DNA of 64,000 nt from Chloroflexota bacterium (GTDB taxonomy: Bacteria > Chloroflexota > UBA11872 > VXOZ01), in NCBI GenBank assembly GCA_964291655.2, contig OZ219802.1:544001-608000 (forward strand). The letters run 5' to 3'. This document shows, piece by piece, positions 1 through 64,000 of the stretch (the first letter of the stretch is position 1; every line of letters starts with the position of its first letter). The notes under the pieces were generated by a model. The model searched no databases. It was not told where the DNA came from and saw nothing but the letters and a program-made list of their open reading frames with translations. Made by a program: the position numbers and the translations under genes.

Positions 1-154
1 TGAGCAGCGTGACTGCGCACAGACGCAGCGTCGTTGCCAGGACGAGCGTACGCCGCGAAAGCTGCATCACGCCATGCCGGGCAACGAGTATTACGACCCC
101 CCACGCGAGAGGGAGCAAAATCAGCAGCCACGGCTGTGTGAAAAAAGCAAACAT
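1..154 (-). CDS. N-terminus (partial, runs off the window) of a membrane-anchored protein, probably VWA/BatA-type, in the MoxR operon
   Basis: ATG at 154-152, 2 nt after the stop of the upstream gene; reads MFAFFTQPWLLILLPLAWGVVILVARHG..., a hydrophobic N-terminus typical of VWA membrane proteins in MoxR loci. Confidence 0.6.
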   Translation of the reverse strand, partial: MFAFFTQPWLLILLPLAWGVVILVARHGVMQLSRRTLVLATTLRLCAVTLL

Positions 155-156
155 CG

Positions 157-2004
157 CTACGTCCGCACGCGGTGGTACCACACCCATTCAAAGAGCAAGA
201 CAAACAGCACTACCAGAGCCAGGAATCTCCAGATTTCCTGGAAGACCGGCAGATCGATTGGAGGCACCGCTGCCCTGCTACTTTCGAGCGCGGCAATCTG
301 ATTCCCTACATTCGTTTCCGCCACTTCCTGGAGACTCACAATGAACACTTCGCTGTAGATCTCTTGTGCCCCCGCGAAGTGCACCACGCGGTAAACGCCG
401 AGCTCCTCAGTGTCTGAATAGGGAATGCGCTGTCTACCGGCAAACGATACGCGTCCGCCACCCGGCTTATCCACAACCAGGCGATCGGCATGCGGGTGCA
501 AACCCAGCTCTATCACGTCCTGGGGTTGAACGTGTGAGACAGTTTCTTGGATGCGGTACGGGTTGAGCCATTGGTAGATGTTGCCAATCAAGACCGGAAA
601 CGCCGTGCGCAATGGGAGATTACTCTGCATCAAGGAGAATGAGAATACCACCATGCGCCGCCCATCCAACGTGCCACTGAAGAGCAACGGCCCTCTGGTG
701 CTGCCGATAAGCTCATCTGCCCATGGCGGCAGTTCCATACGCTGTGCGCGCGCAACGCGCAGATCACGAATCTCCACGAATTGCATGAGCGGATGGTCTT
801 GCGCCAGGTAGTCAAGCGGCGGCGCCACGATTTCTCCGCTTACCGGCAAGAACGGCGAGCCCGCGGGCGGATTGAATATGAGCCAGTTGCCGGGAGGGAG
901 CTCGGACGGGAGCCAGCCATCGAAGATATAGAGGTCGTACACCTCTGCCGGGCGAAATTCTACCGGACGCACGTGATCGAGCGCCAGAAATGGCAATGGC
1001 GCAAATACTGTGTTTAGGAAGAATGGCGTATCCGATACCAAGAGGGCTCGCAATACCGGCGGCGGCATCAGAATGGCTGCCGTGCGGTCGTCCGCCGCCA
1101 ACGCATCTTGGTGAACGAGCACAGCATCAACTCGTGAGACGCCCGCAGGAAACTCACCAAAGACGAGATCCAGCGATGAGCCGGAATCTGGAAACGGCAC
1201 CAGATTGATGTCGCGTCGCTCTAGCGGCTGACCGTCTGCCAAAATAACGAGAGGCACGGTTACTGACTGAGCGCTGAAGTTCTGCACCTGGACAAATGCC
1301 TGCAGGCTATCGAGGTGACGGCGGATGGCGAATGCGCTGATACCTTGGTTGTCTGCCGGGATACCCACCCGTACGAAATGAACCGTCGCATTCAGTGATT
1401 CAGGTACGTTTGGCGCAGGGAAGCTGCCGTCCGTATACAGATAGACCTCGCTGCCCGGCAAAGACTCTGCCAATGATACTGCCAGTTGCAGAGCGCGCTC
1501 GCTGTCGCCCACCGTAGCAGTCTGCTCTATAGCACTGACGGCATCGCGCGCAGACCGCGTATCCCGGGTCTGGTAGGCCAGAATTGCCGGCTGGCTGCCG
1601 AAACTTACCACAGTCAACCGGTCGCCCGGCTCGGTGATAGACACCTGCTCGAGTGCGGCTGCTTTGGCCGCTTCCAGCCGCGTCGTGTCGCCGCTTGCTA
1701 CGCTCATACTAGCCGAGGCATCGATAACGTGTACCACGTGCCGTTGCGGCAGGGTGTCCGCCGTACGCTCGGGACGCGCCAGCACAAGGGCCAGCAAAAG
1801 GATTGCGAGGAGCTGCAGGAATAGGAGCAAGTGACGCCGGAGCCGCTGCCACAACGTGAGCGCCTGCTCGCGCTGTACCAAGTCGCGCCAGAGGAAGATG
1901 CTCGGCACTTCAACCCGCAGACTTCGCGGCCGCAAAATGTAGAAGAGCAGCACTAGCCCCGCGAGCGCTCCCCACGCGAGAGCCAATGGGACCAGCAAGC
2001 TCAT
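157..2004 (-). CDS. BatA-like N-terminal TM plus von Willebrand factor A domain membrane protein
   Basis: N-terminal TM segments with VPSIFLW motif, MIDAS-like VIDASASM and YTDG, C-terminal TM with EW; start MSLLVP overlaps the DUF58 stop (ATGA). Confidence 0.85.
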   Translation of the reverse strand: MSLLVPLALAWGALAGLVLLFYILRPRSLRVEVPSIFLWRDLVQREQALTLWQRLRRHLLLFLQLLAILLLALVLARPERTADTLPQRHVVHVIDASASMSVASGDTTRLEAAKAAALEQVSITEPGDRLTVVSFGSQPAILAYQTRDTRSARDAVSAIEQTATVGDSERALQLAVSLAESLPGSEVYLYTDGSFPAPNVPESLNATVHFVRVGIPADNQGISAFAIRRHLDSLQAFVQVQNFSAQSVTVPLVILADGQPLERRDINLVPFPDSGSSLDLVFGEFPAGVSRVDAVLVHQDALAADDRTAAILMPPPVLRALLVSDTPFFLNTVFAPLPFLALDHVRPVEFRPAEVYDLYIFDGWLPSELPPGNWLIFNPPAGSPFLPVSGEIVAPPLDYLAQDHPLMQFVEIRDLRVARAQRMELPPWADELIGSTRGPLLFSGTLDGRRMVVFSFSLMQSNLPLRTAFPVLIGNIYQWLNPYRIQETVSHVQPQDVIELGLHPHADRLVVDKPGGGRVSFAGRQRIPYSDTEELGVYRVVHFAGAQEIYSEVFIVSLQEVAETNVGNQIAALESSRAAVPPIDLPVFQEIWRFLALVVLFVLLFEWVWYHRVRT

Positions 2005-2888
2005 AGAACGACTCTCCGCAACAGTCGCTGGAACACCACCTCTTCCAGCGGCCAAGACGTCTCAAGTCGCACGTAGCGCGCATTGCGCCGCCCGCAAAAC
2101 GTCTCGAGCTGGTCTGCCCAGTCGAGTACGTGCTCACGGTATTGATTGAGCGTCTCTGCGTCTGCCGCGATGTTGATAGTCCGGCCTGTCTCGCGGTCGA
2201 CCAGACTCAATTCGCCGCTCATTTCCGGGTCGATCTCGGCCCAATCAAGCACGTGGAGCAAGACAAGCTCATTCCCGGCCTCCTGAATCGCCGTAATGCC
2301 GCGGTACGCGTCTTCGGTCATCATGTCCGAGATCAGGATCACCAGGCCGCGTTGGGCGTTCCGCGCGACATAGTTGCGAGTGGCGGAGACAAGCGACGTA
2401 GTGCCGCCTACCGGTTGCGCCTGTTCGAGAAAGTCAAAGTAGCGCAGAATGAATGCTCTTCCTTGAGCGGGCGGAAAATACTGTTCAGTCGATTCGCCGA
2501 ATATCGCACCGGAGAGCACGTCGTCACGGTTGAGCGCAATGTATCCCAGACTCCCGGCCAAAGACTTTGCATACGAGAATTTATTCTGCCGGCCCCAATC
2601 CATGGACCGGCTCCCGTCAACGAGTACGTGAACGGCGAGATGTTCCTCCGCTTCGCGCAGCTTGATGTAGAGGCGGTTTGAGCGGCCAAAGACGTTCCAG
2701 TCGATGTGGCGAAAGTCATCGCCGGGGCTATAGTTGCGATAGTCGGCGAATTCGATTGAAGAGCCGAACTGCCGACTCCGCCTGCCGCCGCCGGTCACCA
2801 TGCCGTAGCCGCGCCGGCTGATGAGTTGCAGCCGGTCCAGCCGCCGCAAGAACGCATGGTCAATTGCTGCCGAAGGACTCGGCTTCAT
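2001..2888 (-). CDS. DUF58 domain protein
   Basis: GSSIEFADYRNYSPGDDFRHIDWN and VDGSRSM motifs; directly downstream of the MoxR ATPase. Confidence 0.9.
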   Translation of the reverse strand: MKPSPSAAIDHAFLRRLDRLQLISRRGYGMVTGGGRRSRQFGSSIEFADYRNYSPGDDFRHIDWNVFGRSNRLYIKLREAEEHLAVHVLVDGSRSMDWGRQNKFSYAKSLAGSLGYIALNRDDVLSGAIFGESTEQYFPPAQGRAFILRYFDFLEQAQPVGGTTSLVSATRNYVARNAQRGLVILISDMMTEDAYRGITAIQEAGNELVLLHVLDWAEIDPEMSGELSLVDRETGRTINIAADAETLNQYREHVLDWADQLETFCGRRNARYVRLETSWPLEEVVFQRLLRRVVL

Positions 2889-3886
2889 TCTTCACTTTCC
2901 GGTGAGATCGTCATTACCAGCTCATCGATGACCGTATCCGCAGTAATTCCTTCCGCTTCGGCCTCGAAGTTTAGGATGAGCCTGTGGCGCAGCGTCTGGT
3001 GCGCTACCTCGCGAATGTCATCAAAGGATACGTTATAGCGTTCATCGAATAACGCCCGCACCTTGCCCGCCAGCACTAGGGTCTGCGCACCGCGTGGCGA
3101 CGCGCCGTAGCGCACGTAGTTGCGCGTAATCTGCGGCGCCTCAGAAGAGTCTGGGTCCGTAGCCGTAATCAGACGCACGGCGTAGCGCAAGACGTGAGAG
3201 GCGATCGGCACCTGCCGGACGAGCACTTGCAGCGCCAGTATGTCTTGCGTCGTGGCCACCTTGCGCACCGCGGGCACCTCATCTGTGGTAGTGCGCAGCA
3301 CGATTTCCTCCAATTCCGACGCATCGGGGTAGTCCACGATGATCTTGAAAAAGAACCGGTCGAGCTGCGCTTCCGGCAGCGGATAGGTGCCTTCCATTTC
3401 GATGGGATTCTGGGTCGCCATCACAAAGAACGGGATCGGCAGGTCATGCAGTGAGTTCCCTACAGTAACCGTGCGCTCGTGCATGGCTTCCAGCAGCGCC
3501 GACTGTGTCTTGGGCGTGGCTCGGTTGATCTCATCCGCCAAGACCAGGTTGTTGAAAATCGGTCCCTGTTCAAAGCGGAAATAGCGGTTATCTTGCTGGT
3601 CCTCGGTGATAACTGTCGTGCCGGTGATGTCAGCCGGCATGAGATCAGGCGTGAATTGAACCCTACCGTACCGCAGATCGAGAACTTCCCCAAGGGTTTT
3701 GACCAACTCTGTCTTGCCCAAACCGGGTACACCTTCAAGCAGGGCGTGTCCGCCGGCAAGCAGACAAATCAACACATTGTCGACGACTGCTTGCTGACCA
3801 ACGATTACTTTCCCCAGCTCGGCGCGGATGTCTTGGCTGAGCGTCTGGAAGTGTTCGATCCGTTCTTCGGTCGGCCGTGAGATCAT
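2885..3886 (-). CDS. moxR: MoxR family AAA+ ATPase
   Basis: Walker A GVPGLGKT, QFTPDLMPADITG, Walker B LADEINRA, ATQNPIEMEGTYPLPEAQLDRF; start MISRP overlaps the upstream stop. Confidence 0.93.
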   Translation of the reverse strand: MISRPTEERIEHFQTLSQDIRAELGKVIVGQQAVVDNVLICLLAGGHALLEGVPGLGKTELVKTLGEVLDLRYGRVQFTPDLMPADITGTTVITEDQQDNRYFRFEQGPIFNNLVLADEINRATPKTQSALLEAMHERTVTVGNSLHDLPIPFFVMATQNPIEMEGTYPLPEAQLDRFFFKIIVDYPDASELEEIVLRTTTDEVPAVRKVATTQDILALQVLVRQVPIASHVLRYAVRLITATDPDSSEAPQITRNYVRYGASPRGAQTLVLAGKVRALFDERYNVSFDDIREVAHQTLRHRLILNFEAEAEGITADTVIDELVMTISPESEE

Positions 3887-5595
3887 TGTGACTGCTCCAT
3901 AGCATTTGAGAGGGCGTTGAAGTACTTCTGCACGTAGTCGGCGACCGTCCAGGGCACAAAGTGACTGGCGCCGCCAGTGGAAATGATCGCGTTGCCGGCA
4001 TCGGTTACGCCAAATTGGGCGGGAGCCGTTCCAGGACCGGGAATAGTTACCGGTGCGCGTTGCGGCGACCAAAGAGACGGTCCAACACCTCTGTCCGCCA
4101 AGACAACCGATGGCCTCTGTTCAATCTGCAGGCGCGGAGCTTCCGGCCCAGGTTGGAATGACTCTTCGCCGCGATTGCCGCCACCCTGGCTTGGGCCGCC
4201 CGGCGCCGCCTGGAGTTGCCACGAATCCTGCTGCTGCGCCGGGCCCGATTGCTCCGTTACGCCTGAAGTATTAAACGCCTGCTGGCCTTGCGTTCCTTGC
4301 CGCTGCGCATCCCCCTGTTGACCTCCTGAATCTTCTCCACCGGCGCCGGCTCGGAGTTGCTCGGTTTGCTGTTCCAACTGCTGCTGTGCCTGGATGCGCT
4401 GCCCCCGTTCCTGAATGGCATCGCCAAGTTCCTGCAGCTCACGCTCCGTTGCCCGGTCATTGTACGAGGCGACCTCCCGGCTCACGTCTGCCAACTCCTG
4501 GGCTAGTCTCGGATCGGCCTGTTGAGCGCGCTCCGCAGCCTTGGCGAACGCGTCAGTCATGTCATTGCGGTCCTCCCGTGAAAGGTCGCGCACCTGTCGC
4601 GCCAACTCTTCAAGCGCTTGCGAAGCCTGATCGTAGTTGCCACGTTCCAGATTCTGCCCGGCTTCGCGAGAAGGTCGTGCCTGTGCAAGCTCTCGTCCCA
4701 CGTCAGCGAGCGCGGTTGCTTGCTGGTCGACATGGGGGTTCCGCGACTCTTCTAGCTGCTGGGCAAGATCGGCGAAGCTCGCCTCCCCTTCGTTGCCCTG
4801 GGCGGTTTCTCCTTCTTCTGCTGCTTGGCCTTGTTGCGCCAGATTCTGTTGCTGATCGAGGTCCGCCTGCGTGAGCAACGGCTGATTCTGGTTCTGTTGT
4901 TCCGCCGCCTGCGCTCCTTCAGGCTGGGCAAGGTCCTCGTTCACCGCAGGGCCCTGTACCTCTTCACCCACCACGAATGCGTCCGGAGTCGTGCGCTCCA
5001 GCAGCGTTCCCTCTCGCACCGCCGCTACCTGATACGCGAGAGGGGCAAGCGGCGCGAGTTGACCGGCCATATAGGGAAAGACCTCCCAAAGAAACAGCGC
5101 CACAGCGCTTAAGACGAGAAGCAGCACGTCTCTTTGCGGAATGCGGATTGGGAACACCTGTCTGGGCCGGATCTTCTGCGCATGTTGCCATGCGTCATCG
5201 AGCAAGACTGCTTTGAAGGGGCTCTCCGGAGCACGGCCCATCACTTCCACCGCCGTGGCAAGACGTTCCGACAGCGCCAATCGAGAGTCGTAGGCTTTGG
5301 CAATGTCAAGCGTGCTCAGCCGCCGCAACAAGATAGGGACCACCAAGGCCAAGAACCCGACAAGGGCTATGACAAGACTAATCGCAAAGACAGGAAACTG
5401 CGGGACGAGGAGTGACCCAACGAGAGAGAAGCCGACGTACAGCAGCGCTGTCACCCATAGGGCTCGCACACCTCGCAGCAGCACCGCGAGCAGCCGCAAC
5501 CGCCGGCCGAATCGCGTTAGTTGGTGGGCGTAGATCGACGCCGAGGCTGCGCCCTGCTCAGAGTAATCCGCAGATGAAGATGCTGTCTTCGACAA
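3883..5595 (-). CDS. Hypothetical membrane protein with Gln/Ala-rich coiled-coil C-terminus, first gene of the MoxR operon
   Basis: Three N-terminal hydrophobic segments, LSERLATA motif, long Q/E/A-rich helical region, ends YVQKYF; ATGA-coupled to moxR. Confidence 0.7.
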   Translation of the reverse strand: MSKTASSSADYSEQGAASASIYAHQLTRFGRRLRLLAVLLRGVRALWVTALLYVGFSLVGSLLVPQFPVFAISLVIALVGFLALVVPILLRRLSTLDIAKAYDSRLALSERLATAVEVMGRAPESPFKAVLLDDAWQHAQKIRPRQVFPIRIPQRDVLLLVLSAVALFLWEVFPYMAGQLAPLAPLAYQVAAVREGTLLERTTPDAFVVGEEVQGPAVNEDLAQPEGAQAAEQQNQNQPLLTQADLDQQQNLAQQGQAAEEGETAQGNEGEASFADLAQQLEESRNPHVDQQATALADVGRELAQARPSREAGQNLERGNYDQASQALEELARQVRDLSREDRNDMTDAFAKAAERAQQADPRLAQELADVSREVASYNDRATERELQELGDAIQERGQRIQAQQQLEQQTEQLRAGAGGEDSGGQQGDAQRQGTQGQQAFNTSGVTEQSGPAQQQDSWQLQAAPGGPSQGGGNRGEESFQPGPEAPRLQIEQRPSVVLADRGVGPSLWSPQRAPVTIPGPGTAPAQFGVTDAGNAIISTGGASHFVPWTVADYVQKYFNALSNAMEQSQ

Positions 5596-5827
5596 GGTCG
5601 CCTCGCTGATTGGTGCTTCCTATCGCAGGTTGCTGCGGCCGAATTGCAGCCGACGGCGGCCTAAACGAGGGCAGCTACATCGGCGGATGCCTCTCGAACA
5701 TCATGATTTCCAGCGCACATTCGCCGGCGTACGAACGTAGTAAGAACGGTCGCAGCCTGCCCCGAATGTGCATCGCTACCTGCCTCAATCTTACCTGACA
5801 ACCGCATATGCGTAAACGCAGCCGTGA

Positions 5828-5856
5828 TTGAAGCGCCTGAAACGCTATGCTATTAT
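5828..5856 (+). promoter_or_regulatory. Putative sigma70-type promoter of acs
   Basis: TTGAAG-17 nt-TATTAT, with TG just upstream of the -10. Confidence 0.5.
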
Positions 5857-5919
5857 GGCACCCAAACATGCACCGAACTTGGCAAGAGAGCTACGCTCTG
5901 TTGTATGCAGGAGGACACG

Positions 5920-7881
5920 ATGGCATCAGAATCCGGCAGTACTATTGAAGCCCTTTTGGAGGAGCAACGGCTCTTTGCTTCGCCCGATGAATTCGCAAAG
6001 AACGCCTACGTCAATGATGATGCGGTGTTTTCGCAAGCCGCTGCAGATCCCGAAGCCTTTTGGGCATCCGTCGCGGAAGAACTGCACTGGTTCAAGAAAT
6101 GGGATCAGGTGCTGGACGAATCCGATCCGCCATTCTTCAAGTGGTTCGTAGGCGGCAAGCTGAACATCACGTATAACTGCCTGGACCGCCATCTGAATTC
6201 TTGGAGGCGCAACAAGGCCGCCATCATATGGGAAGGCGAGCCCGGCGACCAAGTCGTGCTTACGTACTACGACTTGTGGCGAGAAGTGAGCAAGTTCGCG
6301 AACGCTCTCAAGGGTCTTGGCGTGAAGCGCGGCGACCGCGTGACCCTTTACATGGGCATGGTGCCTGAGCTGGCAATCGCCATGCTAGCGTGTGCCCGCA
6401 TTGGCGCCCCGCACAGCATCGTATTCGGCGGTTTTAGCGCGGAGGCCCTTGCCGACCGCATCAATGACGCCCAGGGAAACGTGCTCGTCACCTGCGACGG
6501 CGGTTGGCGGCGCGGCAGCATTGTGCCGCTCAAGCGCATGGCCGATGACGCTGTGGATCGCTGCCCCACCATCGAGAGCGTGATCGTGGTGAAACGCATC
6601 GGTGACGAAGCCGATATTGAAATGAAGGAGGGGCGCGACCACTGGTGGCACGACCTCATGGACTCTGCCGATCTGCGCTGCGAGCCTGAGGAAATGGACG
6701 CCGAGGACATGCTCTATATCCTCTATACCAGCGGAACTACCGGCAAGCCCAAGGGCATTGTGCACACTACCGGCGGCTATTCCACACAGACCTATCTCAC
6801 GACGAAGTGGGTCTTCGACATGAAAGATGACGACGTGTACTGGTGTACGGCCGACATCGGCTGGGTCACGGGTCACTCGTACATCATCTACGGTCCGCTG
6901 CAGAACGGCGCCACGACCGTCATGTACGAGGGCGCACCGGACTTCCCCGGCCGTGACCGCTTCTGGGACGTCGTGGAAAAGTACGGTGTCACCATTCTCT
7001 ATACCGCGCCGACCGCCATTCGCGCTTTTATGCGCTGGGGCGATAAGTATCCTGCAATGCACGACATGTCGAGCCTGCGCTTGCTGGGCTCCGTTGGCGA
7101 ACCGATTAATCCCGAAGCCTGGATTTGGTACCACGAGAACATCGGCGGCGAACGCTGTCCGATCGTGGACACCTGGTGGCAGACCGAGACCGGCGCGATC
7201 CTCATCTCACCACTGCCAGGCTACACAACCACGAAGCCGGGTTCGGCCACCAGGCCCATCCCCGGCATCACCGCGGCGATATTGGATGAGGCCGGGAATG
7301 AGGTGCCGGAAGGCGGCGGCTACCTGGTAATTCAGCGTCCTTGGCCCTCCATGCTGCGGACAATTTACGGCGATCCGGAGCGCTTCAAGGAGCAGTACTG
7401 GAGCCGCTACCCTGGGATTTACTTCACAGGCGACGGCGCCAAAATTGATTCAGACGGGTATTACTGGGTGCTCGGCCGCGTCGACGACGTGATGAACGTG
7501 GCGGGCCACCGTCTCTCAACCATGGAGATCGAAAGCGCGCTCGTTGACCATCAATCGGTGGCAGAAGCGGCCGTTATTGGCAAGACCCACGAACTCAAAG
7601 GCCAAGCAGTCTCTGCGTTCGTGCTTCTTAAAGAAGGCATAGACCCAGGCGACACGCTTCTCGATGAACTCAAGAAACACGTCGCACAGAAGATTGGTCC
7701 CATCGCGCGACCCGACGACATATTCTTCACTGCAGACCTGCCCAAGACCCGCAGCGGCAAGATCATGCGCCGCCTCTTGCGCGACGTCGCCGAAGGTCGT
7801 GCGCTGGGCGATACGACCACGCTGCTCGACGCGAACGTGGTAGAGAGCTTGCGCGGACAGTATGAAGATTCCGAAGGCTGA
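5920..7881 (+). CDS. acs: Acetyl-CoA synthetase (AMP-forming)
   Basis: [29 protein letters not shown] and [11 protein letters not shown] motifs; RBS GGAGGA before ATG 5920. Confidence 0.97.
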
Positions 7882-7935
7882 TAGACCTGATCGCTAACCT
7901 CATCGTGTGGTGCGTAGACGGATGAAACTAAAGCA

Positions 7936-7967
7936 AAGGGCTCTGTGGTGCTTGCCACAGAGCCCTT
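7936..7967. terminator. Hairpin terminator between convergent acs and the HxlR gene
   Basis: AAGGGCTCTGTGG / CCACAGAGCCCTT perfect 13-bp inverted repeat. Confidence 0.7.
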
Positions 7968-8084
7968 GGTCGATTCATTGCCAAATGGAAGACCCACTGC
8001 CGAATCGTGCGTATGAAGCCCCTTAAATAGAAAATTTGCCATCGAGATGCGGTCGTCTCTTTGGCAAACCGTTGTCTTTGTTCT

Positions 8085-8465
8085 CTATTTCACTGCGACT
8101 GTGTGCGCACCGGCGGATGTAGCTACCAACTCTTCCTCATCGGGACTGAGCCACCGTTCACCGTACTCTCGCATGATCTCAAGTACCGGAACGAGCGCGC
8201 TGCCCTTCTCCGTCAGGGTGTATTCCACGCGCGGCGGAATTTCCGCAAAGGCCCGGCGCGTGATGATCTGCTCTTCTTCCAGGGTGCGGAGCCGCTCGAC
8301 CAATGTATTGGGGCTAATGCCCTCCAGAGAGCGCTCCAATGTGCAGAAGCGCTGCGGACTCTCAGCAAGGTCTCGCAAAATCAGCATTGTCCACCGACCG
8401 CAAATCAACGAGGCGGTACGCGCAATCGCGCACTCAGCTTCTTTGTCTGAACAGCGAGTGGACAT
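8085..8465 (-). CDS. HxlR/MarR-DUF24 family winged-helix regulator
   Basis: CAIARTASLICGRW...GISPNTLVERLRTLE...PPRVEYTLTEKG. Confidence 0.9.
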   Translation of the reverse strand: MSTRCSDKEAECAIARTASLICGRWTMLILRDLAESPQRFCTLERSLEGISPNTLVERLRTLEEEQIITRRAFAEIPPRVEYTLTEKGSALVPVLEIMREYGERWLSPDEEELVATSAGAHTVAVK

Positions 8466-8705
8466 GGTCTTGCTCGATCTCCACTGTGGGCGTATTGCCC
8501 ACTATTACACTCGCGCCACCTAATTTCGATTGTAGCGTAGGCCTTGCGCGACGGTCAAACCGGCAAGTCAGTTTCCTTCCAGATTGGGCCCCCCTCGAGC
8601 GTTCTGTTACCAGTGTTTTCACTATCTTATGGGCCAAGCCATGTTGACGACCACACCCCCCATGCGCTATAAGAAGTCGGAGTGGCAGAAAGGTATTTGA
8701 GCACT

Positions 8706-9176
8706 ATGGCAAAAAGACTTGGTATACAATTGCTCCTCATGTTCGCGGTGTGCCTGGTAACGGCAACGCCGGCCGCGGCATTCTCGTTTGTCGTTGAGGA
8801 GGAAGACGGCTCACTGACGAACTTGACGCGCTTTCGGCCTCCTGCTTTCTTGCGCGAGCATTCGGAATATACGGTTACGCGTGTCGAGTACGGGAACGCA
8901 ACCTACTACCATCCTTCTCTCCATGGCGGCACGATGGCGAATGGTGAGCCGTATAGCCGCTTCGACCCCATCATTGCCGCCAGCCCCTTCTTTCCCTTGG
9001 GTACCGTGGTACGGGTGACCCGACTTTCCACCGGAGCGGTCATTGTCGTAATCGTTAAGGACCGTGCTCCATCCCCCGGCTTCATGTGGATCGACCTCAG
9101 CGAAGCCGCGTTTATACAAATGTCGCCCTTTACAACCGGTCGTTTTGAAGTTCAACTGGAACTCCTGAGCCAGTGA
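8706..9176 (+). CDS. Secreted RlpA-like (double-psi beta-barrel) protein
   Basis: Signal peptide; GNATYY, TMANGEPY, PLGTVVRVT, VKDRAP and IDLSEAAF motifs. Confidence 0.8.
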   Translation: MAKRLGIQLLLMFAVCLVTATPAAAFSFVVEEEDGSLTNLTRFRPPAFLREHSEYTVTRVEYGNATYYHPSLHGGTMANGEPYSRFDPIIAASPFFPLGTVVRVTRLSTGAVIVVIVKDRAPSPGFMWIDLSEAAFIQMSPFTTGRFEVQLELLSQ

Positions 9177-9210
9177 CTGCTGTCCTAGAGCCTCTCCTGA
9201 TTGTTTTGCT

Positions 9211-10191
9211 ATGAAGAATGCGGCATACACCATCGAAGCGCTCACGCCCGTGCCCGACCATGTACTCGGCACCCGTGAAGAGTTCAATATGCTCACGTAC
9301 GGCCCCAGCGAAATCCTGCTCGCCAAAGACGGATTGGAAATTGCGGGGGCGGTACGCCTGGCCTTGCGGCAAGATGCCCGCCGTCAGCACGGCCTGATTG
9401 CCGATCTCTCAGTGCACGAAGACTACGCTCGCCAGGGAATCGAAGAGGACTTGATCGCCGCTGCCGAAGAGCACCTGAAAGCCTCAGGGGTAACGAAGAT
9501 CGACGCCATCGTGCGCGACGGTGAAGGCGCCACCGTGCCGTTCTATGAGCGCGGCTACTGGGCAGCTCGCAAGATGGTGCTACTCACGTGGAACCTCCGC
9601 ACGCTCGACCAGCTAGAGTCCAGCCAGGAGTTCTCCATTGAAGAGCAATCCTCCCCGGACCCGGCGTTCTTCACAGAGTTTGTTCTCAATAGTTACCAGC
9701 CGTATTGGCGCTGGTGGAAAGAGTACAAGGAAGACACTCGCTGGCACCGCGTCGAATATCCCGCTGAGCCGGAAGCGCCGCCAAGCGAGGAACTGGCGCA
9801 TGAGATGCGCGCTCGCATAGAAGCGCGCGTTGCTTCATTTGGTGCAGGCGCGCCGCAGACTCTCTTTGCCGCACGGTTCAATGGCGAAGTGGTAGGACTC
9901 TGCGACGCCAAGGCCGTGGCCGATGACACGACGTTCGATTGGGGGCTTCTGGTACGCCGCGATTACGGCGGACGCCGCATCGGCTCGGCGCTGCTTGGTC
10001 ACGCGCTGCACTGGCTCAAGGCGCAAGGAATGAGCACCGCCCGCATCGTTACAACATCAGGTCTCGATGACTACGATCCCACCGTCTACCTCTACGCCTT
10101 CTCGTATGGCGGTGCAATCAGCGCCGAGTATCTGAACCTGGTAAAGCGGAGACTCTACGGCGCCAATGCCGGCGATGAAAGCGAATCGTAG
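9211..10191 (+). CDS. Tandem-domain GNAT N-acetyltransferase
   Basis: Two acetyl-CoA-binding-type motifs (VHEDYARQGI and VRRDYGGRRIGSALL). Confidence 0.8.
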   Translation: MKNAAYTIEALTPVPDHVLGTREEFNMLTYGPSEILLAKDGLEIAGAVRLALRQDARRQHGLIADLSVHEDYARQGIEEDLIAAAEEHLKASGVTKIDAIVRDGEGATVPFYERGYWAARKMVLLTWNLRTLDQLESSQEFSIEEQSSPDPAFFTEFVLNSYQPYWRWWKEYKEDTRWHRVEYPAEPEAPPSEELAHEMRARIEARVASFGAGAPQTLFAARFNGEVVGLCDAKAVADDTTFDWGLLVRRDYGGRRIGSALLGHALHWLKAQGMSTARIVTTSGLDDYDPTVYLYAFSYGGAISAEYLNLVKRRLYGANAGDESES

Positions 10192-10251
10192 GCCCTCGCA
10201 CAACGCGTTGCGACCATCAAGATCAAGCGGCATCACGGTCGGTTTGGTGTA

Positions 10252-10357
10252 CCGTTCCCGCTGAGCCTGCCGCAGCAAACCCCATCTCCCGTTCGTGCTG
10301 TGCCTGCAGCTGCAGACTCCATCCCCCGTTGGTGCTGAGCCTGTCGAAGCATGAACG
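10252..10357. repeat. Three tandem degenerate REP-like units with a 37-bp period (CCGTTnnnGCTGAGCCTG...)
   Basis: Units start at 10252, 10289 and 10326; the third contains CTGAGCCTGTCGAAG, related to motifs near 31.1 kb and 60.3 kb. Confidence 0.7.
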
Positions 10358-10554
10358 AACGACACTGAGGTAGCCTCAAAGCAAGAGTATCAGCCCACGC
10401 CCGCGACCTATTCGGAGAGCGCATAGTACGCCCGCACCAATTCCTTCACTATTCGCCGGAAGTGTGGTAGTTTAACTGCGAACGCGACTGCTATTCGTCG
10501 TATTGAGCATTGCCGCATACTGCACACGGTCAAATTTAAGAGGGAGCACCTACT

Positions 10555-11160
10555 ATGGCATTTACTGTGAAGGGCCTCAAATTCGGCAAAGACGCCCTTG
10601 AAGGCATATCGGAAAAGACACTAACCGTCCACCACGATACGCTTTATGCGGGTTATGTAAACAAACGCAACGAGATCGAAGATGGTCTTAAGAACGTCGA
10701 CCGATCCACGGCAAACCAGGCCTACAGCGCCTACCGCGCGCTTAAGCTGGAAGAGACCTTCGCCGCAGACGGCCAAATTCTACACGAACTTTATTTCGAT
10801 ACGCTGGGCGGTAATGGTGAAGCCGGCGGCGATCTGGCGGACAAGATTGCCGAGGACTTCGGCTCCTGGGATGCTTTCATCGAGGACGCCCGTGCTTGTG
10901 CCATGGCCGCGCGCGGCTGGATGGTAACCGCACTCGATCCCACGGACGGCAAGATCCACAACTTCCTGTGCGACGTGCACAACCAGGGCGGCGTTTGGGG
11001 CACAGTCCCATTGTGGACGATTGATACGTATGAGCACGCCTACTTCATGGACTACGGCAGCGATCGCCCGTCCTACATCACGGCACTCCTCAAGAATGTT
11101 GACTGGGACGCCGTAAACGAGCGGTACCAGGCAGCCAAGGCATCGCTGGCAGCCAGGTAG
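10555..11160 (+). CDS. Fe/Mn superoxide dismutase family protein
   Basis: VHHDTLYAGYV, LHELYF and DTYEHAY ligand motifs; RBS GGGGAG. Confidence 0.9.
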   Translation: MAFTVKGLKFGKDALEGISEKTLTVHHDTLYAGYVNKRNEIEDGLKNVDRSTANQAYSAYRALKLEETFAADGQILHELYFDTLGGNGEAGGDLADKIAEDFGSWDAFIEDARACAMAARGWMVTALDPTDGKIHNFLCDVHNQGGVWGTVPLWTIDTYEHAYFMDYGSDRPSYITALLKNVDWDAVNERYQAAKASLAAR

Positions 11161-11214
11161 GGGATACTCGCGGCAACCGGCCGCGAAGCAATATTGCTTA
11201 CAACTGGGAAAGAG

Positions 11215-11250
11215 AGAGGCGCAGGGAACGATCCTGCGCCTCTTCACTTT
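11215..11250 (+). terminator. Intrinsic terminator after the SOD gene
   Basis: AGAGGCGCAGG / CCTGCGCCTCT stem followed by TCACTTT. Confidence 0.65.
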
Positions 11251-11486
11251 ATGCTCGAAAAGAGTCCCAACATCCACGCGTCCGAATTGGGTCCTCTGTC
11301 TCAAACTGTTGTTTCAACCCCATCCCACCATGTGGCGGGCATCACTACCCCCGGCGCGTGGCGCCATCATGGTTTTACCCACGGCATCTTGCCTCCCATG
11401 CCAGCCTAACGTAGCAGTCAAGCTGCACGGCTGCTACAATGACACGGACATCACAGGGGCCAGATTGACGAGGAGAAGCTGTAGCC

Positions 11487-12278
11487 GTGAGTATCGCAGC
11501 AGAGATCAAGGGTACGTGCGTGCCGCAGCATACTATTGCCATGTGGAGCCTCGGGCAAGCCGGGTGTGTTTTCAAGTCAAGCCAGGGCACGATTGTGTAC
11601 GTAGATCCCTACCTTGGCGACGCTTGCAATCAGCTCTACGGTTTGGAACGCCTCATCGCGCCCCCGGTCGAGGCGGCAGACGTGCAGGCAGACTTTGTCC
11701 TCGCCACACACAATCACGCCGACCACCTTGACCCTGACGCCTTTCCCGTTATCGCGCGTTACAATGCGACGGCACTGCTCATCGGCCCATCGTCGTGCAC
11801 CAACGCCATGCGCGAACTTGGCATCCCCTCCAGCCAGACGTATACGCTCAATCACGACGACGCGCTCCATAGCGGCCACGTCCGCATTCACGCCACGTTT
11901 GCAAACCACGTCTGGGATGATCCTGATGACGCGCCAGATGCCGTGGGATATGTGATCGATTTTGGTGGCCTGCGGGTGTACATCAGCGGCGATACCCTCT
12001 ACCACGAACGGATGGAAGGCATTGCCAGCCTGCAACCAAACCTTGCCTTTATTTGCATCAATGGGCGCTGGGGGAACATGTCGGCGGCGGAGGCCGCCCA
12101 CCTTGCAACCGTGCTGCGCGCCCAGACCGCCGTACCCACGCACTACAACATGTTTGCGAACAACATGGCAGATCCTGCCGACTTTGCCGACGCGCTCAAA
12201 GCAGAGGGAGGGAGCGTGCAACCGCTCGTCCTCTCACCAGGGGAGTGTGTGCTCTATCCAGAAAGGGATGCCTCGTGA
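11487..12278 (+). CDS. Metallo-beta-lactamase-fold hydrolase (UlaG-like)
   Basis: LGQAG, VDPYL, THNHADHLD, YISGDT and PTHY motifs. Confidence 0.88.
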   Translation: MSIAAEIKGTCVPQHTIAMWSLGQAGCVFKSSQGTIVYVDPYLGDACNQLYGLERLIAPPVEAADVQADFVLATHNHADHLDPDAFPVIARYNATALLIGPSSCTNAMRELGIPSSQTYTLNHDDALHSGHVRIHATFANHVWDDPDDAPDAVGYVIDFGGLRVYISGDTLYHERMEGIASLQPNLAFICINGRWGNMSAAEAAHLATVLRAQTAVPTHYNMFANNMADPADFADALKAEGGSVQPLVLSPGECVLYPERDAS

Positions 12279-13558
12279 GCCAGAAGAGAGTTCTCAAAGC
12301 CGATAGGGCCTTTACCGCCACCGGCGCCGACCCCATCGCGCAAGCGGCAGTGGTCCTTACCGACGACCGCATCGCATTCGTGGGGCCGGCTGCTGAACTT
12401 AACCAGAGCCACCTGGAAGGCGCGATTGTCGAGGATTTCCCCGGCCATACATTGATGCCCGGGTTGCTCGACGGGCACACGCACTTGAGCTTTACCGCAG
12501 GCCGCCACCACGAGGAAGTCGTTGACGAGATTAGCCGCGAGACCGACATGCAGCAAGTGCTACGCACCGCGGCAAATGCCCAGAAGTGCTTGCGAGCGGG
12601 ATTGACGACCGTGCGCGATCTTGGCGGCCGCCGCGACGTGGTGCCCACGGTGCGCGACGCCATCAACCGCGGCAGGATTGTCGGCCCGCGCATTCTCTCC
12701 TGCAACGTCCCCATTACGGTTACCGGCGGACACATTCACTTTGTCGGCTGGGAAGCCAATGAGGAGTGGGAACTGCGCAAGGCCGTGCGTACGCTCATCA
12801 AAGAAGGCGCCGATGTCATTAAGATTTGCGCCAGCGGCGGCAACATGACTGCCGAGTCCAACCCCCTCATGGTCCAATACAGCGCCCAGCAATTGCGCGT
12901 TGTGGTGGAGGAGGCCCACAAACTTGGTACACCGGTGGCGGCACACGCCATTCCCGCTGATAGCATCCGCAACTGCATCGAGGCCGGTATCGATAGCATC
13001 GAACATTGTGTCTGGCTTGGCGCCGATGGCGGCTACGATTACGATGCGACAGCCATGGCAACGGCAGTAGCAAAGGACCTTACCGTTTCCATTACACTCG
13101 CCGGCGTCTTTCGGGGTTACCTTGCCGACATGCCGCTTAGTGATGAAATGCGCGCGGCCATGAACATACAGGGCCCGCTGGAAGATGAACGCGTAGAGCA
13201 GTTTCGCAAGATCTGGCAATCAGGTGTGAACCTCATCATCTCTAGTGACGCGGGGGTACGGTATACGCCATTCGACGACTACCACATCTCGCTGCGTTGC
13301 GCCGTCGAGTTGATCGGCATTCCCGCGAAAGAAGTGCTCCTCATGGCCACCCGCAATCCCGCCAAGGGTCTGGGAGTTCTTGACGAACGAGGCACCCTGG
13401 AGGCAGGAAAAGTTGCCGATGTCATCGCGGTGGATGGGGATCCACTCGCAGACATCAAAGCTATGGCCAACGTGAAGCTAACTATCGTGGGCGGCAAGGT
13501 CGTATTCCGCGAGGACATGATCGAGGCGCCCCGCACAATCGAATTGGGAGTCAGTTAA
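12275..13558 (+). CDS. Metal-dependent amidohydrolase family protein
   Basis: PGLLDGHTH, IKICASGG, VAAHA, IEH, SSDAG and GTLEAGKVAD motifs; GTG start overlaps the MBL gene stop. Confidence 0.88.
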   Translation: MSQKRVLKADRAFTATGADPIAQAAVVLTDDRIAFVGPAAELNQSHLEGAIVEDFPGHTLMPGLLDGHTHLSFTAGRHHEEVVDEISRETDMQQVLRTAANAQKCLRAGLTTVRDLGGRRDVVPTVRDAINRGRIVGPRILSCNVPITVTGGHIHFVGWEANEEWELRKAVRTLIKEGADVIKICASGGNMTAESNPLMVQYSAQQLRVVVEEAHKLGTPVAAHAIPADSIRNCIEAGIDSIEHCVWLGADGGYDYDATAMATAVAKDLTVSITLAGVFRGYLADMPLSDEMRAAMNIQGPLEDERVEQFRKIWQSGVNLIISSDAGVRYTPFDDYHISLRCAVELIGIPAKEVLLMATRNPAKGLGVLDERGTLEAGKVADVIAVDGDPLADIKAMANVKLTIVGGKVVFREDMIEAPRTIELGVS

Positions 13559-13823
13559 GGATACAGAGAGTGGTGGGCCCGGTTTAACAGGGCCCCGCCC
13601 GTGTTCCTTCTCCCTGAGGAGACCTTTGCATCACCCTTGCCGAGGCGTGAAAGTCCCCTCTCCCGGTGGGAGAAGGTTAGAGCCTGCCTCGTACGTGATA
13701 CGGGGGTGAGGGTGAAATACCCGCAATCCGGGAGCCTTTATGATGAATTTGCACACTTTTATATAGGATTTGCAGGTAATGAGGACGGGGTAAGCAGAAA
13801 TCCCCTCACCCCGGACCTCTCCC

Positions 13824-15088
13824 TGTATAGACCGGGTACATGGGTTACACATGTTCGGGCACATAGGTTACACCTTAAGGCATGGAGATTCTTACAGATG
13901 GAGGAGCGCCATGCCTTGGAAGGAGAGTACGGTTGTGTCTGAACGCAAGGAGTTCATTGCACTGGCACTGATGGAAGGGGCCAACATCAGCGAGCTGTGT
14001 CGCCGTCTGGAGATCAGTCGCAAGACGGCGTACAAGACGCTGGAGCGGTATGCGAAAGCTGGCGAAGACGGTTTGCACGACCGGTCGCGGCGGCCGCACA
14101 CGTGTCCGCACCGCACGCGCCCGGCGCTGGAGGAGCGCATCATCGCCTTGCGCCTGGCGCATCCGAAGAAAGGCGCACACGTGCTGCGCCGGATGCTGCA
14201 GGACCAGGGGGTCACCGACGTGCCGGCCAAGAGCACCATCAATGCCATTCTCAAACGCCATGGGCTCATCGATCCAGCCCAGAGCGCCAAGCACACGCCC
14301 CATGTGCGCTTCGAACGACCCCAGCCCAACGAGCTGTGGCAGATGGACTTCAAGGGACATTTCGTCATGCAGCAGAACCGCTGTCATCCTCTCACCCTCC
14401 TAGACGATCACTCCCGCTTCAACCTCGGGTTACAGGCCTGTGCCAACGAGCGGGGAGAGACGGTCCAAGACCGCCTCACCGCTGTCTTTCGCCGCTACGG
14501 CTTGCCCCAGGCCATGCTCATGGACAACGGCTCTCCCTGGGGTAACGACAGTGCCCAGCCCTTCACGCCCCTCACCGTCTGGCTCATGCAGCTGGGCATC
14601 AACGTCCTGCACAGCCGACCCTACCATCCCCAGACACTCGGCAAGCTGGAACGCTTCCACCGCTCCCTCAAGAGCGAACTGCTGGCAGGGACCACCTTTA
14701 CCGACCTGGACCATTGCCAGCGCGCCTTTGACACCTGGCGCCACTTCTACAACTTGGAACGCCCACACCATGCCCTCGATCTCGACACTCCCATTACCAG
14801 ATACACGCCTAGTCCTCGCCCTTTCCCAGAGACCTTGCCTGCCCTCGCCTACGCTCCCGACGACCGCGTACGCAGCGTCGATGTCTCCGGCCGCATCTCC
14901 TTCCAAGGCAGACGGCTCCGTGTGGGCAGGGCCTTCACGCACAAGCAAGTCGCCCTGCGACCCACCCGAACGGACGGTGTCTGGGACGTGTACTTCTCGA
15001 TCCAAAGAGTAAAAACCATAGACCTCAGAGCACAAAATGTGTAACCTATCTACCCGAACATCTGTTACCTATGTCCCCGGTCTGTACA
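13824..15088 (+). mobile_element. IS481-family insertion sequence
   Basis: TGT...ACA ends; inverted repeats TGTATAGACCGGGTACATGGGTTACA / TGTACAGACCGGGGACATAGGTAACA; subterminal repeated ACATRGGTTACAC sites; 5-bp direct repeat CTCCC (13819-13823, 15089-15093). Confidence 0.92.
13911..15044 (+). CDS. IS481-family DDE transposase
   Basis: MPWKE start, HTH, WQMDFKG, MDNGSPW, PQTLGKLERFH and YNLERPH (rve core). Confidence 0.95.
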   Translation: MPWKESTVVSERKEFIALALMEGANISELCRRLEISRKTAYKTLERYAKAGEDGLHDRSRRPHTCPHRTRPALEERIIALRLAHPKKGAHVLRRMLQDQGVTDVPAKSTINAILKRHGLIDPAQSAKHTPHVRFERPQPNELWQMDFKGHFVMQQNRCHPLTLLDDHSRFNLGLQACANERGETVQDRLTAVFRRYGLPQAMLMDNGSPWGNDSAQPFTPLTVWLMQLGINVLHSRPYHPQTLGKLERFHRSLKSELLAGTTFTDLDHCQRAFDTWRHFYNLERPHHALDLDTPITRYTPSPRPFPETLPALAYAPDDRVRSVDVSGRISFQGRRLRVGRAFTHKQVALRPTRTDGVWDVYFSIQRVKTIDLRAQNV

Positions 15089-15211
15089 CTCCCCAGGGAG
15101 AGGGAGTAGTTCTTGCGCCTCCGGCCGAAGTTACGCAGAGGACTTCTGAAGGCAAGGGCTAGGGTGAGAGTGAAACATCAGGGCAGAATTGTGGTGAAAG
15201 GTTACTGAAGC

Positions 15212-16603
15212 ATGGCGGCGCAGTTGCTATCTGATATTCGCATCCGGGAAGTTCAAACGTATTTCACCGACGAGGTCGCGCGCACGCCGCTCAAGTTCGG
15301 CGGTGTCACCATGGAGGGAGCCACCCACGTACGGGTGCGTATTTCCGTGGAGAATCGCGCCGGACAGGTGGCGGAAGGTTGGGGCAGCATGTTCCTCGCC
15401 ATTGGCTGGGCCTGGCCGACTGACGCCGTTGACGCGCTGGCCCGCGACGCCGCGATGCGACAGGTGGTGGAACGTTATGCCAAAGCCCTGGAAAGCCACA
15501 CGAGTTACGCCCACCCCATCGACATTGCGCTCAAGACCGAGCCCACCCTCCTTAGCAACGCCACCGAGACCAGCCGCGCCATGCAGCTAGCGGAGCCGAT
15601 GCCGGTCTTGGCCTCGCTTGTGTGCGGCTCGCCCTTTGACGGCGCGCTTCATGACGCATTTGGCAACGTAAACGGCATTTCAAGCTATGACGGCTACTCC
15701 GACGAATTCATGGCGGAAGACCTCAGCGCATACCTCGGTCCGGAATTCAAAGGACAGTTCCTCGACGACTACGTTCGCCGCGCCTATGTTGCCGAGCTTC
15801 CCGTCTTCCACCTCGTCGGCGGCCTCGACAAGCTGTGGGAGCACGAGATCACCCCTGACGATCCTGACGACGGCGAACCGGTCTCGCTCGACCAATGGAT
15901 CGCCCGGGACGGCGTCTACTGCCTGAAGATCAAGCTCTTGGGCAATGACATGGACTGGGACGTGCAGCGCACATTGGACGTCTATGCCATCGGCAAAGAA
16001 GCGCTCGCAAAGCAAGGTAGGGAGGAAATCTATCTCACTGCCGACACGAACGAAATCTGCGATACACCCGACTATATGGTCGAGTACCTCGAGCGGGTGC
16101 GTGAACTATCGCCCGCAGCCTACGATACCCTGCTCTACGTGGAACAGCCCACGCACCGCGACCTGGATAGAGCGCCCTTCCGCATGGACGGTATCGACAA
16201 GCTCAAGCCCGTCATTATGGACGAGAGCCTCTACAATCACCGCCAGTACGAACGCGCCAAGGAGCTTGGGTGGTCCGGCATCGCCCTGAAAGTCTGCAAG
16301 GGACACTCGCACAGCCTGCTCTTTACGGCGCTGGCAACCCACGACGGCCTGCCGTACACCGTGCAGGACCTCACCAATCCTGACCTATCGCTCATTCACT
16401 CGGTGAGTTTTGCCGCGCGCATCGATCCGATGAAGGGCGTGGAATGCAACTCTCGCCAGTTCTTCCCCGCCTCGAATGGGGCGGTCGCTGCCGTCCACCC
16501 TCGCATCGCCAACGTACGCAACGGCGTGGCGCATACGGGAACACTAACCGGTACCGGACTTGGCTATCAAGTGGAACGCATTCTCGCTCAGACTGCCCCA
16601 TAG
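15212..16603 (+). CDS. Enolase-superfamily (mandelate racemase/muconate lactonizing-like) enzyme
   Basis: KIK motif and metal-ligand segments ADTNE, EQP and DES. Confidence 0.8.
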   Translation: MAAQLLSDIRIREVQTYFTDEVARTPLKFGGVTMEGATHVRVRISVENRAGQVAEGWGSMFLAIGWAWPTDAVDALARDAAMRQVVERYAKALESHTSYAHPIDIALKTEPTLLSNATETSRAMQLAEPMPVLASLVCGSPFDGALHDAFGNVNGISSYDGYSDEFMAEDLSAYLGPEFKGQFLDDYVRRAYVAELPVFHLVGGLDKLWEHEITPDDPDDGEPVSLDQWIARDGVYCLKIKLLGNDMDWDVQRTLDVYAIGKEALAKQGREEIYLTADTNEICDTPDYMVEYLERVRELSPAAYDTLLYVEQPTHRDLDRAPFRMDGIDKLKPVIMDESLYNHRQYERAKELGWSGIALKVCKGHSHSLLFTALATHDGLPYTVQDLTNPDLSLIHSVSFAARIDPMKGVECNSRQFFPASNGAVAAVHPRIANVRNGVAHTGTLTGTGLGYQVERILAQTAP

Positions 16604-16651
16604 CAGCAGCGCGATTGAATTTGCCGCGCGCTTTGGGCGGGCCATCGTCAC

Positions 16652-17407
16652 TTAGAGCGAATCTCCGCCGTCGACGTCCAAGCACTGGCCGGTGACCCAC
16701 GCCGCTTCGTCTGAGGCCAAGTACACTGCTGAATGCGCTACGTCGGCCGGATGGCCGTCGCGGTCAAGCGCTGCCGGCGGCAAGCCGGCGTCTTCCGGGC
16801 CCCGCGAGTCGCCAATAGCGCCGGGGCAAATACAATTCACGCGGATACCGTTTTCGCGGTACTCCCGCGCCAAGGTGCGGGTCAGACCGACCAGCGCCTC
16901 TTTACCCGCCGCATACCCCACGTTAGCCTCCCGGCGCGTGCGTGAAGCCGCCGCGACAAGGAGGATAGATCCGCTGCCTTGTTCCATCATCGCGGGCAAC
17001 ACTGCATGAGCACAATAGTAGGCGGTATCTACATTTATGTTTAGCAAGTATCGCCACTCCTTCGGTGCCGTTTCGTGCAGCCTCTGGCCGCCGTAGGCGT
17101 AGTCGCCGAGATTGTCGAAGAGCACGTCGATACGCCCCCAACGATCAAGAGCGGCTTGGGCCATTGCCGCAGCGCCCGCAGGCGTTGCCAGGTCACCTGT
17201 AGCTACGGCAGCCTCACCACCACGCCCCTCGATCTCCCTTTTCAGCACTTCCAGCGGCTCTGCGCGCCGTGCGACCAGCAGGACTCTTGCGCCCTCGCGG
17301 GCAAAGCGCAGCGGAGTCGCGCTCCCCATGCCGCCCCCGGCCCCGGCAATCACCGCCACCTTGCCCGCCAGGCGGCCTCGGTCACCATTACCGCTTTCGT
17401 TGCTCAT
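16652..17407 (-). CDS. Short-chain dehydrogenase/reductase
   Basis: AGAGGGMG Rossmann motif, YAAGK catalytic motif, RVNCICPG, WVTGQ. Confidence 0.92.
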   Translation of the reverse strand: MSNESGNGDRGRLAGKVAVIAGAGGGMGSATPLRFAREGARVLLVARRAEPLEVLKREIEGRGGEAAVATGDLATPAGAAAMAQAALDRWGRIDVLFDNLGDYAYGGQRLHETAPKEWRYLLNINVDTAYYCAHAVLPAMMEQGSGSILLVAAASRTRREANVGYAAGKEALVGLTRTLAREYRENGIRVNCICPGAIGDSRGPEDAGLPPAALDRDGHPADVAHSAVYLASDEAAWVTGQCLDVDGGDSL

Positions 17408-17410
17408 TCC

Positions 17411-19408
17411 TTATCCCTCCGCCTTGTGGTAGGTATGCGTCATCGCCGCCTCGGATTCAGCCACCCCAGAGAGCACGTCCACGTGGCGCTGGAGGCGCAT
17501 GCGTTCCTTGAGTGGAGCGTCCGGGTCGGCAAGCGCCTGGTAGACCACAGCGCCTTCGCAGGCGGCGGGCACAGGCAACTCCATGAGATAACAGACCGTA
17601 GGCACAAGGTCTTTCAGGCTGACGTTGCGCTCCAGCACGTGCCCTCTCTTTACACCCGGCCCGGAGAGCGCGAAGAGACCGCGCATATCGCCCATACCAT
17701 CGGTAGCGGATGGAAACTGCGGTCCGTGTTGGGAGCCGTATTCATCGGCGTAGCAGAACACCACGTCACCGGTAGAGTCGCCGTAGAGATCCAGCATGCG
17801 GGCGTTCTGTTTCTTGAATGCAAAGCCAATGGGCTTTAGCCCGGTCTTCGGGTCGGTATAGTCGTACAAGGCCTTGATGACCTCATTCTGCACGTCAACG
17901 TAGTCTTCCGGCTCGACGATGCCATCAGGGTCACGCCCCTTCAAGTTGACCCAGACGTACGATGATCCGCTGGCGGCCGCCCGAGTCTTGGACCAGTCCA
18001 CCTGCTTGCGTCCCGTATACATGGCAAAGTGCGCCACGGCATCGGGATCTTCCTCTTCAGCGAGCACGGTGAGTCCCGCGTCAATCAGGATCTGGCCGGG
18101 GTTGCACTTGTATCCATTCGCCTTCGCGCCGTGATCCGAGACGTAGGCGTAGAGCGTCCTCCGGGGCGCGGCGTCCGCTATGTCTGCAAAGGCCAGGTCC
18201 AGGCTCTCGTACATGCGAGCCTCAACTTCCTGCCAGTGTCTAAGGTTTGCAGGGTTGCGGTTGAGCGCCGGATCGACCTCGCTGGCAAAGAGATGATAAA
18301 AGTAGTCAGGCGTATGGATGTGAATGAAGAAGAGGTCCCAGGGCTTGTCATTCATCAGGTGCCTTGCAGCATCGGCAAACCACTGGTGGTGCATGTCGCA
18401 CAGCTCGATAAACGTATCGGCGTCGAACCAGCCCATACGGAACGTGCGCAACCCCAGGTACGGCGCAGGCAGCCCGCGGCATTGCCCATTCTCGAAGATC
18501 TCGCGGTCTAAGCCCTGCGGAAAGGTCCAGCCGTCGATTTGGCAGAGCGGCGTAACGAAGAGCGTTACCGTCTCGCCGTCTGCCGACAACTCAAGCAGCT
18601 TGATGCGGAAGATCGCCTCGGTCTTCCCCAACTCTTCGCTCGTGAATTCGCGAACGATGTAGTCCGACCACTCGCCTACCTTCAGCGAACACATGGCGGT
18701 TGCGCGGTCGCGGTCCTCGCAAATGTGCACCGTCGTATAGTCGCCCTGTGCATCCGGTTCCAAGAGCGCATGCCACGTAAGCGGTTCCATCGTGTACTTG
18801 GGGTACCGGAAGCGCCACTGTAACTCAGCCTCCAAGTATTCAACATCTGCCTCGTGCCCCTGCCAGCCTTCCGCAATTTCCACCTCCACCAGTGTGCCTT
18901 CCACATGGTCTTCGGTAGAGAAAAGGGCATCGCCGGAGAAGGTGTACGCGTGGTGAAACGTAGGATGATCGTGCCATTCGTTGACCGAGAGGCCGTACCC
19001 GGCGATCTGCCAACCGTCTTGCATACGCGCCGGCCAGGTAGAAGGCCAGTTTATGACGATAGACCGTTTTCCCACCTTCTCGGCTGCTTCCCACAGGTAC
19101 TCGGCTGTGTGCCACCGCGAGTCGAATGCCGCGTGGGTTGTACCAATCGGCTCCCCTTTCCAGTGGACGTTAAAATCGGTGAAGCCGGTGCGCCCAGCCG
19201 AAGCGCCGGTTGCTATGGTCGTCCAGTTTGGCGGCGTTATCGTGGGATACGGCACCAAGCAGTTATCCGCCCATGTGCCGCCTGCGACGAGCTTTTGCAT
19301 GAGCGGCATGCGGCCCGCCTGCATGAGGCGCTGCAAGGTAGGCAAAATTGGGCCGTCGATTCCAAAGACAACCAGTTTATCAGGGGGACGAAACGCCATG
19401 AGACTCAC
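17411..19408 (-). CDS. Alkaline-phosphatase-superfamily (nucleotide pyrophosphatase/phosphodiesterase-like) protein
   Basis: FGIDG, PTITPPNWTTIATG, PDYFYH, SDHG and DLVPT motifs. Confidence 0.85.
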   Translation of the reverse strand: MSLMAFRPPDKLVVFGIDGPILPTLQRLMQAGRMPLMQKLVAGGTWADNCLVPYPTITPPNWTTIATGASAGRTGFTDFNVHWKGEPIGTTHAAFDSRWHTAEYLWEAAEKVGKRSIVINWPSTWPARMQDGWQIAGYGLSVNEWHDHPTFHHAYTFSGDALFSTEDHVEGTLVEVEIAEGWQGHEADVEYLEAELQWRFRYPKYTMEPLTWHALLEPDAQGDYTTVHICEDRDRATAMCSLKVGEWSDYIVREFTSEELGKTEAIFRIKLLELSADGETVTLFVTPLCQIDGWTFPQGLDREIFENGQCRGLPAPYLGLRTFRMGWFDADTFIELCDMHHQWFADAARHLMNDKPWDLFFIHIHTPDYFYHLFASEVDPALNRNPANLRHWQEVEARMYESLDLAFADIADAAPRRTLYAYVSDHGAKANGYKCNPGQILIDAGLTVLAEEEDPDAVAHFAMYTGRKQVDWSKTRAAASGSSYVWVNLKGRDPDGIVEPEDYVDVQNEVIKALYDYTDPKTGLKPIGFAFKKQNARMLDLYGDSTGDVVFCYADEYGSQHGPQFPSATDGMGDMRGLFALSGPGVKRGHVLERNVSLKDLVPTVCYLMELPVPAACEGAVVYQALADPDAPLKERMRLQRHVDVLSGVAESEAAMTHTYHKAEG

Positions 19409-19680
19409 TCCCTATGGTTGCAAAATCTTGTCTAGCCACATGTTCTTTTCACGTGGGCGCGCACGCTCAGTTCCTGGCTGATGAAAGGGACTGGTCCCGT
19501 CTCTCACTCAAGGGTATAACCAGAACCGCGCCCTGTGCCTAGCAGACGGAACAACGTACGTGAGAGGAGCACGCTCCCACCTGGACGATGCGCTGCCCGC
19601 CGCCCGCCTATGTGGAGGTCCGCTTGCCTGCCCGAGTTGATCCAGCCGCCGAACCCCTGCAAGAACCAAGTAAAGGCCGC

Positions 19681-20538
19681 TCAGTCCGCAGCAGTCGCCA
19701 CGGTACCGGCAGCAGCGGCGTAGTACGGGAGGGCGCTCTCTCCGGCGGCTGCGGCCAGGCCGTTCCAGGCGCGGAAGAGCTGCGCATACATGAGGAAGTA
19801 GTCCTCATGTGTCGGTTCGGTTTTGCCAATCTCTGAGGAAAGGTATCCATCATAGCCGTCGCGCTGGAGCAGCCCAAAGAGTTCAGCATACGGAAAGCCA
19901 TTCACAAAGTCGTGCATGTGCACGTGGCCTATATGATGTGCTACACGGTTGTAGGTAGACGCCACAGAGCCGCCCACGAGGTCGCGGTTGTCGCAGTTAT
20001 AGAGAATCCCCACTTGCGGATGGTCGGCGTGCTCTACTGCGGTCATGGCGAAGTGCCAGAAGTTGAATTGTCCGTGCATCTCCAGCATCACATTGACGCC
20101 GTGCGGTTCTGCAAACTCGCCCAGCTCACGGAGGGAGTCGCCGACATAGCGCATCACGTCTTCGCGCGGCGGCGGCGGGCCTCCATCCACGCCCTCCTTG
20201 GGCATGTCGTTGCCAAAAACCCGAATCTGGCCTGCATCTAGATCGGCCGCGAGCTCGATGTAGCGCTTGCTGCGCTCGACTACTTCCCGCCGCTTCGTAG
20301 CGTCCGGTGTGTCGAAACGCGAACTGGTACTGATACCGGCTACTTCCAGGCACGCATCCTGCACCTGGTAACGTATCGCCTGGCGTTCCTCCGCGCTCGT
20401 TTCCAATTCCACACCGTGTTTATGCCCGGCCTCCGCGCGCAGTTCCAGCCCGCTGAAGCCCCCCAAACGCGCTACCTTGATGAGTTCCGAAAGCTCCCAA
20501 TGACGCGCCATGTTGTAAGTCAAGAGACAAAGTTTCAT
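19681..20538 (-). CDS. Sugar phosphate isomerase/epimerase (xylose-isomerase-like TIM barrel)
   Basis: GFSGLEL, LEMHG, HVHMHD and GYDGYLSSE motifs. Confidence 0.85.
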   Translation of the reverse strand: MKLCLLTYNMARHWELSELIKVARLGGFSGLELRAEAGHKHGVELETSAEERQAIRYQVQDACLEVAGISTSSRFDTPDATKRREVVERSKRYIELAADLDAGQIRVFGNDMPKEGVDGGPPPPREDVMRYVGDSLRELGEFAEPHGVNVMLEMHGQFNFWHFAMTAVEHADHPQVGILYNCDNRDLVGGSVASTYNRVAHHIGHVHMHDFVNGFPYAELFGLLQRDGYDGYLSSEIGKTEPTHEDYFLMYAQLFRAWNGLAAAAGESALPYYAAAAGTVATAAD

Positions 20539-20821
20539 CGGCTTGCTCCAAAGTATGTGTAGAGTTTTCCTTTGGCACGATAGCGCGCCAAGGGTGAGCC
20601 GTCAACATTAGCTATCGATTGACAGGCATGGAATTGAGATTGGAACACCGTTCGTTTCCGCGTTACCACACTCATAGAAGGCGCTGCGCCGACGGTCCCG
20701 TGCTTGCGGCCTCGTCCAGATTAAAGGCTCAAGACCTGGAGAAACCCAGCTAGGCGGTTCTCAATTCCACTAGGGTGAAGTATGATGAAGCTAGATTGAG
20801 AGCGGACCGGAGTGTGCTGCA

Positions 20822-22099
20822 ATGCAAGAGCCTGGCAGGCCGGTACGAATTAGGGTAATCCCCCGCCCTCCACGGAGGCGCAGGAGGCCTTCCAGGTTGC
20901 CTCTTGCCGCCTTGCTCATTGTGCTCGGCGTGCTGATTGGGACCTTCGCCGCTTCCGCAAGCGGTGGGTGGTTTTTCACCTCATTTGAGCGAGACACCCC
21001 GCAGTTTCAGACGACGAGCCTGCAATCCGGGCAACAGCGCCAACCGGTACCGCAACCGGCCGAGCCTCCCCTAGATTCCTCAAGCAGCAACCAAGCGGGC
21101 GCCGCGCCAACGAAGCCAATCGCCATCGCTTCGGAACCTGAATCCCCTTCGCCTTTGGCTTCGGCTCCACTGCCAAGCTTCACACTCTTGCAGGGCGTAC
21201 GGCACGAGTATCAGGGGTGGAACAACTGCGCGCCAAGCTCTTTAGGCATGGTACTAAGCTACTACGGCCGCACGGAAGCGCAGGCGGACGTCGTTCCCTT
21301 CCTCAAGTCCGATCCCAATGACAAGAACGTCAGCCCGCATGAGTTCACAGCCTACGTCGAGAACATTGGCTTTCAGGCGCACGTCGGCGTGGGAGGCGAT
21401 CTAAACCTCTTGAAACGACTTTTGTCCGCTGGCTTCCCCGTCATTGTCGAGTTCTGGTTTGAACCGGAGCCAAATGATGGCATGGGTCATTACCGCGTGC
21501 TCTACGGCTACGATGATCAGTCGAAAGTGTTCCACGCTCACGACTCCTACGTGGGACCAAGTGTCACGGTATCCTACACAGATCTTGACTTAGAATGGCA
21601 GGTCTTCAATCGCACCTATGTGGTCATCTACCCTTCAGAGAGCCAAGCTGCTGTGGAGTCGGTCCTCACCGAGAGTAACAGAGGCAGGCAAATGTGGGAG
21701 CGGGCGCTGCACGTCGCCCAGCAGGAGCTTTCCCAAGACGAAAACAACGCTTTCGCCTGGTTCAATCTGGGTACGAACGCGCTCCAACTCGGCGACACCC
21801 ACCTGGCGGCCCAAGCCTTCGATTGGGCACGGCACTTAGGCCTGCCTTGGCGCATGATGTGGTATCAGTTCGGCCCGTTTGAAGCCTATTGGGTGCAAGG
21901 GCGATACGACGACGTGATTGCACTTGCTAATTCCCACTTAGGGGAGTCTTCCTCGGAGGAGTGGCACTATTGGCGAGGGCGCGCGCGGGAAATGACCGGA
22001 GATCTCGCGGGGGCGCGCAGCGACTTCATTGCGGCCATCGAACTGAATGCAAACTTTCTTGCCGCCAGAGAGGCTTTGGAAAAGAGCCAAGCCGCCTAG
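20822..22099 (+). CDS. Membrane-anchored C39-like cysteine peptidase with C-terminal TPR-like helices
   Basis: N-terminal TM, Pro/Ser linker, YQGWNNCAP (Cys), GHYRVLYGYDD (His), HDSY (Asp), TPR-like AWFNLG and WHYWRGRA. Confidence 0.8.
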   Translation: MQEPGRPVRIRVIPRPPRRRRRPSRLPLAALLIVLGVLIGTFAASASGGWFFTSFERDTPQFQTTSLQSGQQRQPVPQPAEPPLDSSSSNQAGAAPTKPIAIASEPESPSPLASAPLPSFTLLQGVRHEYQGWNNCAPSSLGMVLSYYGRTEAQADVVPFLKSDPNDKNVSPHEFTAYVENIGFQAHVGVGGDLNLLKRLLSAGFPVIVEFWFEPEPNDGMGHYRVLYGYDDQSKVFHAHDSYVGPSVTVSYTDLDLEWQVFNRTYVVIYPSESQAAVESVLTESNRGRQMWERALHVAQQELSQDENNAFAWFNLGTNALQLGDTHLAAQAFDWARHLGLPWRMMWYQFGPFEAYWVQGRYDDVIALANSHLGESSSEEWHYWRGRAREMTGDLAGARSDFIAAIELNANFLAAREALEKSQAA

Positions 22100-22137
22100 G
22101 AGAGCGCTATACGCGACAAAGCGAGGCGGGAAAGGGG

Positions 22138-22929
22138 CTAGTAGTGTATGTCCTTACCCATTGCCTTTACGCCCAATGAAAACTGGTCGATGGCGTCGCT
22201 AAGCATCCTGCGGGCCTCGCGATCGGAGGCAGCGCGCGCCACAAAATCGACAGGCATGTGCGTATCGGTGCGCAAGGCGACGTAGGCCTTGGCGTAGAGT
22301 CCGGGCAACTGCTCCATTGCGACTTCGATCAGTGGTGATACTTCGGATTCGCTCATGTTCACGAAGACGCGCCGGGCGGCGCTTCTAATCTCAAGCGATT
22401 CCGAAATGGCAGTCGCGACGTACCGGTCGAAGAGTGCTTCCATCTCGCGTGGGGGACCCGGCAAAACAAAGTAGGTAGTCTTCGCCTTCTTGACCTGAAT
22501 GCACGGCGCCCAGCCTGCGGGACTCGCCCACACCACCGCGCTTTCCGGCACGGTTGCCATCTTGCGCAGCCCATCGCTCAGTTCATCCTCGCCAATTTGC
22601 CGTCGGCGCATGTAGTCTTCCAGTAGACTACGGTCTTGGTAGGTGCCCTCGTTGAGCAGTTTGGCAAAAGCTTCAACCGTGAGGTCATCCGGCGTCGGTC
22701 CGAGCCCGCCGGTAACCACCACGAACTCTGTGCCGTCGTCGGCCGCTCCCTGCAGCACCGGGATCACCTCATCGAAGGTATCCGGAATCACCGTGATGCG
22801 CCGCACCTCCGCGCCCAACTCTGAAAGCTGCTGCGAGAGCCAGAACGAGTTGGTGTCCTGAATCCGACCCAGCACGAGTTCGGTGCCGACTGCAACAATT
22901 TGCACGGTAGGTACTTTAGGCTCTGCCAC
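22138..22929 (-). CDS. CinA N-terminal (molybdopterin-binding-fold) protein lacking the PncC domain
   Basis: VGTELVLGRIQDTNS, TGGLGPTPDDLT and LPGPPREM motifs; only 263 aa. Confidence 0.88.
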   Translation of the reverse strand: MAEPKVPTVQIVAVGTELVLGRIQDTNSFWLSQQLSELGAEVRRITVIPDTFDEVIPVLQGAADDGTEFVVVTGGLGPTPDDLTVEAFAKLLNEGTYQDRSLLEDYMRRRQIGEDELSDGLRKMATVPESAVVWASPAGWAPCIQVKKAKTTYFVLPGPPREMEALFDRYVATAISESLEIRSAARRVFVNMSESEVSPLIEVAMEQLPGLYAKAYVALRTDTHMPVDFVARAASDREARRMLSDAIDQFSLGVKAMGKDIHY

Positions 22930-22945
22930 GATTCACACACTCCCA

Positions 22946-24715
22946 TTAGGAAAAGAAAGGAATTCGCCAACCTTCCAAGGGCCCACGCACGTTCAGGACG
23001 TTCTTCTTTGTCTTGATATACCAACTGCCAATCTCGGAGAGGCGGGAGTCAACAGTTGGTAGGACTGTCGGAACCGTTACGCCGCGCACCGTCGTCCTGA
23101 CCGCGAAACTGTAGCGCGGGCTCAGTAGCATCAGACTGGGAACTTCCTCCGCAAATGCCCGTTGAAAGTCTACGTACATCCGTTTTCGTTCATTCTGGTC
23201 CAAGGTATTGCGGGCATTCTGCAGCGCCTCATCGACTCGGGGGTCAATGAAGCCGGAGAAATTCCAACCTTCAATCTGGCTGGAATGCCAGGTCAGGTAA
23301 GGATCGGGTTCTAAGCCGTTCAGCAACCACGTGTACAACGCAATGTCGAATTCATGGGTGAGCAAGAAGTCATTGAGCAGTCCGGAGGGCCCGGCAACTT
23401 GTATGTCCACCTCAAACCCGACTTGTCGCAACTGTTCAGAAATGGCTTCCGCGAGTTCAACGTGGCCTGGCAAGTCCGTGGCAAGCAAGGTAAGAGCGAG
23501 GCGCCCCTCGCCTTTTATTCGAACACCGTCCGGGCCCACGATCCAGCCCGTCTCCTCCAGTAGATACTTGCTGCGAGCTGGGTCGTACGGATAGCGTACA
23601 ACATCGGCGGAGTGTACTTGGGAAACCGGCAAAATCGGTCCTTCAAGCGGGTCTGCTATGCCACCTTGCACCTCTTCGGCCAGATATTCACGGTCTATGG
23701 CATGGGCGATGGCGTGTCGCACTCTGCGATCGAAAAACGGAGGACGACGCAAGTTGAAGTAGAGAACTGTATAGCCTGCCAACGACGCGCTGTACGTCTC
23801 TACATCCGCAATCTCTCTCACCCTGTCTATTTCCGCAGGCGGCAAGTAGCTCACGCCTTCCACTTCGCCGCGCTCAAGGGCTGTTATGGTAGCGCCCGCG
23901 TTTGGGTAGAATTTGAATTTTAGGAAGCGGATGCGGGGTAACTCGCCGAAATAGTCCTCATTTGCCCTGAGCAGCGCGAACTCTTCAGTCACCTCTTCAA
24001 CACGGTAAGGCCCTGTACCCACTGGCGCCAGGTTGAAGGGAGTGAGCAAGATTTGATCGGCGCTTACGCCCTCCAAGAGATGTTGCGGGAGAATCCCAAT
24101 CATCGCATATTCGAGCAGCGGAACGTACACATTATTCAGCAAGAAGATGCGTACGCTGCGGTTACCCTCACGTTCTGCCCGTACGTTGCTCCAAACCGGG
24201 TCATTGCGTGTGGGGCTCGTCAACAAGGCGTATGTAAAAAGCACATCGTCCACCGTGAACAGCGTGCCATCATGCCACCTGACACCCTCCCGGAGATGAA
24301 ATACGTAGGAACGACTCTGAGGGTCAATCTCCCATCGCGTCGCTAAGTCAGGCACTATCGTTCCGTCAGCAGCAAATCGCGTAAGGCCGTTGAAGATCAG
24401 TCCCGAGAGAGTGCGCGCCGTCTGGTCATTAGCGAGCATCGGCACCAGCGATGCAGGGGGGCCCAGCGTTCCCTCGATGTACGTGCCACCATAATCCGGA
24501 ACGTCTACGACGGTAGCAGCATACGCGAAGTATGCCAGCAGCGCCGCCGCCAACAGCGCGCCAATGCCGCCAACAATCACTATCCCGGATACGCGAGAGG
24601 AAGTGGGGGATTGCGTCGTAGACGGCGCCTGCGTCGAAGACGGCGACTGCATCGATGTCGACGATTGCGACGAGTTCGACGATTGCGACGAGTTCGACGC
24701 CAACCGATCTGTCAT
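22946..24715 (-). CDS. Peptide/nickel ABC transporter substrate-binding protein (family 5)
   Basis: IFNGLTR, PDLATRW, LREGVRWHDG, PVGTGPY and VRHAIAHAIDR motifs; N-terminal Ser/Gln repeat plus TM anchor. Confidence 0.9.
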   Translation of the reverse strand: MTDRLASNSSQSSNSSQSSTSMQSPSSTQAPSTTQSPTSSRVSGIVIVGGIGALLAAALLAYFAYAATVVDVPDYGGTYIEGTLGPPASLVPMLANDQTARTLSGLIFNGLTRFAADGTIVPDLATRWEIDPQSRSYVFHLREGVRWHDGTLFTVDDVLFTYALLTSPTRNDPVWSNVRAEREGNRSVRIFLLNNVYVPLLEYAMIGILPQHLLEGVSADQILLTPFNLAPVGTGPYRVEEVTEEFALLRANEDYFGELPRIRFLKFKFYPNAGATITALERGEVEGVSYLPPAEIDRVREIADVETYSASLAGYTVLYFNLRRPPFFDRRVRHAIAHAIDREYLAEEVQGGIADPLEGPILPVSQVHSADVVRYPYDPARSKYLLEETGWIVGPDGVRIKGEGRLALTLLATDLPGHVELAEAISEQLRQVGFEVDIQVAGPSGLLNDFLLTHEFDIALYTWLLNGLEPDPYLTWHSSQIEGWNFSGFIDPRVDEALQNARNTLDQNERKRMYVDFQRAFAEEVPSLMLLSPRYSFAVRTTVRGVTVPTVLPTVDSRLSEIGSWYIKTKKNVLNVRGPLEGWRIPFFS

Positions 24716-24734
24716 ACTCTACCCCTGCGGCGCT

Positions 24735-24950
24735 CTAAATGCGCACAAGGACAACGGATACGATGATGAAGAGCGTCGCGATCCCGATCGTGACATTGAA
24801 GAGTAAACGATCGACACCGCGCCGGGTGTTATGAATGGTGTCCGATCCGCCAAATGCCGAGCCCAGTGCAGCACCTCGCGCTTGCAAGAGCACCGCGGCA
24901 ACGAGCGCGACCGACAGAATTATCTGGATTACTTGCAGGTACTGTTGCAC
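24735..24950 (-). CDS. secG: Preprotein translocase subunit SecG
   Basis: Two TMs flanking VLLQARGAALGSAFGG and TRRGVDR; RBS AAGGAG. Confidence 0.9.
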   Translation of the reverse strand: MQQYLQVIQIILSVALVAAVLLQARGAALGSAFGGSDTIHNTRRGVDRLLFNVTIGIATLFIIVSVVLVRI

Positions 24951-26770
24951 TGTGTGGCGTTCTCCTTAATGTTCCTACCTGTCCCTCTGACGAATCTGTC
25001 TAAAGCATTGACCTGCAGTTGCGCGCGCGTCCTACCGACCTTGAACTTTACCGACCGAACCGACGCCACGCCTGCTTTCGAGGTTCCTTTGCTAAGTGTA
25101 TTGCTGGCTACATTATACCAACTTCCGCGCAGCAGTAGAGACCTATCCTTGCCGCACTTCCTCCAATGGAGACCTTTGCAAGACCCCACTTTCAAGCAGG
25201 GGCACTCCCTCTCCTGGGGAGGCTGTCTCAATATTTTGGTGCGGGGCACGGTGAATGGGGTGAGAAGGACAGACAGATGGCGGGTGGTATGAACAAGACG
25301 GTGCCAGTGAGAGACTCGTCCCCGGGGCGACGCTGGACTACACCCAGACCGCCACAGGGCGTGGAGGCTCTTGAGATTGAACGCGGTGGCCAGCAGGTGC
25401 CATTCGGACGTCACGTGGCTGCGGCCTCTGAGCAGGAAGCGCCTGGCACTGTGCCACTCCTTGAGCAGGCCAAAGACCGGCTCGACGATGGTACTCCGGC
25501 GGCGGTACACCTGCTTGGCAGGCGCGGTGGCCATCAACTGCCTGTGCCGTTGCAGTATTGGCTCGTAGGCGCTGATCTTTATGGAGCGGCCCCTCTGGGA
25601 GGAGGTGCAGACGCCGAAGGCCGGACAGGTTCTGCAGTCCCGGCCGTTGGCTTGGTACCGCTTGACCCGGTAGCCGTTGCTGTGGGTCAAGCGGTGCGTG
25701 TAGGTGAGCACCTTTTGCTGGGGACACAGGTAGGTGTCGGTCTCTGGACGGTAGGTGAAGTGGTCTTTATGGTAGGGGTTGCGGCGTCTGCGCTCGTGGG
25801 TCGTGGGCATCAATACCGTGTGGCCGCCGGCGTGGCACGTGGCGAGGTTGGCCCCCGAATGGTAGCCGGCGTCCGCAACGGTCACCACGTCCCGCGCGGC
25901 GTCGATGTTCTCCTGCGCCGCCTCGATCAGCGGCGCCAGGTGGGGATGGTCGTCGGCACTGGCGCTCACGTCCACGGCTGTGATCAACCTCCCCCCTGCG
26001 CCCTCGTCCGGGGACGCAAGAGGGGAGACCAGCGCCTGGGCGTTGTAGCCGGTGATGAAGCCACCCATGCCAGTCTTGAGCAGGGCCGCGTCCGCATCAG
26101 TCAGGTTCGTGTAGCGCGGCCCGTCCTCAGCCGCGACGCGGGCGAGCGCGTCGTCCACCCGCCGCCGCAGGGCCTGGGCATCGGCAAGTTCCTGCGGCAA
26201 AGTCGCTGGCGGCGCGTCGCCCCCCGTGGCGTTCTGCGCCTCCAGGTCCGCGATCGCTTGCTCGGTGCGGGACAACAGCCGCTGCAGCCCCTGCGCGTCG
26301 TGGGTATGCCGCGTCCCGGCGTTGGCCGCGATCCTGGTGCCGTCCACCGCCTGGATTGCCAACTCCACCAGGCCGGCTCGCACCGCCGTGCGCACCGTGC
26401 GCTTGAGCAGCGTCCGCATCCGGTCGCGGTGCGCCTTGTAGAAGCGCCACAGCGTGTTGTGGTCCGGCTGCTGCATCCCCACCAGCCACAGGTACGGTAC
26501 CTGATCCCGGCAGGCTGCCTCCAGCTTGCGGCTCGAGCGCACGCCGGTCATGAAGCCGTAGACCCATACGCCCAGCAGCGCGCGCGGATGGTAGGCCCCG
26601 GCGCCACGCGGATCGCCTTGCAGGTCAATCTCCATCGCCTCCCAGGCCGCAGCATCGAGGCTGTCCACGAACGCTGCCGCAAACCTGACAGGATGGTCGT
26701 CCGGGATCAGTTCGTCCAGCGTCGGCGGCAACAGCCAGGCCTGTTCACGACTAAACGGTCTCAACGGCAT
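24929..26770 (-). CDS. IS1182-family transposase (frame runs past the IS end)
   Basis: LIPDDHPVR, YHPRALL, SSRKLE, PDHNTLWRF, AVDGT, TDADA, ADAGY and RSTIVEPVFGLLK motifs. Confidence 0.92.
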   Translation of the reverse strand: MPLRPFSREQAWLLPPTLDELIPDDHPVRFAAAFVDSLDAAAWEAMEIDLQGDPRGAGAYHPRALLGVWVYGFMTGVRSSRKLEAACRDQVPYLWLVGMQQPDHNTLWRFYKAHRDRMRTLLKRTVRTAVRAGLVELAIQAVDGTRIAANAGTRHTHDAQGLQRLLSRTEQAIADLEAQNATGGDAPPATLPQELADAQALRRRVDDALARVAAEDGPRYTNLTDADAALLKTGMGGFITGYNAQALVSPLASPDEGAGGRLITAVDVSASADDHPHLAPLIEAAQENIDAARDVVTVADAGYHSGANLATCHAGGHTVLMPTTHERRRRNPYHKDHFTYRPETDTYLCPQQKVLTYTHRLTHSNGYRVKRYQANGRDCRTCPAFGVCTSSQRGRSIKISAYEPILQRHRQLMATAPAKQVYRRRSTIVEPVFGLLKEWHSARRFLLRGRSHVTSEWHLLATAFNLKSLHALWRSGCSPASPRGRVSHWHRLVHTTRHLSVLLTPFTVPRTKILRQPPQERECPCLKVGSCKGLHWRKCGKDRSLLLRGSWYNVASNTLSKGTSKAGVASVRSVKFKVGRTRAQLQVNALDRFVRGTGRNIKENATQCNSTCK

Positions 26771-27052
26771 CGTCACTACCTCTCTACAAACTATCCCACC
26801 ACCTCACCTTGCTTCTCTTCACACCAGTATATATCCAGTAGATCTATTTTTGAGACACCCTCTGGGGGAGAGGGTTGGGGTGAGGGGGTCTTTTTGCTAC
26901 GATGGCCCTTTACGCTGGGCAGTGTCAAGACGTATCAGGGCAGGTTTGGTGTGCAAATGGAGAGATTTCAGAAGATTCACCCTCACCCTAACCCTCTCCC
27001 ATCGAGGGAGAGGGGACATCCGCGCTGTGGCGAGGGTTATGCAAAGGTCTCC
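25168..27052. mobile_element. MITE copy 2, interrupted by the IS1182-type element
   Basis: GGAGACCTTTGCA ... TGCAAAGGTCTCC terminal inverted repeats with AAT on both flanks; internal sequence colinear with the intact copy at 29278-29538; 237 bp after removing the IS and its duplication. Confidence 0.85.
25219..26862 (-). mobile_element. IS1182-family insertion sequence
   Basis: Inverted repeats GAGGCTGTCTCAA / GAGGGTGTCTCAA; 4-bp duplication TGGG; removing it restores CTCCTGGGGGAGAGGG exactly as in MITE copy 3. Confidence 0.92.
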
Positions 27053-27381
27053 AATGGGTATGTTCAAGCTAGCGGAGCCTCTGCGTGCGCCAACTCTATT
27101 CTCATTTGGAAGCAGAGCGACCGCTCCGGAATTCATACTCCGGTCTATACCAGTTTGTCAGCACTCATCATACCCGCGCAGGTTCTTCTTCGTCATCTAG
27201 ACACCGCAATCCTCGCACGCATACCATCTGAAATTGTACGGCGCAGGATGAGCCGCTATGCTAGAACAAGAAACTTGAAACGTCGCGGCTTGCTTTAGTA
27301 CCAAGTCAATAGAAAAACGAGGGTTGGGCATTGCGAAAGGCCGTAACGGACCTGCCCGGAAGCTTGCGAGGAGACTGAATC

Positions 27382-28251
27382 ATGTACGAGAAGATCAGCG
27401 GCTTTAGTGATGAAATCGTCGACGACTTTGCCGAGCAACTCGACGCCATGCAAGAACTCGGCATCAAACACATCGAAGTGCGTAATCTTGCCGTCAACGG
27501 CAAGCCGAAAGCCGTTATCGTTGACCTCACCGAAGATGACTTGCACGCGGCTAAGCGTGAACTCGACAACCGCGGCATGCGCGTTTCGGCCATTGGCTCA
27601 CCCATTGGCAAGATTTCGACTACTGATGATTTCGATGCCCACATGGAACGCTTCAAGGGCGCGCTTCGTGCCGCTGATATCCTTGAAACCTCCTACATCC
27701 GGATGTTTTCATTCTTCATGCCGGAGGGCGAGGACCCGGCCCAGCACCGCGATGAGGTGATGCGCCGCCTGAACACCCTCTGCCAGGCAGCCCGCCAACA
27801 TCGGTCCGATATTCTTCTCTTGCACGAGAACGAGAGCGACATCTATGGCGATACGCCCTCGCGCTGCAAGGACATCTTTGAATCAGTAGGGGCTGAGAAC
27901 TTCCGTTTCACGCTCGACCCCGCAAACTTTGTCGCATGCGGTGTGAAACCGTTTACTGAGGCCTACCCGGCGCTGAAACCCTGGCTGCACTACGTGCACG
28001 TAAAAGACAAAGAGTCGCCTGATGGAAAAGTCGTAGTTGCCGGCGAGGGAAGCGCAGAGTGGCGGGAACTCTTGGGCGCCCTCAAAGCGGATGGGTACGA
28101 CGGCTTTTACTCGCTCGAGCCGCACCTGCAGGTTGCCGGGCGCTCTTTTGGCTATACCGGGCACGATCTCTTTGCCAAAGCGCACGGGGCACTCATTGAC
28201 TTGCTTACTGAAACGGGCTGGCAAGCGCCGTCTAATGTGAGCGCTTCCTAG
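27382..28251 (+). CDS. Sugar phosphate isomerase/epimerase (TIM barrel)
   Basis: SGFSDEI, GSPIGK, HENE, LDPANF, VHVKD and SLEPHL motifs. Confidence 0.88.
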   Translation: MYEKISGFSDEIVDDFAEQLDAMQELGIKHIEVRNLAVNGKPKAVIVDLTEDDLHAAKRELDNRGMRVSAIGSPIGKISTTDDFDAHMERFKGALRAADILETSYIRMFSFFMPEGEDPAQHRDEVMRRLNTLCQAARQHRSDILLLHENESDIYGDTPSRCKDIFESVGAENFRFTLDPANFVACGVKPFTEAYPALKPWLHYVHVKDKESPDGKVVVAGEGSAEWRELLGALKADGYDGFYSLEPHLQVAGRSFGYTGHDLFAKAHGALIDLLTETGWQAPSNVSAS

Positions 28252-28363
28252 ACCTGATTTACGTGCGGTCAGCCAAGGGATACAAGAAGGATTGCCACAA
28301 CGCGTAGTGGCGGCCAATTTGAATTCTGGCTCGTGGACCGAATCGTCCGGCCCGGCGACCTAA

Positions 28364-28738
28364 CTACGTATCCTTGATAGATGGCAACCTCGACTGCGCC
28401 TCGGCTTTGACTTGAAAACTTGGGCGCTTGCCGTGCCGCTTGGCGAGTTCTTGGTAAATATCCTCCGGTACGCCCCCGCTCTGTGCCAGCAACACCAAAC
28501 AGTGAAACCAGAGATCAGCCAACTCCGCCGTCAGTTCATCCGGTGTCTCATTCTTGGCCGCCAGCACCACCTCGATCGACTCTTCGCCAACTTTGCGGGC
28601 AATGCGATCAATTCCACCGCTTAGCAAGTGCGTGACATACGAACCCTCGGGCAGCAGCCGTTGCCGCTCACGAATAGTCTCAAACACCTCATCGAGTACC
28701 GACGCCGACGTTGCAGCGGGCGGCTTGTCTGCGGCCAT
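28364..28738 (-). CDS. hisE: Phosphoribosyl-ATP pyrophosphohydrolase
   Basis: PEGSYV, KVGEESIEVVLAAK and ELADLWFH motifs. Confidence 0.93.
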   Translation of the reverse strand: MAADKPPAATSASVLDEVFETIRERQRLLPEGSYVTHLLSGGIDRIARKVGEESIEVVLAAKNETPDELTAELADLWFHCLVLLAQSGGVPEDIYQELAKRHGKRPSFQVKAEAQSRLPSIKDT

Positions 28739-28740
28739 GG

Positions 28741-29106
28741 CTATTCCTCTTCAAGCGTACGGTAATAACAAGAAACACTACCGGTGTGGCACGTTGGACC
28801 TTCGGGCCGAGCCAGGATCAGCAGCGAGTTTTCTTCACAATTGCGGTACACTTGCACCACATTTAGGTAATTGCCGCTCGTTGCACCTTTGTGCCAAGGC
28901 TCCTGTCGGCTCCGACTCCAAAACCACACCTGTCCCGACGCCAGAGTCTTCGCCAACATCGCTTTTGTCATAAAGCCCAACATGAGCACCTGCTTCGTGT
29001 TCGCGTCCTGGACCACAGCAGGGACTAGCCCCTGGGCATCGAATTCGAGCCGCTCAAGAGCAGAATCTGTCGCACTCTCACTCATAGATATCGTTGCTTC
29101 GCTCAT
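28741..29106 (-). CDS. hisI: Phosphoribosyl-AMP cyclohydrolase
   Basis: GLVPAVVQD, WSRSRQEPWHKGATSG and PTCHTGSVSC motifs; start codon approximate. Confidence 0.92.
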   Translation of the reverse strand: MSEATISMSESATDSALERLEFDAQGLVPAVVQDANTKQVLMLGFMTKAMLAKTLASGQVWFWSRSRQEPWHKGATSGNYLNVVQVYRNCEENSLLILARPEGPTCHTGSVSCYYRTLEEE

Positions 29107-29277
29107 GATTCTCCTATGGTGCACTCCCACCGACAATACACCGCTCCACACACCTGTCACCGTGTCAATGCGAGATGCAGCGCATTCGCGACCCCAAAAT
29201 TATACCGCAGCGGCACTCAGCTAGTGTGAAAACGCTGCGCCAGCGAGTGCTGCAAGCCGTTTACCGTCTTTCCCTTT

Positions 29278-29538
29278 GGAGACCATTGCATAACCCCACA
29301 TTCAAGCAGGGGCACTCCCTCTCCTGGGGGAGAGGGTTGGGGTGAGGGGGTCTTTTTGCTACGATGGCCCTTCATCCTGGGCAGTGTCAAGACGTATAAG
29401 GCCAGAATCGGTGTGCATATGGAGAGATTTCAGGAGATCCACCCTCACCCCCGTATCACGTACGGGGCAGGCTCTAGACCTCTCCCGTCGAGGGAGAGGG
29501 AACTATTTCGCTACCGCTTGAGATGCACAAAGGTCTCC
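29278..29538. mobile_element. MITE copy 3 (uninterrupted, 261 bp)
   Basis: GGAGACCATTGCA ... CACAAAGGTCTCC ends with TTT on both flanks; two facing CCCTCACCC/CCCTCTCCC palindromic modules; no transposase. Confidence 0.85.
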
Positions 29539-29599
29539 TTTGGATGAGACTCCACCCCACCTGCGGCCCAGCAGCAAATGCGGACGGCGCGACGCTTCG

Positions 29600-30439
29600 T
29601 CACACGGTCCAGCGGTTGACTTGGGCGTGAAGCGCCCGGCGTTCGCGCGCCAAGGCAGCCGGCCTGCTGCCGACGGCATCCAGCAAATGCACCAAGGCGG
29701 GGTTTCGGCCCAGACCCTGCATGATCAAGGGAAAGTCGGGCGCTCGATCAAGCTCGAGTTGGAGCGGGCGATCAGGGTCTGTGACCGGATTGGCATTAGT
29801 CCAGCGAATTGCGGCAAGACGATCGACAAAGCGCGAAGCCTTCCGCACGTAACGTGCCAACTGTTCGTTGTCCCACATTACCGATTGAAATGCCCGTCCG
29901 GTGTGCATCACAAAGCGCAACGAAGGAAAGGAATCGAGAAAGGTAAGAAAGTCATCCGGGAAGTGCAACACCGACTCGCGGCCGCCGTTCTCAATGGCGA
30001 GCGGCACGCCGGGAAAAAGTACAAGCAACGCCTGAAATGCCTCATAGAGCGCCTGAAGATGATCGTCGATCTGCCTCTTGCGCCTACCTGCGTGCACTAC
30101 ATAGAGCGACATCGGCGCATACGCTTCAAAGAATTCGATCGTTTGGACAAGCCTCCGCAAATAGACCGACCGGGGAATCGGCGTGACATCGCTCGGCGCC
30201 TCTTCAAATCCTTCATCCGCAAAAATGTTTAACTGGAACTGCAACGGCGCATGCGTGATTATCTTCAGCACATCCTGGGTAAACGTGTCCCACAACCCCT
30301 TGCGGTAGAGCACCTCATCCACACTCACTTCTACCACGGCAAACTCTAATCGTTGCCCCGTATGCAAGGTCTCCTGCAGTTGTTCAGCCACGCTCATGCG
30401 CCGAAACGGCTGCAAACGAGGATTGAATCCGACACGCAT
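29600..30439 (-). CDS. Degenerate AP-endonuclease-2/xylose-isomerase-like TIM-barrel protein
   Basis: VVHAG and LAIEN motifs with family-like spacing; later metal ligands appear substituted. Confidence 0.55.
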   Translation of the reverse strand: MRVGFNPRLQPFRRMSVAEQLQETLHTGQRLEFAVVEVSVDEVLYRKGLWDTFTQDVLKIITHAPLQFQLNIFADEGFEEAPSDVTPIPRSVYLRRLVQTIEFFEAYAPMSLYVVHAGRRKRQIDDHLQALYEAFQALLVLFPGVPLAIENGGRESVLHFPDDFLTFLDSFPSLRFVMHTGRAFQSVMWDNEQLARYVRKASRFVDRLAAIRWTNANPVTDPDRPLQLELDRAPDFPLIMQGLGRNPALVHLLDAVGSRPAALARERRALHAQVNRWTV

Positions 30440-30848
30440 AAACTACACCACACGCTCACTGTATTGCGAAGACCTATCAGATGTGGGACTTAGCCTTCGT
30501 GCTTCCCATGCCGATTTCATCACCAACCTGTTGCTGCACGGGACACTTTCATTGGTTCACTGTGGTACAACGTATCACAATGCCAAGTGCATACCGTCCT
30601 CCCCATTCCTTAGATACCGAAATGAGAATGACCCTGTCAAGTGAGCGGTAGGGATTGTAAGCACTCAAGAGTGCCCACACCCGATGCAGGCTTCAATCAG
30701 CAGTCGTTGCCCAAGAATGCTCTGGTGCGTAGGGCGCATAGACTTACACGATGGGAATTGGAGTGCCTCATTGTTGCGCCGCCACACATGCATTTACGGG
30801 AGAGCTTTGGATTTTCGTGGGACGCGCGGGACTGCTAGACTGGAATGT

Positions 30849-30945
30849 GGAGGCGCTCGGGTCCCGGTGGGCCTCGCGGTCTTCAAAACCGTCTGCGGGG
30901 CGGGCTACTCCCGTCCTGGGTGGGTTCGACTCCCATGCGCCTCCG
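30849..30945 (+). tRNA. selC: tRNA-Sec (anticodon UCA)
   Basis: 8-bp acceptor GGAGGCGC/GCGCCTCC, 6-bp D stem with 4-nt loop, anticodon loop CTTCAAA, long variable arm, T loop TTCGACT; CCA not encoded. Confidence 0.95.
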
Positions 30946-31073
30946 CCGGACTCGGTATGGAATAGATTGAGTTCACTTGTCGCGGCCTGACCTTTGTATC
31001 CACTCTTGCGCCTTCTTGACACCGGCGCATGAACGAATAAGCACATCGGCATGCTGTCGACACGCGAAATTGT

Positions 31074-31138
31074 GCTTCGGCAAGCTCAACACGAAAGGAT
31101 ATATCGCTTTTCCGTTCGCCCTGAGCTTGTCGTAGGGC
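31074..31138. repeat. Inverted pair of REP-like units (CTTCGGCAAGCTCA ... CTGAGCTTGTCGTAG)
   Basis: Same motif family as 10326-10357 and 60277-60439; lies between convergent genes. Confidence 0.65.
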
Positions 31139-31288
31139 AGTTTTGCCCAGGGCAAAGTACTCATGAGGTGAATTCTTGGCGTGTGTAGCAAGTGCCGTCA
31201 GCCCGGCGCGCTCCTGTAGCACCCGCAATAGTCGGCCAGCGCTGAGAGGCGAAATTCTCAGTACCATTACCGCCGGCCAGCCACTTCG

Positions 31289-32095
31289 TCAGTTCAGCGC
31301 TTTGCCGAGATACTCCCGGTTCAAACGACCAACCTCAGCCGTCGGGCGGTCCGTTGTCGGCTCGCAGGTCGACCACTCGTAGAGGACCCAATGCGGGAAT
31401 TCCCGGGCGCGGAGTTCGGAGAATATCTCACCGAGCGCCACGTCTCCCTCGCCCATCACCTCCACGCAAGCCGCATTTTTCACCGTGTCGCGAACGTGCA
31501 CCATGCGTAAGCGCGCATAATGTTCCTTCAGCACCGCCACGCCGTCGGCTCCCGCCCACATTGCCCAATTGATGTCCAGACACAGGCCAAGCGCGTCTGC
31601 GTCAATCGCAGACATGATTTCGCGAAAGACCCGCGCGCCGTGCGCAAACTCATGCTGGTGGTTGTGGAGCAGCGGCATCACGCCCTGTGCAGCGGCGTAC
31701 GAGCATAATTCACTGAGATGCGCCACTTGCATTTCACTCTCTTCGCGGGTCAATTGCCCGCCCTGTTTCCGTCCCGTGCTGATGACGAGATACTCGGCGC
31801 CCACCGCCCCGGCAAATTCCGCAGCTGCGCGTGCCTGAGGCATAGCCTTCTCTTGCACAGTCAGCGGGTCGTGCCACGCTCCTCCTACGTGGATACCGGC
31901 CGTCTTGAGTCCATTCCCGTCCACGGCGCGACGGTAGGCTGCAACATCGTCAGGGTTCTTGACGTAGGCGTAGCCAATCTCCACACCCTCGAAGCCTGCC
32001 GCTCCCAGGTCCCTGCCGATTCTCGGCAGTATACCGCCTAGATCCTGAGTCTCCCGCAACCAAAGTCTTGCCTGACATCCAATCTTTGCCGCCAT
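31289..32095 (-). CDS. Sugar phosphate isomerase/epimerase (IolE-like TIM barrel)
   Basis: AGFEGVE, HNHQHEF, LCLDINW, VHVRD and GEGDV motifs; start MAAKIG follows an AGGAG RBS. Confidence 0.85.
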   Translation of the reverse strand: MAAKIGCQARLWLRETQDLGGILPRIGRDLGAAGFEGVEIGYAYVKNPDDVAAYRRAVDGNGLKTAGIHVGGAWHDPLTVQEKAMPQARAAAEFAGAVGAEYLVISTGRKQGGQLTREESEMQVAHLSELCSYAAAQGVMPLLHNHQHEFAHGARVFREIMSAIDADALGLCLDINWAMWAGADGVAVLKEHYARLRMVHVRDTVKNAACVEVMGEGDVALGEIFSELRAREFPHWVLYEWSTCEPTTDRPTAEVGRLNREYLGKALN

Positions 32096-32304
32096 GATGT
32101 CGTTGCTCCTAGACTCTGAATCCATTGCTCTCGAGGAAGAAACTGCCCAACGGACAAACCGCTGGCCGCGCCAAGGTGCAGGCGCATCAGCCCAAGTGGC
32201 TAACGGAGTGAGGCGCCGGTGATGCACTCCACAGTCGATTGGTGTACCATAGGACTGCTTTCACTTTCGCCCGCTATGATCGAGACTATTGGAGGATCGT
32301 GCAG

Positions 32305-32457
32305 ATGCTGGACTTCGTGCTGCGGCTGATCGGGTTTGTGGTTTGGGGATTCTTTTCAGGGCTACCCTTCGTGGTCGCCCCCATGATCGCCATATTGACC
32401 TGTCTCGCCATCATGATGGCAGTCAAAGGGATTATGCGGGGAACCTCTAGCAAATAG
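32305..32457 (+). CDS. Small hydrophobic membrane protein
   Basis: GGAGG RBS; 50 aa, almost entirely hydrophobic, with a basic tail. Confidence 0.55.
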   Translation: MLDFVLRLIGFVVWGFFSGLPFVVAPMIAILTCLAIMMAVKGIMRGTSSK

Positions 32458-32462
32458 GGCCC

Positions 32463-32918
32463 TTACTCTACCTCGATCGATACCTTGCGGCCAGCGTTTT
32501 CGTTGGCCAGTCCGTGTGCGAGGGTGGCCCAAGGCAGCAAGGCGCACTTGACGCGCAGAGGGAAGTTGGCAACACCCTTTAGGGACTCCAGGTCTTCCAT
32601 CTCTTCGGGCAGCGAAACGTCTTCGCCATGCATCAAGGCCGTGAAGAGATCACTAATGATGCCGGCCTCTTCCTTAGACTTTCCCTCCAGCACCTCGCTC
32701 ATCATAGATGCCGCCGCTAGGCTGATGGCGCACCCGGCGCCGTCGAATCGCAACTCTTTCAAGCGATCGCCATCGAGCAAAACGTAGACCTCTATCTCGT
32801 CTCCGCATAGCGGGTTGCTACCCTCGGCTTCAATGTGGGCATGCGGCGGCCTGCCCCGATTGTGCGGGCTCTGGTAGTGGTCGAGGATGATTTCTTTATA
32901 AAGATCGTTCAACTGCAT
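32463..32918 (-). CDS. sufU: SUF system SufU (NifU-like) sulfur-transfer protein
   Basis: LYKEIILDHY, NPLCGD, GCAIS and RVKCALLPW motifs. Confidence 0.95.
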   Translation of the reverse strand: MQLNDLYKEIILDHYQSPHNRGRPPHAHIEAEGSNPLCGDEIEVYVLLDGDRLKELRFDGAGCAISLAAASMMSEVLEGKSKEEAGIISDLFTALMHGEDVSLPEEMEDLESLKGVANFPLRVKCALLPWATLAHGLANENAGRKVSIEVE

Positions 32919-34149
32919 GCCCAAATACCCTTTGCGATTTGTGTAAGCCCTCAATCAGCGCGTCGACCTCTTCCTCGGTGGTATATGCATAGAAGCTCGC
33001 CCGAGCCGTGGCCGGCACATTGAACCGTCGCATGAGCGGTTGACAGCAATGGTGTCCTGCGCGCACCGCCACCGCATCACTATCGAGAATTTGCGCAATG
33101 TCGTGCGGGTGCACGCCATCCAAGACAAACGACACAACACCGGCGCGAGTCTGCACTTCCCATGGCCCAAACAGCTTGATGCCGGAAACCTCACGCAATG
33201 CGTCTAGGGCATACTGGGTTATCTCTATTTCATGCTCGCGAACATTGTCCATGCCAAGATCATTCAGATAGTCAACTGCCGCACCTAGGGCAATCACATC
33301 CGCAATATTGGGGGTGCCCGCTTCAAATTTCTGCGGCACGTCAGCCCAGGTCGAATCCGTGAGCATGACCTTGCGTATCATGCTGCCGCCACCCATAAAG
33401 GGCCGCATTGCCTCGAGCAGATGGGGTTTGGCAAAGAGCACGCCTACGCCGGTCGGCCCCATCATCTTGTGACCGGAAAACGCCAGGAAGTCGCAATCCA
33501 ACTCTTGTACGTCCACCGGCATGTGGGGAACGCTCTGCGCGGCGTCAAGCAACACGAGCGCCCCATATTTGTGCGCTTTCTTGATGATTCCCTTTACCGG
33601 GTTGATGGTGCCCAGAACATTAGACACGTGCGTGACCGCAATCAGCCGCGTCTTTTCCGTAATCAAGACGTCGAGGCCGTCCAACATGAGCCGGCCTTCA
33701 TTATTGACCCGCAGAAAGCGCAGCTCCGCTCCCTTTTCCTGCGCCAGCAACTGCCATGGCACCAGATTAGAGTGATGCTCCATTTCCGAAATAAGTATCT
33801 CGTCATCTGCACGCACGTTGTCAGTGCCCCACGCATACCGCACCATATTAATGGCCTCAGTGGTATTGCGGGTGAAGATGATGCACTCCGGGGAAGGGGC
33901 GTTGATGAAGGCCGCGACCTTAGCCCGTGCATTCTCATACGCCGCGGTCGCTTGTTCACTTAACGTGTAAATGCCGCGGTGAACGTTGGCATTGTACCGC
34001 GAGTAGTATTGCACGAGGCTGTCAATGACCGCCTGCGGCTTTTGCGATGTTGCGGCATTGTCCAAGTACACTAACTGCTTGCCGTGTACCTGAGTCCCCA
34101 AGATTGGGAAGTCCTGCCTTACGGCGTGCACATCAAAGCCATTTTCCAT
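32896..34149 (-). CDS. sufS: Cysteine desulfurase SufS
   Basis: YLDNAATSQKP, FSGHKM, FEAGTP and VRAGHHC motifs. Confidence 0.96.
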   Translation of the reverse strand: MENGFDVHAVRQDFPILGTQVHGKQLVYLDNAATSQKPQAVIDSLVQYYSRYNANVHRGIYTLSEQATAAYENARAKVAAFINAPSPECIIFTRNTTEAINMVRYAWGTDNVRADDEILISEMEHHSNLVPWQLLAQEKGAELRFLRVNNEGRLMLDGLDVLITEKTRLIAVTHVSNVLGTINPVKGIIKKAHKYGALVLLDAAQSVPHMPVDVQELDCDFLAFSGHKMMGPTGVGVLFAKPHLLEAMRPFMGGGSMIRKVMLTDSTWADVPQKFEAGTPNIADVIALGAAVDYLNDLGMDNVREHEIEITQYALDALREVSGIKLFGPWEVQTRAGVVSFVLDGVHPHDIAQILDSDAVAVRAGHHCCQPLMRRFNVPATARASFYAYTTEEEVDALIEGLHKSQRVFGHAVERSL

Positions 34150-34196
34150 TGTGCACTGTCCTATCCAAGTTGTAGTGCGCCATTACGCAGGGCGGA

Positions 34197-34508
34197 CTAT
34201 CCCAAATCCACCAAGACGTCCTGGCCTTCAATTTTCACATCATACGCATTAACCGGCACAACCGCTGGAAAGCTCAGCGCGCGGCCAGTGCAGACGTCGA
34301 AGCGGGCCCCGTGTCGTGGGCACTCCAGCGCGGTACCGTCCAGCTCGCCCTCTCCCAGAGGGCCGCCGTCATGCGTACAGACGTTATCAATGCAATAGAC
34401 ATCGCCATCGACGCGGGCGAGCGCAAGGCTATCGCCCTCAATGTCAACGACGATTGCCCGTCCTTCCGGAATATCGTCAAGCGACGCCGCTCTGACAAAA
34501 TTCGCCAC
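34197..34508 (-). CDS. Rieske-type [2Fe-2S] ferredoxin
   Basis: CTH...CPRHGARFD motif. Confidence 0.92.
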   Translation of the reverse strand: MANFVRAASLDDIPEGRAIVVDIEGDSLALARVDGDVYCIDNVCTHDGGPLGEGELDGTALECPRHGARFDVCTGRALSFPAVVPVNAYDVKIEGQDVLVDLG

Positions 34509-34511
34509 GTA

Positions 34512-35900
34512 TCAATCCTCTACTTGCCATCCGGCCATCTTTTCGTGAATCTTGCTCGCGAGCTGGGTCTGCACGCCGTCGAGCGGCGTATGCTGAATCA
34601 CCTCGCTGAAAAATCCCTCTACCAACATTCGGGCCGCATCGTGCTTGTTCAGCCCATGTGCCATCACGTAGAAAAGCTCTTCCTGGTCAACCTGCCCGGT
34701 CGCCGACCCATGGGTGCACCGCACGTCATCGTTATCAATCTCCAGGATTGGAATTGAGTCTGACCGCGCGCGCTTGCTGAGGAGTAGATTGCGGTTCTCC
34801 TGGTACGCGTCGGTTCGCTTCGATCCCTTCCGGACATTGATCACCCCAGTGAAGACGGCGCGCGAGCGGTCGCGCAGGGCGCCCTTTATCAGCAGATCAC
34901 TGGTACTGAATGGGGCCAGGTGGTCCTGGATGGTCTTATAGTCCATGTGCTGCGTGCCGTCGGTGAAGAAAAAGCCCCGGTGAAAAGACTCTACGCCTGA
35001 TCCCGCGAAGCTGTTGTCAACGTAGTTCTTGACCAGTTTGCCTCCGGTGGCAGCCAGAATTGTATGCAGATGCCCGTCGTTATCAACGCGGAGCCGCTGG
35101 TAGCCTAACTCGATTACGTGTCGCCCCCAATCCTGAATGGTAACGTGGCGCACCTGCGCGCCGTCCATTGCGACTACCTCTGTCGCCGGGCACGAAAACG
35201 ACTGGGCCTCAAGAGTCGGGCTCGCGTAACGCTCCACGAACGTTACCTGGCTACCGCGATCGGCCACTAAGAGCACGTGGGGAAAGACGGCGATGTTCTC
35301 GGCATTCATCCAAAAAAGCGTTTGGATCGGTAGTTCTACCGTCACATCCGGTGGCACATAGCAGAAAACCCCTCCCGCGAAGAAGGCGCCGTGCAGCGCC
35401 GGGAACTTTCCAATGTCCGGAGTTACGATCTTGCCAAGGTGCGGCTGCACAAGCTCGGGATGTGTGCGCACTGCTTGACCCAGAGGCGCGAGAACTACGC
35501 CAAGATCCTCCAATGACTTGTCTAGCCTCGTAAGAGCTATTTCCGAATTGACCTGTACTGCCACGCCACCCCAGACATCACCGGAATCGATGTGCGGTTG
35601 GAGCAATTCCGGCAAGTCAGCTTCACATTCCGCTCTCATGCCTGATGGCATGTAGAGCAGTAAATTGTCCAATAGAAGCTCGCGATAGTCCGTGCGCCGC
35701 CAATCTTCATCTCTCAGCGTGGGCATGGGCGTATCCGCATACGCCTCCCACGACTCCTGGCGCAGGTCGCGCACCCAGTCCGGGTCTTCGCACGCACGGG
35801 AAATCTCCTGCCATGCCTCCGCCGTAATTCCTTGCAAGGCAGTTAACGGTGCTTGTTCAACTGACGATTGACTCACGCTTCCCATTCCTGACTTCTGCAA
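34512..35900 (-). CDS. sufD: Fe-S assembly protein SufD
   Basis: EDWRRTD and PILEIDNDDVRCTHG motifs; operon position. Confidence 0.93.
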   Translation of the reverse strand: MQKSGMGSVSQSSVEQAPLTALQGITAEAWQEISRACEDPDWVRDLRQESWEAYADTPMPTLRDEDWRRTDYRELLLDNLLLYMPSGMRAECEADLPELLQPHIDSGDVWGGVAVQVNSEIALTRLDKSLEDLGVVLAPLGQAVRTHPELVQPHLGKIVTPDIGKFPALHGAFFAGGVFCYVPPDVTVELPIQTLFWMNAENIAVFPHVLLVADRGSQVTFVERYASPTLEAQSFSCPATEVVAMDGAQVRHVTIQDWGRHVIELGYQRLRVDNDGHLHTILAATGGKLVKNYVDNSFAGSGVESFHRGFFFTDGTQHMDYKTIQDHLAPFSTSDLLIKGALRDRSRAVFTGVINVRKGSKRTDAYQENRNLLLSKRARSDSIPILEIDNDDVRCTHGSATGQVDQEELFYVMAHGLNKHDAARMLVEGFFSEVIQHTPLDGVQTQLASKIHEKMAGWQVED

Positions 35901-36049
35901 TGCTGGGCAGTTTGCCCATAAAACTCACATCCAAACACGAGGCGATGTACAGCAATCGCGCCAGACAGGAGGCACAGTTCGCCATGCATCCTTGTCTGGC
36001 GCTTTGCGCCGGGCTTCCTGCGATCTGGCTGGCTCGGCTTGCGTCTTAC

Positions 36050-37465
<1,416 letters not shown>

Positions 37466-37496
37466 CTCCGAACCTACCTTCCTAAGCTTCCTGCGT

Positions 37497-38264
37497 CTAT
37501 GACGAAGCTAGCATGACCTCTTTAAGCAGTACGTCGTATCCTTTGGCTTCAAGCTCCTCTGCCAACTCGAAGCCACCCGACTGCCGAATCTTTCCATCCA
37601 CCATAATGTGCACGTAGTCCGGCTTTACAAAGTGGAGGATGCGCGGGTAGTGGGTAATTATCACAATAGACATCTCCGGGTGCATGATTGAAGAGATGCC
37701 TTCGCCCACTGCGCGAATGGCGTCAATATCGAGGCCGGAGTCGATCTCGTCCAAAACTGCGAGTTGCGGTTCGAGAACCGCCATCTGCAGGATCTCCATC
37801 CGCTTCTTCTCGCCGCCCGAAAAGCCGTCGTTCAAGTAGCGCCCCGCGAATTCGCGGCTGATCTTGAGCATGTCCATCTTCTCAAGCAAGTGTTTGCGAA
37901 ACTCTCGCGCGCTGATTTCCGCCTGTTTCACTGCCTTCAGGGACGTACGCAGGAAATTCAAGGTGCTCACACCGGGGATCGCCAGCGGATACTGGAACGC
38001 GAGGAATATGCCGAGTTTGGCACGATCATTTGGGTCCTTCTCCAAGATATCCTCGCCGTTGTAAAGCACCTGCCCCGCAGTTGCCTCGTAGCTTGGATGC
38101 CCCATAAGCGTGTGGGCGAGGGTGCTCTTGCCGGACCCATTCGGTCCCATGATTGCATGTATTTCACCGCGCTTGACTGATAGGTCCACTCCGCGCAGGA
38201 TTTCGTTCCCTTCAATCTCGACATGGAGATCATCGATAAGGAAAAACGATTGCTCAGTAGCCAT
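37497..38264 (-). CDS. sufC: Fe-S assembly ATPase SufC
   Basis: [17 protein letters not shown] and [12 protein letters not shown] motifs. Confidence 0.96.
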
Positions 38265-38397
38265 CTTGCTCAGTTCTCTACCCTTCTCTCTTCGTAAACC
38301 GGTTGTGCAACATCACTCTAACTTTGCCTCACGTACTTTGGGCAGCTTCATCCCCAAGTATCTCACTTCGCATTCCCGGAGCCGGCCCGGATTGCCC

Positions 38398-38883
38398 TTA
38401 CCTCAGCGCCCCAGCACGTAGCTGTGCTACCACAGACGACTGGCTGTTCGTGCCACGCTTGTTTTTCACGCTATGGCGCGCCAGATCCTCAAGTGTCGTG
38501 TCCCCTAGCGCCAGGCTGAGCTGCTGTTCCAATCGTCCCCAGAGAAAGACCGTCGGGCAGTAGTTCACCCGGTGACAGCAAACGCCTTCATCAGGCTGCA
38601 GCGAGCACGAAATCGGTGCAATCTCACGCTCGGTTGCCAAGATAATCTGGTGCGCCGTAATCTCGGACGGCTCTCTGCCCAACACATACCCGCCCTTGGC
38701 ACCGCGAACACTTTCAACCAGTCCGTTTTCCTTGAGTGTGGCCACGATTTGCTCTAGGTAGCCGAGAGAAATGCCGGTTTCCTCCGCAATTCGCGCCAAG
38801 GAAAGGGGCGTCCCTTCAGCCACCAGCGCCAAGGCAGTCATGATCACGAGACCATAGTGCCCTTTTGTCGAGATCCCTAGCAT
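38398..38883 (-). CDS. Rrf2 family (IscR/CymR-like) regulator
   Basis: STKGHYG, YLEQI, SVRGAKGGY and Cys cluster C-x8-CC-x5-C. Confidence 0.9.
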   Translation of the reverse strand: MLGISTKGHYGLVIMTALALVAEGTPLSLARIAEETGISLGYLEQIVATLKENGLVESVRGAKGGYVLGREPSEITAHQIILATEREIAPISCSLQPDEGVCCHRVNYCPTVFLWGRLEQQLSLALGDTTLEDLARHSVKNKRGTNSQSSVVAQLRAGALR

Positions 38884-38911
38884 CCTACATCCCACGTTGG
38901 GTTTCAAGCCC

Positions 38912-38967
38912 AATACCCTAGCCGCTTTCTAGGAATTAGCGTAGCACGCCCTTCTCAATAGCGTCAA
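38912..38967 (-). promoter_or_regulatory. Putative suf operon promoter with adjacent palindromic operator
   Basis: TTGACG-18 nt-TACGCT followed immediately by AATTCCTAG-7 nt-CTAGGGTATT. Confidence 0.5.
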
Positions 38968-39255
38968 GGCGAGGGACAAGCCCTCTCGCGGGCACGTCTC
39001 GGCGTCTGCCGTCTCACCATTTCTACGTGAGACCCCGGCGCATGTAGACTCTCGCTGCACTACGCACCGATGTGCTTCGGCATACGCGTTGGCCAACTCA
39101 CGTGTCCTGAACCGATCAGAGACAAGGGCCTGCAAGAAATCGTTCGCAAGCAGCTCTAAGTTGGCAATCGTGACCGTGGAGCGAAACCTCTCCTCTTGCT
39201 GCCTTCTTGCCTCCCAGAGTCTTTCGTAAGTTAAGATCCGAAAGTCCTCATGTTG

Positions 39256-40284
39256 CTAGGCGACGCTGGCTAAGACTTGCGGGAGCAATGTCTCGAGTGT
39301 TACTTGGGACCAGTCGGATTCAAACGTGCGCTGGAGACGCAGGAGCACCTCAGGATCCGCGATGAGTATGCCCACCTCTCGATTCTGATCCAGGGAAGTT
39401 GCGGTAAAGTTTTGGCTGCCCACGAAGGCACGGGCGCCGTCGACGATCACTACCTTTGCGTGAATGTTTGGGTACTCTAAGAATCCAATAAATCCACCGT
39501 GTGCGCGCACCAAAGCCCGTTCATCGGCATAGCCATCGCTACCCATAGGTGGATTCGTAATGATGCGGACGCGCACACCACGATCAGCCGCTGCCGCCAG
39601 CGCGGCTGCAATTGAGTCATCCTCTAATGAAAGGACATATATCTCCAAGCTCTGCCGCGCGGAGACAATCAATCCATGCAGTTCACGACGAGCATTCCCC
39701 GGGCTTACCACGAGAGGGAGATCGAGGGCCGGAGGCGGCATGCGCTCCCAATCGCTCTCAAAGAGCTCGATGAGAGCGTGCACTAGCGAGGGATCTTCTA
39801 CGATTGCGGCAAACTCGCGATTCGATTGAAATGAACTCGCCGTTAGGTTTAGGGTCATTATGGCCGCCCGCATGCCGTCGACGAGAATGACCTTGGCGTG
39901 CGTGAAACGAAAGGCCGGATCTGCCCAACGCACTGTCACTCCGGCTGCGGTGAGCCATTGTGCTGCCTCGCGATTGCTCTCTCCGCCGCCAACCGGCTCT
40001 TGCTCCAGCAACACCCGCACCCGGACTCCACGGCCTTGCGCCGCTGCCAATTCCTCCAACACTTCCTGGCTGGAGAGAAGGTACGCCACAACGTCTATTG
40101 AGTATTCAGCGCGACGCAACAGTGCGAAAAGCGGGAGTGAGCCGTCATCCGGGGTAACGATGAGGCGAGTAGGGCCCTGAATTGCGGTCTGTTGTACGGG
40201 GCTACAGGCCAGCAGAAAAGCTAGCAGCGCAAATGCTCGACCGACAGCCATCGCCAAGCGGGCCGACTTTGAATGGGCCGTCAA
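39256..40284 (-). CDS. Phospholipase D superfamily protein, probable lipoprotein
   Basis: Two HKD motifs (HAKVILVD, HAKVVIVD); lipobox-like LLAC. Confidence 0.88.
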   Translation of the reverse strand: MTAHSKSARLAMAVGRAFALLAFLLACSPVQQTAIQGPTRLIVTPDDGSLPLFALLRRAEYSIDVVAYLLSSQEVLEELAAAQGRGVRVRVLLEQEPVGGGESNREAAQWLTAAGVTVRWADPAFRFTHAKVILVDGMRAAIMTLNLTASSFQSNREFAAIVEDPSLVHALIELFESDWERMPPPALDLPLVVSPGNARRELHGLIVSARQSLEIYVLSLEDDSIAAALAAAADRGVRVRIITNPPMGSDGYADERALVRAHGGFIGFLEYPNIHAKVVIVDGARAFVGSQNFTATSLDQNREVGILIADPEVLLRLQRTFESDWSQVTLETLLPQVLASVA

Positions 40285-40301
40285 ATGTGAGGAGTGGTCC
40301 T

Positions 40302-40577
40302 CTAAACGTCTACAGACTTGCGGAGTGCCGTGCCCGCAGAGAAGACAGGCGCTTTACGAGCAGCAACCTCAAGGGGTTCGCCAGTCCTTGGATTACGCCC
40401 GGACCGGGCCGCACGCTGCGCGACGCGGAAGGTTCCAAATCCCGGAATCGCGACACTTTCACCACGCTTGAGCGAGTCTTGCACCGACTCTACAAAGGCG
40501 TCCAAGAATTCCTTTGCCGCCTTTTGCGTTGTTCCTGTCCGTGACGCAACTTCCTTTATCAGGTCGCTCTGTGTCAT
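40302..40577 (-). CDS. hup: DNA-binding protein HU
   Basis: GFGTF and ARSGRNPRTGE motifs. Confidence 0.95.
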   Translation of the reverse strand: MTQSDLIKEVASRTGTTQKAAKEFLDAFVESVQDSLKRGESVAIPGFGTFRVAQRAARSGRNPRTGEPLEVAARKAPVFSAGTALRKSVDV

Positions 40578-41030
40578 CTCCAGTTCCTCCAGCTGTAGAG
40601 TAAGCACCTGTATTGGCCTAATCATAGTGCTTCACTAAGAGACTATACAACCATGTCCACTAAGTGTCCTGGGACACTCGATAGAGAATATCACCATTGT
40701 TTGTGGGGGAGCAAGTTCCCAACTGCTCCCGCTGGCGCAACTCCTCGTCGACGCTAAGAGTTGTAAGCGGACACGTCAATGGGCTGACCTATGCTTTCCG
40801 ATGGCATACGAACCGACTCTCAGTTGCTACACATGGGATTTTCAAGCCCCTCCCACATGTCTAAGAATCCTATAAGATTTCTCTAGACAGCTAATGCAGC
40901 GATGGACAAGGGTTGCACGTTGTGAGTAGACTGCTATTATGTAACTTCCTGCTGCAATTGGCTGCGTGAAGTATCGCAGGGCATAGCGGCTTTTCTTAAT
41001 TCGCCAGCTATGTAGCAATCAACATGAGGA

Positions 41031-43454
41031 ATGAGCCGCGTGAAAATCAGATCTACATTAGCAGTGTTGTTGAGCAGCATGTTGTTGTTCACGGCGTGCG
41101 TTCCTTCGCTGCCGTTCATTTCGGGTGATGGCGAGGAAGAGGTAGTTGTCGCGCGACCGGTCACAAGCCTGGAACGACCCACGGTCACGGTAGAGCGCGG
41201 CTCGATCATCGATGCGGTTCGCGTGCTCGGACGTGTGGTGGCCGAGAGTGAAGAGAGCCTCTTCTTTAAACAGAACGGTCGCCTGAAGGGCATTTATGTC
41301 CAATACAATCAGGAGGTCGTACAAGGCACGTTACTTGCGGACTTGGAAACCGGCGACCTGGAGACTCAGATTCAGAATTCAGAACTCTCCTTGCAGGACA
41401 CGGAACGCAACCTCATCACGGCGCGCACGCAAGCCGCAACGGGCCAAGCGGACGTTACGCTCGCGAAAATTGCCGTAGATCAGGCAGAGCGTGACCTCGA
41501 AGATGCTCGCGAAGCTCTCGTCGAGGCCCAGGGAGGTCCCACCGCCCTGGAGTTCGCCCAGGCACAGACCACCTACACCAAGGCGGCCGCCGACGTTGCC
41601 GCCCTGGAGAACGCCCTTAAAATCGCCCAAGCCGAATTAGAGCGAGCGGAGCAGGATCTCCTAGATTACTTTGGCGGCGCTCCGGTAGACCTCAAAGTGC
41701 AGCGGGAACTGGCGCTGAGCAATGCAGAAGAAGCTGTTCGCGCCGCACAGACGCGCCTTGAACAGCTTCAGTCCGGCAATCCCGATACCCAAGTCTTGTC
41801 CCAAACGGCAAGTCTTAGGGCGAGAGAGCAGGCGTTGGAGACAGCCAACCAAGCTGTAGAAAGAGAACGGAAGAGACTGAAGGATGAAATAGATGCTGAG
41901 CTAAAATCATATCGAAACGATCTCATCGAGACATCAAATGACATCGAAGATGAGCTTGACGAATTGTTCGACGCCATTAAACATTTGGGAAGACGGGCCC
42001 CAGGCGCCCGGGATGCGTTTGATGCCTTGCTGGACGAGCTTGATCAGGTGCAAAGTGACCTCCGCGACGCGATGGTTGAGGATATAGACGAGGCGCAACA
42101 CCAGCAGGAGCTGGAGGCTTTCCTCGATCAGCTTGATCTCATGGCTATCGTAGATGCGCTTGAATCTGATACCGCGCCGGATGAGGCCGGCGAGGAAGCG
42201 CCGATCTTGGAAGAAGGACTCTTAGGCGCGGAACTCGCCCGTCAGGCTTTTGAGATAGTGCGGATGGGCCTTCTGCAAGCAAAGGCAGCTGGCAGCAGTC
42301 TGTCAACCACCAAATCCAGGCTCAATGCGGCGCAGGAAGAACTAGATGTATATGGGGAGCTAAGAGCGGAAGTAGAAGAGGAAGTCGACACACTCACTCT
42401 GCAACTCTTCTCCCCGCCGCCGCAAGGCACAGAAATGGCGATCCTGTGGACAAGTCGCGAAAAAGCCAAGCTGGATCTACAGTCTGCGCAACTTGCTTTG
42501 GACCAAGAGAAATCGCAGGCGAGCGAGTCTGTGCCTGTCGCGCAGTCCGGGCTGGACAGGGCCCGCTTCGAGTTGGAGCAAGCGCGGGAGGCGCTTGAAA
42601 ACATTGAGCAAGATCTGGCAAGCATATACCACTCTGCGGAATTGAATTTCAATGCTTCCCAGGCTGCGGTGAATAAGGCCAAGGCTGACTTGGATATCGC
42701 CCAGGAAGCGTGGGATATTGTGCAATCAGGTCTCGATCCTGAAAAAGTGCGAAACGCCGAAATCAGCGTTGCCAGCAAGGAAGCGGCCCTCATAAAGGCC
42801 CAGGCGGCCCATGAGCAAGCCTTGATCAATGCCTCAGACGCCGGCAACGTTACGAAGCTGGAGAATGACCTCAAGCGTGCCCGGGCAAATCACGAGTTAC
42901 TGCTCGAACGGCTCGAGGATGCGCGGCTCGTGGCGCCGTTTGATGGTGTTATCCAATTCATCTCAGGGAAGGCGGGCGAGCCGGTCAGCGCCTACGGTCC
43001 CATCATCGGGCTTGCAGACCCCACCATACTCATCGTCACTGCAGACCTTTCGGAAGATGACACGCCGAAAGTTGCCTTGGACCAAGTGGCAGACCTCACC
43101 CTGGATGCATTCCCGTCCGTGGTGCTGAAAGGCATTATTACCAAGCTCCCCACGTCCCTCGTTACCACACAGGGCGTAATTCAGGACCGCTCGATTCGCA
43201 TGGATGTGAATTGGCCGCAAGCAGGCGCGGAAATTGGCATGCTCGCGCGCGTTACAATCACCGTGCAGCATAAGGACGACGTGCTCAAGGTGCCAATTGA
43301 GTCAGTAAAGCGCTCCGGCAGACGTACGTTCGTCGAATTCATGGATGGCGACATCAAACGCGCCAAGAACGTCGAGATTGGGATCCAGACCGAGACAGAG
43401 GTGGAAATACTTAGCGGTCTCGAAGAAGGCTTCGTAATCCTGCAAGGCCAGTAG
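41031..43454 (+). CDS. Efflux periplasmic-adaptor (MFP/HlyD-type) lipoprotein with a very long helical insertion
   Basis: Lipobox-like FTAC; lipoyl half-motifs (FKQNGRL..V..G..LA and APFDGV), VLKVP and VEILSGLEEG; ~530 aa helical middle. Confidence 0.85.
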   Translation: MSRVKIRSTLAVLLSSMLLFTACVPSLPFISGDGEEEVVVARPVTSLERPTVTVERGSIIDAVRVLGRVVAESEESLFFKQNGRLKGIYVQYNQEVVQGTLLADLETGDLETQIQNSELSLQDTERNLITARTQAATGQADVTLAKIAVDQAERDLEDAREALVEAQGGPTALEFAQAQTTYTKAAADVAALENALKIAQAELERAEQDLLDYFGGAPVDLKVQRELALSNAEEAVRAAQTRLEQLQSGNPDTQVLSQTASLRAREQALETANQAVERERKRLKDEIDAELKSYRNDLIETSNDIEDELDELFDAIKHLGRRAPGARDAFDALLDELDQVQSDLRDAMVEDIDEAQHQQELEAFLDQLDLMAIVDALESDTAPDEAGEEAPILEEGLLGAELARQAFEIVRMGLLQAKAAGSSLSTTKSRLNAAQEELDVYGELRAEVEEEVDTLTLQLFSPPPQGTEMAILWTSREKAKLDLQSAQLALDQEKSQASESVPVAQSGLDRARFELEQAREALENIEQDLASIYHSAELNFNASQAAVNKAKADLDIAQEAWDIVQSGLDPEKVRNAEISVASKEAALIKAQAAHEQALINASDAGNVTKLENDLKRARANHELLLERLEDARLVAPFDGVIQFISGKAGEPVSAYGPIIGLADPTILIVTADLSEDDTPKVALDQVADLTLDAFPSVVLKGIITKLPTSLVTTQGVIQDRSIRMDVNWPQAGAEIGMLARVTITVQHKDDVLKVPIESVKRSGRRTFVEFMDGDIKRAKNVEIGIQTETEVEILSGLEEGFVILQGQ

Positions 43455-43618
43455 ATTTCGAGAGTTGCAAGGAGCTCAGACCACCATTCTCTGGCCTCAG
43501 GCTCCAGGGTATCTGCTTGAGAGTTTCGGATGCAATTTGAGACGCGCGCAAGAGATCGAACCATGATTCCTATGAATGCCTCAGTGACGAGAATTTCTCC
43601 AATTCCAGGGGGAACCAG

Positions 43619-46408
43619 TTGACCTACTCTATCCTGGTCCTAGTCACCAAGCGTCTGCTCAATAACATCAATATCGTCTTCTCCACCATTCTCGGCTTGG
43701 TGGTCACGGTGACGCTGGTGTCGAGCGTGCCGCTTTACTCAGAAGGCATGAGCGAAATGCTCTTGCACCGCGCGCTGCGCGATACTGAGTCGCGCCAGGC
43801 GCAACCCCGGGCCAGTCTTCTCATCCGCAAATTTGAGCAGAAGAACGAGACGAACATCTCGCTCCTGCAATACCAACAGGCCGACGAGTACATGCGGGTA
43901 ACGGCGCCTACAGAGATGGGCATCCCGCTCCTTCTCTCAACCCGCTATGGGCAGACCGAGCACATGCCCATCCTCACAAAAGGCGATGACATTGACTTGA
44001 CATCGCGCCAGTTCGCCGATTGGGGCTTTATCGCCTTTGCCACTGACTTCGATAAGCACATCCGCATTCTGGAGGGACGCTACGCAGAACCTGCTCAGTC
44101 CGGCGATCCGTATATCGAAGCAATAATCATGACGGAAAAGATGGATGCCATCGGCGCAGAAGTTGGCGACCATCTGATCACCGTCTACCGTGGCCCCGGT
44201 GGTGAACCGGAACCAATTGAAATAAAGATTGTGGGCCGGTGGTTTCCCAACGATCCTAACGAAATCTATTGGTTCTACCACCCGCAATACTTTAAGGAAG
44301 GTCTCATGGTTCCGGACGAGACCTTCGTTGGCGTGATCCTCACCGACTGGGAAGAGATCGGCTATGAGTACACCTGGTTTTCGGTCTTTGATGTCGACGC
44401 CATCAATGCGAGCAATGCCAGGTCGATTATTACCGGAATCAGCGAGATTCGTTCCAATCTGGGCACGATACTCGGCAAAGTGAAGATCGATATTTCCCCC
44501 GAAGACATCCTGTTGCGGTACTTACGCGACCTTTTCTTCCTTAAGATTCTGCTCTTCATTCTTTCCGCGCCCGTGATTGGCATTGTGCTTTACTACATAG
44601 GCATCGCCTCTTCGATGGTCGTTGACCGCCAGCGCAACGAAATTGCGGTGCTCAAGAGCCGGGGCGCGAGCACCTGGCAAATAATCGGCATTTACTTGCT
44701 CGAAGGGGGCATGATCGGAATCTTGGCGCTCGTGGTTGGACCGGTCTTGGGAGTGTATCTGGCCCAACTCATCGCGCGAACATACACGTTCCTCACGTTC
44801 ATCGGTCGCGACCCATTGCCCATCACCATCACGACCAGTACCTTCAATTACGCGCTGGCCGCTATCGCGCTCTCCATTGGCGCGGCGCTCATGCCTGCGG
44901 CTGCCACGGCAAGGCACAGCATCGTCACATTTAAGCAGGAAGCCTCGCGCAAGTTACGCAGGCCTTGGTGGCAACGCTTCTTCTTGGATATCCTTCTCTT
45001 GGGGCTATCGGTCTACGGCTATCGCTTGTTACAAGATCAGCGCCAGGTCGTCGTACTAGGTGAAGAGGGCAACGTCTTTTCAAATCCCCTTCTGCTTATC
45101 GTGCCCTCGGTCTTCATGTTCGGGATGGCGCTATTGTTCGTGCGGCTCTTCCCCTATATCGTCGAGTTGGTAACGCGACTCGGGAATCGACTGTGGGGCG
45201 TATCCATTCTCTTAGGGTTGCGCCACATCTCTCGCTCTGCGGGTCAATACAACAGCTTGCTCTTGCTGCTGGTACTGACGCTGGCTATTGGGACGTTTAG
45301 TGCTTCCGTAGCAGCGACCCTTACGCGGAATCATTCCGACTCCGTCTACTATCGCATTGGCGCCGATATGGCATTTTACGAATCCGGCGACTATGACGAG
45401 GAGCTGGAACAGTGGTATATTGCTCCCTTCTCCGATCACTTGCTGCTCGATGAAGTCAAGGCAGCCGCCCGCGTTTGGGATAGCAAGGGTAACGCCATTC
45501 TGCCGGACCGCGCCACGCCTGAAATTCAAATTGTCGCCATAGATCCATGGGATGCCGTAAACGTAATGTACTGGCGTCCTGACTTTGCCCATCGGTCGCT
45601 GGTTACATTAATGAATGAGCTTGCCGCGCAGCCGGACGCACTTCTGGCCAGCGCCAACTTCATGATCGACCATAAGCTTAAGGTCGGCGACCGGGTCCGC
45701 ATCAATTTGCGGCAGCAACAGATCGACTTTGTGATTGTTGACTGGGTAGACTATTTTCCCACCCAGTTCCCGGACACCGATTACTTCGCCGTTGCAAACC
45801 TGGACTACATATTTGACAATATCGGCCTTGGCCCATATGACGCTTGGGTGAAGACTGAGGCGGGTGCCGACATCGAGGCCATGGAAGAAAAGCTCCGCGA
45901 CCTGGAATTCATTGTCGTGCGGACGCAAGATACCCGCGAGAGAGTCATATCCCAGCGCGATGATCCCCGCCGAACCGGCGTGTTTGGTATGCTGACCGTG
46001 GGATTCTTGATCGCTATTCTGCTTACTATTCTTGGCTTTCTTACGTATTCGTTGCTTTCGTTCCAACGTCGAATGCAGGACTTTGGCATTTTACGCGCCA
46101 TGGGACTCTCCATACGGCAATTGATCAGCCTGTATATCTTTGAGCAGGGCTTCCTCATAGTCATGGGAGTTGCCATCGGCACCGTTTTCGGGGTGACAGC
46201 GGGACGCATCTTTATACCCTTCCTTCAGATCAAGACCGGCGAACATGCCAATATCCCATCATTTGTCGTGATCACTGCTTGGGCCGACATTGCGAAGATC
46301 TACCTAATTCTGGCGGTAATTCTTGCCATCGCGGTGCCTGTGATCATCTCCATGCTCTCCCGTATGCGCATTCACGAAGCAATTAAGTTTGGGGAAGAAC
46401 AGGGATGA
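43619..46408 (+). CDS. ABC exporter permease (double FtsX/MacB-like)
   Basis: QRNEIAVLKSRGAS and DFGILRAMGLS motifs; many TMs and two large extracytoplasmic loops. Confidence 0.9.
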   Translation: MTYSILVLVTKRLLNNINIVFSTILGLVVTVTLVSSVPLYSEGMSEMLLHRALRDTESRQAQPRASLLIRKFEQKNETNISLLQYQQADEYMRVTAPTEMGIPLLLSTRYGQTEHMPILTKGDDIDLTSRQFADWGFIAFATDFDKHIRILEGRYAEPAQSGDPYIEAIIMTEKMDAIGAEVGDHLITVYRGPGGEPEPIEIKIVGRWFPNDPNEIYWFYHPQYFKEGLMVPDETFVGVILTDWEEIGYEYTWFSVFDVDAINASNARSIITGISEIRSNLGTILGKVKIDISPEDILLRYLRDLFFLKILLFILSAPVIGIVLYYIGIASSMVVDRQRNEIAVLKSRGASTWQIIGIYLLEGGMIGILALVVGPVLGVYLAQLIARTYTFLTFIGRDPLPITITTSTFNYALAAIALSIGAALMPAAATARHSIVTFKQEASRKLRRPWWQRFFLDILLLGLSVYGYRLLQDQRQVVVLGEEGNVFSNPLLLIVPSVFMFGMALLFVRLFPYIVELVTRLGNRLWGVSILLGLRHISRSAGQYNSLLLLLVLTLAIGTFSASVAATLTRNHSDSVYYRIGADMAFYESGDYDEELEQWYIAPFSDHLLLDEVKAAARVWDSKGNAILPDRATPEIQIVAIDPWDAVNVMYWRPDFAHRSLVTLMNELAAQPDALLASANFMIDHKLKVGDRVRINLRQQQIDFVIVDWVDYFPTQFPDTDYFAVANLDYIFDNIGLGPYDAWVKTEAGADIEAMEEKLRDLEFIVVRTQDTRERVISQRDDPRRTGVFGMLTVGFLIAILLTILGFLTYSLLSFQRRMQDFGILRAMGLSIRQLISLYIFEQGFLIVMGVAIGTVFGVTAGRIFIPFLQIKTGEHANIPSFVVITAWADIAKIYLILAVILAIAVPVIISMLSRMRIHEAIKFGEEQG

Positions 46409-47349
46409 AAAAGATACCGCCGCTACCCGAACGTGGCGAGCCATTCATCATCTGTGACAATCTGGTCAAGATCTATAAAGTCGCGGACCTGGAGGTTGTT
46501 GCCTTGCAGGGCCTTGATTTGGAAGTGGGCCGCGGCGAAATCATGGCGATCATTGGCAACTCCGGTAGCGGCAAATCAACGCTCCTCAATACACTGGGAG
46601 GACTTGACCGGCCAAGCGCCGGCAGCCTCACAATCGGTAGCCTCAACCTCATCAAGATGTCGGACAACGACCTCGTCTGGTATAAGCGGCACATGGTGGG
46701 CTTCGTGTGGCAGCAGAGCTCCCGCAACCTAATCTCATATCTAACAGCGCTAGAGAACGTCCAAATGCCTTTGATTATTTCAGGTATGCCAACCAAGAAG
46801 CGCGAAGCGAGAGCGACCGAGTTGCTCGAGGCCGTGGGCTTAGGGCACCGGTTGCGGCATCGCGTGGGACAGCTGTCCGGCGGCGAGCAGCAGCGTGTCG
46901 CCATCTCCATCTCGCTGGCGCTCTCTCCGCCGCTCTTGCTTGCAGATGAACCCACAGGTGAGGTTGATACCCAGACCGCCAGCACGATCTATGATACGTT
47001 TCGCCGTATCAACGAGGAATTCGGCACCACGATTATCATCGTTAGCCACGACCCAAACGTGGCCTATCGCGTAGACCGGGTCGTTGCCATTCGCGATGGC
47101 CGCACCAGTACCGAGACAGTGCGCCGCATTAGCCTGGAGGAAGGCCAAGAAGCCATCAGCCACGATGAGTACGTCGTGCTTGATTCCGCCGGTCGTCTTC
47201 AGATTCCGCAGGAGTACCTAGAGCAATTTGGCATTCGCGACCGCGCCATAGTAGAAATGTCAGACGATGGCATTGTCGTGAAACCGGCGTATTCTTCCTC
47301 CGATGAGGAGGAGGAGAAAAAGGGGCTACGCGGCCTACTGCGCCGGTAG
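46405..47349 (+). CDS. ABC transporter ATP-binding protein with a C-terminal AbrB-like extension
   Basis: GNSGSGKS, LSGGEQQR and LLADEPTG motifs; tail VVLDSAGRLQIP. Confidence 0.92.
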   Translation: MKKIPPLPERGEPFIICDNLVKIYKVADLEVVALQGLDLEVGRGEIMAIIGNSGSGKSTLLNTLGGLDRPSAGSLTIGSLNLIKMSDNDLVWYKRHMVGFVWQQSSRNLISYLTALENVQMPLIISGMPTKKREARATELLEAVGLGHRLRHRVGQLSGGEQQRVAISISLALSPPLLLADEPTGEVDTQTASTIYDTFRRINEEFGTTIIIVSHDPNVAYRVDRVVAIRDGRTSTETVRRISLEEGQEAISHDEYVVLDSAGRLQIPQEYLEQFGIRDRAIVEMSDDGIVVKPAYSSSDEEEEKKGLRGLLRR

Positions 47350-47410
47350 ATCGCCGCCTTTTCGGCCCTCCTCGTGATAGTGCAAACCGTTCAGAGACCA
47401 GTAGAGGTAG

Positions 47411-48214
47411 ATGGAAGACATGGCACAACCCATTGCAATCGCCGAAGAGGTATCTCGCGTCTACCATGTCGGCCGTGAGGATGTGTACGCCGTGCGGCAG
47501 GCGAACTGGCAAATCGTTCCCGGCCGCCTTATTGCGCTGCAAGGACGCTCCGGCAGCGGCAAGACCACACTCCTCAACCTTGTCGGAGGATTGGATCGTC
47601 CTTCAGCCGGCATTATACGCATAATGGACAACGATACCCGGCAGATGAGCGACCGTGAACTCACTATGCTGCGGCGACACAAGATTGGCTTCATCTTCCA
47701 AGCCTTTGCCCTGCTGCCCGTGCTTTCTGCATACGAGAATGTTGAATTGCCGATGCGTATTGCGGGCATGGGAGCACGCAAGCGCCATCAGCGCGCGTTA
47801 GAACTCCTTGACCTGGTGGGGCTGACCAAGCGAGCTAGTCACCGTCCTTTCGAACTCTCCGGCGGCGAGCAGGGCCGTGTGGCCATTGCCCGTGCCCTCG
47901 CCAACCAACCGGCGCTGCTCCTCGCTGACGAGCCAACCGGCGACCTGGATAGCGTGACCGGACTTCAGATGATGCTCCTCTTTTCGCGTATTGTGCGCCA
48001 GGAAGGCGTTACGGTAGTCATGGCAACCCATGACCTCTCGGTACGTGACATCGCCGACGAGACATTCACGATGAGCGATGGCGTGCTCTCTCGCTGGCAC
48101 CCTTCACAAGAAGAACCCGACGAGACGATCAGCACCCTCATGCGCCAGGCCGAGTCGGGCGAGTGGCAGCAATCACAAGAGCAGCCACCCCAGCAGCCTT
48201 ATTCCGGTAGCTAG
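47411..48214 (+). CDS. ABC transporter ATP-binding protein (LolD/MacB-like)
   Basis: [16 protein letters not shown] and LLADEPTG motifs. Confidence 0.92.
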
Positions 48215-48635
48215 ACCTCCCACGACATGATGACCCGCTGAAACTTGGCCTCTTGTGCCGTAGTCTCAACAACTGAGACCGCGTCGGCAGTGCCTCAACA
48301 ATTGTACGCTGCCAATCAAGCCACGACCCTATTCATCCAGCCCATAGCTGCATTCTGCTTCTGACTCAATCAGACAAGGGAAAGAGCATATCTGGACGGA
48401 GCAGCGATCGCACGCTATAGGGAAAGCTGAAACTTAGAATTCAAGGCACTTCACGGCCTGATTCTAGAACATTCAGTCTTTCGCACCAGCGCCGTTGCCC
48501 ACCTTCCTCCAACAGAGCCCAGCACAATTCCGGCCAAGATGCCCTCCCGCGCCAGCATCGAACAATCGCATCAGAAACTCCACGGCTAGTTGTACGGTGG
48601 GCTTGGTTTCGCTATCGTATAAATTATCCACCCTT

Positions 48636-48726
48636 GGAGAGGTGTCCGAGTGGTCGAAGGAGATCGTCTCGAAAACGATTACGCCCCAAAAGGGCGTCGT
48701 GGGTTCGAATCCCACCCTCTCCGCCA
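48636..48726 (+). tRNA. tRNA-Ser (anticodon CGA)
   Basis: GGAGAGG/CCTCTCC acceptor, anticodon loop CTCGAAA, long variable arm, GGTTCGAATCC, encoded CCA. Confidence 0.96.
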
Positions 48727-48799
48727 CGTTCTCTAAAGCAAGAAATACGGCCGGCCAGCCTGGGTGTATCAGGATTGTACGGCAGGCATGCGAGAAAAC

Positions 48800-49186
48800 A
48801 TGGAAAACTCTAAGCCTGAGTTCGTTCGTCTGATTCCAATTCTCTTCGTGAAAAACATTGAGTCAGAGACAGAATTCTATATGAGCTTGGGCTTTGAGAT
48901 TTCATATCAAGGCGACGAATTTCCAGGGTTTGTAGCTCTAAGAAACGGTGGTATTGAATTCGGTTTGGAAGAGCGAGCTAACGTCGATGCATCGAAAGTC
49001 AACGATAGCTTTTCCTGGCAAATGGAAGCCGACAACCTCAACAAAATCATAGCCATATGTCAGGCACGAAACATCAAGCACTCCAAGCCTCGCCAGTATT
49101 GGGAAGAGAGAGACGCCTGGGAAATGCAAGTACACACGCCAAATGGATACACCTTGAACATTGAGACACTTGGACATGAGCAGTAG
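48800..49186 (+). CDS. VOC/glyoxalase family protein
   Basis: LIPILFV..IE....FY..LGF and C-terminal TPNGYTL pattern. Confidence 0.75.
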   Translation: MENSKPEFVRLIPILFVKNIESETEFYMSLGFEISYQGDEFPGFVALRNGGIEFGLEERANVDASKVNDSFSWQMEADNLNKIIAICQARNIKHSKPRQYWEERDAWEMQVHTPNGYTLNIETLGHEQ

Positions 49187-49433
49187 ATGTTTCCAGTTTG
49201 GCGCCCAGCGCTCGAGCAGTTCTTCTCGGCCCGCCAAAGCGGGATTTGAGCTCAGTTTGATCCACTAATCTGCAATTAGCCCTGCCAACGCTTGCGTATC
49301 TAGCAGGAACGCACTTGTGGTCTGCTCCTGCTCATGTTGTGTCATCTGCATGCCCCCTGATTGCCCGCTTGACCTCTCCGGCTCACAGATTCCCTCTCCC
49401 AGGCATCCATCCAACATTTAGGAGCCTGAAATC

Positions 49434-49847
49434 ATGGATCGGGAGTCCAACGAATCACTGCCAACGCTCTTCCCGTATCTGAGCTACCGCGACGCGGCAG
49501 CAGCCCTCAAATGGCTAAGCGATGCCTTTGGTTTCACCACGATCATCGACTTCCGCGACCCGGATGGCAACGTTGTGCATGCGGAAATGAGTCTCGGCAA
49601 CGGCGCGATCATGCTCGGGACCTCAATCCCCGCACAACCCGGGGGGAGCAACCGACTTGCAGCGTTGGAACAAGGCATTTATGTGTTCGTCACCGATGTG
49701 GATGCCCACTATCGATGCGCCGCGTCTGCCGGAGCAAACATTGTCTTCCCTCCTGAAGACTCGGAATGGGGGTCCCGCAGATACCGCGCGCTTGATCCGG
49801 AAGGACACGAGTGGAGCTTTGGCAACTACCGGCCCTCGCCGACCTAA
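49434..49847 (+). CDS. VOC family (PhnB/bleomycin-resistance-like) protein
   Basis: PYLSYRDAAAALKWLSDAFGF, HAEM and WGSRRYRALDPEGHEW motifs. Confidence 0.88.
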   Translation: MDRESNESLPTLFPYLSYRDAAAALKWLSDAFGFTTIIDFRDPDGNVVHAEMSLGNGAIMLGTSIPAQPGGSNRLAALEQGIYVFVTDVDAHYRCAASAGANIVFPPEDSEWGSRRYRALDPEGHEWSFGNYRPSPT

Positions 49848-50312
49848 AGCAGATTAGCCTGATCACCGTCTCAGATCCTGCCGACGCCGCAGTTTCTGCA
49901 TCTCCCCCAAACTCTAAGTTGAGTAGCAGTCGTGATTGGCTCGGCATGCAGCGCATGGAGTTGGTCGACCAAAGACTTGCAGTGCAAACTGCTTGACGCG
50001 TCTGAATCAAAGTGGACGGGATGGGGCATGAATGCTGTCTATGAGGACTCATCTGCGCATAGCTGTGCATGTAGGCTCAAGCGAGCTGTTTCAGGCACGC
50101 AAGCCAATTTAACTCAAAGGGAGCCGGCTAAGGAAACCAGACTAAGACGACCAAGACCAGGATGTCCACAAAGTGGATCATCCTCGCTCCGTGGGCCCGC
50201 CCCCATTGACCGGCCGGATTTTGAAATCAACCCATCCAACGACTAGCGTGCACAGTTTTATGTAATGTAGAGATTCCCAAAATCTGCCGGATAAACTTGG
50301 AGGCGCAATGCA

Positions 50313-50879
50313 ATGGCAAACGACCAAGACCCTGACAAGCAGCCACTTTCCTACGCGGCATTCCTCCGGGGCATCAACGTGGGAGGGCGCCGGAAAATCA
50401 AAATGGCCGATTTGAGAGCGTCGTTCACCGAGTTGGGCTTTGAAAACGTCAAAACGGTGCTTGCGAGCGGCAACGTCCGCTTCGACGCGCCGGGAGCCGA
50501 TGAAGCTGAAGCCCGCACGGCAATCAAACAACGCCTATTGCAGGACTTCGGGCACAGTATCGGCGTGATCATCCGGCCACTTACGGAATTGCAGGCGCTG
50601 CTCGACACTAACCCCTTCAAAGCAGTGGCGACCACTGCACAAACAAAACTTTATGTCACTTTTCTCCCCGAGAGAGGTAACGGCGGCAGGGGCGCCTCAA
50701 CCCCTCTTCCTGACGGTTACACTATCGTGGGCGCTACCGTAAGGGAAGTCTGCAGCGTTCTCACGCTGGCCCAAGGGCGCAGCACAATTGATCTCATGGC
50801 TCACCTTGAGAAACAGTTCGGCAAAGATATTACAACGCGCACGTGGAACACGGTGACGCGGCTATTGAACGCATCCTAG
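50313..50879 (+). CDS. DUF1697 domain protein
   Basis: FLRGINVGG, IKMADLR, LASGNV and TTRTWNTV motifs. Confidence 0.9.
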   Translation: MANDQDPDKQPLSYAAFLRGINVGGRRKIKMADLRASFTELGFENVKTVLASGNVRFDAPGADEAEARTAIKQRLLQDFGHSIGVIIRPLTELQALLDTNPFKAVATTAQTKLYVTFLPERGNGGRGASTPLPDGYTIVGATVREVCSVLTLAQGRSTIDLMAHLEKQFGKDITTRTWNTVTRLLNAS

Positions 50880-51155
50880 CGGCAATCATGCTTCGCGGGC
50901 TGCAGGCATCGCCGCGCAGTTGCTGCCAGAGAAGTGGCAACTAAAGCATTTGCAAGCGCATAGGTGGTCCGATTTCGCTGAGCTGTCGTCCCTCCAACCT
51001 TGCCTCAGAAGCGGCTGCGGCCAGGCTCATCTTGCGATTAGGCTAATCACCAGAATAAGCTAGTTCTGGGACTCTCCTGATCGCTGAACTAGGCTACACT
51101 AATGTGCATGCACACACTTCTTTGGCAACCGCTAGGTGAATGAAGGGAAGTTCCT

Positions 51156-51548
51156 ATGTCACGAATCGTACACTTCGAGATACACGCCTCTGACCCGCAG
51201 CGCGCCATAGGCTTCTATGCCGGCGTCTTTGGGTGGCAGTTCCATCAATGGGAAGGCGGAGACGCGGACTATTGGCTCATCGTTACCGGGTCTGATGACG
51301 AGCCCGGCATCAATGGCGGCCTGGCCAGGCGGAGAGGCGACTCGCCGGAGGAATCCGCTGCCCTCAATAGTTACGCCTGTGTCGTCCAAGTCGAAGACCT
51401 CGACGCGACCCTAGAAAAGATCACGGCGGAGGGGGGCCTTATTGCCCTGCCGAAGTCCCCAGTGCCCGGGGTTGGCTGGGTTGGATACGCCAAAGACACG
51501 GAGGGCAACATCTTTGGGATGATGCAGCCGGATCCCGCCGCAGGTTAG
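51156..51548 (+). CDS. VOC/glyoxalase family protein
   Basis: IVHFEIHA, FYAGVFGW, PGINGG and KDTEGNIFG motifs. Confidence 0.9.
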   Translation: MSRIVHFEIHASDPQRAIGFYAGVFGWQFHQWEGGDADYWLIVTGSDDEPGINGGLARRRGDSPEESAALNSYACVVQVEDLDATLEKITAEGGLIALPKSPVPGVGWVGYAKDTEGNIFGMMQPDPAAG

Positions 51549-51582
51549 TTCTCTTGCGGTTATAGAGTAATCAACCCGCAAG

Positions 51583-51916
51583 AGTGGCACAGTCTCTCCG
51601 GAACACTTCCTGATCAGGCACAGCCCCCCTCGTGCAAGAGTTGGCCGCTCGTTTACGCAGTCTGGCGCGTGAAACTGTACCGGACGCCCCAGAGATTGCC
51701 TATCCCGGCTGGCACGGCCTTGGGTTCCGGCATCCAAAGTGGGGCTGCTTTTGTGGGATGTTCCCACGGGAAGTCAGCGTTCGACTGCTCTTCAAGAATG
51801 GCGCAATCATCCTCGACCCTGACGGCACTGTGGAAGGGTGTGGGAAGCAGACTCGCGACGTGCAATTTCGGCGGCGGGAAGATGCTCGGGTGCGGCCGTT
51901 CAAGCGACTGGCATGA
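51583..51916 (+). pseudogene. Probable DUF1801 (YdhG-like) pseudogene
   Basis: Core reads ELAARLRSL..VPDA.E..YPGW..LLF..G....DP; the upstream segment SPEHFLIRHSPP is one base out of frame across a C6 run (51624-51629); no good start codon and an early TGA. Confidence 0.55.
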
Positions 51917-52012
51917 ACAGCCTTGGACTCTAGGCAACACTGCGAATCATCCGACCGGCTCTATGCACCGGCAGCAACCGAAACAGCATGCTGCGTGACC
52001 GGAGATTCGTGC

Positions 52013-52462
52013 CTACGTGGCAGCGACGGGTACCTTCTCGCCTTGCACCCTGGTGTAAACGCGCTCAGTCAGGCTGCCCTCAATCGGCGCCGGCTCTCCG
52101 AGGCGGATGCTCTCCTCAACGTAGCTGAAGAGCGCATCAATGTCTGACCTGGAGTTCATCCGCTGGAACCACAGCCCGCTGCCATAGAGGTACATGAAGA
52201 CATTGTTACCCAGACTGCATGGACCCAGGCAGCCACCGCCGTCATCAGCCGTGAACACGATGTTCACGTGCTCTGAGATCCCCCGGCGACGTGCCTCGCG
52301 CAAGTAGTGGGCCTTTTCGAGTCGGGGGTGAGTATATCCATTACCGCAGCAGCAGGCTTCGCACACAAAGAGCACGCCGGCCATCATTTGCAGAAGTTCC
52401 TGACCGCCTTCCAACGTGGGCACCATCTTTAGATCGGGACGACTGCGAAAATCCCTCATCAC
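52013..52462 (-). CDS. Cys-rich thioredoxin-like (2Fe-2S) ferredoxin-domain protein
   Basis: FVCEACCCG and GCLGPC motifs followed by LWF. Confidence 0.65.
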   Translation of the reverse strand: MMRDFRSRPDLKMVPTLEGGQELLQMMAGVLFVCEACCCGNGYTHPRLEKAHYLREARRRGISEHVNIVFTADDGGGCLGPCSLGNNVFMYLYGSGLWFQRMNSRSDIDALFSYVEESIRLGEPAPIEGSLTERVYTRVQGEKVPVAAT

Positions 52463-52729
52463 CTAGTCCTCTGTTAAAGCTTCGGACTCTCGTTATGTAG
52501 CTTACATTCACAAACTATTCGCCAACGACTGCGCGACCACCCACAAATGCCAGTTAAGGACATGCGTCAGCCGCAACCAAAGCGCAGTAATCTACATTCA
52601 AGCTATCAGAAACTGCGAATAGTTGTCAACTAACTCTAACGGACCCTCTTGACGACGCCGCGGAATTCGTGATATAAGATACAAGCAGAGCGCTGACTCG
52701 TACCGAATTAAGAGACGATTTGAGCATCC

Positions 52730-52825
52730 ATGAGCGACGCTGCGAACCCCAATAGCCTTGCGCTTCGCGGCGGTCACACGAATGTGTTGTGGCCGCCAGT
52801 GTTAGTATTCCTTGTAGCCGCTTAG
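52730..52825 (+). CDS. Putative ilv leader peptide (31 aa, MSDAANPNSLALRGGHTNVLWPPVLVFLVAA)
   Basis: 4 Val and 3 Leu in codons 19-29; lies between a promoter-like TTGACG-18-TATAAG (52649-52678) and an intrinsic terminator. Confidence 0.65.
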   Translation: MSDAANPNSLALRGGHTNVLWPPVLVFLVAA

Positions 52826-53046
52826 GCGGCGCAAGATTGAACACACATATACCATTACCAGTGGGACGGCAGCATTCCCCAGTACCGAACAAAGAGATGT
52901 GATGCACGAGCGAGAACGCGGTCGCCGGAATAGTGATCCAGAAATCTTGGCGCCGACCGCGCTCCCGGAGCGACAAAGCGAGACTTATTGTTCGAGTTGA
53001 AGTGCGAAGTTAGGATGCCCGTCCCCAACCAAGGGACGGGTTTTTT
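52792..53046 (+). promoter_or_regulatory. Putative transcription attenuator of the ilv-leu operon
   Basis: Terminator CCCGTCCC/GGGACGGG plus T6 (53018-53046); 52863-52877 (GGGACGG-CA-GCATTC) is complementary to 53013-53025. Confidence 0.7.
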
Positions 53047-53084
53047 GTTAGCACAGAGTCGAAGACAATTGGATACGCACAATA

Positions 53085-53429
53085 ATGCTAGGTGAGTTTC
53101 AAGAGACTTCCGCAGACATGCAATTTGAGCCGGACCGGCTCTATATAGGGTATCGCTGGGGTAGGCGGGCCGTGATCACGGGATTTCTTGCCTTTTCCGC
53201 TGCGATTCTTATCTTTGGAGTTTTCGCGCTATTGCTCTTAGGAATTCCAATTGCGCTGATCACTGGGTTGATGGAAGGCAGCTGGCAAGCAACCGAACGG
53301 GCGCTCACGCAACTACGGCGCATCAGTCCAATCTTGCTTGCCGCAGAACTTGCGATAGCTTGGGTGCTCGTGGCGCTGTTTCTCATCTTGCGCCGTGTGT
53401 TAGCAAAATTTGGCGCAGCCGCAGTGTAA
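53085..53429 (+). CDS. Hypothetical membrane protein
   Basis: 114-aa ORF with two long hydrophobic segments; no family recognised. Confidence 0.55.
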   Translation: MLGEFQETSADMQFEPDRLYIGYRWGRRAVITGFLAFSAAILIFGVFALLLLGIPIALITGLMEGSWQATERALTQLRRISPILLAAELAIAWVLVALFLILRRVLAKFGAAAV

Positions 53430-53685
53430 GTAAATACTAAAGAGCAAAAGCAATTGCTTGACAATAGGTGGCTTGGCTAGAATCATGAAGTGGATCGGTA
53501 TGCTATCAGCAATGGAGGCATTCTACTGCAGGACATCGTGCTCCAGGCCTATGGGGCGGACGACGTCGTGCGGGGCAGTATCTCACCTTTCGGCGCCAGA
53601 GCGGCACGAAAAACGTTGATACGGCCAGTAGGTCAACCGTAAAACCAAGACGAGTAAAAAGATTGAAGAAAGAGGTCGGGAGCAA

Positions 53686-55389
53686 ATGAAACGGACAGGT
53701 GCAGAGATCATCTTGGATAGCTTGGTGGCACACGGCGTGCACACCGTATTTGGGTATCCCGGAGGCGCGTGCCTGCCTTTGTATGATGCCCTCTACCATT
53801 ACCAGGACAGAATCAACCACATCCTTGTGCGCCATGAGCAAGGTGCCGCCTTCGCAGCCGACGGCTATGCCCGCGCCAGTGCTGACGTCGGCGTGTGTAT
53901 CGCAACCAGCGGACCGGGTGTTACCAATCTCGTTACCGGTATCGCGGGAGCCCACATGGATTCCGTGCCTGTGGTTGCCCTCACCGGCCAGGTACCGCGC
54001 AATCTGCTCGGCACAGACGGCTTCCAGGAAACCGACGCTACCGGCGTCATGCTACCGATTACGAAGCACAACTGGCTTGTTATGAATGCCGAAGAGCTTC
54101 CCCGCGTAATGGAAGAGGCCTTCCACATTGCCAACACAGGACGCAAGGGCCCGGTGCAGGTGGACGTTCCCAAGGACGTCTTCCTGGAGGAAGTTGAGTT
54201 CGACAACTTTCCGCCGCCCAACATTCCCGGTTACAACCCGGATGAGGGCATGCAACCTGATCCAACACTTGTGCGCGAAGCAGCAGAAGTGATCCACGGA
54301 TCAGAGAAGCCAATCATCCTGGCGGGCCACGGCATACACTATTCCGGCGCCTACGATGAATTGCTGGCATTTGCCGAGAAAGCAAATATTCCCGTCATCA
54401 CGACACTCCACGGCGTCTCGTCTTTCCCGGAAAGCCATGATCTTTCGTTTGGCATGGTTGGCATGCACGGCAATATCTACGCCAACTGGGCCGTGGACCG
54501 CGCAGACCTCCTCATCTCCTTGGGTATGCGCTTCGATGACCGCGTAACAGGCCGCCTTGAGGATTTTGCGACAGAGGCGCGCATCATCCACGTGGACATC
54601 GACCCGGCGGAAATCGGCAAGAACGTGAACACAGACGTTGGCATCGTGGCTGATCTCAAGCCCACCATTCGCGCGCTCATCGATGAAATCGGCCAACTCG
54701 ACCACAGCCCTTGGGTAAAGCAGATCTGCCAGTGGCGTGAGGACCATCCCAGCCTCGCAATCCGCGAGACCGAGATCGTGCTGCCGCAGTGGGTTATTCG
54801 CCAGATCTACCACATCACTAATGGCGAGGCCGTGGTAGTCACCGACGTCGGGCAAGCGCAAATGTGGGCCGCGCAGCACTTCTGGTACGACCGGCGCAAT
54901 ACCTTCTTCTCGTCGGGCGGCCTCGGCGCAATGGGATACGCCTTCCCCGCATCAATCGGCGTCAAGTATGCACGTCCTAATGAGCAGGTCTGGTGCATTA
55001 TCGGTGACGGCGGCTTCCAGATGACGCTGCAAGACCTTGCCGTCGTCAAAGAGCACAACATCGACGTGAAGATTGCCATCATCAACAACAACCATCTCGG
55101 CATGATCCGGCAATGGCAGACCCTCTTCTACGATAGCCGCTTTATGAGCGCCAAGTTGGAAAACCCGGACTTCGTGAAGCTGGCCGAGGCTTACGGTCTG
55201 CCCGGCCTTCGCGCTTCTACGAAGAGCGACGTGGTCAAAGTGCTGAAAGAGGCGGAAAAGATCCCCGGTCCGGTGGTGCTCGATCTGGTTGTGGACGAAG
55301 TCGAGAAGGTCTACCCGATGGTGCCGGCAGGTTCGAGCCTCGCCGAGACGATCGAGGGTGACGAAGTGGAAGAGGCGAGGTACGCATGA
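53686..55389 (+). CDS. ilvB: Acetolactate synthase large subunit
   Basis: FGYPGG, RHEQGA, TSGPG, RFDDRVTG and GDGGFQM...NN motifs. Confidence 0.97.
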   Translation: MKRTGAEIILDSLVAHGVHTVFGYPGGACLPLYDALYHYQDRINHILVRHEQGAAFAADGYARASADVGVCIATSGPGVTNLVTGIAGAHMDSVPVVALTGQVPRNLLGTDGFQETDATGVMLPITKHNWLVMNAEELPRVMEEAFHIANTGRKGPVQVDVPKDVFLEEVEFDNFPPPNIPGYNPDEGMQPDPTLVREAAEVIHGSEKPIILAGHGIHYSGAYDELLAFAEKANIPVITTLHGVSSFPESHDLSFGMVGMHGNIYANWAVDRADLLISLGMRFDDRVTGRLEDFATEARIIHVDIDPAEIGKNVNTDVGIVADLKPTIRALIDEIGQLDHSPWVKQICQWREDHPSLAIRETEIVLPQWVIRQIYHITNGEAVVVTDVGQAQMWAAQHFWYDRRNTFFSSGGLGAMGYAFPASIGVKYARPNEQVWCIIGDGGFQMTLQDLAVVKEHNIDVKIAIINNNHLGMIRQWQTLFYDSRFMSAKLENPDFVKLAEAYGLPGLRASTKSDVVKVLKEAEKIPGPVVLDLVVDEVEKVYPMVPAGSSLAETIEGDEVEEARYA

Positions 55390-55907
55390 GACACGTCCTA
55401 ATCGCAGACGTCGAAGACCATCCCGGCGTTCTCAACCGCATAGCCAGCCTCTTCCGTAAACGTGCATACAACATCGAGAGCCTGGCCGTCGGCCACTCGC
55501 ACCGGCCGGGCATCTCGCGCATGACAATTGTCGTGGCGGAAGAACACAAAGAAGCAATTCAAGTGGCCAAGCAGCTGGACAAATTGATCGAGGTGCTTTC
55601 GGTCACCGATGTTACGGAGCACCGCCACGTTTCTCGTGAAATGGCTCTGGCCAAGATAGCCGCTCCCGAGATGAAGCGCACTGAAATCTTGCAACTTGCC
55701 AATGTCTACCGCGCCCAAGTGGTAGACGTGTCGCCCGGCAGCATCATACTCGAGATTACGGGAGACGAAGACAAGATCGACTCGTTTGTGGAGATCATTC
55801 GCCCGTACGGCATTCTTGAATTGAGCCGCACCGGGGAGGTCGCCATGGTACGAGGACGCGCTATGCCCACGCCGACAGTTGTGGCGGAAGAGGGCCCGGC
55901 GGCGTAG
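55386..55907 (+). CDS. ilvN: Acetolactate synthase small subunit
   Basis: PGVLNRI, YNIESLAVG and KQLDKLIEV (ACT domain). Confidence 0.95.
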   Translation: MRHVLIADVEDHPGVLNRIASLFRKRAYNIESLAVGHSHRPGISRMTIVVAEEHKEAIQVAKQLDKLIEVLSVTDVTEHRHVSREMALAKIAAPEMKRTEILQLANVYRAQVVDVSPGSIILEITGDEDKIDSFVEIIRPYGILELSRTGEVAMVRGRAMPTPTVVAEEGPAA

Positions 55908-56002
55908 CACTGGCTTAGCCTACATGTGGGCCGCCTCATAATTGCGAGGCGGCCCACTGCTTGAAGAGATCAAACAAGTATTGGGAGCGAAGAGAGGGTA
56001 CT

Positions 56003-56998
56003 GTGGTTCAGGTCTACTACGACGAAGACGCAAACATCGATCTGCTCAATGACAAGACAATTGGCATCATTGGCTACGGCAGCCAGGGGCACGCCCACGC
56101 GCTCAACCTGCGCGACAGCGGTTGCACTGTCATGGTGGGACTGTACGAAGGCAGTCGCTCGTGGTCCAAAGTAGAGAGCGACGGTCTTCAAGTTGGCACA
56201 ACTGACGAGGTGGCGCGGCAGGCCGACCTCATCATGATGCTCACGCCGGATACGGTGCAGCCCAGCCTCTATCAGGAGTCAATTGCCCCCCACTTGCGTT
56301 CCGGTCAGGTGCTCCTCTTCGCCCATGGTTTTAACATCCACTTTCAGCAAATCGTTCCCCCCGCCACTGTAGATGTGAGCATGGTTGCTCCTAAAGCCCC
56401 AGGCCACCGCATGCGCGCCACATTCGAAGAAGGCAACGGCGTGCCTGGATTGCTGGCTATCCAGCAGGATGCCAGTGGCAACGCCCGGGAAGTAACGCTG
56501 GCCTATGCCCGTGGCATTGGCTGCACCCGCGCTGGTGTGCTGAATACGACATTCAAGGAAGAGACGGAGACCGATCTCTTCGGCGAACAGACCGTCCTCT
56601 GCGGCGGTGTGAGCGCATTGGTGAAGGCGGCCTTCGAAATCCTGGTGGATGCCGGCTACCAACCGGAAGTCGCATATTTTGAGTGCATGCACGAGCTCAA
56701 GCTCATTGTGGACCTCTTCTACCAGGGCGGCCTCAACTATATGCGGTACTCGGTGAGCGAAACCGCCGAATACGGCGACTACAGCCGCGGACCCCGTGTG
56801 GTGGACGACCACGTCAAGGAGAAAATGCACGAGATCCTAAATGAGATCCAGAACGGAGAATTCGCCCGTGAGTGGATTCTTGAGAACATGGCCGGACGCC
56901 CGGCTTTCAACGCCTACCGTGAAATGGACAAGACGCACCAGATTGAAACCGTCGGCAAGAACCTGCGGGCCATGATGCCGTGGCTCGATCCCAAGTAG
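56003..56998 (+). CDS. ilvC: Ketol-acid reductoisomerase
   Basis: [23 protein letters not shown] and AYFECMHE motifs. Confidence 0.97.
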
Positions 56999-57219
56999 GT
57001 ACCTTCGAGGATACGCATTCAATGGGAATCCCGCTGTATCCATCAGTCTTCCCTCTGCCATCTCTAATCAAAAAGGAGCGTGGTCTCAGGCCCACCCGGC
57101 GCCAAGGCATAGCTGCCCTGGTAAGCTGGCGGGCCTGCTCACTTGCCACACCCGCCGCCTCGCATCGACGTGCTTTTGGCACACTGTGTACTTTCGTGAA
57201 TTAGAGGACTTTATCCAGC

Positions 57220-58785
57220 ATGCGAACACTACAGATATTCGATACTACGCTGCGTGATGGTGAGCAAGCAGCGGGTGGGTCTTTGACGGTAGATGAAAAG
57301 CTGTACCTCGGCCAGCAACTGGAACGACTCGGCGTAGACATTCTTGAGGCCGGCTTTCCCCGCACTTCTCCCGGCGATTTCCAGGCCGTGCAACTCTTGG
57401 CAAAGAAACTGCGTGACGTCCAGATTTGCGCGCTTTCCGGCTTTAAGCCGGACCAGGTCGAGGCCGCTTGGGGCGCTATCAAAGAAGGTGAAGCACCCCG
57501 CATCCATGTCTTCATCTCATCGAGCGATATCCACCTGGAACGACAATTGCGAATGACTCGCCAGGAAGTCAGAGAGGCAGCAATCGCGTGCGTCGAACAG
57601 GCGGTGGGATATTGCTCCAATGTCGAGTTCTCGGCGATGGATGCCACGCGCAGCGATTGGGACTACTTATGTCAGCTATTTGGCGATGCTATTGCAGCAG
57701 GGGCCAAGGTCGTAAACGTGCCCGATACGATGGGATACACCCAGCCGGATGAATTCGCTGAACTCCTGCAGTACCTGCGAGCGAACACACCCGGTATCGA
57801 CAACGTAACAATCTCCGTCCATTGCCATAACGACCTCGGACAGGCCAACTCCAATTCGCTGATCGCCATCATCAACGGCGTGGATCAAATCGAATGCACG
57901 ATCAATGGCGTTGGGGAACGCGCCGGAAATGCATCTCTTGAAGAGGTAGTGATGAATACCACCGTGCGCAAAGACTTTTTCAAAGTAACGCACGGCATCA
58001 ACACAGAGGAAATCTACCGCACGAGCCGGATGGTGAGCGACTTGATGAACATGCCGGTGCAGCCTAACAAGGCTGTCGTGGGCGCAAACGCATTCGCGCA
58101 CTCTTCCGGCCTGCATCAGGACGGCATGCTGAAGGACCGGCAAACGTATGAGATTATGACACCCCAGAGTGTGGGCATGGGCAGTAGCCGGATCGTCCTC
58201 GGCAAGACCAGCGGTCGGCACGCCTTCCGCGACCAGCTTGCGAAGATGGGCTATCACCTCAGTGAAGAGGAGTTTCAGGAAGCCTTTGATCGCTTCAAGG
58301 ACCTGGCCGACAAGCGCCGCAACGTCACGGAGCGAGACATCGAGGCGCTGCTCTCAAGCGATGTGCTCCACGCCAAAGAGTACTTTCACCTTGATCACAT
58401 TCAGGTGAGTTGCGGCGATAAGAGCATCCCGACCGCTACCGTACGCATCATCGATGAAGAGGACCGTGTCTTGGAAGATGCGGCATTGGGCGATGGACCG
58501 GTGGATGCGGTCTGCAAGGCCATCAATCGCATCGTCAACGTACCGGCTGAACTCACTGAATTCCGTGTTCAGGCCGTTACCGAAGGTATCGATGCGCAAG
58601 GTGAGGTGAGCATTCGTCTTGAGAGTGAGGGTGTGTCTGTGACCGGCTACGGCGCTGATACGGACATCATTGTCGCCAGCGCCAAGGCATACATGAATGC
58701 CCTCAACAAGCATATCTCTGCGCAAAGTGTCGCTGAAGCGCAGGCAGACGCGACGCCGGTGGCTGCTGCCGGGTCACACTCGTAA
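57220..58785 (+). CDS. leuA: 2-isopropylmalate synthase
   Basis: DTTLRDGEQ, HCHNDLG, GERAGN and HQDG motifs; C-terminal regulatory domain GDGPVDA. Confidence 0.95.
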   Translation: MRTLQIFDTTLRDGEQAAGGSLTVDEKLYLGQQLERLGVDILEAGFPRTSPGDFQAVQLLAKKLRDVQICALSGFKPDQVEAAWGAIKEGEAPRIHVFISSSDIHLERQLRMTRQEVREAAIACVEQAVGYCSNVEFSAMDATRSDWDYLCQLFGDAIAAGAKVVNVPDTMGYTQPDEFAELLQYLRANTPGIDNVTISVHCHNDLGQANSNSLIAIINGVDQIECTINGVGERAGNASLEEVVMNTTVRKDFFKVTHGINTEEIYRTSRMVSDLMNMPVQPNKAVVGANAFAHSSGLHQDGMLKDRQTYEIMTPQSVGMGSSRIVLGKTSGRHAFRDQLAKMGYHLSEEEFQEAFDRFKDLADKRRNVTERDIEALLSSDVLHAKEYFHLDHIQVSCGDKSIPTATVRIIDEEDRVLEDAALGDGPVDAVCKAINRIVNVPAELTEFRVQAVTEGIDAQGEVSIRLESEGVSVTGYGADTDIIVASAKAYMNALNKHISAQSVAEAQADATPVAAAGSHS

Positions 58786-58840
58786 GCCAAACTTTCGTTT
58801 GAGCGACCAACGAAGCATCGCCACATAGCTCTACAGCCAA

Positions 58841-58884
58841 AGCGGAGGCGGGTCAAATGGATCCCGCCTCCGCTCTTTCTCTTT
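58841..58884 (+). terminator. Intrinsic terminator after leuA
   Basis: AGCGGAGGCGGG / CCCGCCTCCGCT stem followed by CTTTCTCTTT. Confidence 0.75.
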
Positions 58885-58989
58885 CAGATATCTTTTTGGT
58901 AATGAGTAGCTTTAGGCTTCGGTTGGAAAGAAGTAAGACGTGTGATCGTCTGCAGGTCTGAGCCACCTACCAACTGTCATTCTTGTAAG

Positions 58990-59218
58990 TGTTAGGTAAT
59001 TCGTTGATAGAATTCGCTTTCCCGTAGAAAGCGCTACAAGGCCCTGTCATTCCGAGCGTAGCGAGGAATCTAGGGTCCCTGCTCAACGCACTTCCACGGC
59101 CTCAGCACTCTAGATTCCTCACTCCGCTACGCTCCGTTCGGAATGACATGTATGTAGGCAAGCACAGAGTTCTGCTCCCATGTTTCTTCTACCTAATCTG
59201 TCAACGTATTACCTGACA
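58990..59218. mobile_element. Second MITE-like element enclosing an inverted REP-like pair
   Basis: Imperfect 22-bp terminal inverted repeats TGTTAGGTAATTCGTTGATAGA / TGTCAGGTAATACGTTGACAGA; internal TGTCATTCCGAGCGTAGCGAGGAATCTAG ... CTAGATTCCTC...GTTCGGAATGACA. Confidence 0.65.
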
Positions 59219-59221
59219 TTT

Positions 59222-59311
59222 ACAATTCTGAGGAGCGCAGCGACGAAGAGTCTAGAATCGGGCGCTCTTCGTGTTTCCGCGAACCCTGTTCGACGCTGCG
59301 TTCGGAATGAC
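59222..59311. repeat. Degenerate second copy of the GTCATTCCGAGCG..GAGGAATCT-type REP pair
   Basis: CAATTCTGAGGAGCGCAGCGACGAAGAGTCT ... CGCTGCGTTCGGAATGAC. Confidence 0.55.
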
Positions 59312-59430
59312 GCGAATGAGCCTGCAAAGTCTACAAGTCTATATCTACAAAATCCGATCAATTCTTGACCGTGTCTGCGTGCGGCGATTTGTTGTCACAT
59401 CATGAATCATGCGCGCGACGATCTAAAGTG

Positions 59431-60102
59431 CTATGTGCCGTCTGGCCCGCGCCCCCGGCGAATTTCGATGCGTACGTCTCCCGGCTTCTCCACTCCTTTG
59501 AGCGCGGACAGCATACCTTGGATGCCGCCGGATATTACCGCGCTGGCAAAGGCATTAATCGGGACCTCCTCACCATCGACCGTGAGCCGAATCGCGTCGC
59601 GTTCCGGGTCCGGGCACGCATAGCGCTCGACCAGGAATGCCGCTAATCCATGCGAGTCGTTAGACCGGTACGTAGGAATAGAGAGTGTCATTTCGCCGTC
59701 GCTCACGACGGCCACAAGTTGCTCTTCCGCAAGCAGCAGATCCGGCCCTAGATCGCTACGGTGCACCTCTATCTTTGGGTTTTTCGACCGCTTGTAGCCT
59801 TCAACCAATACGAAGTCATACCCCAACATTGGCAGCAATCCCACGAGCTGTGGGAGTGAAGCGTCATGAGACACTTTGCAGAAAATGACGGCGTCCCCAG
59901 GCCCGCTAAGCACCACCGTTTCTGCGCCAGAATGTGCCAGGCGCCAGGAGTCGCTGCCCTCTCGGTCCAACGTAAAGCCATGCGCGGCATGTTTAATCAC
60001 CGCGACCCGCCGTCCACGCTCCTGCAGGCACGGGATGAGTTTTTCCAGGAGCGTCGTCTTCCCCGCATTATGCTTTCCGACTATGCAAACCACGGGGATC
60101 AC
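59431..60102 (-). CDS. mobB: Molybdopterin-guanine dinucleotide biosynthesis protein B with C-terminal extension
   Basis: GKHNAGKTTL, AVIKH, DSWR and LVEGYK motifs. Confidence 0.92.
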   Translation of the reverse strand: MIPVVCIVGKHNAGKTTLLEKLIPCLQERGRRVAVIKHAAHGFTLDREGSDSWRLAHSGAETVVLSGPGDAVIFCKVSHDASLPQLVGLLPMLGYDFVLVEGYKRSKNPKIEVHRSDLGPDLLLAEEQLVAVVSDGEMTLSIPTYRSNDSHGLAAFLVERYACPDPERDAIRLTVDGEEVPINAFASAVISGGIQGMLSALKGVEKPGDVRIEIRRGRGPDGT

Positions 60103-60276
60103 GACACGGACTCCCTAGCTCGTTGCCTGCGCCGGTCTGCCTCTGCATCCGGCAGCGTCACGATGGAAAGAGCAAAGCCAAGCAAGAATGCCTTGGTCGC
60201 TATACCCAAGCAAGTCATGCGACTCCTGTTTCCTAAATGGGTGTGGGTGAAGTTGTCAGCGGAGCAACGTTTATGG

Positions 60277-60439
60277 TTCGACAAGCCTGTACTGAGCTTG
60301 TCGAAGTGCTCACCACGAAGGGAAGAAACGAGAATTCGTCAGTAGAATTTCGTTAATAAAGTCGGTGTTCGTTCATCCTGAGCCTACCTGTCATGGGTAT
60401 GCCTGTCGTGAGCATGTCGCAGGACGGAAGGATGAACGG
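60277..60439. repeat. REP-like units (TTCGACAAGCTCA / CTGAGCCT..GAAGG family) with nested insertions
   Basis: TTCGACAAGC[23 nt]TCACCACGAA and GTTCATCCTGAGCCT[insert]GGAAGGATGAAC. Confidence 0.6.
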
Positions 60440-60459
60440 ATACCCTCTTCACGTACGCT

Positions 60460-61567
60460 CTAGGTTTTTCCTCGCGCTCCCTGCCGGCGATTCTCAGCTT
60501 GCTGCCTGAGAAAGGCCTCAACGAAGTCATCGATAGCGCCATCCATCACAGCGCGCGTATTCCCGGTTTCAACTCCGGTGCGGAGGTCTTTGACCATGGT
60601 GTAGGGATGCAACACATACGAACGAATTTGGTTGCCCCATTCAGCGCTGGTATGCTCACCCTTGAGAGCCGCCTGTTCGGCCTGCTGCTCTTGCAGCTTC
60701 CGCTCCAAAAGGCGTGCGCGCAGAATGCGCATGGCTGCCTCGCGGTTTTGCAGTTGCGAGCGTTCATTTTGGCACGAGACGACAATGCCGCTGGGCGCAT
60801 GTGTAATGCGCACCGCCGAGTTGGTCTTGTTTACATGCTGCCCGCCCGCCCCACTGGCGCGAAACGTATCGAGACGCACGTCGTCGGGGTTGATCTCAAC
60901 CGTGACGTCATCATCGATCACGGGAAGCGCCTCTACGAGTGCGAAAGACGTGTGCCGGCGGTGGTTGGCATCAAACGGCGACAGTCGCACAAGACGGTGC
61001 ACGCCGTGCTCGGACTTAAGCCGGCCGTAGGCAAATGGCCCGCTCACCTGCAACGTCACGCTCTTGATGCCGGCCTCTTCACCGGGGGTGCTATCCAAAA
61101 TCTCCGGCCTGTGCTCGTGCGTCTCCGCCCAGCGGATGTACATGCGGAGGAGCATCTCGACCCAGTCCTGCGAATCAGTTCCGCCTGCGCCCGCATGCAA
61201 GGAAAGGAGCGCGTCACGCTCATCGTACGTGCCTTGAAAGAGCGTCTGTATCTCGCGCTTCTCGCCATCGGCTTCCAGCCGGCCCACCTCGGAGTCAAGC
61301 TCTGTTTCGAGCGCTGGATCGTCGAGCGCGGCAAACTCCTGCAACGCCTCGACTTCCGCGAAGAACCCATTCCAATCATCCGCCATGCGGCGCACCGCCG
61401 CGAGCCGCTGCATCACGCGCTGTGCGTCTACCGGTGTATTCCATAGTCCCGGGTCAAGCGATTGTTCCTCCAGTTCGGCAATCTCTACGTCCCACGCCGC
61501 CAGGTCAAAGGCGCCTCCGAAGTTCGTCTGCACGAGCGCTTAGTGCGGCTATTCTCTCATTGATCAT
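60460..61567 (-). CDS. prfB: Peptide chain release factor 2 with programmed +1 frameshift
   Basis: GGQ and SPF motifs; 20-codon first frame from ATG 61567 ends GGAGG-CGC-CTT-TGA-C (slip site 61510-61504). Confidence 0.96.
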
Positions 61568-62000
61568 GTTCTTCGCTCTCTCGAGGTTTTCCTCACGGTG
61601 CTAAGACAGAGTTTTCACGTTATGTCGAGATACAATATTGGGAGCCACAACCGTTTATTCGCTCTCACACCTCAACGGAGTAGAACCGTGAGCCCCTGCA
61701 CTGCCTGCAACCAAGGTTGCCGAGTCGCGCGAAGTCGTTGTAGCTTGCCTAGTGCCCGTTGATTAAATCACAGGCACTAGAGTCGGTCAAACACTTCACA
61801 GACTCTGGCGCTGCAAAGATTGGCGCAAGCAAGTGACAACATACTGAGGCAGACCAAATTCAGGCTCTCGACCTCGTGTAACCTGCGGTGGCAAATGTCA
61901 TCACCTTACGGTATGCTGATATCTACCGTGCGGCCGGCCTCGCCGCACGCCTACAATAGGCTTGAGCAAGAACCCACACCTGCTGCTGAGGAAAGCGCAC

Positions 62001-62309
62001 ATGAAACAGGTGCTCCACATTATCGACGACAAGGACAACACCGCAATCGCACTGGCTGACCTTACCCCAGGCGCCAAGGTCTCTTTCACAGGACCGGACG
62101 GCGCGCAGGAAGTCACGATTCTCGACGACATTCCCTTCGGTCACAAGGTTGCCGTGAAAGCCATCGGCAATGGCGAACACGTCATCAAATACGGCGAATC
62201 GATTGGGGCTGCCACGCAGGATATTGCGCCTGGCAATCACGTGCACACGCAGAACTTAGAGAGCCTGCGCGGGCGGGGTGACCTCGTCGGCGCCGACCAA
62301 TCCTCCTAG
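62001..62309 (+). CDS. UxaA/GarD-type N-terminal SAF-domain protein
   Basis: DNTAIAL, IPFGHKVA, VIKYGESIG and GNHVHTQN motifs. Confidence 0.88.
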   Translation: MKQVLHIIDDKDNTAIALADLTPGAKVSFTGPDGAQEVTILDDIPFGHKVAVKAIGNGEHVIKYGESIGAATQDIAPGNHVHTQNLESLRGRGDLVGADQSS

Positions 62310-62328
62310 CCCTGCCGCTGCCACTGTC

Positions 62329-63030
62329 ATGCCTGCACAGAAGTCCGCAAGCCCGCCAAAGCGCAAGCGAGGCAGGGAATCAAAGCGCGCTCTCCGCGAG
62401 CGTCTAGGACAGATCGTCTCTTGCCTCCGCGCAACCTATCCTGAAGCCGAATGCGCTCTTGAATATCGTAGCGTGTGGGAACTATTGGTTGCCACCATCC
62501 TCTCCGCGCAGTGCACGGACAAGCGCGTAAACATGGTCACTCCGGCCCTCTTTGAGCGCTTTCCAACAGTGGAAGCCTTTGCAGCGGCGCCGCGTGAAGA
62601 GCTGGAAACAGCCATCAGGACAACCGGCTTCTTTCGCAATAAAGCCAAGAATATTCAGGGCGCCGCGCACGTGCTGCTGGAGAGATTCGGGGGCGCTGTG
62701 CCTAACACGATGGCGGAACTCCTCGAGTTGCCCGGCGTAGCGCGGAAGACCGCCAATGTTGTGCTCGGCGTGGCTTTTCAGGTTGCCGACGGGGTTGTAG
62801 TCGACACCCACGTTTCGCGCCTCTCTCAGCGCCTGCGGCTGACCCGCGAAAAAGAGCCCACCAAGATCGAGCGAGATCTCATGCAGATTGTGCCTCAGTC
62901 TGATTGGATAGACATTGGACACCTGCTAATTCACCACGGCCGGGCGCTCTGCACCGCTCGCAAGCCTGCCTGTGGCGAATGCCCGTTACAGGACCTTTGC
63001 CCAAGCGCGGCACTCTATCTCAACGGTTAG
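62329..63030 (+). CDS. nth: Endonuclease III
   Basis: LSAQCTD, LPGVARKTANVV, VDTHV and the C-x6-C-x2-C-x5-C Fe-S motif; start approximate. Confidence 0.95.
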   Translation: MPAQKSASPPKRKRGRESKRALRERLGQIVSCLRATYPEAECALEYRSVWELLVATILSAQCTDKRVNMVTPALFERFPTVEAFAAAPREELETAIRTTGFFRNKAKNIQGAAHVLLERFGGAVPNTMAELLELPGVARKTANVVLGVAFQVADGVVVDTHVSRLSQRLRLTREKEPTKIERDLMQIVPQSDWIDIGHLLIHHGRALCTARKPACGECPLQDLCPSAALYLNG

Positions 63031-63132
63031 ATCGGATCCGGCAGTCCTCTACCCCACATTTGCAGGCCAGGCGGAATCTATAGCATCTAGGCACACACAA
63101 TAATTAGGTGCCAGTTTTAGATGCTTGTCCAG

Positions 63133-63465
63133 CTACTCTTTCTCCACACAACAGGGACAACCTTCGCGCAATCCATCGAAAGTGTAAATGCCCGTGTTGT
63201 GGCCGTCTTCCCAGTGCATCCGGACCGCATAGCTCCCCACTTGCTCAATTGACTCCAGGAACGTCTGAGCTGCCGTCAGAATTATGCCGGCATGCATCGA
63301 CCCGGGAATGTCCATTTCACCGGCGCAAAGAGCACATGGACACGAGCGGCGCAAGTCCTCCCAATCGTAGCGGCTAATGTGCCCATCTCGCCACTCGACC
63401 CTGAGTTCGCGGCTGTCCTCGCCGCGTGATATCATCGCGGGCGTTCGTGCCCGAATGTCCCTCAT
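63133..63465 (-). CDS. DUF971 / gamma-butyrobetaine-hydroxylase N-terminal-like domain protein
   Basis: WRDGH, LRRSCPCALC, VGSYA and WEDGHNTGIY motifs. Confidence 0.88.
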   Translation of the reverse strand: MRDIRARTPAMISRGEDSRELRVEWRDGHISRYDWEDLRRSCPCALCAGEMDIPGSMHAGIILTAAQTFLESIEQVGSYAVRMHWEDGHNTGIYTFDGLREGCPCCVEKE

Positions 63466-63611
63466 ATCTTGCTCCGCATGTGAATTCTTCCGTTACTACG
63501 TGTTACGTCCTGCGCTGAATAGTCCGAAAGGCACCTGGCCCCGGACTGCCACGTATGGATTGGCACGGCGCTTTGAGAAGTCAACCGCACCCAATCGCGC
63601 TCTCGCCAGGC

Positions 63612-63648
63612 AATCAAGAACGCACCCCGACGTTGTCGGGGTGCGTTC
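63612..63648 (-). terminator. Strong hairpin, probable terminator of the upstream small-ORF/RNA transcript
   Basis: GAACGCACCCCGAC-3 nt-GTCGGGGTGCGTTC perfect 14-bp stem, followed by TTGATT on the minus strand. Confidence 0.7.
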
Positions 63649-63657
63649 ACTTCCATT

Positions 63658-63832
63658 GCTGGGTCGGGCAGTAATTCCGCCTATTCATCGCCCTAACCTC
63701 GGGCACTGGCTCGAGGTTGGCTCGCTCACATCAGCGCGTCGCCGAAACTACCCGTCAAGAGGCGGAACCCAACGCCCTGTTTTGTGGCCCCCCACCCGCA
63801 TCAGTCGTAGTTTTCAATCCCGCGGATGGAGG
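63658..63832 (-). ncRNA. Candidate structured RNA with pseudoknot potential; family not recognised
   Basis: GTTGGGT/ACCCAGC, TCCGCCT/AGGCGGA and CGGGTAGT/ACTGCCCG pairings in crossed order, plus AACCTCG/CGAGGTT and CCTCCATCCGC/GCGGGTGGGGG stems. Confidence 0.5.
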
Positions 63833-63833
63833 G

Positions 63834-63902
63834 TTACCTGTCCACTTGCCAAACACAATACAGCACTCTCGGATTATCGAGCGGCAAGCGCATTCCTTTC
63901 AT
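63834..63902 (-). CDS. Putative 22-aa small protein MKGMRLPLDNPRVLYCVWQVDR
   Basis: Very strong RBS AAAGGAGGGAGGTGA 3 nt before ATG; TAA stop; promoter directly upstream. Confidence 0.6.
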   Translation of the reverse strand: MKGMRLPLDNPRVLYCVWQVDR

Positions 63903-63956
63903 GGCTCACCTCCCTCCTTTCGTGCAGTACCGAGGGTTCACACCCTCCTTAGTTCA

Positions 63957-63985
63957 AATTAACCACAATTCATAGAATTTGTCAA
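63957..63985 (-). promoter_or_regulatory. Putative sigma70-type promoter
   Basis: Perfect -35 TTGACA, 17-nt spacer ending TGG, -10-like TTAATT. Confidence 0.6.
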
Positions 63986-64000
63986 GCGTTCGGAACCGAT

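What the first reader, a model, noticed from the sequence alone, without database searches (positions are those of the whole stretch)
63612..63985. Self-contained small-protein plus structured-RNA transcription unit
Seen on the minus strand, in order: perfect -35 with 17-nt spacer, a GNRA-capped hairpin (GAGGGT-GTGA-ACCCTC), an exceptionally strong RBS, a 22-aa ORF (MKGMRLPLDNPRVLYCVWQVDR), ~180 nt of densely paired sequence and a 14-bp terminator-like hairpin, giving a ~335-nt transcript. I recognise neither the peptide nor the RNA. Inference: a dual-function sRNA, a peptide-plus-RNA module, or a Cys/Trp-sensing leader controlling the downstream DUF971 gene. This is the best candidate for an undescribed system in the window.
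Basis: partly seen in the sequence, partly recalled or inferred. Interest (0 to 1): 0.75.

Follow-up and report, generated by a model that had tools for sequence, protein, structure and literature searches.

The report
Chloroflexota micro-ORF plus structured RNA gene
This is a real, self-contained small gene that carries a tiny, strongly conserved protein-coding frame and a folded RNA domain; it belongs to a previously unannotated family spread through the phylum Chloroflexota, and its function is still unknown.

Summary
On the minus strand at 63985-63611 lie a conserved -35/extended -10 promoter, a 5' hairpin, a strong Shine-Dalgarno site, a 22-aa ORF, a 13-bp hairpin starting 1 nt after the stop, a covarying three-way junction and a terminator hairpin. 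Rfam, Pfam and NCBIfam do not match it.

The unit is in 17 of 17 genomes of the genus. The ORF belongs to a family found across Chloroflexota (83 of 401 sampled genomes; 110 of 120 hits of a pattern scan of all prokaryote species). Members have ORFs of 13-49 aa (mode 14) with a variable N-terminus and an invariant core, [G/C]-x-W-Q-[V/I]-D, usually one codon before the stop. Synonymous codons vary freely, so the frame is selected as protein.

The hairpin, junction domain and terminator keep their places across the phylum, with compensatory changes. Downstream genes differ and are often convergent. It is therefore a free-standing gene and not, in general, a leader of DUF971.

Best reading: a peptide-plus-RNA (dual-function) small RNA. 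The ribosome is likely forced into the hairpin while WQVD is made. Function is unproven.

The parts
63957..63985 (-). Promoter: -35 TTGACA (63985-63980), 17-nt spacer ending in TG (63965-63964), -10 TTAATT (63962-63957). The start of transcription is inferred near 63950.
   Evidence: Sequence read. TTGAC is invariant in 17 of 17 genus members and TG is kept in most. The consensus scan did not list it because the -10 is weak. The start site is inferred, not mapped.
63932..63947 (-). 5' hairpin (GAGGGU / GUGA / ACCCUC). Its 3' arm, CCCUC, is complementary to the SD.
   Evidence: 100% of cells pair in 17 sequences. The closing pair changes C-G to U-A or A-U in 3 sequences (helix 1). The loop sequence is not conserved.
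63906..63917 (-). Shine-Dalgarno GGAGGGAGGUGA, 3 nt before the AUG. In the genus consensus fold it pairs with ORF codons 4-8.
   Evidence: nearly invariant. The helix at alignment columns 73-83 with 98-108 is 98.2% paired, with synonymous ORF changes that keep the pairing (helix 4).
63834..63902 (-). Micro-ORF, 22 aa plus TAA: MKGMRLPLDNPRVLYCVWQVDR. The family core is C-V-W-Q-V-D (codons 16-21).
   Evidence: Residues 5-21 are invariant in 17 genus members except C/G16. Variable columns by codon position are 3, 0 and 9 of 17. The family-wide core is kept with free synonymous codon use.
63788..63833 (-). Hairpin P1, 13 bp (CCCUCCAUCCGCG ... UGCGGGUGGGGGG) with a variable 20-nt loop. It starts 1 nt after the stop codon, 9 nt after the first base of the Asp codon.
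   Evidence: 99.1% paired, with 2 pairs showing compensatory changes (helix 5). A GC-rich hairpin sits at the same place in members across the phylum.
63666..63777 (-). Three-way-junction domain: an outer stem (GGGC/GCCC), an inner closing stem (GGUUCCGC/GCGGAAUU) and two internal hairpins.
   Evidence: helices 6-10: 12 of 26 pairs show compensatory changes and 85-99% of cells pair.
63649..63665 (-). Conserved, mostly unpaired linker (GACCCAGCAAUGGAAGU) between the junction and the terminator.
   Evidence: Invariant or nearly invariant columns CCCGACCC and AAUGG. Its role is unknown. That it could be a seed or binding site is inference only.
63611..63648 (-). Terminator-like hairpin (13-14 bp, loop CAACG) followed by UUGAUUG.
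   Evidence: 100% paired, 5 of 12 pairs with compensatory changes (helix 11). The U-tract is weak here and the hairpin was not listed. Relatives in other families have strong U-tracts.
63133..63465 (-). Downstream neighbour: a DUF971 / GBBH-like_N protein (110 aa). It is not part of the family-wide unit.
   Evidence: Pfam PF06155, E 1.1e-23. It follows the unit in 17 of 17 genus genomes, with a spacer of about 20 to 190 nt. It is absent from this position in other families.

Best explanation
The locus is an independently transcribed small gene of about 335 nt that is both an mRNA and a structured RNA.

It encodes a 22-aa member of a micropeptide family found through Chloroflexota. Family ORFs are 13-49 aa, most often 14. 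The N-terminus is variable. The core [G/C]-x-W-Q-[V/I]-D is invariant and usually lies one codon before the stop.

Its 3' two-thirds form a conserved RNA module: a GC-rich hairpin (P1) abutting the ORF end, a three-way-junction domain, a conserved linker and an intrinsic terminator.

Both halves are under selection, so I read it as a peptide-plus-RNA (dual-function) small RNA and not as a leader for DUF971.

How it most likely works (inferred):
1. Access to the very strong SD is limited by conserved helices. In this genus the SD pairs with ORF codons 4-8. In Dehalococcoidales the 5' end pairs with codons 2-4.
2. Once translation starts, the ribosome makes the peptide.
3. The base of P1 lies about 9-10 nt after the first base of the Asp codon. 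The ribosome must therefore begin to unwind P1 exactly while W-Q-V-D occupies the peptidyl-transferase centre and upper tunnel.
4. Translation of the micro-ORF and the folding or availability of the 3' domain are thus coupled.

Shown here: the unit is real and conserved, the frame is selected as protein, the RNA fold covaries, and the unit is free-standing.

Inferred: that the peptide is made, what it binds, what the junction domain binds, and the coupling itself.

My separate odds:
- Real conserved family: 0.95.
- ORF translated: 0.85.
- RNA domain has a function beyond stability: 0.7.
- The coupling mechanism as stated: 0.3.
For: Conservation and free-standing nature:
- The unit is found in 16 of 16 other genomes of the genus and in none of the 24 other-family genomes of the class by blastn (best E 0.12).
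- Peptide profile A2 hits 17 of 17 genus genomes at E of 5e-16 or better.
- A related 35-37-aa ORF ending ...NIRVLIGRWQVDRSRPAA has its own promoter, 5' hairpin, SD, 3' domain and strong terminator. It lies between a GntR-like gene and a convergent 2-hydroxyacid dehydrogenase in another family of the class.
- Of 10 downstream genes checked in other lineages, 6 are convergent and 4 are co-directional but unrelated.

Spread:
- Profile A3 hits 100 of 401 phylum genomes at E up to 0.05. Profile A4 hits 83 of 401 at E up to 0.01. Both tallies include the unpublished genomes G132 and G301.
- By eye, 25 of 25 hits inspected are real. In one search, of 40 weaker hits, 23 are clear, 3 doubtful and 14 not real.
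Of these, 110 are titled Chloroflexota.

Protein-level selection:
- In 162 vetted members the codons are: W TGG 162; Q CAG 98, CAA 64; V/I GTG 75, GTT 39, GTC 36, GTA 5, ATT 6, ATC 1; D GAC 123, GAT 39.
- All three stop codons are used (TGA 65, TAA 60, TAG 37).
- One codon lies between D and the stop in 123 of 162.
- 160 of 172 core matches have an in-frame start preceded by an SD-like stretch, and 10 of the 12 failures are real by eye.
- Variable columns by codon position are 3/0/9 of 17 in the genus and 6/4/12 of 14 in Dehalococcoidales.

RNA structure:
- Genus alignment: 97.6% of cells pair against 33-48% when partners are slid; 21 pairs and 47 cells show compensatory change against 3-6 pairs and 4-8 cells; 0 of 500 shuffles reach these values.
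- Dehalococcoidales alignment of 36 sequences: 92.2% against 39-46%; 23 pairs and 127 cells against 6-14 and 12-35; 0 of 500.
- A covariance model of P1 plus the junction, without the ORF, finds full-length matches directly after the ORF in 9 loci outside its training set. Four are strong (57-83 bits) and five weak (12-21 bits).
- A terminator-like hairpin lies 150-245 nt after the Trp codon in 35 of 47 members scanned.

No known family. Five exact peptides are absent from a collection of 15 billion proteins.

Presence in RNA libraries: contigs from four RNA runs cover parts of the unit. This shows presence only.
Against: - No experiment shows the peptide or maps the RNA ends. The RNA-library evidence is assembled contigs, which cannot give strand, ends or level and may contain DNA.
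- The family is patchy. In one search some large families have no hit: f12 0 of 27, f25 0 of 35, f15 0 of 18.
- The 3' domain of this genus is not recognised by the model built from Dehalococcoidales. Homology of the RNA half across the whole phylum therefore rests on equal position and architecture, not on sequence.
- Peptides of 14 aa are unusually short for stable trans-acting proteins.
- In 33 of 162 members the frame runs 5-7 codons past the Asp, into or through P1. The motif therefore need not be C-terminal.
- My hairpin-distance measure is noisy and bimodal, at 3-4 and 9-10 nt.
- The helix that sequesters the SD has only 1 compensatory pair out of 10.
Confidence: 0.45

Rival explanations
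1. Translation-gated riboregulator. The peptide has no role as a free molecule. The conserved C-terminal residues act inside the ribosome, as a nascent-chain pause or arrest at V-D-x that is reinforced by hairpin P1. The paused ribosome controls how the 3' domain folds or whether it is cleaved or bound. The unit would then be a free-standing sensor of translation status, or of a small molecule that binds in the exit tunnel.
For: - Conservation is confined to the last 6-11 residues, while the N-terminus varies in length and sequence.
- The commonest ORF is 14 aa (58 of 162). Such a chain would still lie inside the exit tunnel at termination (tunnel capacity is recalled knowledge).
- P1 keeps its register relative to the W-Q-V-D codons whether the stop lies before it or in its loop.
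- The motif ...V-D followed often by R or K resembles recalled drug-dependent arrest sites with Asp in the P site (ErmBL ...NVD-K, CmlA leader ...NAD-K, Cat86 leader ...KTD-K). These are recalled from memory and not checked in any call.
Against: - There is no consistent downstream gene to regulate.
- The residue after Asp and the stop codon are not conserved.
- No stalling data exist.
- A pause could simply be a by-product of a stable hairpin.
Confidence: 0.25
2. An ordinary small-protein gene. The micropeptide is the only functional product. The 5' hairpin, P1, the junction and the terminator only stabilise the short mRNA and tune its translation.
For: - There is strong protein-level selection on the frame.
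- The SD is strong and the unit has its own promoter and terminator.
- The sequence of the 3' domain diverges quickly between classes (no match in this genus).
Against: - A pure stabiliser would not need a three-way junction that holds its architecture and position across the phylum with compensatory changes.
- It would not need conserved unpaired stretches either. Examples are CCCGACCC..AAUGG in the genus and GAAAAC, AAGUGAG and the GGUGAUCACC hairpin in Dehalococcoidales.
Confidence: 0.17
3. In this genus the unit is a transcription attenuator or leader for the DUF971 gene. Translation of the micro-ORF decides whether the weak terminator at 63648-63618 is read through.
For: - DUF971 follows on the same strand in 17 of 17 genus genomes. 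In 3 of them the terminator is only about 20 nt from the DUF971 start.
- The U-tract is weak here.
Against: - The same unit stands alone, or before unrelated or convergent genes, elsewhere.
- There is one Trp codon and no run of regulatory codons.
- I found no conserved antiterminator alternative.
- DUF971 has its own SD, and the spacer is variable in length and unconserved.
Confidence: 0.08
4. A purely non-coding RNA. The apparent ORF is never translated and its conservation reflects RNA sequence or structure.
For: - Some codons are frozen at the nucleotide level within groups. In the genus GUGCUGUA and UGGCAAGUGGAC are frozen. In Dehalococcoidales the Leu-3 codon is CUU in 34 of 36.
- These stretches take part in conserved helices.
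Against: - Across 162 members every core residue is kept while its synonymous codons vary freely.
- Start, SD and in-frame stop are present in 160 of 172 matches by the script and in 170 of 172 by eye.
- Third codon positions vary most.
Confidence: 0.05

Closest known systems
Dual-function small RNAs that also encode a small protein (SgrS/SgrT, RNAIII/delta-haemolysin, Bacillus SR1/SR1P). Recalled, not looked up.
   Same: A free-standing transcript of a few hundred nt with its own promoter and terminator. It carries a short translated frame plus a structured RNA part, and both are conserved.
   Different: The known examples are restricted to a genus or family. Their RNA part is a proven base-pairing regulator and their ORFs are 26-43 aa or longer. 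Here the family spans a phylum, the ORF is typically 14 aa, no target or base-pairing seed is known, and no sequence or Rfam relation exists.
rnTrpL / peTrpL of Sinorhizobium: an attenuator-derived sRNA that carries a functional 14-aa leader peptide. Recalled.
   Same: A roughly 14-aa peptide on a small, terminator-ended RNA, where both the RNA and the peptide are thought to act. In this genus a gene follows the terminator.
   Different: rnTrpL is the trp attenuator, with three consecutive Trp codons and a fixed downstream trp operon. This family has one Trp codon, no fixed downstream gene and a much larger 3' domain.
Regulatory arrest or leader peptides (TnaC, SecM, ErmBL, the CmlA and Cat86 leaders). 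Recalled.
   Same: A short ORF with conserved residues only near its C-terminal end, a strong SD and an RNA hairpin directly downstream that a ribosome at the ORF end must open. The V-D-(R/K) ending is reminiscent of Asp-in-P-site arrest motifs.
   Different: All known examples control a specific downstream gene. That feature was tested here and not met for the family. Arrest itself is untested. The residue after Asp is not conserved.
Unannotated abundant sRNAs and a 23-aa sORF reported in Dehalococcoides mccartyi CBDB1 (PMC12961961; I read section 17 and passages).
   Same: Abundant monocistronic intergenic transcripts with sigma-70-type promoters in a Chloroflexota member, with no Rfam match. 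One small ORF had peptides detected by mass spectrometry.
   Different: I cannot tell whether sRNA2, sRNA3 or the 23-aa ORF is a member of this family. The paper does not describe a phylum-wide family or a WQVD peptide in the text I read.

Membership tests
Any Rfam 15 family | Covariance-model match at or near the family's gathering score | tested here: not met
   Window 62000-64000: the best matches are 17 and 16.5 bits against gathering scores of 85 and 114 (E 2.9 and 3.7). In 16 diverse family loci only an unrelated tRNA matched at E up to 1.
Pfam / NCBIfam small-protein families | Profile match of the peptide | tested here: not met
   0 families at E up to 10 for the 22-aa peptide in NCBIfam and Pfam.
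Classical amino-acid attenuator (trpL/hisL type) | Run of codons for the regulating amino acid in the leader peptide | tested here: not met
   There is one Trp codon and no run. Conservation is of a specific heptapeptide.
Classical amino-acid attenuator (trpL/hisL type) | Constant downstream biosynthetic operon | tested here: not met
   Of 10 downstream genes, 6 are convergent and 4 are unrelated co-directional genes. Only within the genus is DUF971 constant.
Ribosome-arrest / regulatory leader peptides | Conserved residues confined to the C-terminal, tunnel-resident part of a short ORF | tested here: met
   The N-terminus is variable and the core [G/C]xWQ[V/I]D is invariant, lying 0-1 codon before the stop in 125 of 162 members.
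Ribosome-arrest / regulatory leader peptides | Demonstrated translational arrest | not testable with these tools
   This needs toeprinting or ribosome profiling.
Ribosome-arrest / regulatory leader peptides | A downstream gene whose expression the arrest controls | tested here: not met
   Members end in strong terminators and often face convergent genes.
Dual-function (coding) small RNAs | Independent short transcript with its own promoter and terminator | tested here: inconclusive
   Promoter-like and terminator elements are conserved in sequence. Contigs from RNA libraries cover the unit. The transcript ends are not mapped.
Dual-function (coding) small RNAs | Short ORF that is translated | tested here: inconclusive
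   The comparative coding signature is strong. There is no direct evidence of translation.
Dual-function (coding) small RNAs | RNA part with a regulatory function of its own | not testable with these tools
   Only conservation and covariation of the 3' domain are shown.
tmRNA | tRNA-like ends, and a tag frame without SD or start codon | tested here: not met
   The genome's tmRNA lies elsewhere (G000:C2:2470300-2470673, 174 bits). This unit has an SD and an AUG.
6S RNA | Rod-like fold with a large central bubble, with the 5' and 3' ends paired | tested here: not met
   The consensus folds show a hairpin plus a three-way junction plus a terminator. RF00013 finds nothing in G000, but that model found only 5 of 14 control genomes.

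The most novel reading that the evidence does not exclude
The unit is a free-standing 'ribosome-gated' RNA. The WQVD nascent chain, together with hairpin P1, stalls or slows the ribosome at the end of a 14-22-aa frame. The stall may depend on a small molecule or on translation stress. The stalled ribosome then switches the fold, cleavage or partner binding of the three-way-junction domain. Arrest-peptide logic would thus drive a trans-acting RNA instead of a downstream gene. Such an arrangement has not been described, as far as my searches and my recall go.
Probability: 0.22. Interest if true: 0.9.

Novelty: new variant of a known kind. Interest (0 to 1): 0.72.

Why it matters
Chloroflexota are abundant in soils, sediments, sponges and aquifers that respire organohalides, yet almost nothing is known of their small RNAs or small proteins. 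Here a 14-37-aa frame and its RNA scaffold are conserved across several classes: Dehalococcoidia, Chloroflexia including Thermomicrobiales, Ktedonobacteria, and the sponge-associated lineage of this window. Gene callers and family libraries miss it completely.

If both halves act, it would be the most widely distributed coding small RNA known. If the peptide works only inside the ribosome, it would show that arrest-type peptides can control an RNA instead of a gene.

Either way it gives a concrete, easily mutated target (start codon, W, D, P1, junction) in cultivable relatives. It is also a ready covariance and peptide signature for annotating these genomes.

Tried and rejected
Ideas considered and rejected:
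- Selenocysteine. Two weak profile hits (L107, L125) had TGA at the Gly/Cys position. Reading the DNA showed no SD, start, hairpin or terminator. They are chance matches and I dropped the idea.
- tmRNA and 6S readings: rejected (folds).
- Type I toxin: rejected because the peptide is not hydrophobic (from the sequence).
- RiPP or cofactor precursor: one lineage has a radical-SAM gene downstream (L070). No modifying enzyme is a constant neighbour, so I rejected it as the general reading.
- Neighbour clustering around 115 loci of the pattern scan showed only local synteny in Dehalococcoidales: an SDR-like gene upstream in 27 loci and a 237-aa gene downstream in 26. It gave no functional lead.

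RNA libraries:
- No contig joined the unit to DUF971, and parts of the stretch had no cover.
- Contig depths were 1237 for a 191-nt contig over 63748-63908 and 5.15 for a DUF971 contig in run X23, and 508 for an adapter-flanked 85-nt insert at 63845-63929 in run X20. Such depths cannot rank genes, so I do not count them as expression evidence.
- X18 and X19 gave identical contigs and may be one data set.

Searches that gave nothing or could not run:
- The search for related loci could not use my peptide alignments.
- The search for homologous proteins needs at least 40 aa.
- The search of protein representatives, the protein-atlas search, structure prediction and complex prediction were not used, because the peptides are too short to be informative.
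- Literature: searches found nothing relevant. One search gave 20 papers containing 'WQVD', of which the 15 listed are unrelated by title. Searches gave two papers worth reading, and their relevant tables are supplementary and closed.
- The model R1 did not find the 3' domain of this genus or of the g10 genus.
Full report
WHAT IS THERE

Read on the minus strand, the stretch 63985-63611 contains the following.
- TTGACA at 63985-63980.
- A 17-nt spacer ending in TG-G, then TTAATT at 63962-63957.
- A 6-bp hairpin at 63947-63932.
- The SD GGAGGGAGGUGA at 63917-63906.
- An AUG at 63902 that opens a 22-codon frame, MKGMRLPLDNPRVLYCVWQVDR, with stop TAA at 63836-63834.
- A 13-bp hairpin, P1, at 63833-63788.
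- A multi-branched domain at 63777-63666.
- A conserved linker.
- A 13-14-bp hairpin at 63648-63618 followed by UUGAUUG.

The 349-nt RNA folds 4.5 standard deviations better than dinucleotide shuffles, and 0 of 100 shuffles fold as well. The simple promoter/terminator scan listed neither end of the unit, because the -10 departs from consensus and it did not list the hairpin and its tail as terminator-like. Rfam gave only noise (17 and 16.5 bits). The peptide matches no Pfam or NCBIfam family, and the gene 150 nt downstream is a DUF971/GBBH-like_N protein.

CONSERVATION IN THE GENUS

The window is G000:C2:544001-608000. blastn finds the unit once in each of the 16 other genomes of the genus, at 73-98% identity. 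It finds nothing credible in 24 genomes of other families of the class.

In the 17-sequence alignment, TTGAC, the SD, the ORF and both long hairpins are the best-kept parts. DUF971 follows in all 17. The spacer between the terminator and DUF971 ranges from about 20 to about 190 nt and is not conserved.

Residues 5-21 of the peptide are invariant except Cys/Gly16. The DNA under them carries TTG/TTA, CCG/CCA, CTC/CTT/CTG/TTG, GAT/GAC, AAT/AAC, AGA/AGG/CGA, TAT/TAC and GTT/GTC. The variable columns fall 3, 0 and 9 of 17 on codon positions 1, 2 and 3.

THE FOLD IN THE GENUS

RNAalifold and a pair count with controls support these helices:
- the 5' hairpin;
- a helix pairing the SD with ORF codons 4-8;
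- P1;
- a three-way junction (outer stem, inner closing stem, two hairpins);
- the terminator.

97.6% of 1292 cells pair, against 33-48% when the 3' partners are slid by 1-3 columns. 21 pairs and 47 cells carry changes on both sides, against 3-6 pairs and 4-8 cells in the slid controls. None of 500 column shuffles reaches these values. The tool warns that related sequences can beat shuffles without any structure, so the slid controls are the stronger comparison.

THE FAMILY BEYOND THE GENUS

A profile of the genus peptides picked up weak but recurrent hits in 21 of 24 genomes of another genus of the class. Read out, these are a 35-37-aa frame, M-R-D-V-A-L-A-Y-R-R-R-R-Q-x-G-A-R-R-L-N-I-R-V-L-I-G-R-W-Q-V-D-R-S-R-P-A-A. 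It has its own TTGAC promoter, a 5' hairpin, an SD, a hairpin whose loop holds the stop codon, a structured region of about 150 nt and a strong terminator. It lies after a GntR-like gene and before a convergent 2-hydroxyacid dehydrogenase, with no DUF971.

A joint profile then hit 100 of 401 genomes sampled across the phylum at E up to 0.05 (this tally includes the unpublished genomes G132 and G301, whose sequences I did not read). I read 65 of these hits.
- All 25 hits read (20 of the stronger phylum-wide hits and 5 from another genus of the class) show the motif in a short frame.
- Of 40 weaker hits, 23 are clear members, 3 are doubtful and 14 are not members.

A broader 14-column profile hit 83 of 401 genomes of at least 90% completeness at E up to 0.01. 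The distribution is patchy. Families f1, f6 and f4 scored 12/12, 25/28 and 4/8. Families f12, f25, f15 and f16 scored 0/27, 0/35, 0/18 and 1/26.

A degenerate pattern for L-x-G-V-W-Q-V-D-x-stop was scanned over one genome of each of 185,579 species.
- 110 are titled Chloroflexota: Dehalococcoidia, Dehalococcoidales or 'Dehalococcoidaceae', Chloroflexia, Thermomicrobiales, Ktedonobacterales, or simply Chloroflexi/Chloroflexota. None is titled Anaerolineae.
- Of the 10 others, 9 lack the SD and short-ORF context.
- One (L226) is a 3.3-kb contig binned to an acidobacterium that carries a complete unit. It is probably mis-binned.

I infer from these titles that the window's phylum is Chloroflexota. 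Two loci of that scan (L156, L185) carry the genus-type 22-aa frame.

ANATOMY OF THE FAMILY

In 162 vetted non-identical members (one of them, L243, is a false positive):
- The frame is 13-49 aa, and 14 aa in 58 members.
- The stop follows the Asp by one codon in 123, directly in 2, and by 5-7 codons in 33.
- All three stop codons are used.

The Dehalococcoidales form is M-[K/R]-L-H-x-L-[F/Y/L/W]-G-V-W-Q-V-D-x.

The core is kept while codons vary:
- Trp TGG 162.
- Gln CAG 98, CAA 64.
- Val/Ile GTG 75, GTT 39, GTC 36, GTA 5, ATT 6, ATC 1.
- Asp GAC 123, GAT 39.
- Gly GGA 94, GGG 42, GGT 7, GGC 1; Cys 17; His 1.

160 of 172 core matches have an in-frame start behind an SD-like stretch by script, and 10 of the 12 failures are real by eye. 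This pattern is what selection on a protein gives and is hard to obtain from RNA constraints alone.

Some codons are nevertheless frozen within groups, and they lie in conserved helices. In Dehalococcoidales the 5' end (GAAGCU) pairs with codons 2-4 (AGCUUC), with 96% of cells paired.

THE RNA HALF ACROSS THE PHYLUM

In members from many families a GC-rich hairpin begins within about 10 nt of the Asp codon. After it comes a branched domain closed by a long-range helix, and then a terminator. A terminator-like hairpin lies 150-245 nt after the Trp codon in 35 of 47 members scanned.

For 36 Dehalococcoidales sequences the fold comprises P1, a closing helix P2, hairpins P3 and P4, and the terminator. 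It pairs in 92.2% of cells against 39-46% slid. 23 pairs and 127 cells carry double changes, against 6-14 pairs and 12-35 cells, and 0 of 500 shuffles reach this.

A covariance model of P1 plus the junction alone, with the ORF excluded, found full-length matches immediately after the ORF on the right strand in 9 loci outside its training set. Four scored 57-83 bits and five scored 12-21 bits. It found 3 off-target weak matches. It found nothing in the window's genus or in the g10 genus.

So homology of the RNA half is shown within and near Dehalococcoidia. For the window's genus it rests on equal position and equal architecture.

NOT A LEADER IN GENERAL

Of 10 downstream genes identified by Pfam in other lineages:
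- 6 are convergent: 2-Hacid_dh, ADP_ribosyl_GH, LiaF-like, Glyco_hydro_130, G_glu_transpept, HpcH_HpaI.
- 4 are co-directional but unrelated: FAD_binding_2, a radical-SAM protein, and two Pyr_redox_2 proteins.

Several genomes carry 2-3 copies.

EXPRESSION

Runs holding the stretch include ones labelled sponge metagenome. Contigs from four RNA libraries cover parts of the unit at 85-99% identity. These include a 251-nt contig at 63638-63888, seen in two runs that may be one data set. They also include a 191-nt contig at 63748-63908 and an adapter-flanked 85-nt insert at 63845-63929. These are assembled contigs. They show presence in RNA libraries only, not strand, ends or level.

KNOWN OR NEW

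- None of five exact peptides is in a collection of about 15 billion predicted proteins.
- Full-text searches for the motif, and for Chloroflexi/Chloroflexota with small RNA, leader peptide or small ORF, found no description.
- A 2026 paper on Dehalococcoides mccartyi CBDB1 (PMC12961961; I read section 17 and passages) reports three abundant intergenic sRNAs without Rfam matches and a 23-aa ORF with peptides detected. The sequences are only in the closed supplement, so overlap with this family cannot be excluded or shown.
- The 50-genome survey (PMC11109978; passages read) included a Dehalococcoides genome and counts 3 sORF and 10 sRNA candidates without describing them in the main text.

HOW IT MOST LIKELY WORKS

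Shown: a conserved, free-standing unit; a frame selected as protein; a covarying RNA domain; and helices that involve the translation start region.

Inferred:
1. The frame is translated from a very strong SD whose access is limited by structure.
2. With the Asp codon in the P site, the base of P1 lies at about +10 in this window. That is near where, from recalled ribosome-helicase work, a duplex must begin to open.
3. The ribosome therefore enters P1 exactly while W-Q-V-D is at the catalytic centre. At the stop codon it has opened roughly half of P1.
4. This couples translation to the fold of the 3' domain.

Whether the peptide then acts as a free molecule (my best reading, together with an active RNA domain) or only inside the ribosome (the boldest rival) cannot be decided here. 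The resemblance of ...V-D-(R/K) to Asp-in-P-site arrest peptides is recalled from memory and is a lead, not a test.

VERDICT

The 'peptide-plus-RNA module' reading is supported, and the 'leader of DUF971' reading is not supported as the general function. It is a new, phylum-wide variant of the coding-small-RNA kind, with unknown function. Interest 0.72.

Noticed in passing
window 61505-61567 and 60460-61533, minus strand: The release factor 2 gene (prfB) has the classical programmed +1 frameshift site. A 20-codon frame, MINERIAALSARADELRRRL, ends in CGGAGGCGC CTT TGA C, and the long frame continues in +1.
   Followed up: partly
G000 whole genome: Rfam 6S RNA (RF00013) finds nothing in this 97.6%-complete genome. 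The same search found only 5 of 14 control genomes, so this is weak. The tmRNA is at G000:C2:2470300-2470673.
   Followed up: no
L113 (G294:C153), about 100-160: One member has the core duplicated in tandem within the frame (...AWQVDQAFLGVWQVD-stop).
   Followed up: no
L105 (G407:C9); L109 and L111 (G369:C180, G418:C15): These members have a changed core. L105 has W replaced by L (YGVLQVD), a hairpin and a nearby terminator but no junction domain. L109 and L111 have G replaced by M and W by Y (YMVYQVD-stop), with SD and hairpin intact.
   Followed up: partly
L226 (3.3-kb contig titled Terracidiphilus sp. MAG): A complete unit (MRLLKLYGVWQVDI plus hairpin) sits on a short contig binned to an acidobacterium. 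It comes from a data set that also yielded Dehalococcoidia MAGs, so it is probably a binning error and not a transfer.
   Followed up: partly
G121, G143, G256, G378, G460: Some Chloroflexota genomes carry two or three copies of the micro-ORF unit on different contigs.
   Followed up: no
window 63845-63929: In a size-fractionated metatranscriptome run (X20), a contig holds an 85-nt insert with sequencing adapters on both sides. The insert runs from 3 nt after the 5' hairpin to the Gln/Val codons of the core. It could be a discrete processing product, but contigs cannot show that.
   Followed up: no
Dehalococcoidales loci L136-L212: There is local synteny around the unit: an SDR-like gene upstream on the same strand in 27 loci, and a 237-aa gene starting about 680 nt downstream in 26 loci. 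This leaves an unexplained, partly conserved stretch of about 400 nt after the terminator.
   Followed up: no
window 62278-63030 (+) and L001 2076-3429 (-): The neighbours of the unit in this genome are an endonuclease III-like ORF beyond DUF971 on the opposite strand, and TrkA/KtrA-like and TrkH/KtrB-like potassium-uptake genes upstream of the promoter. These are judged from the translations only.
   Followed up: no
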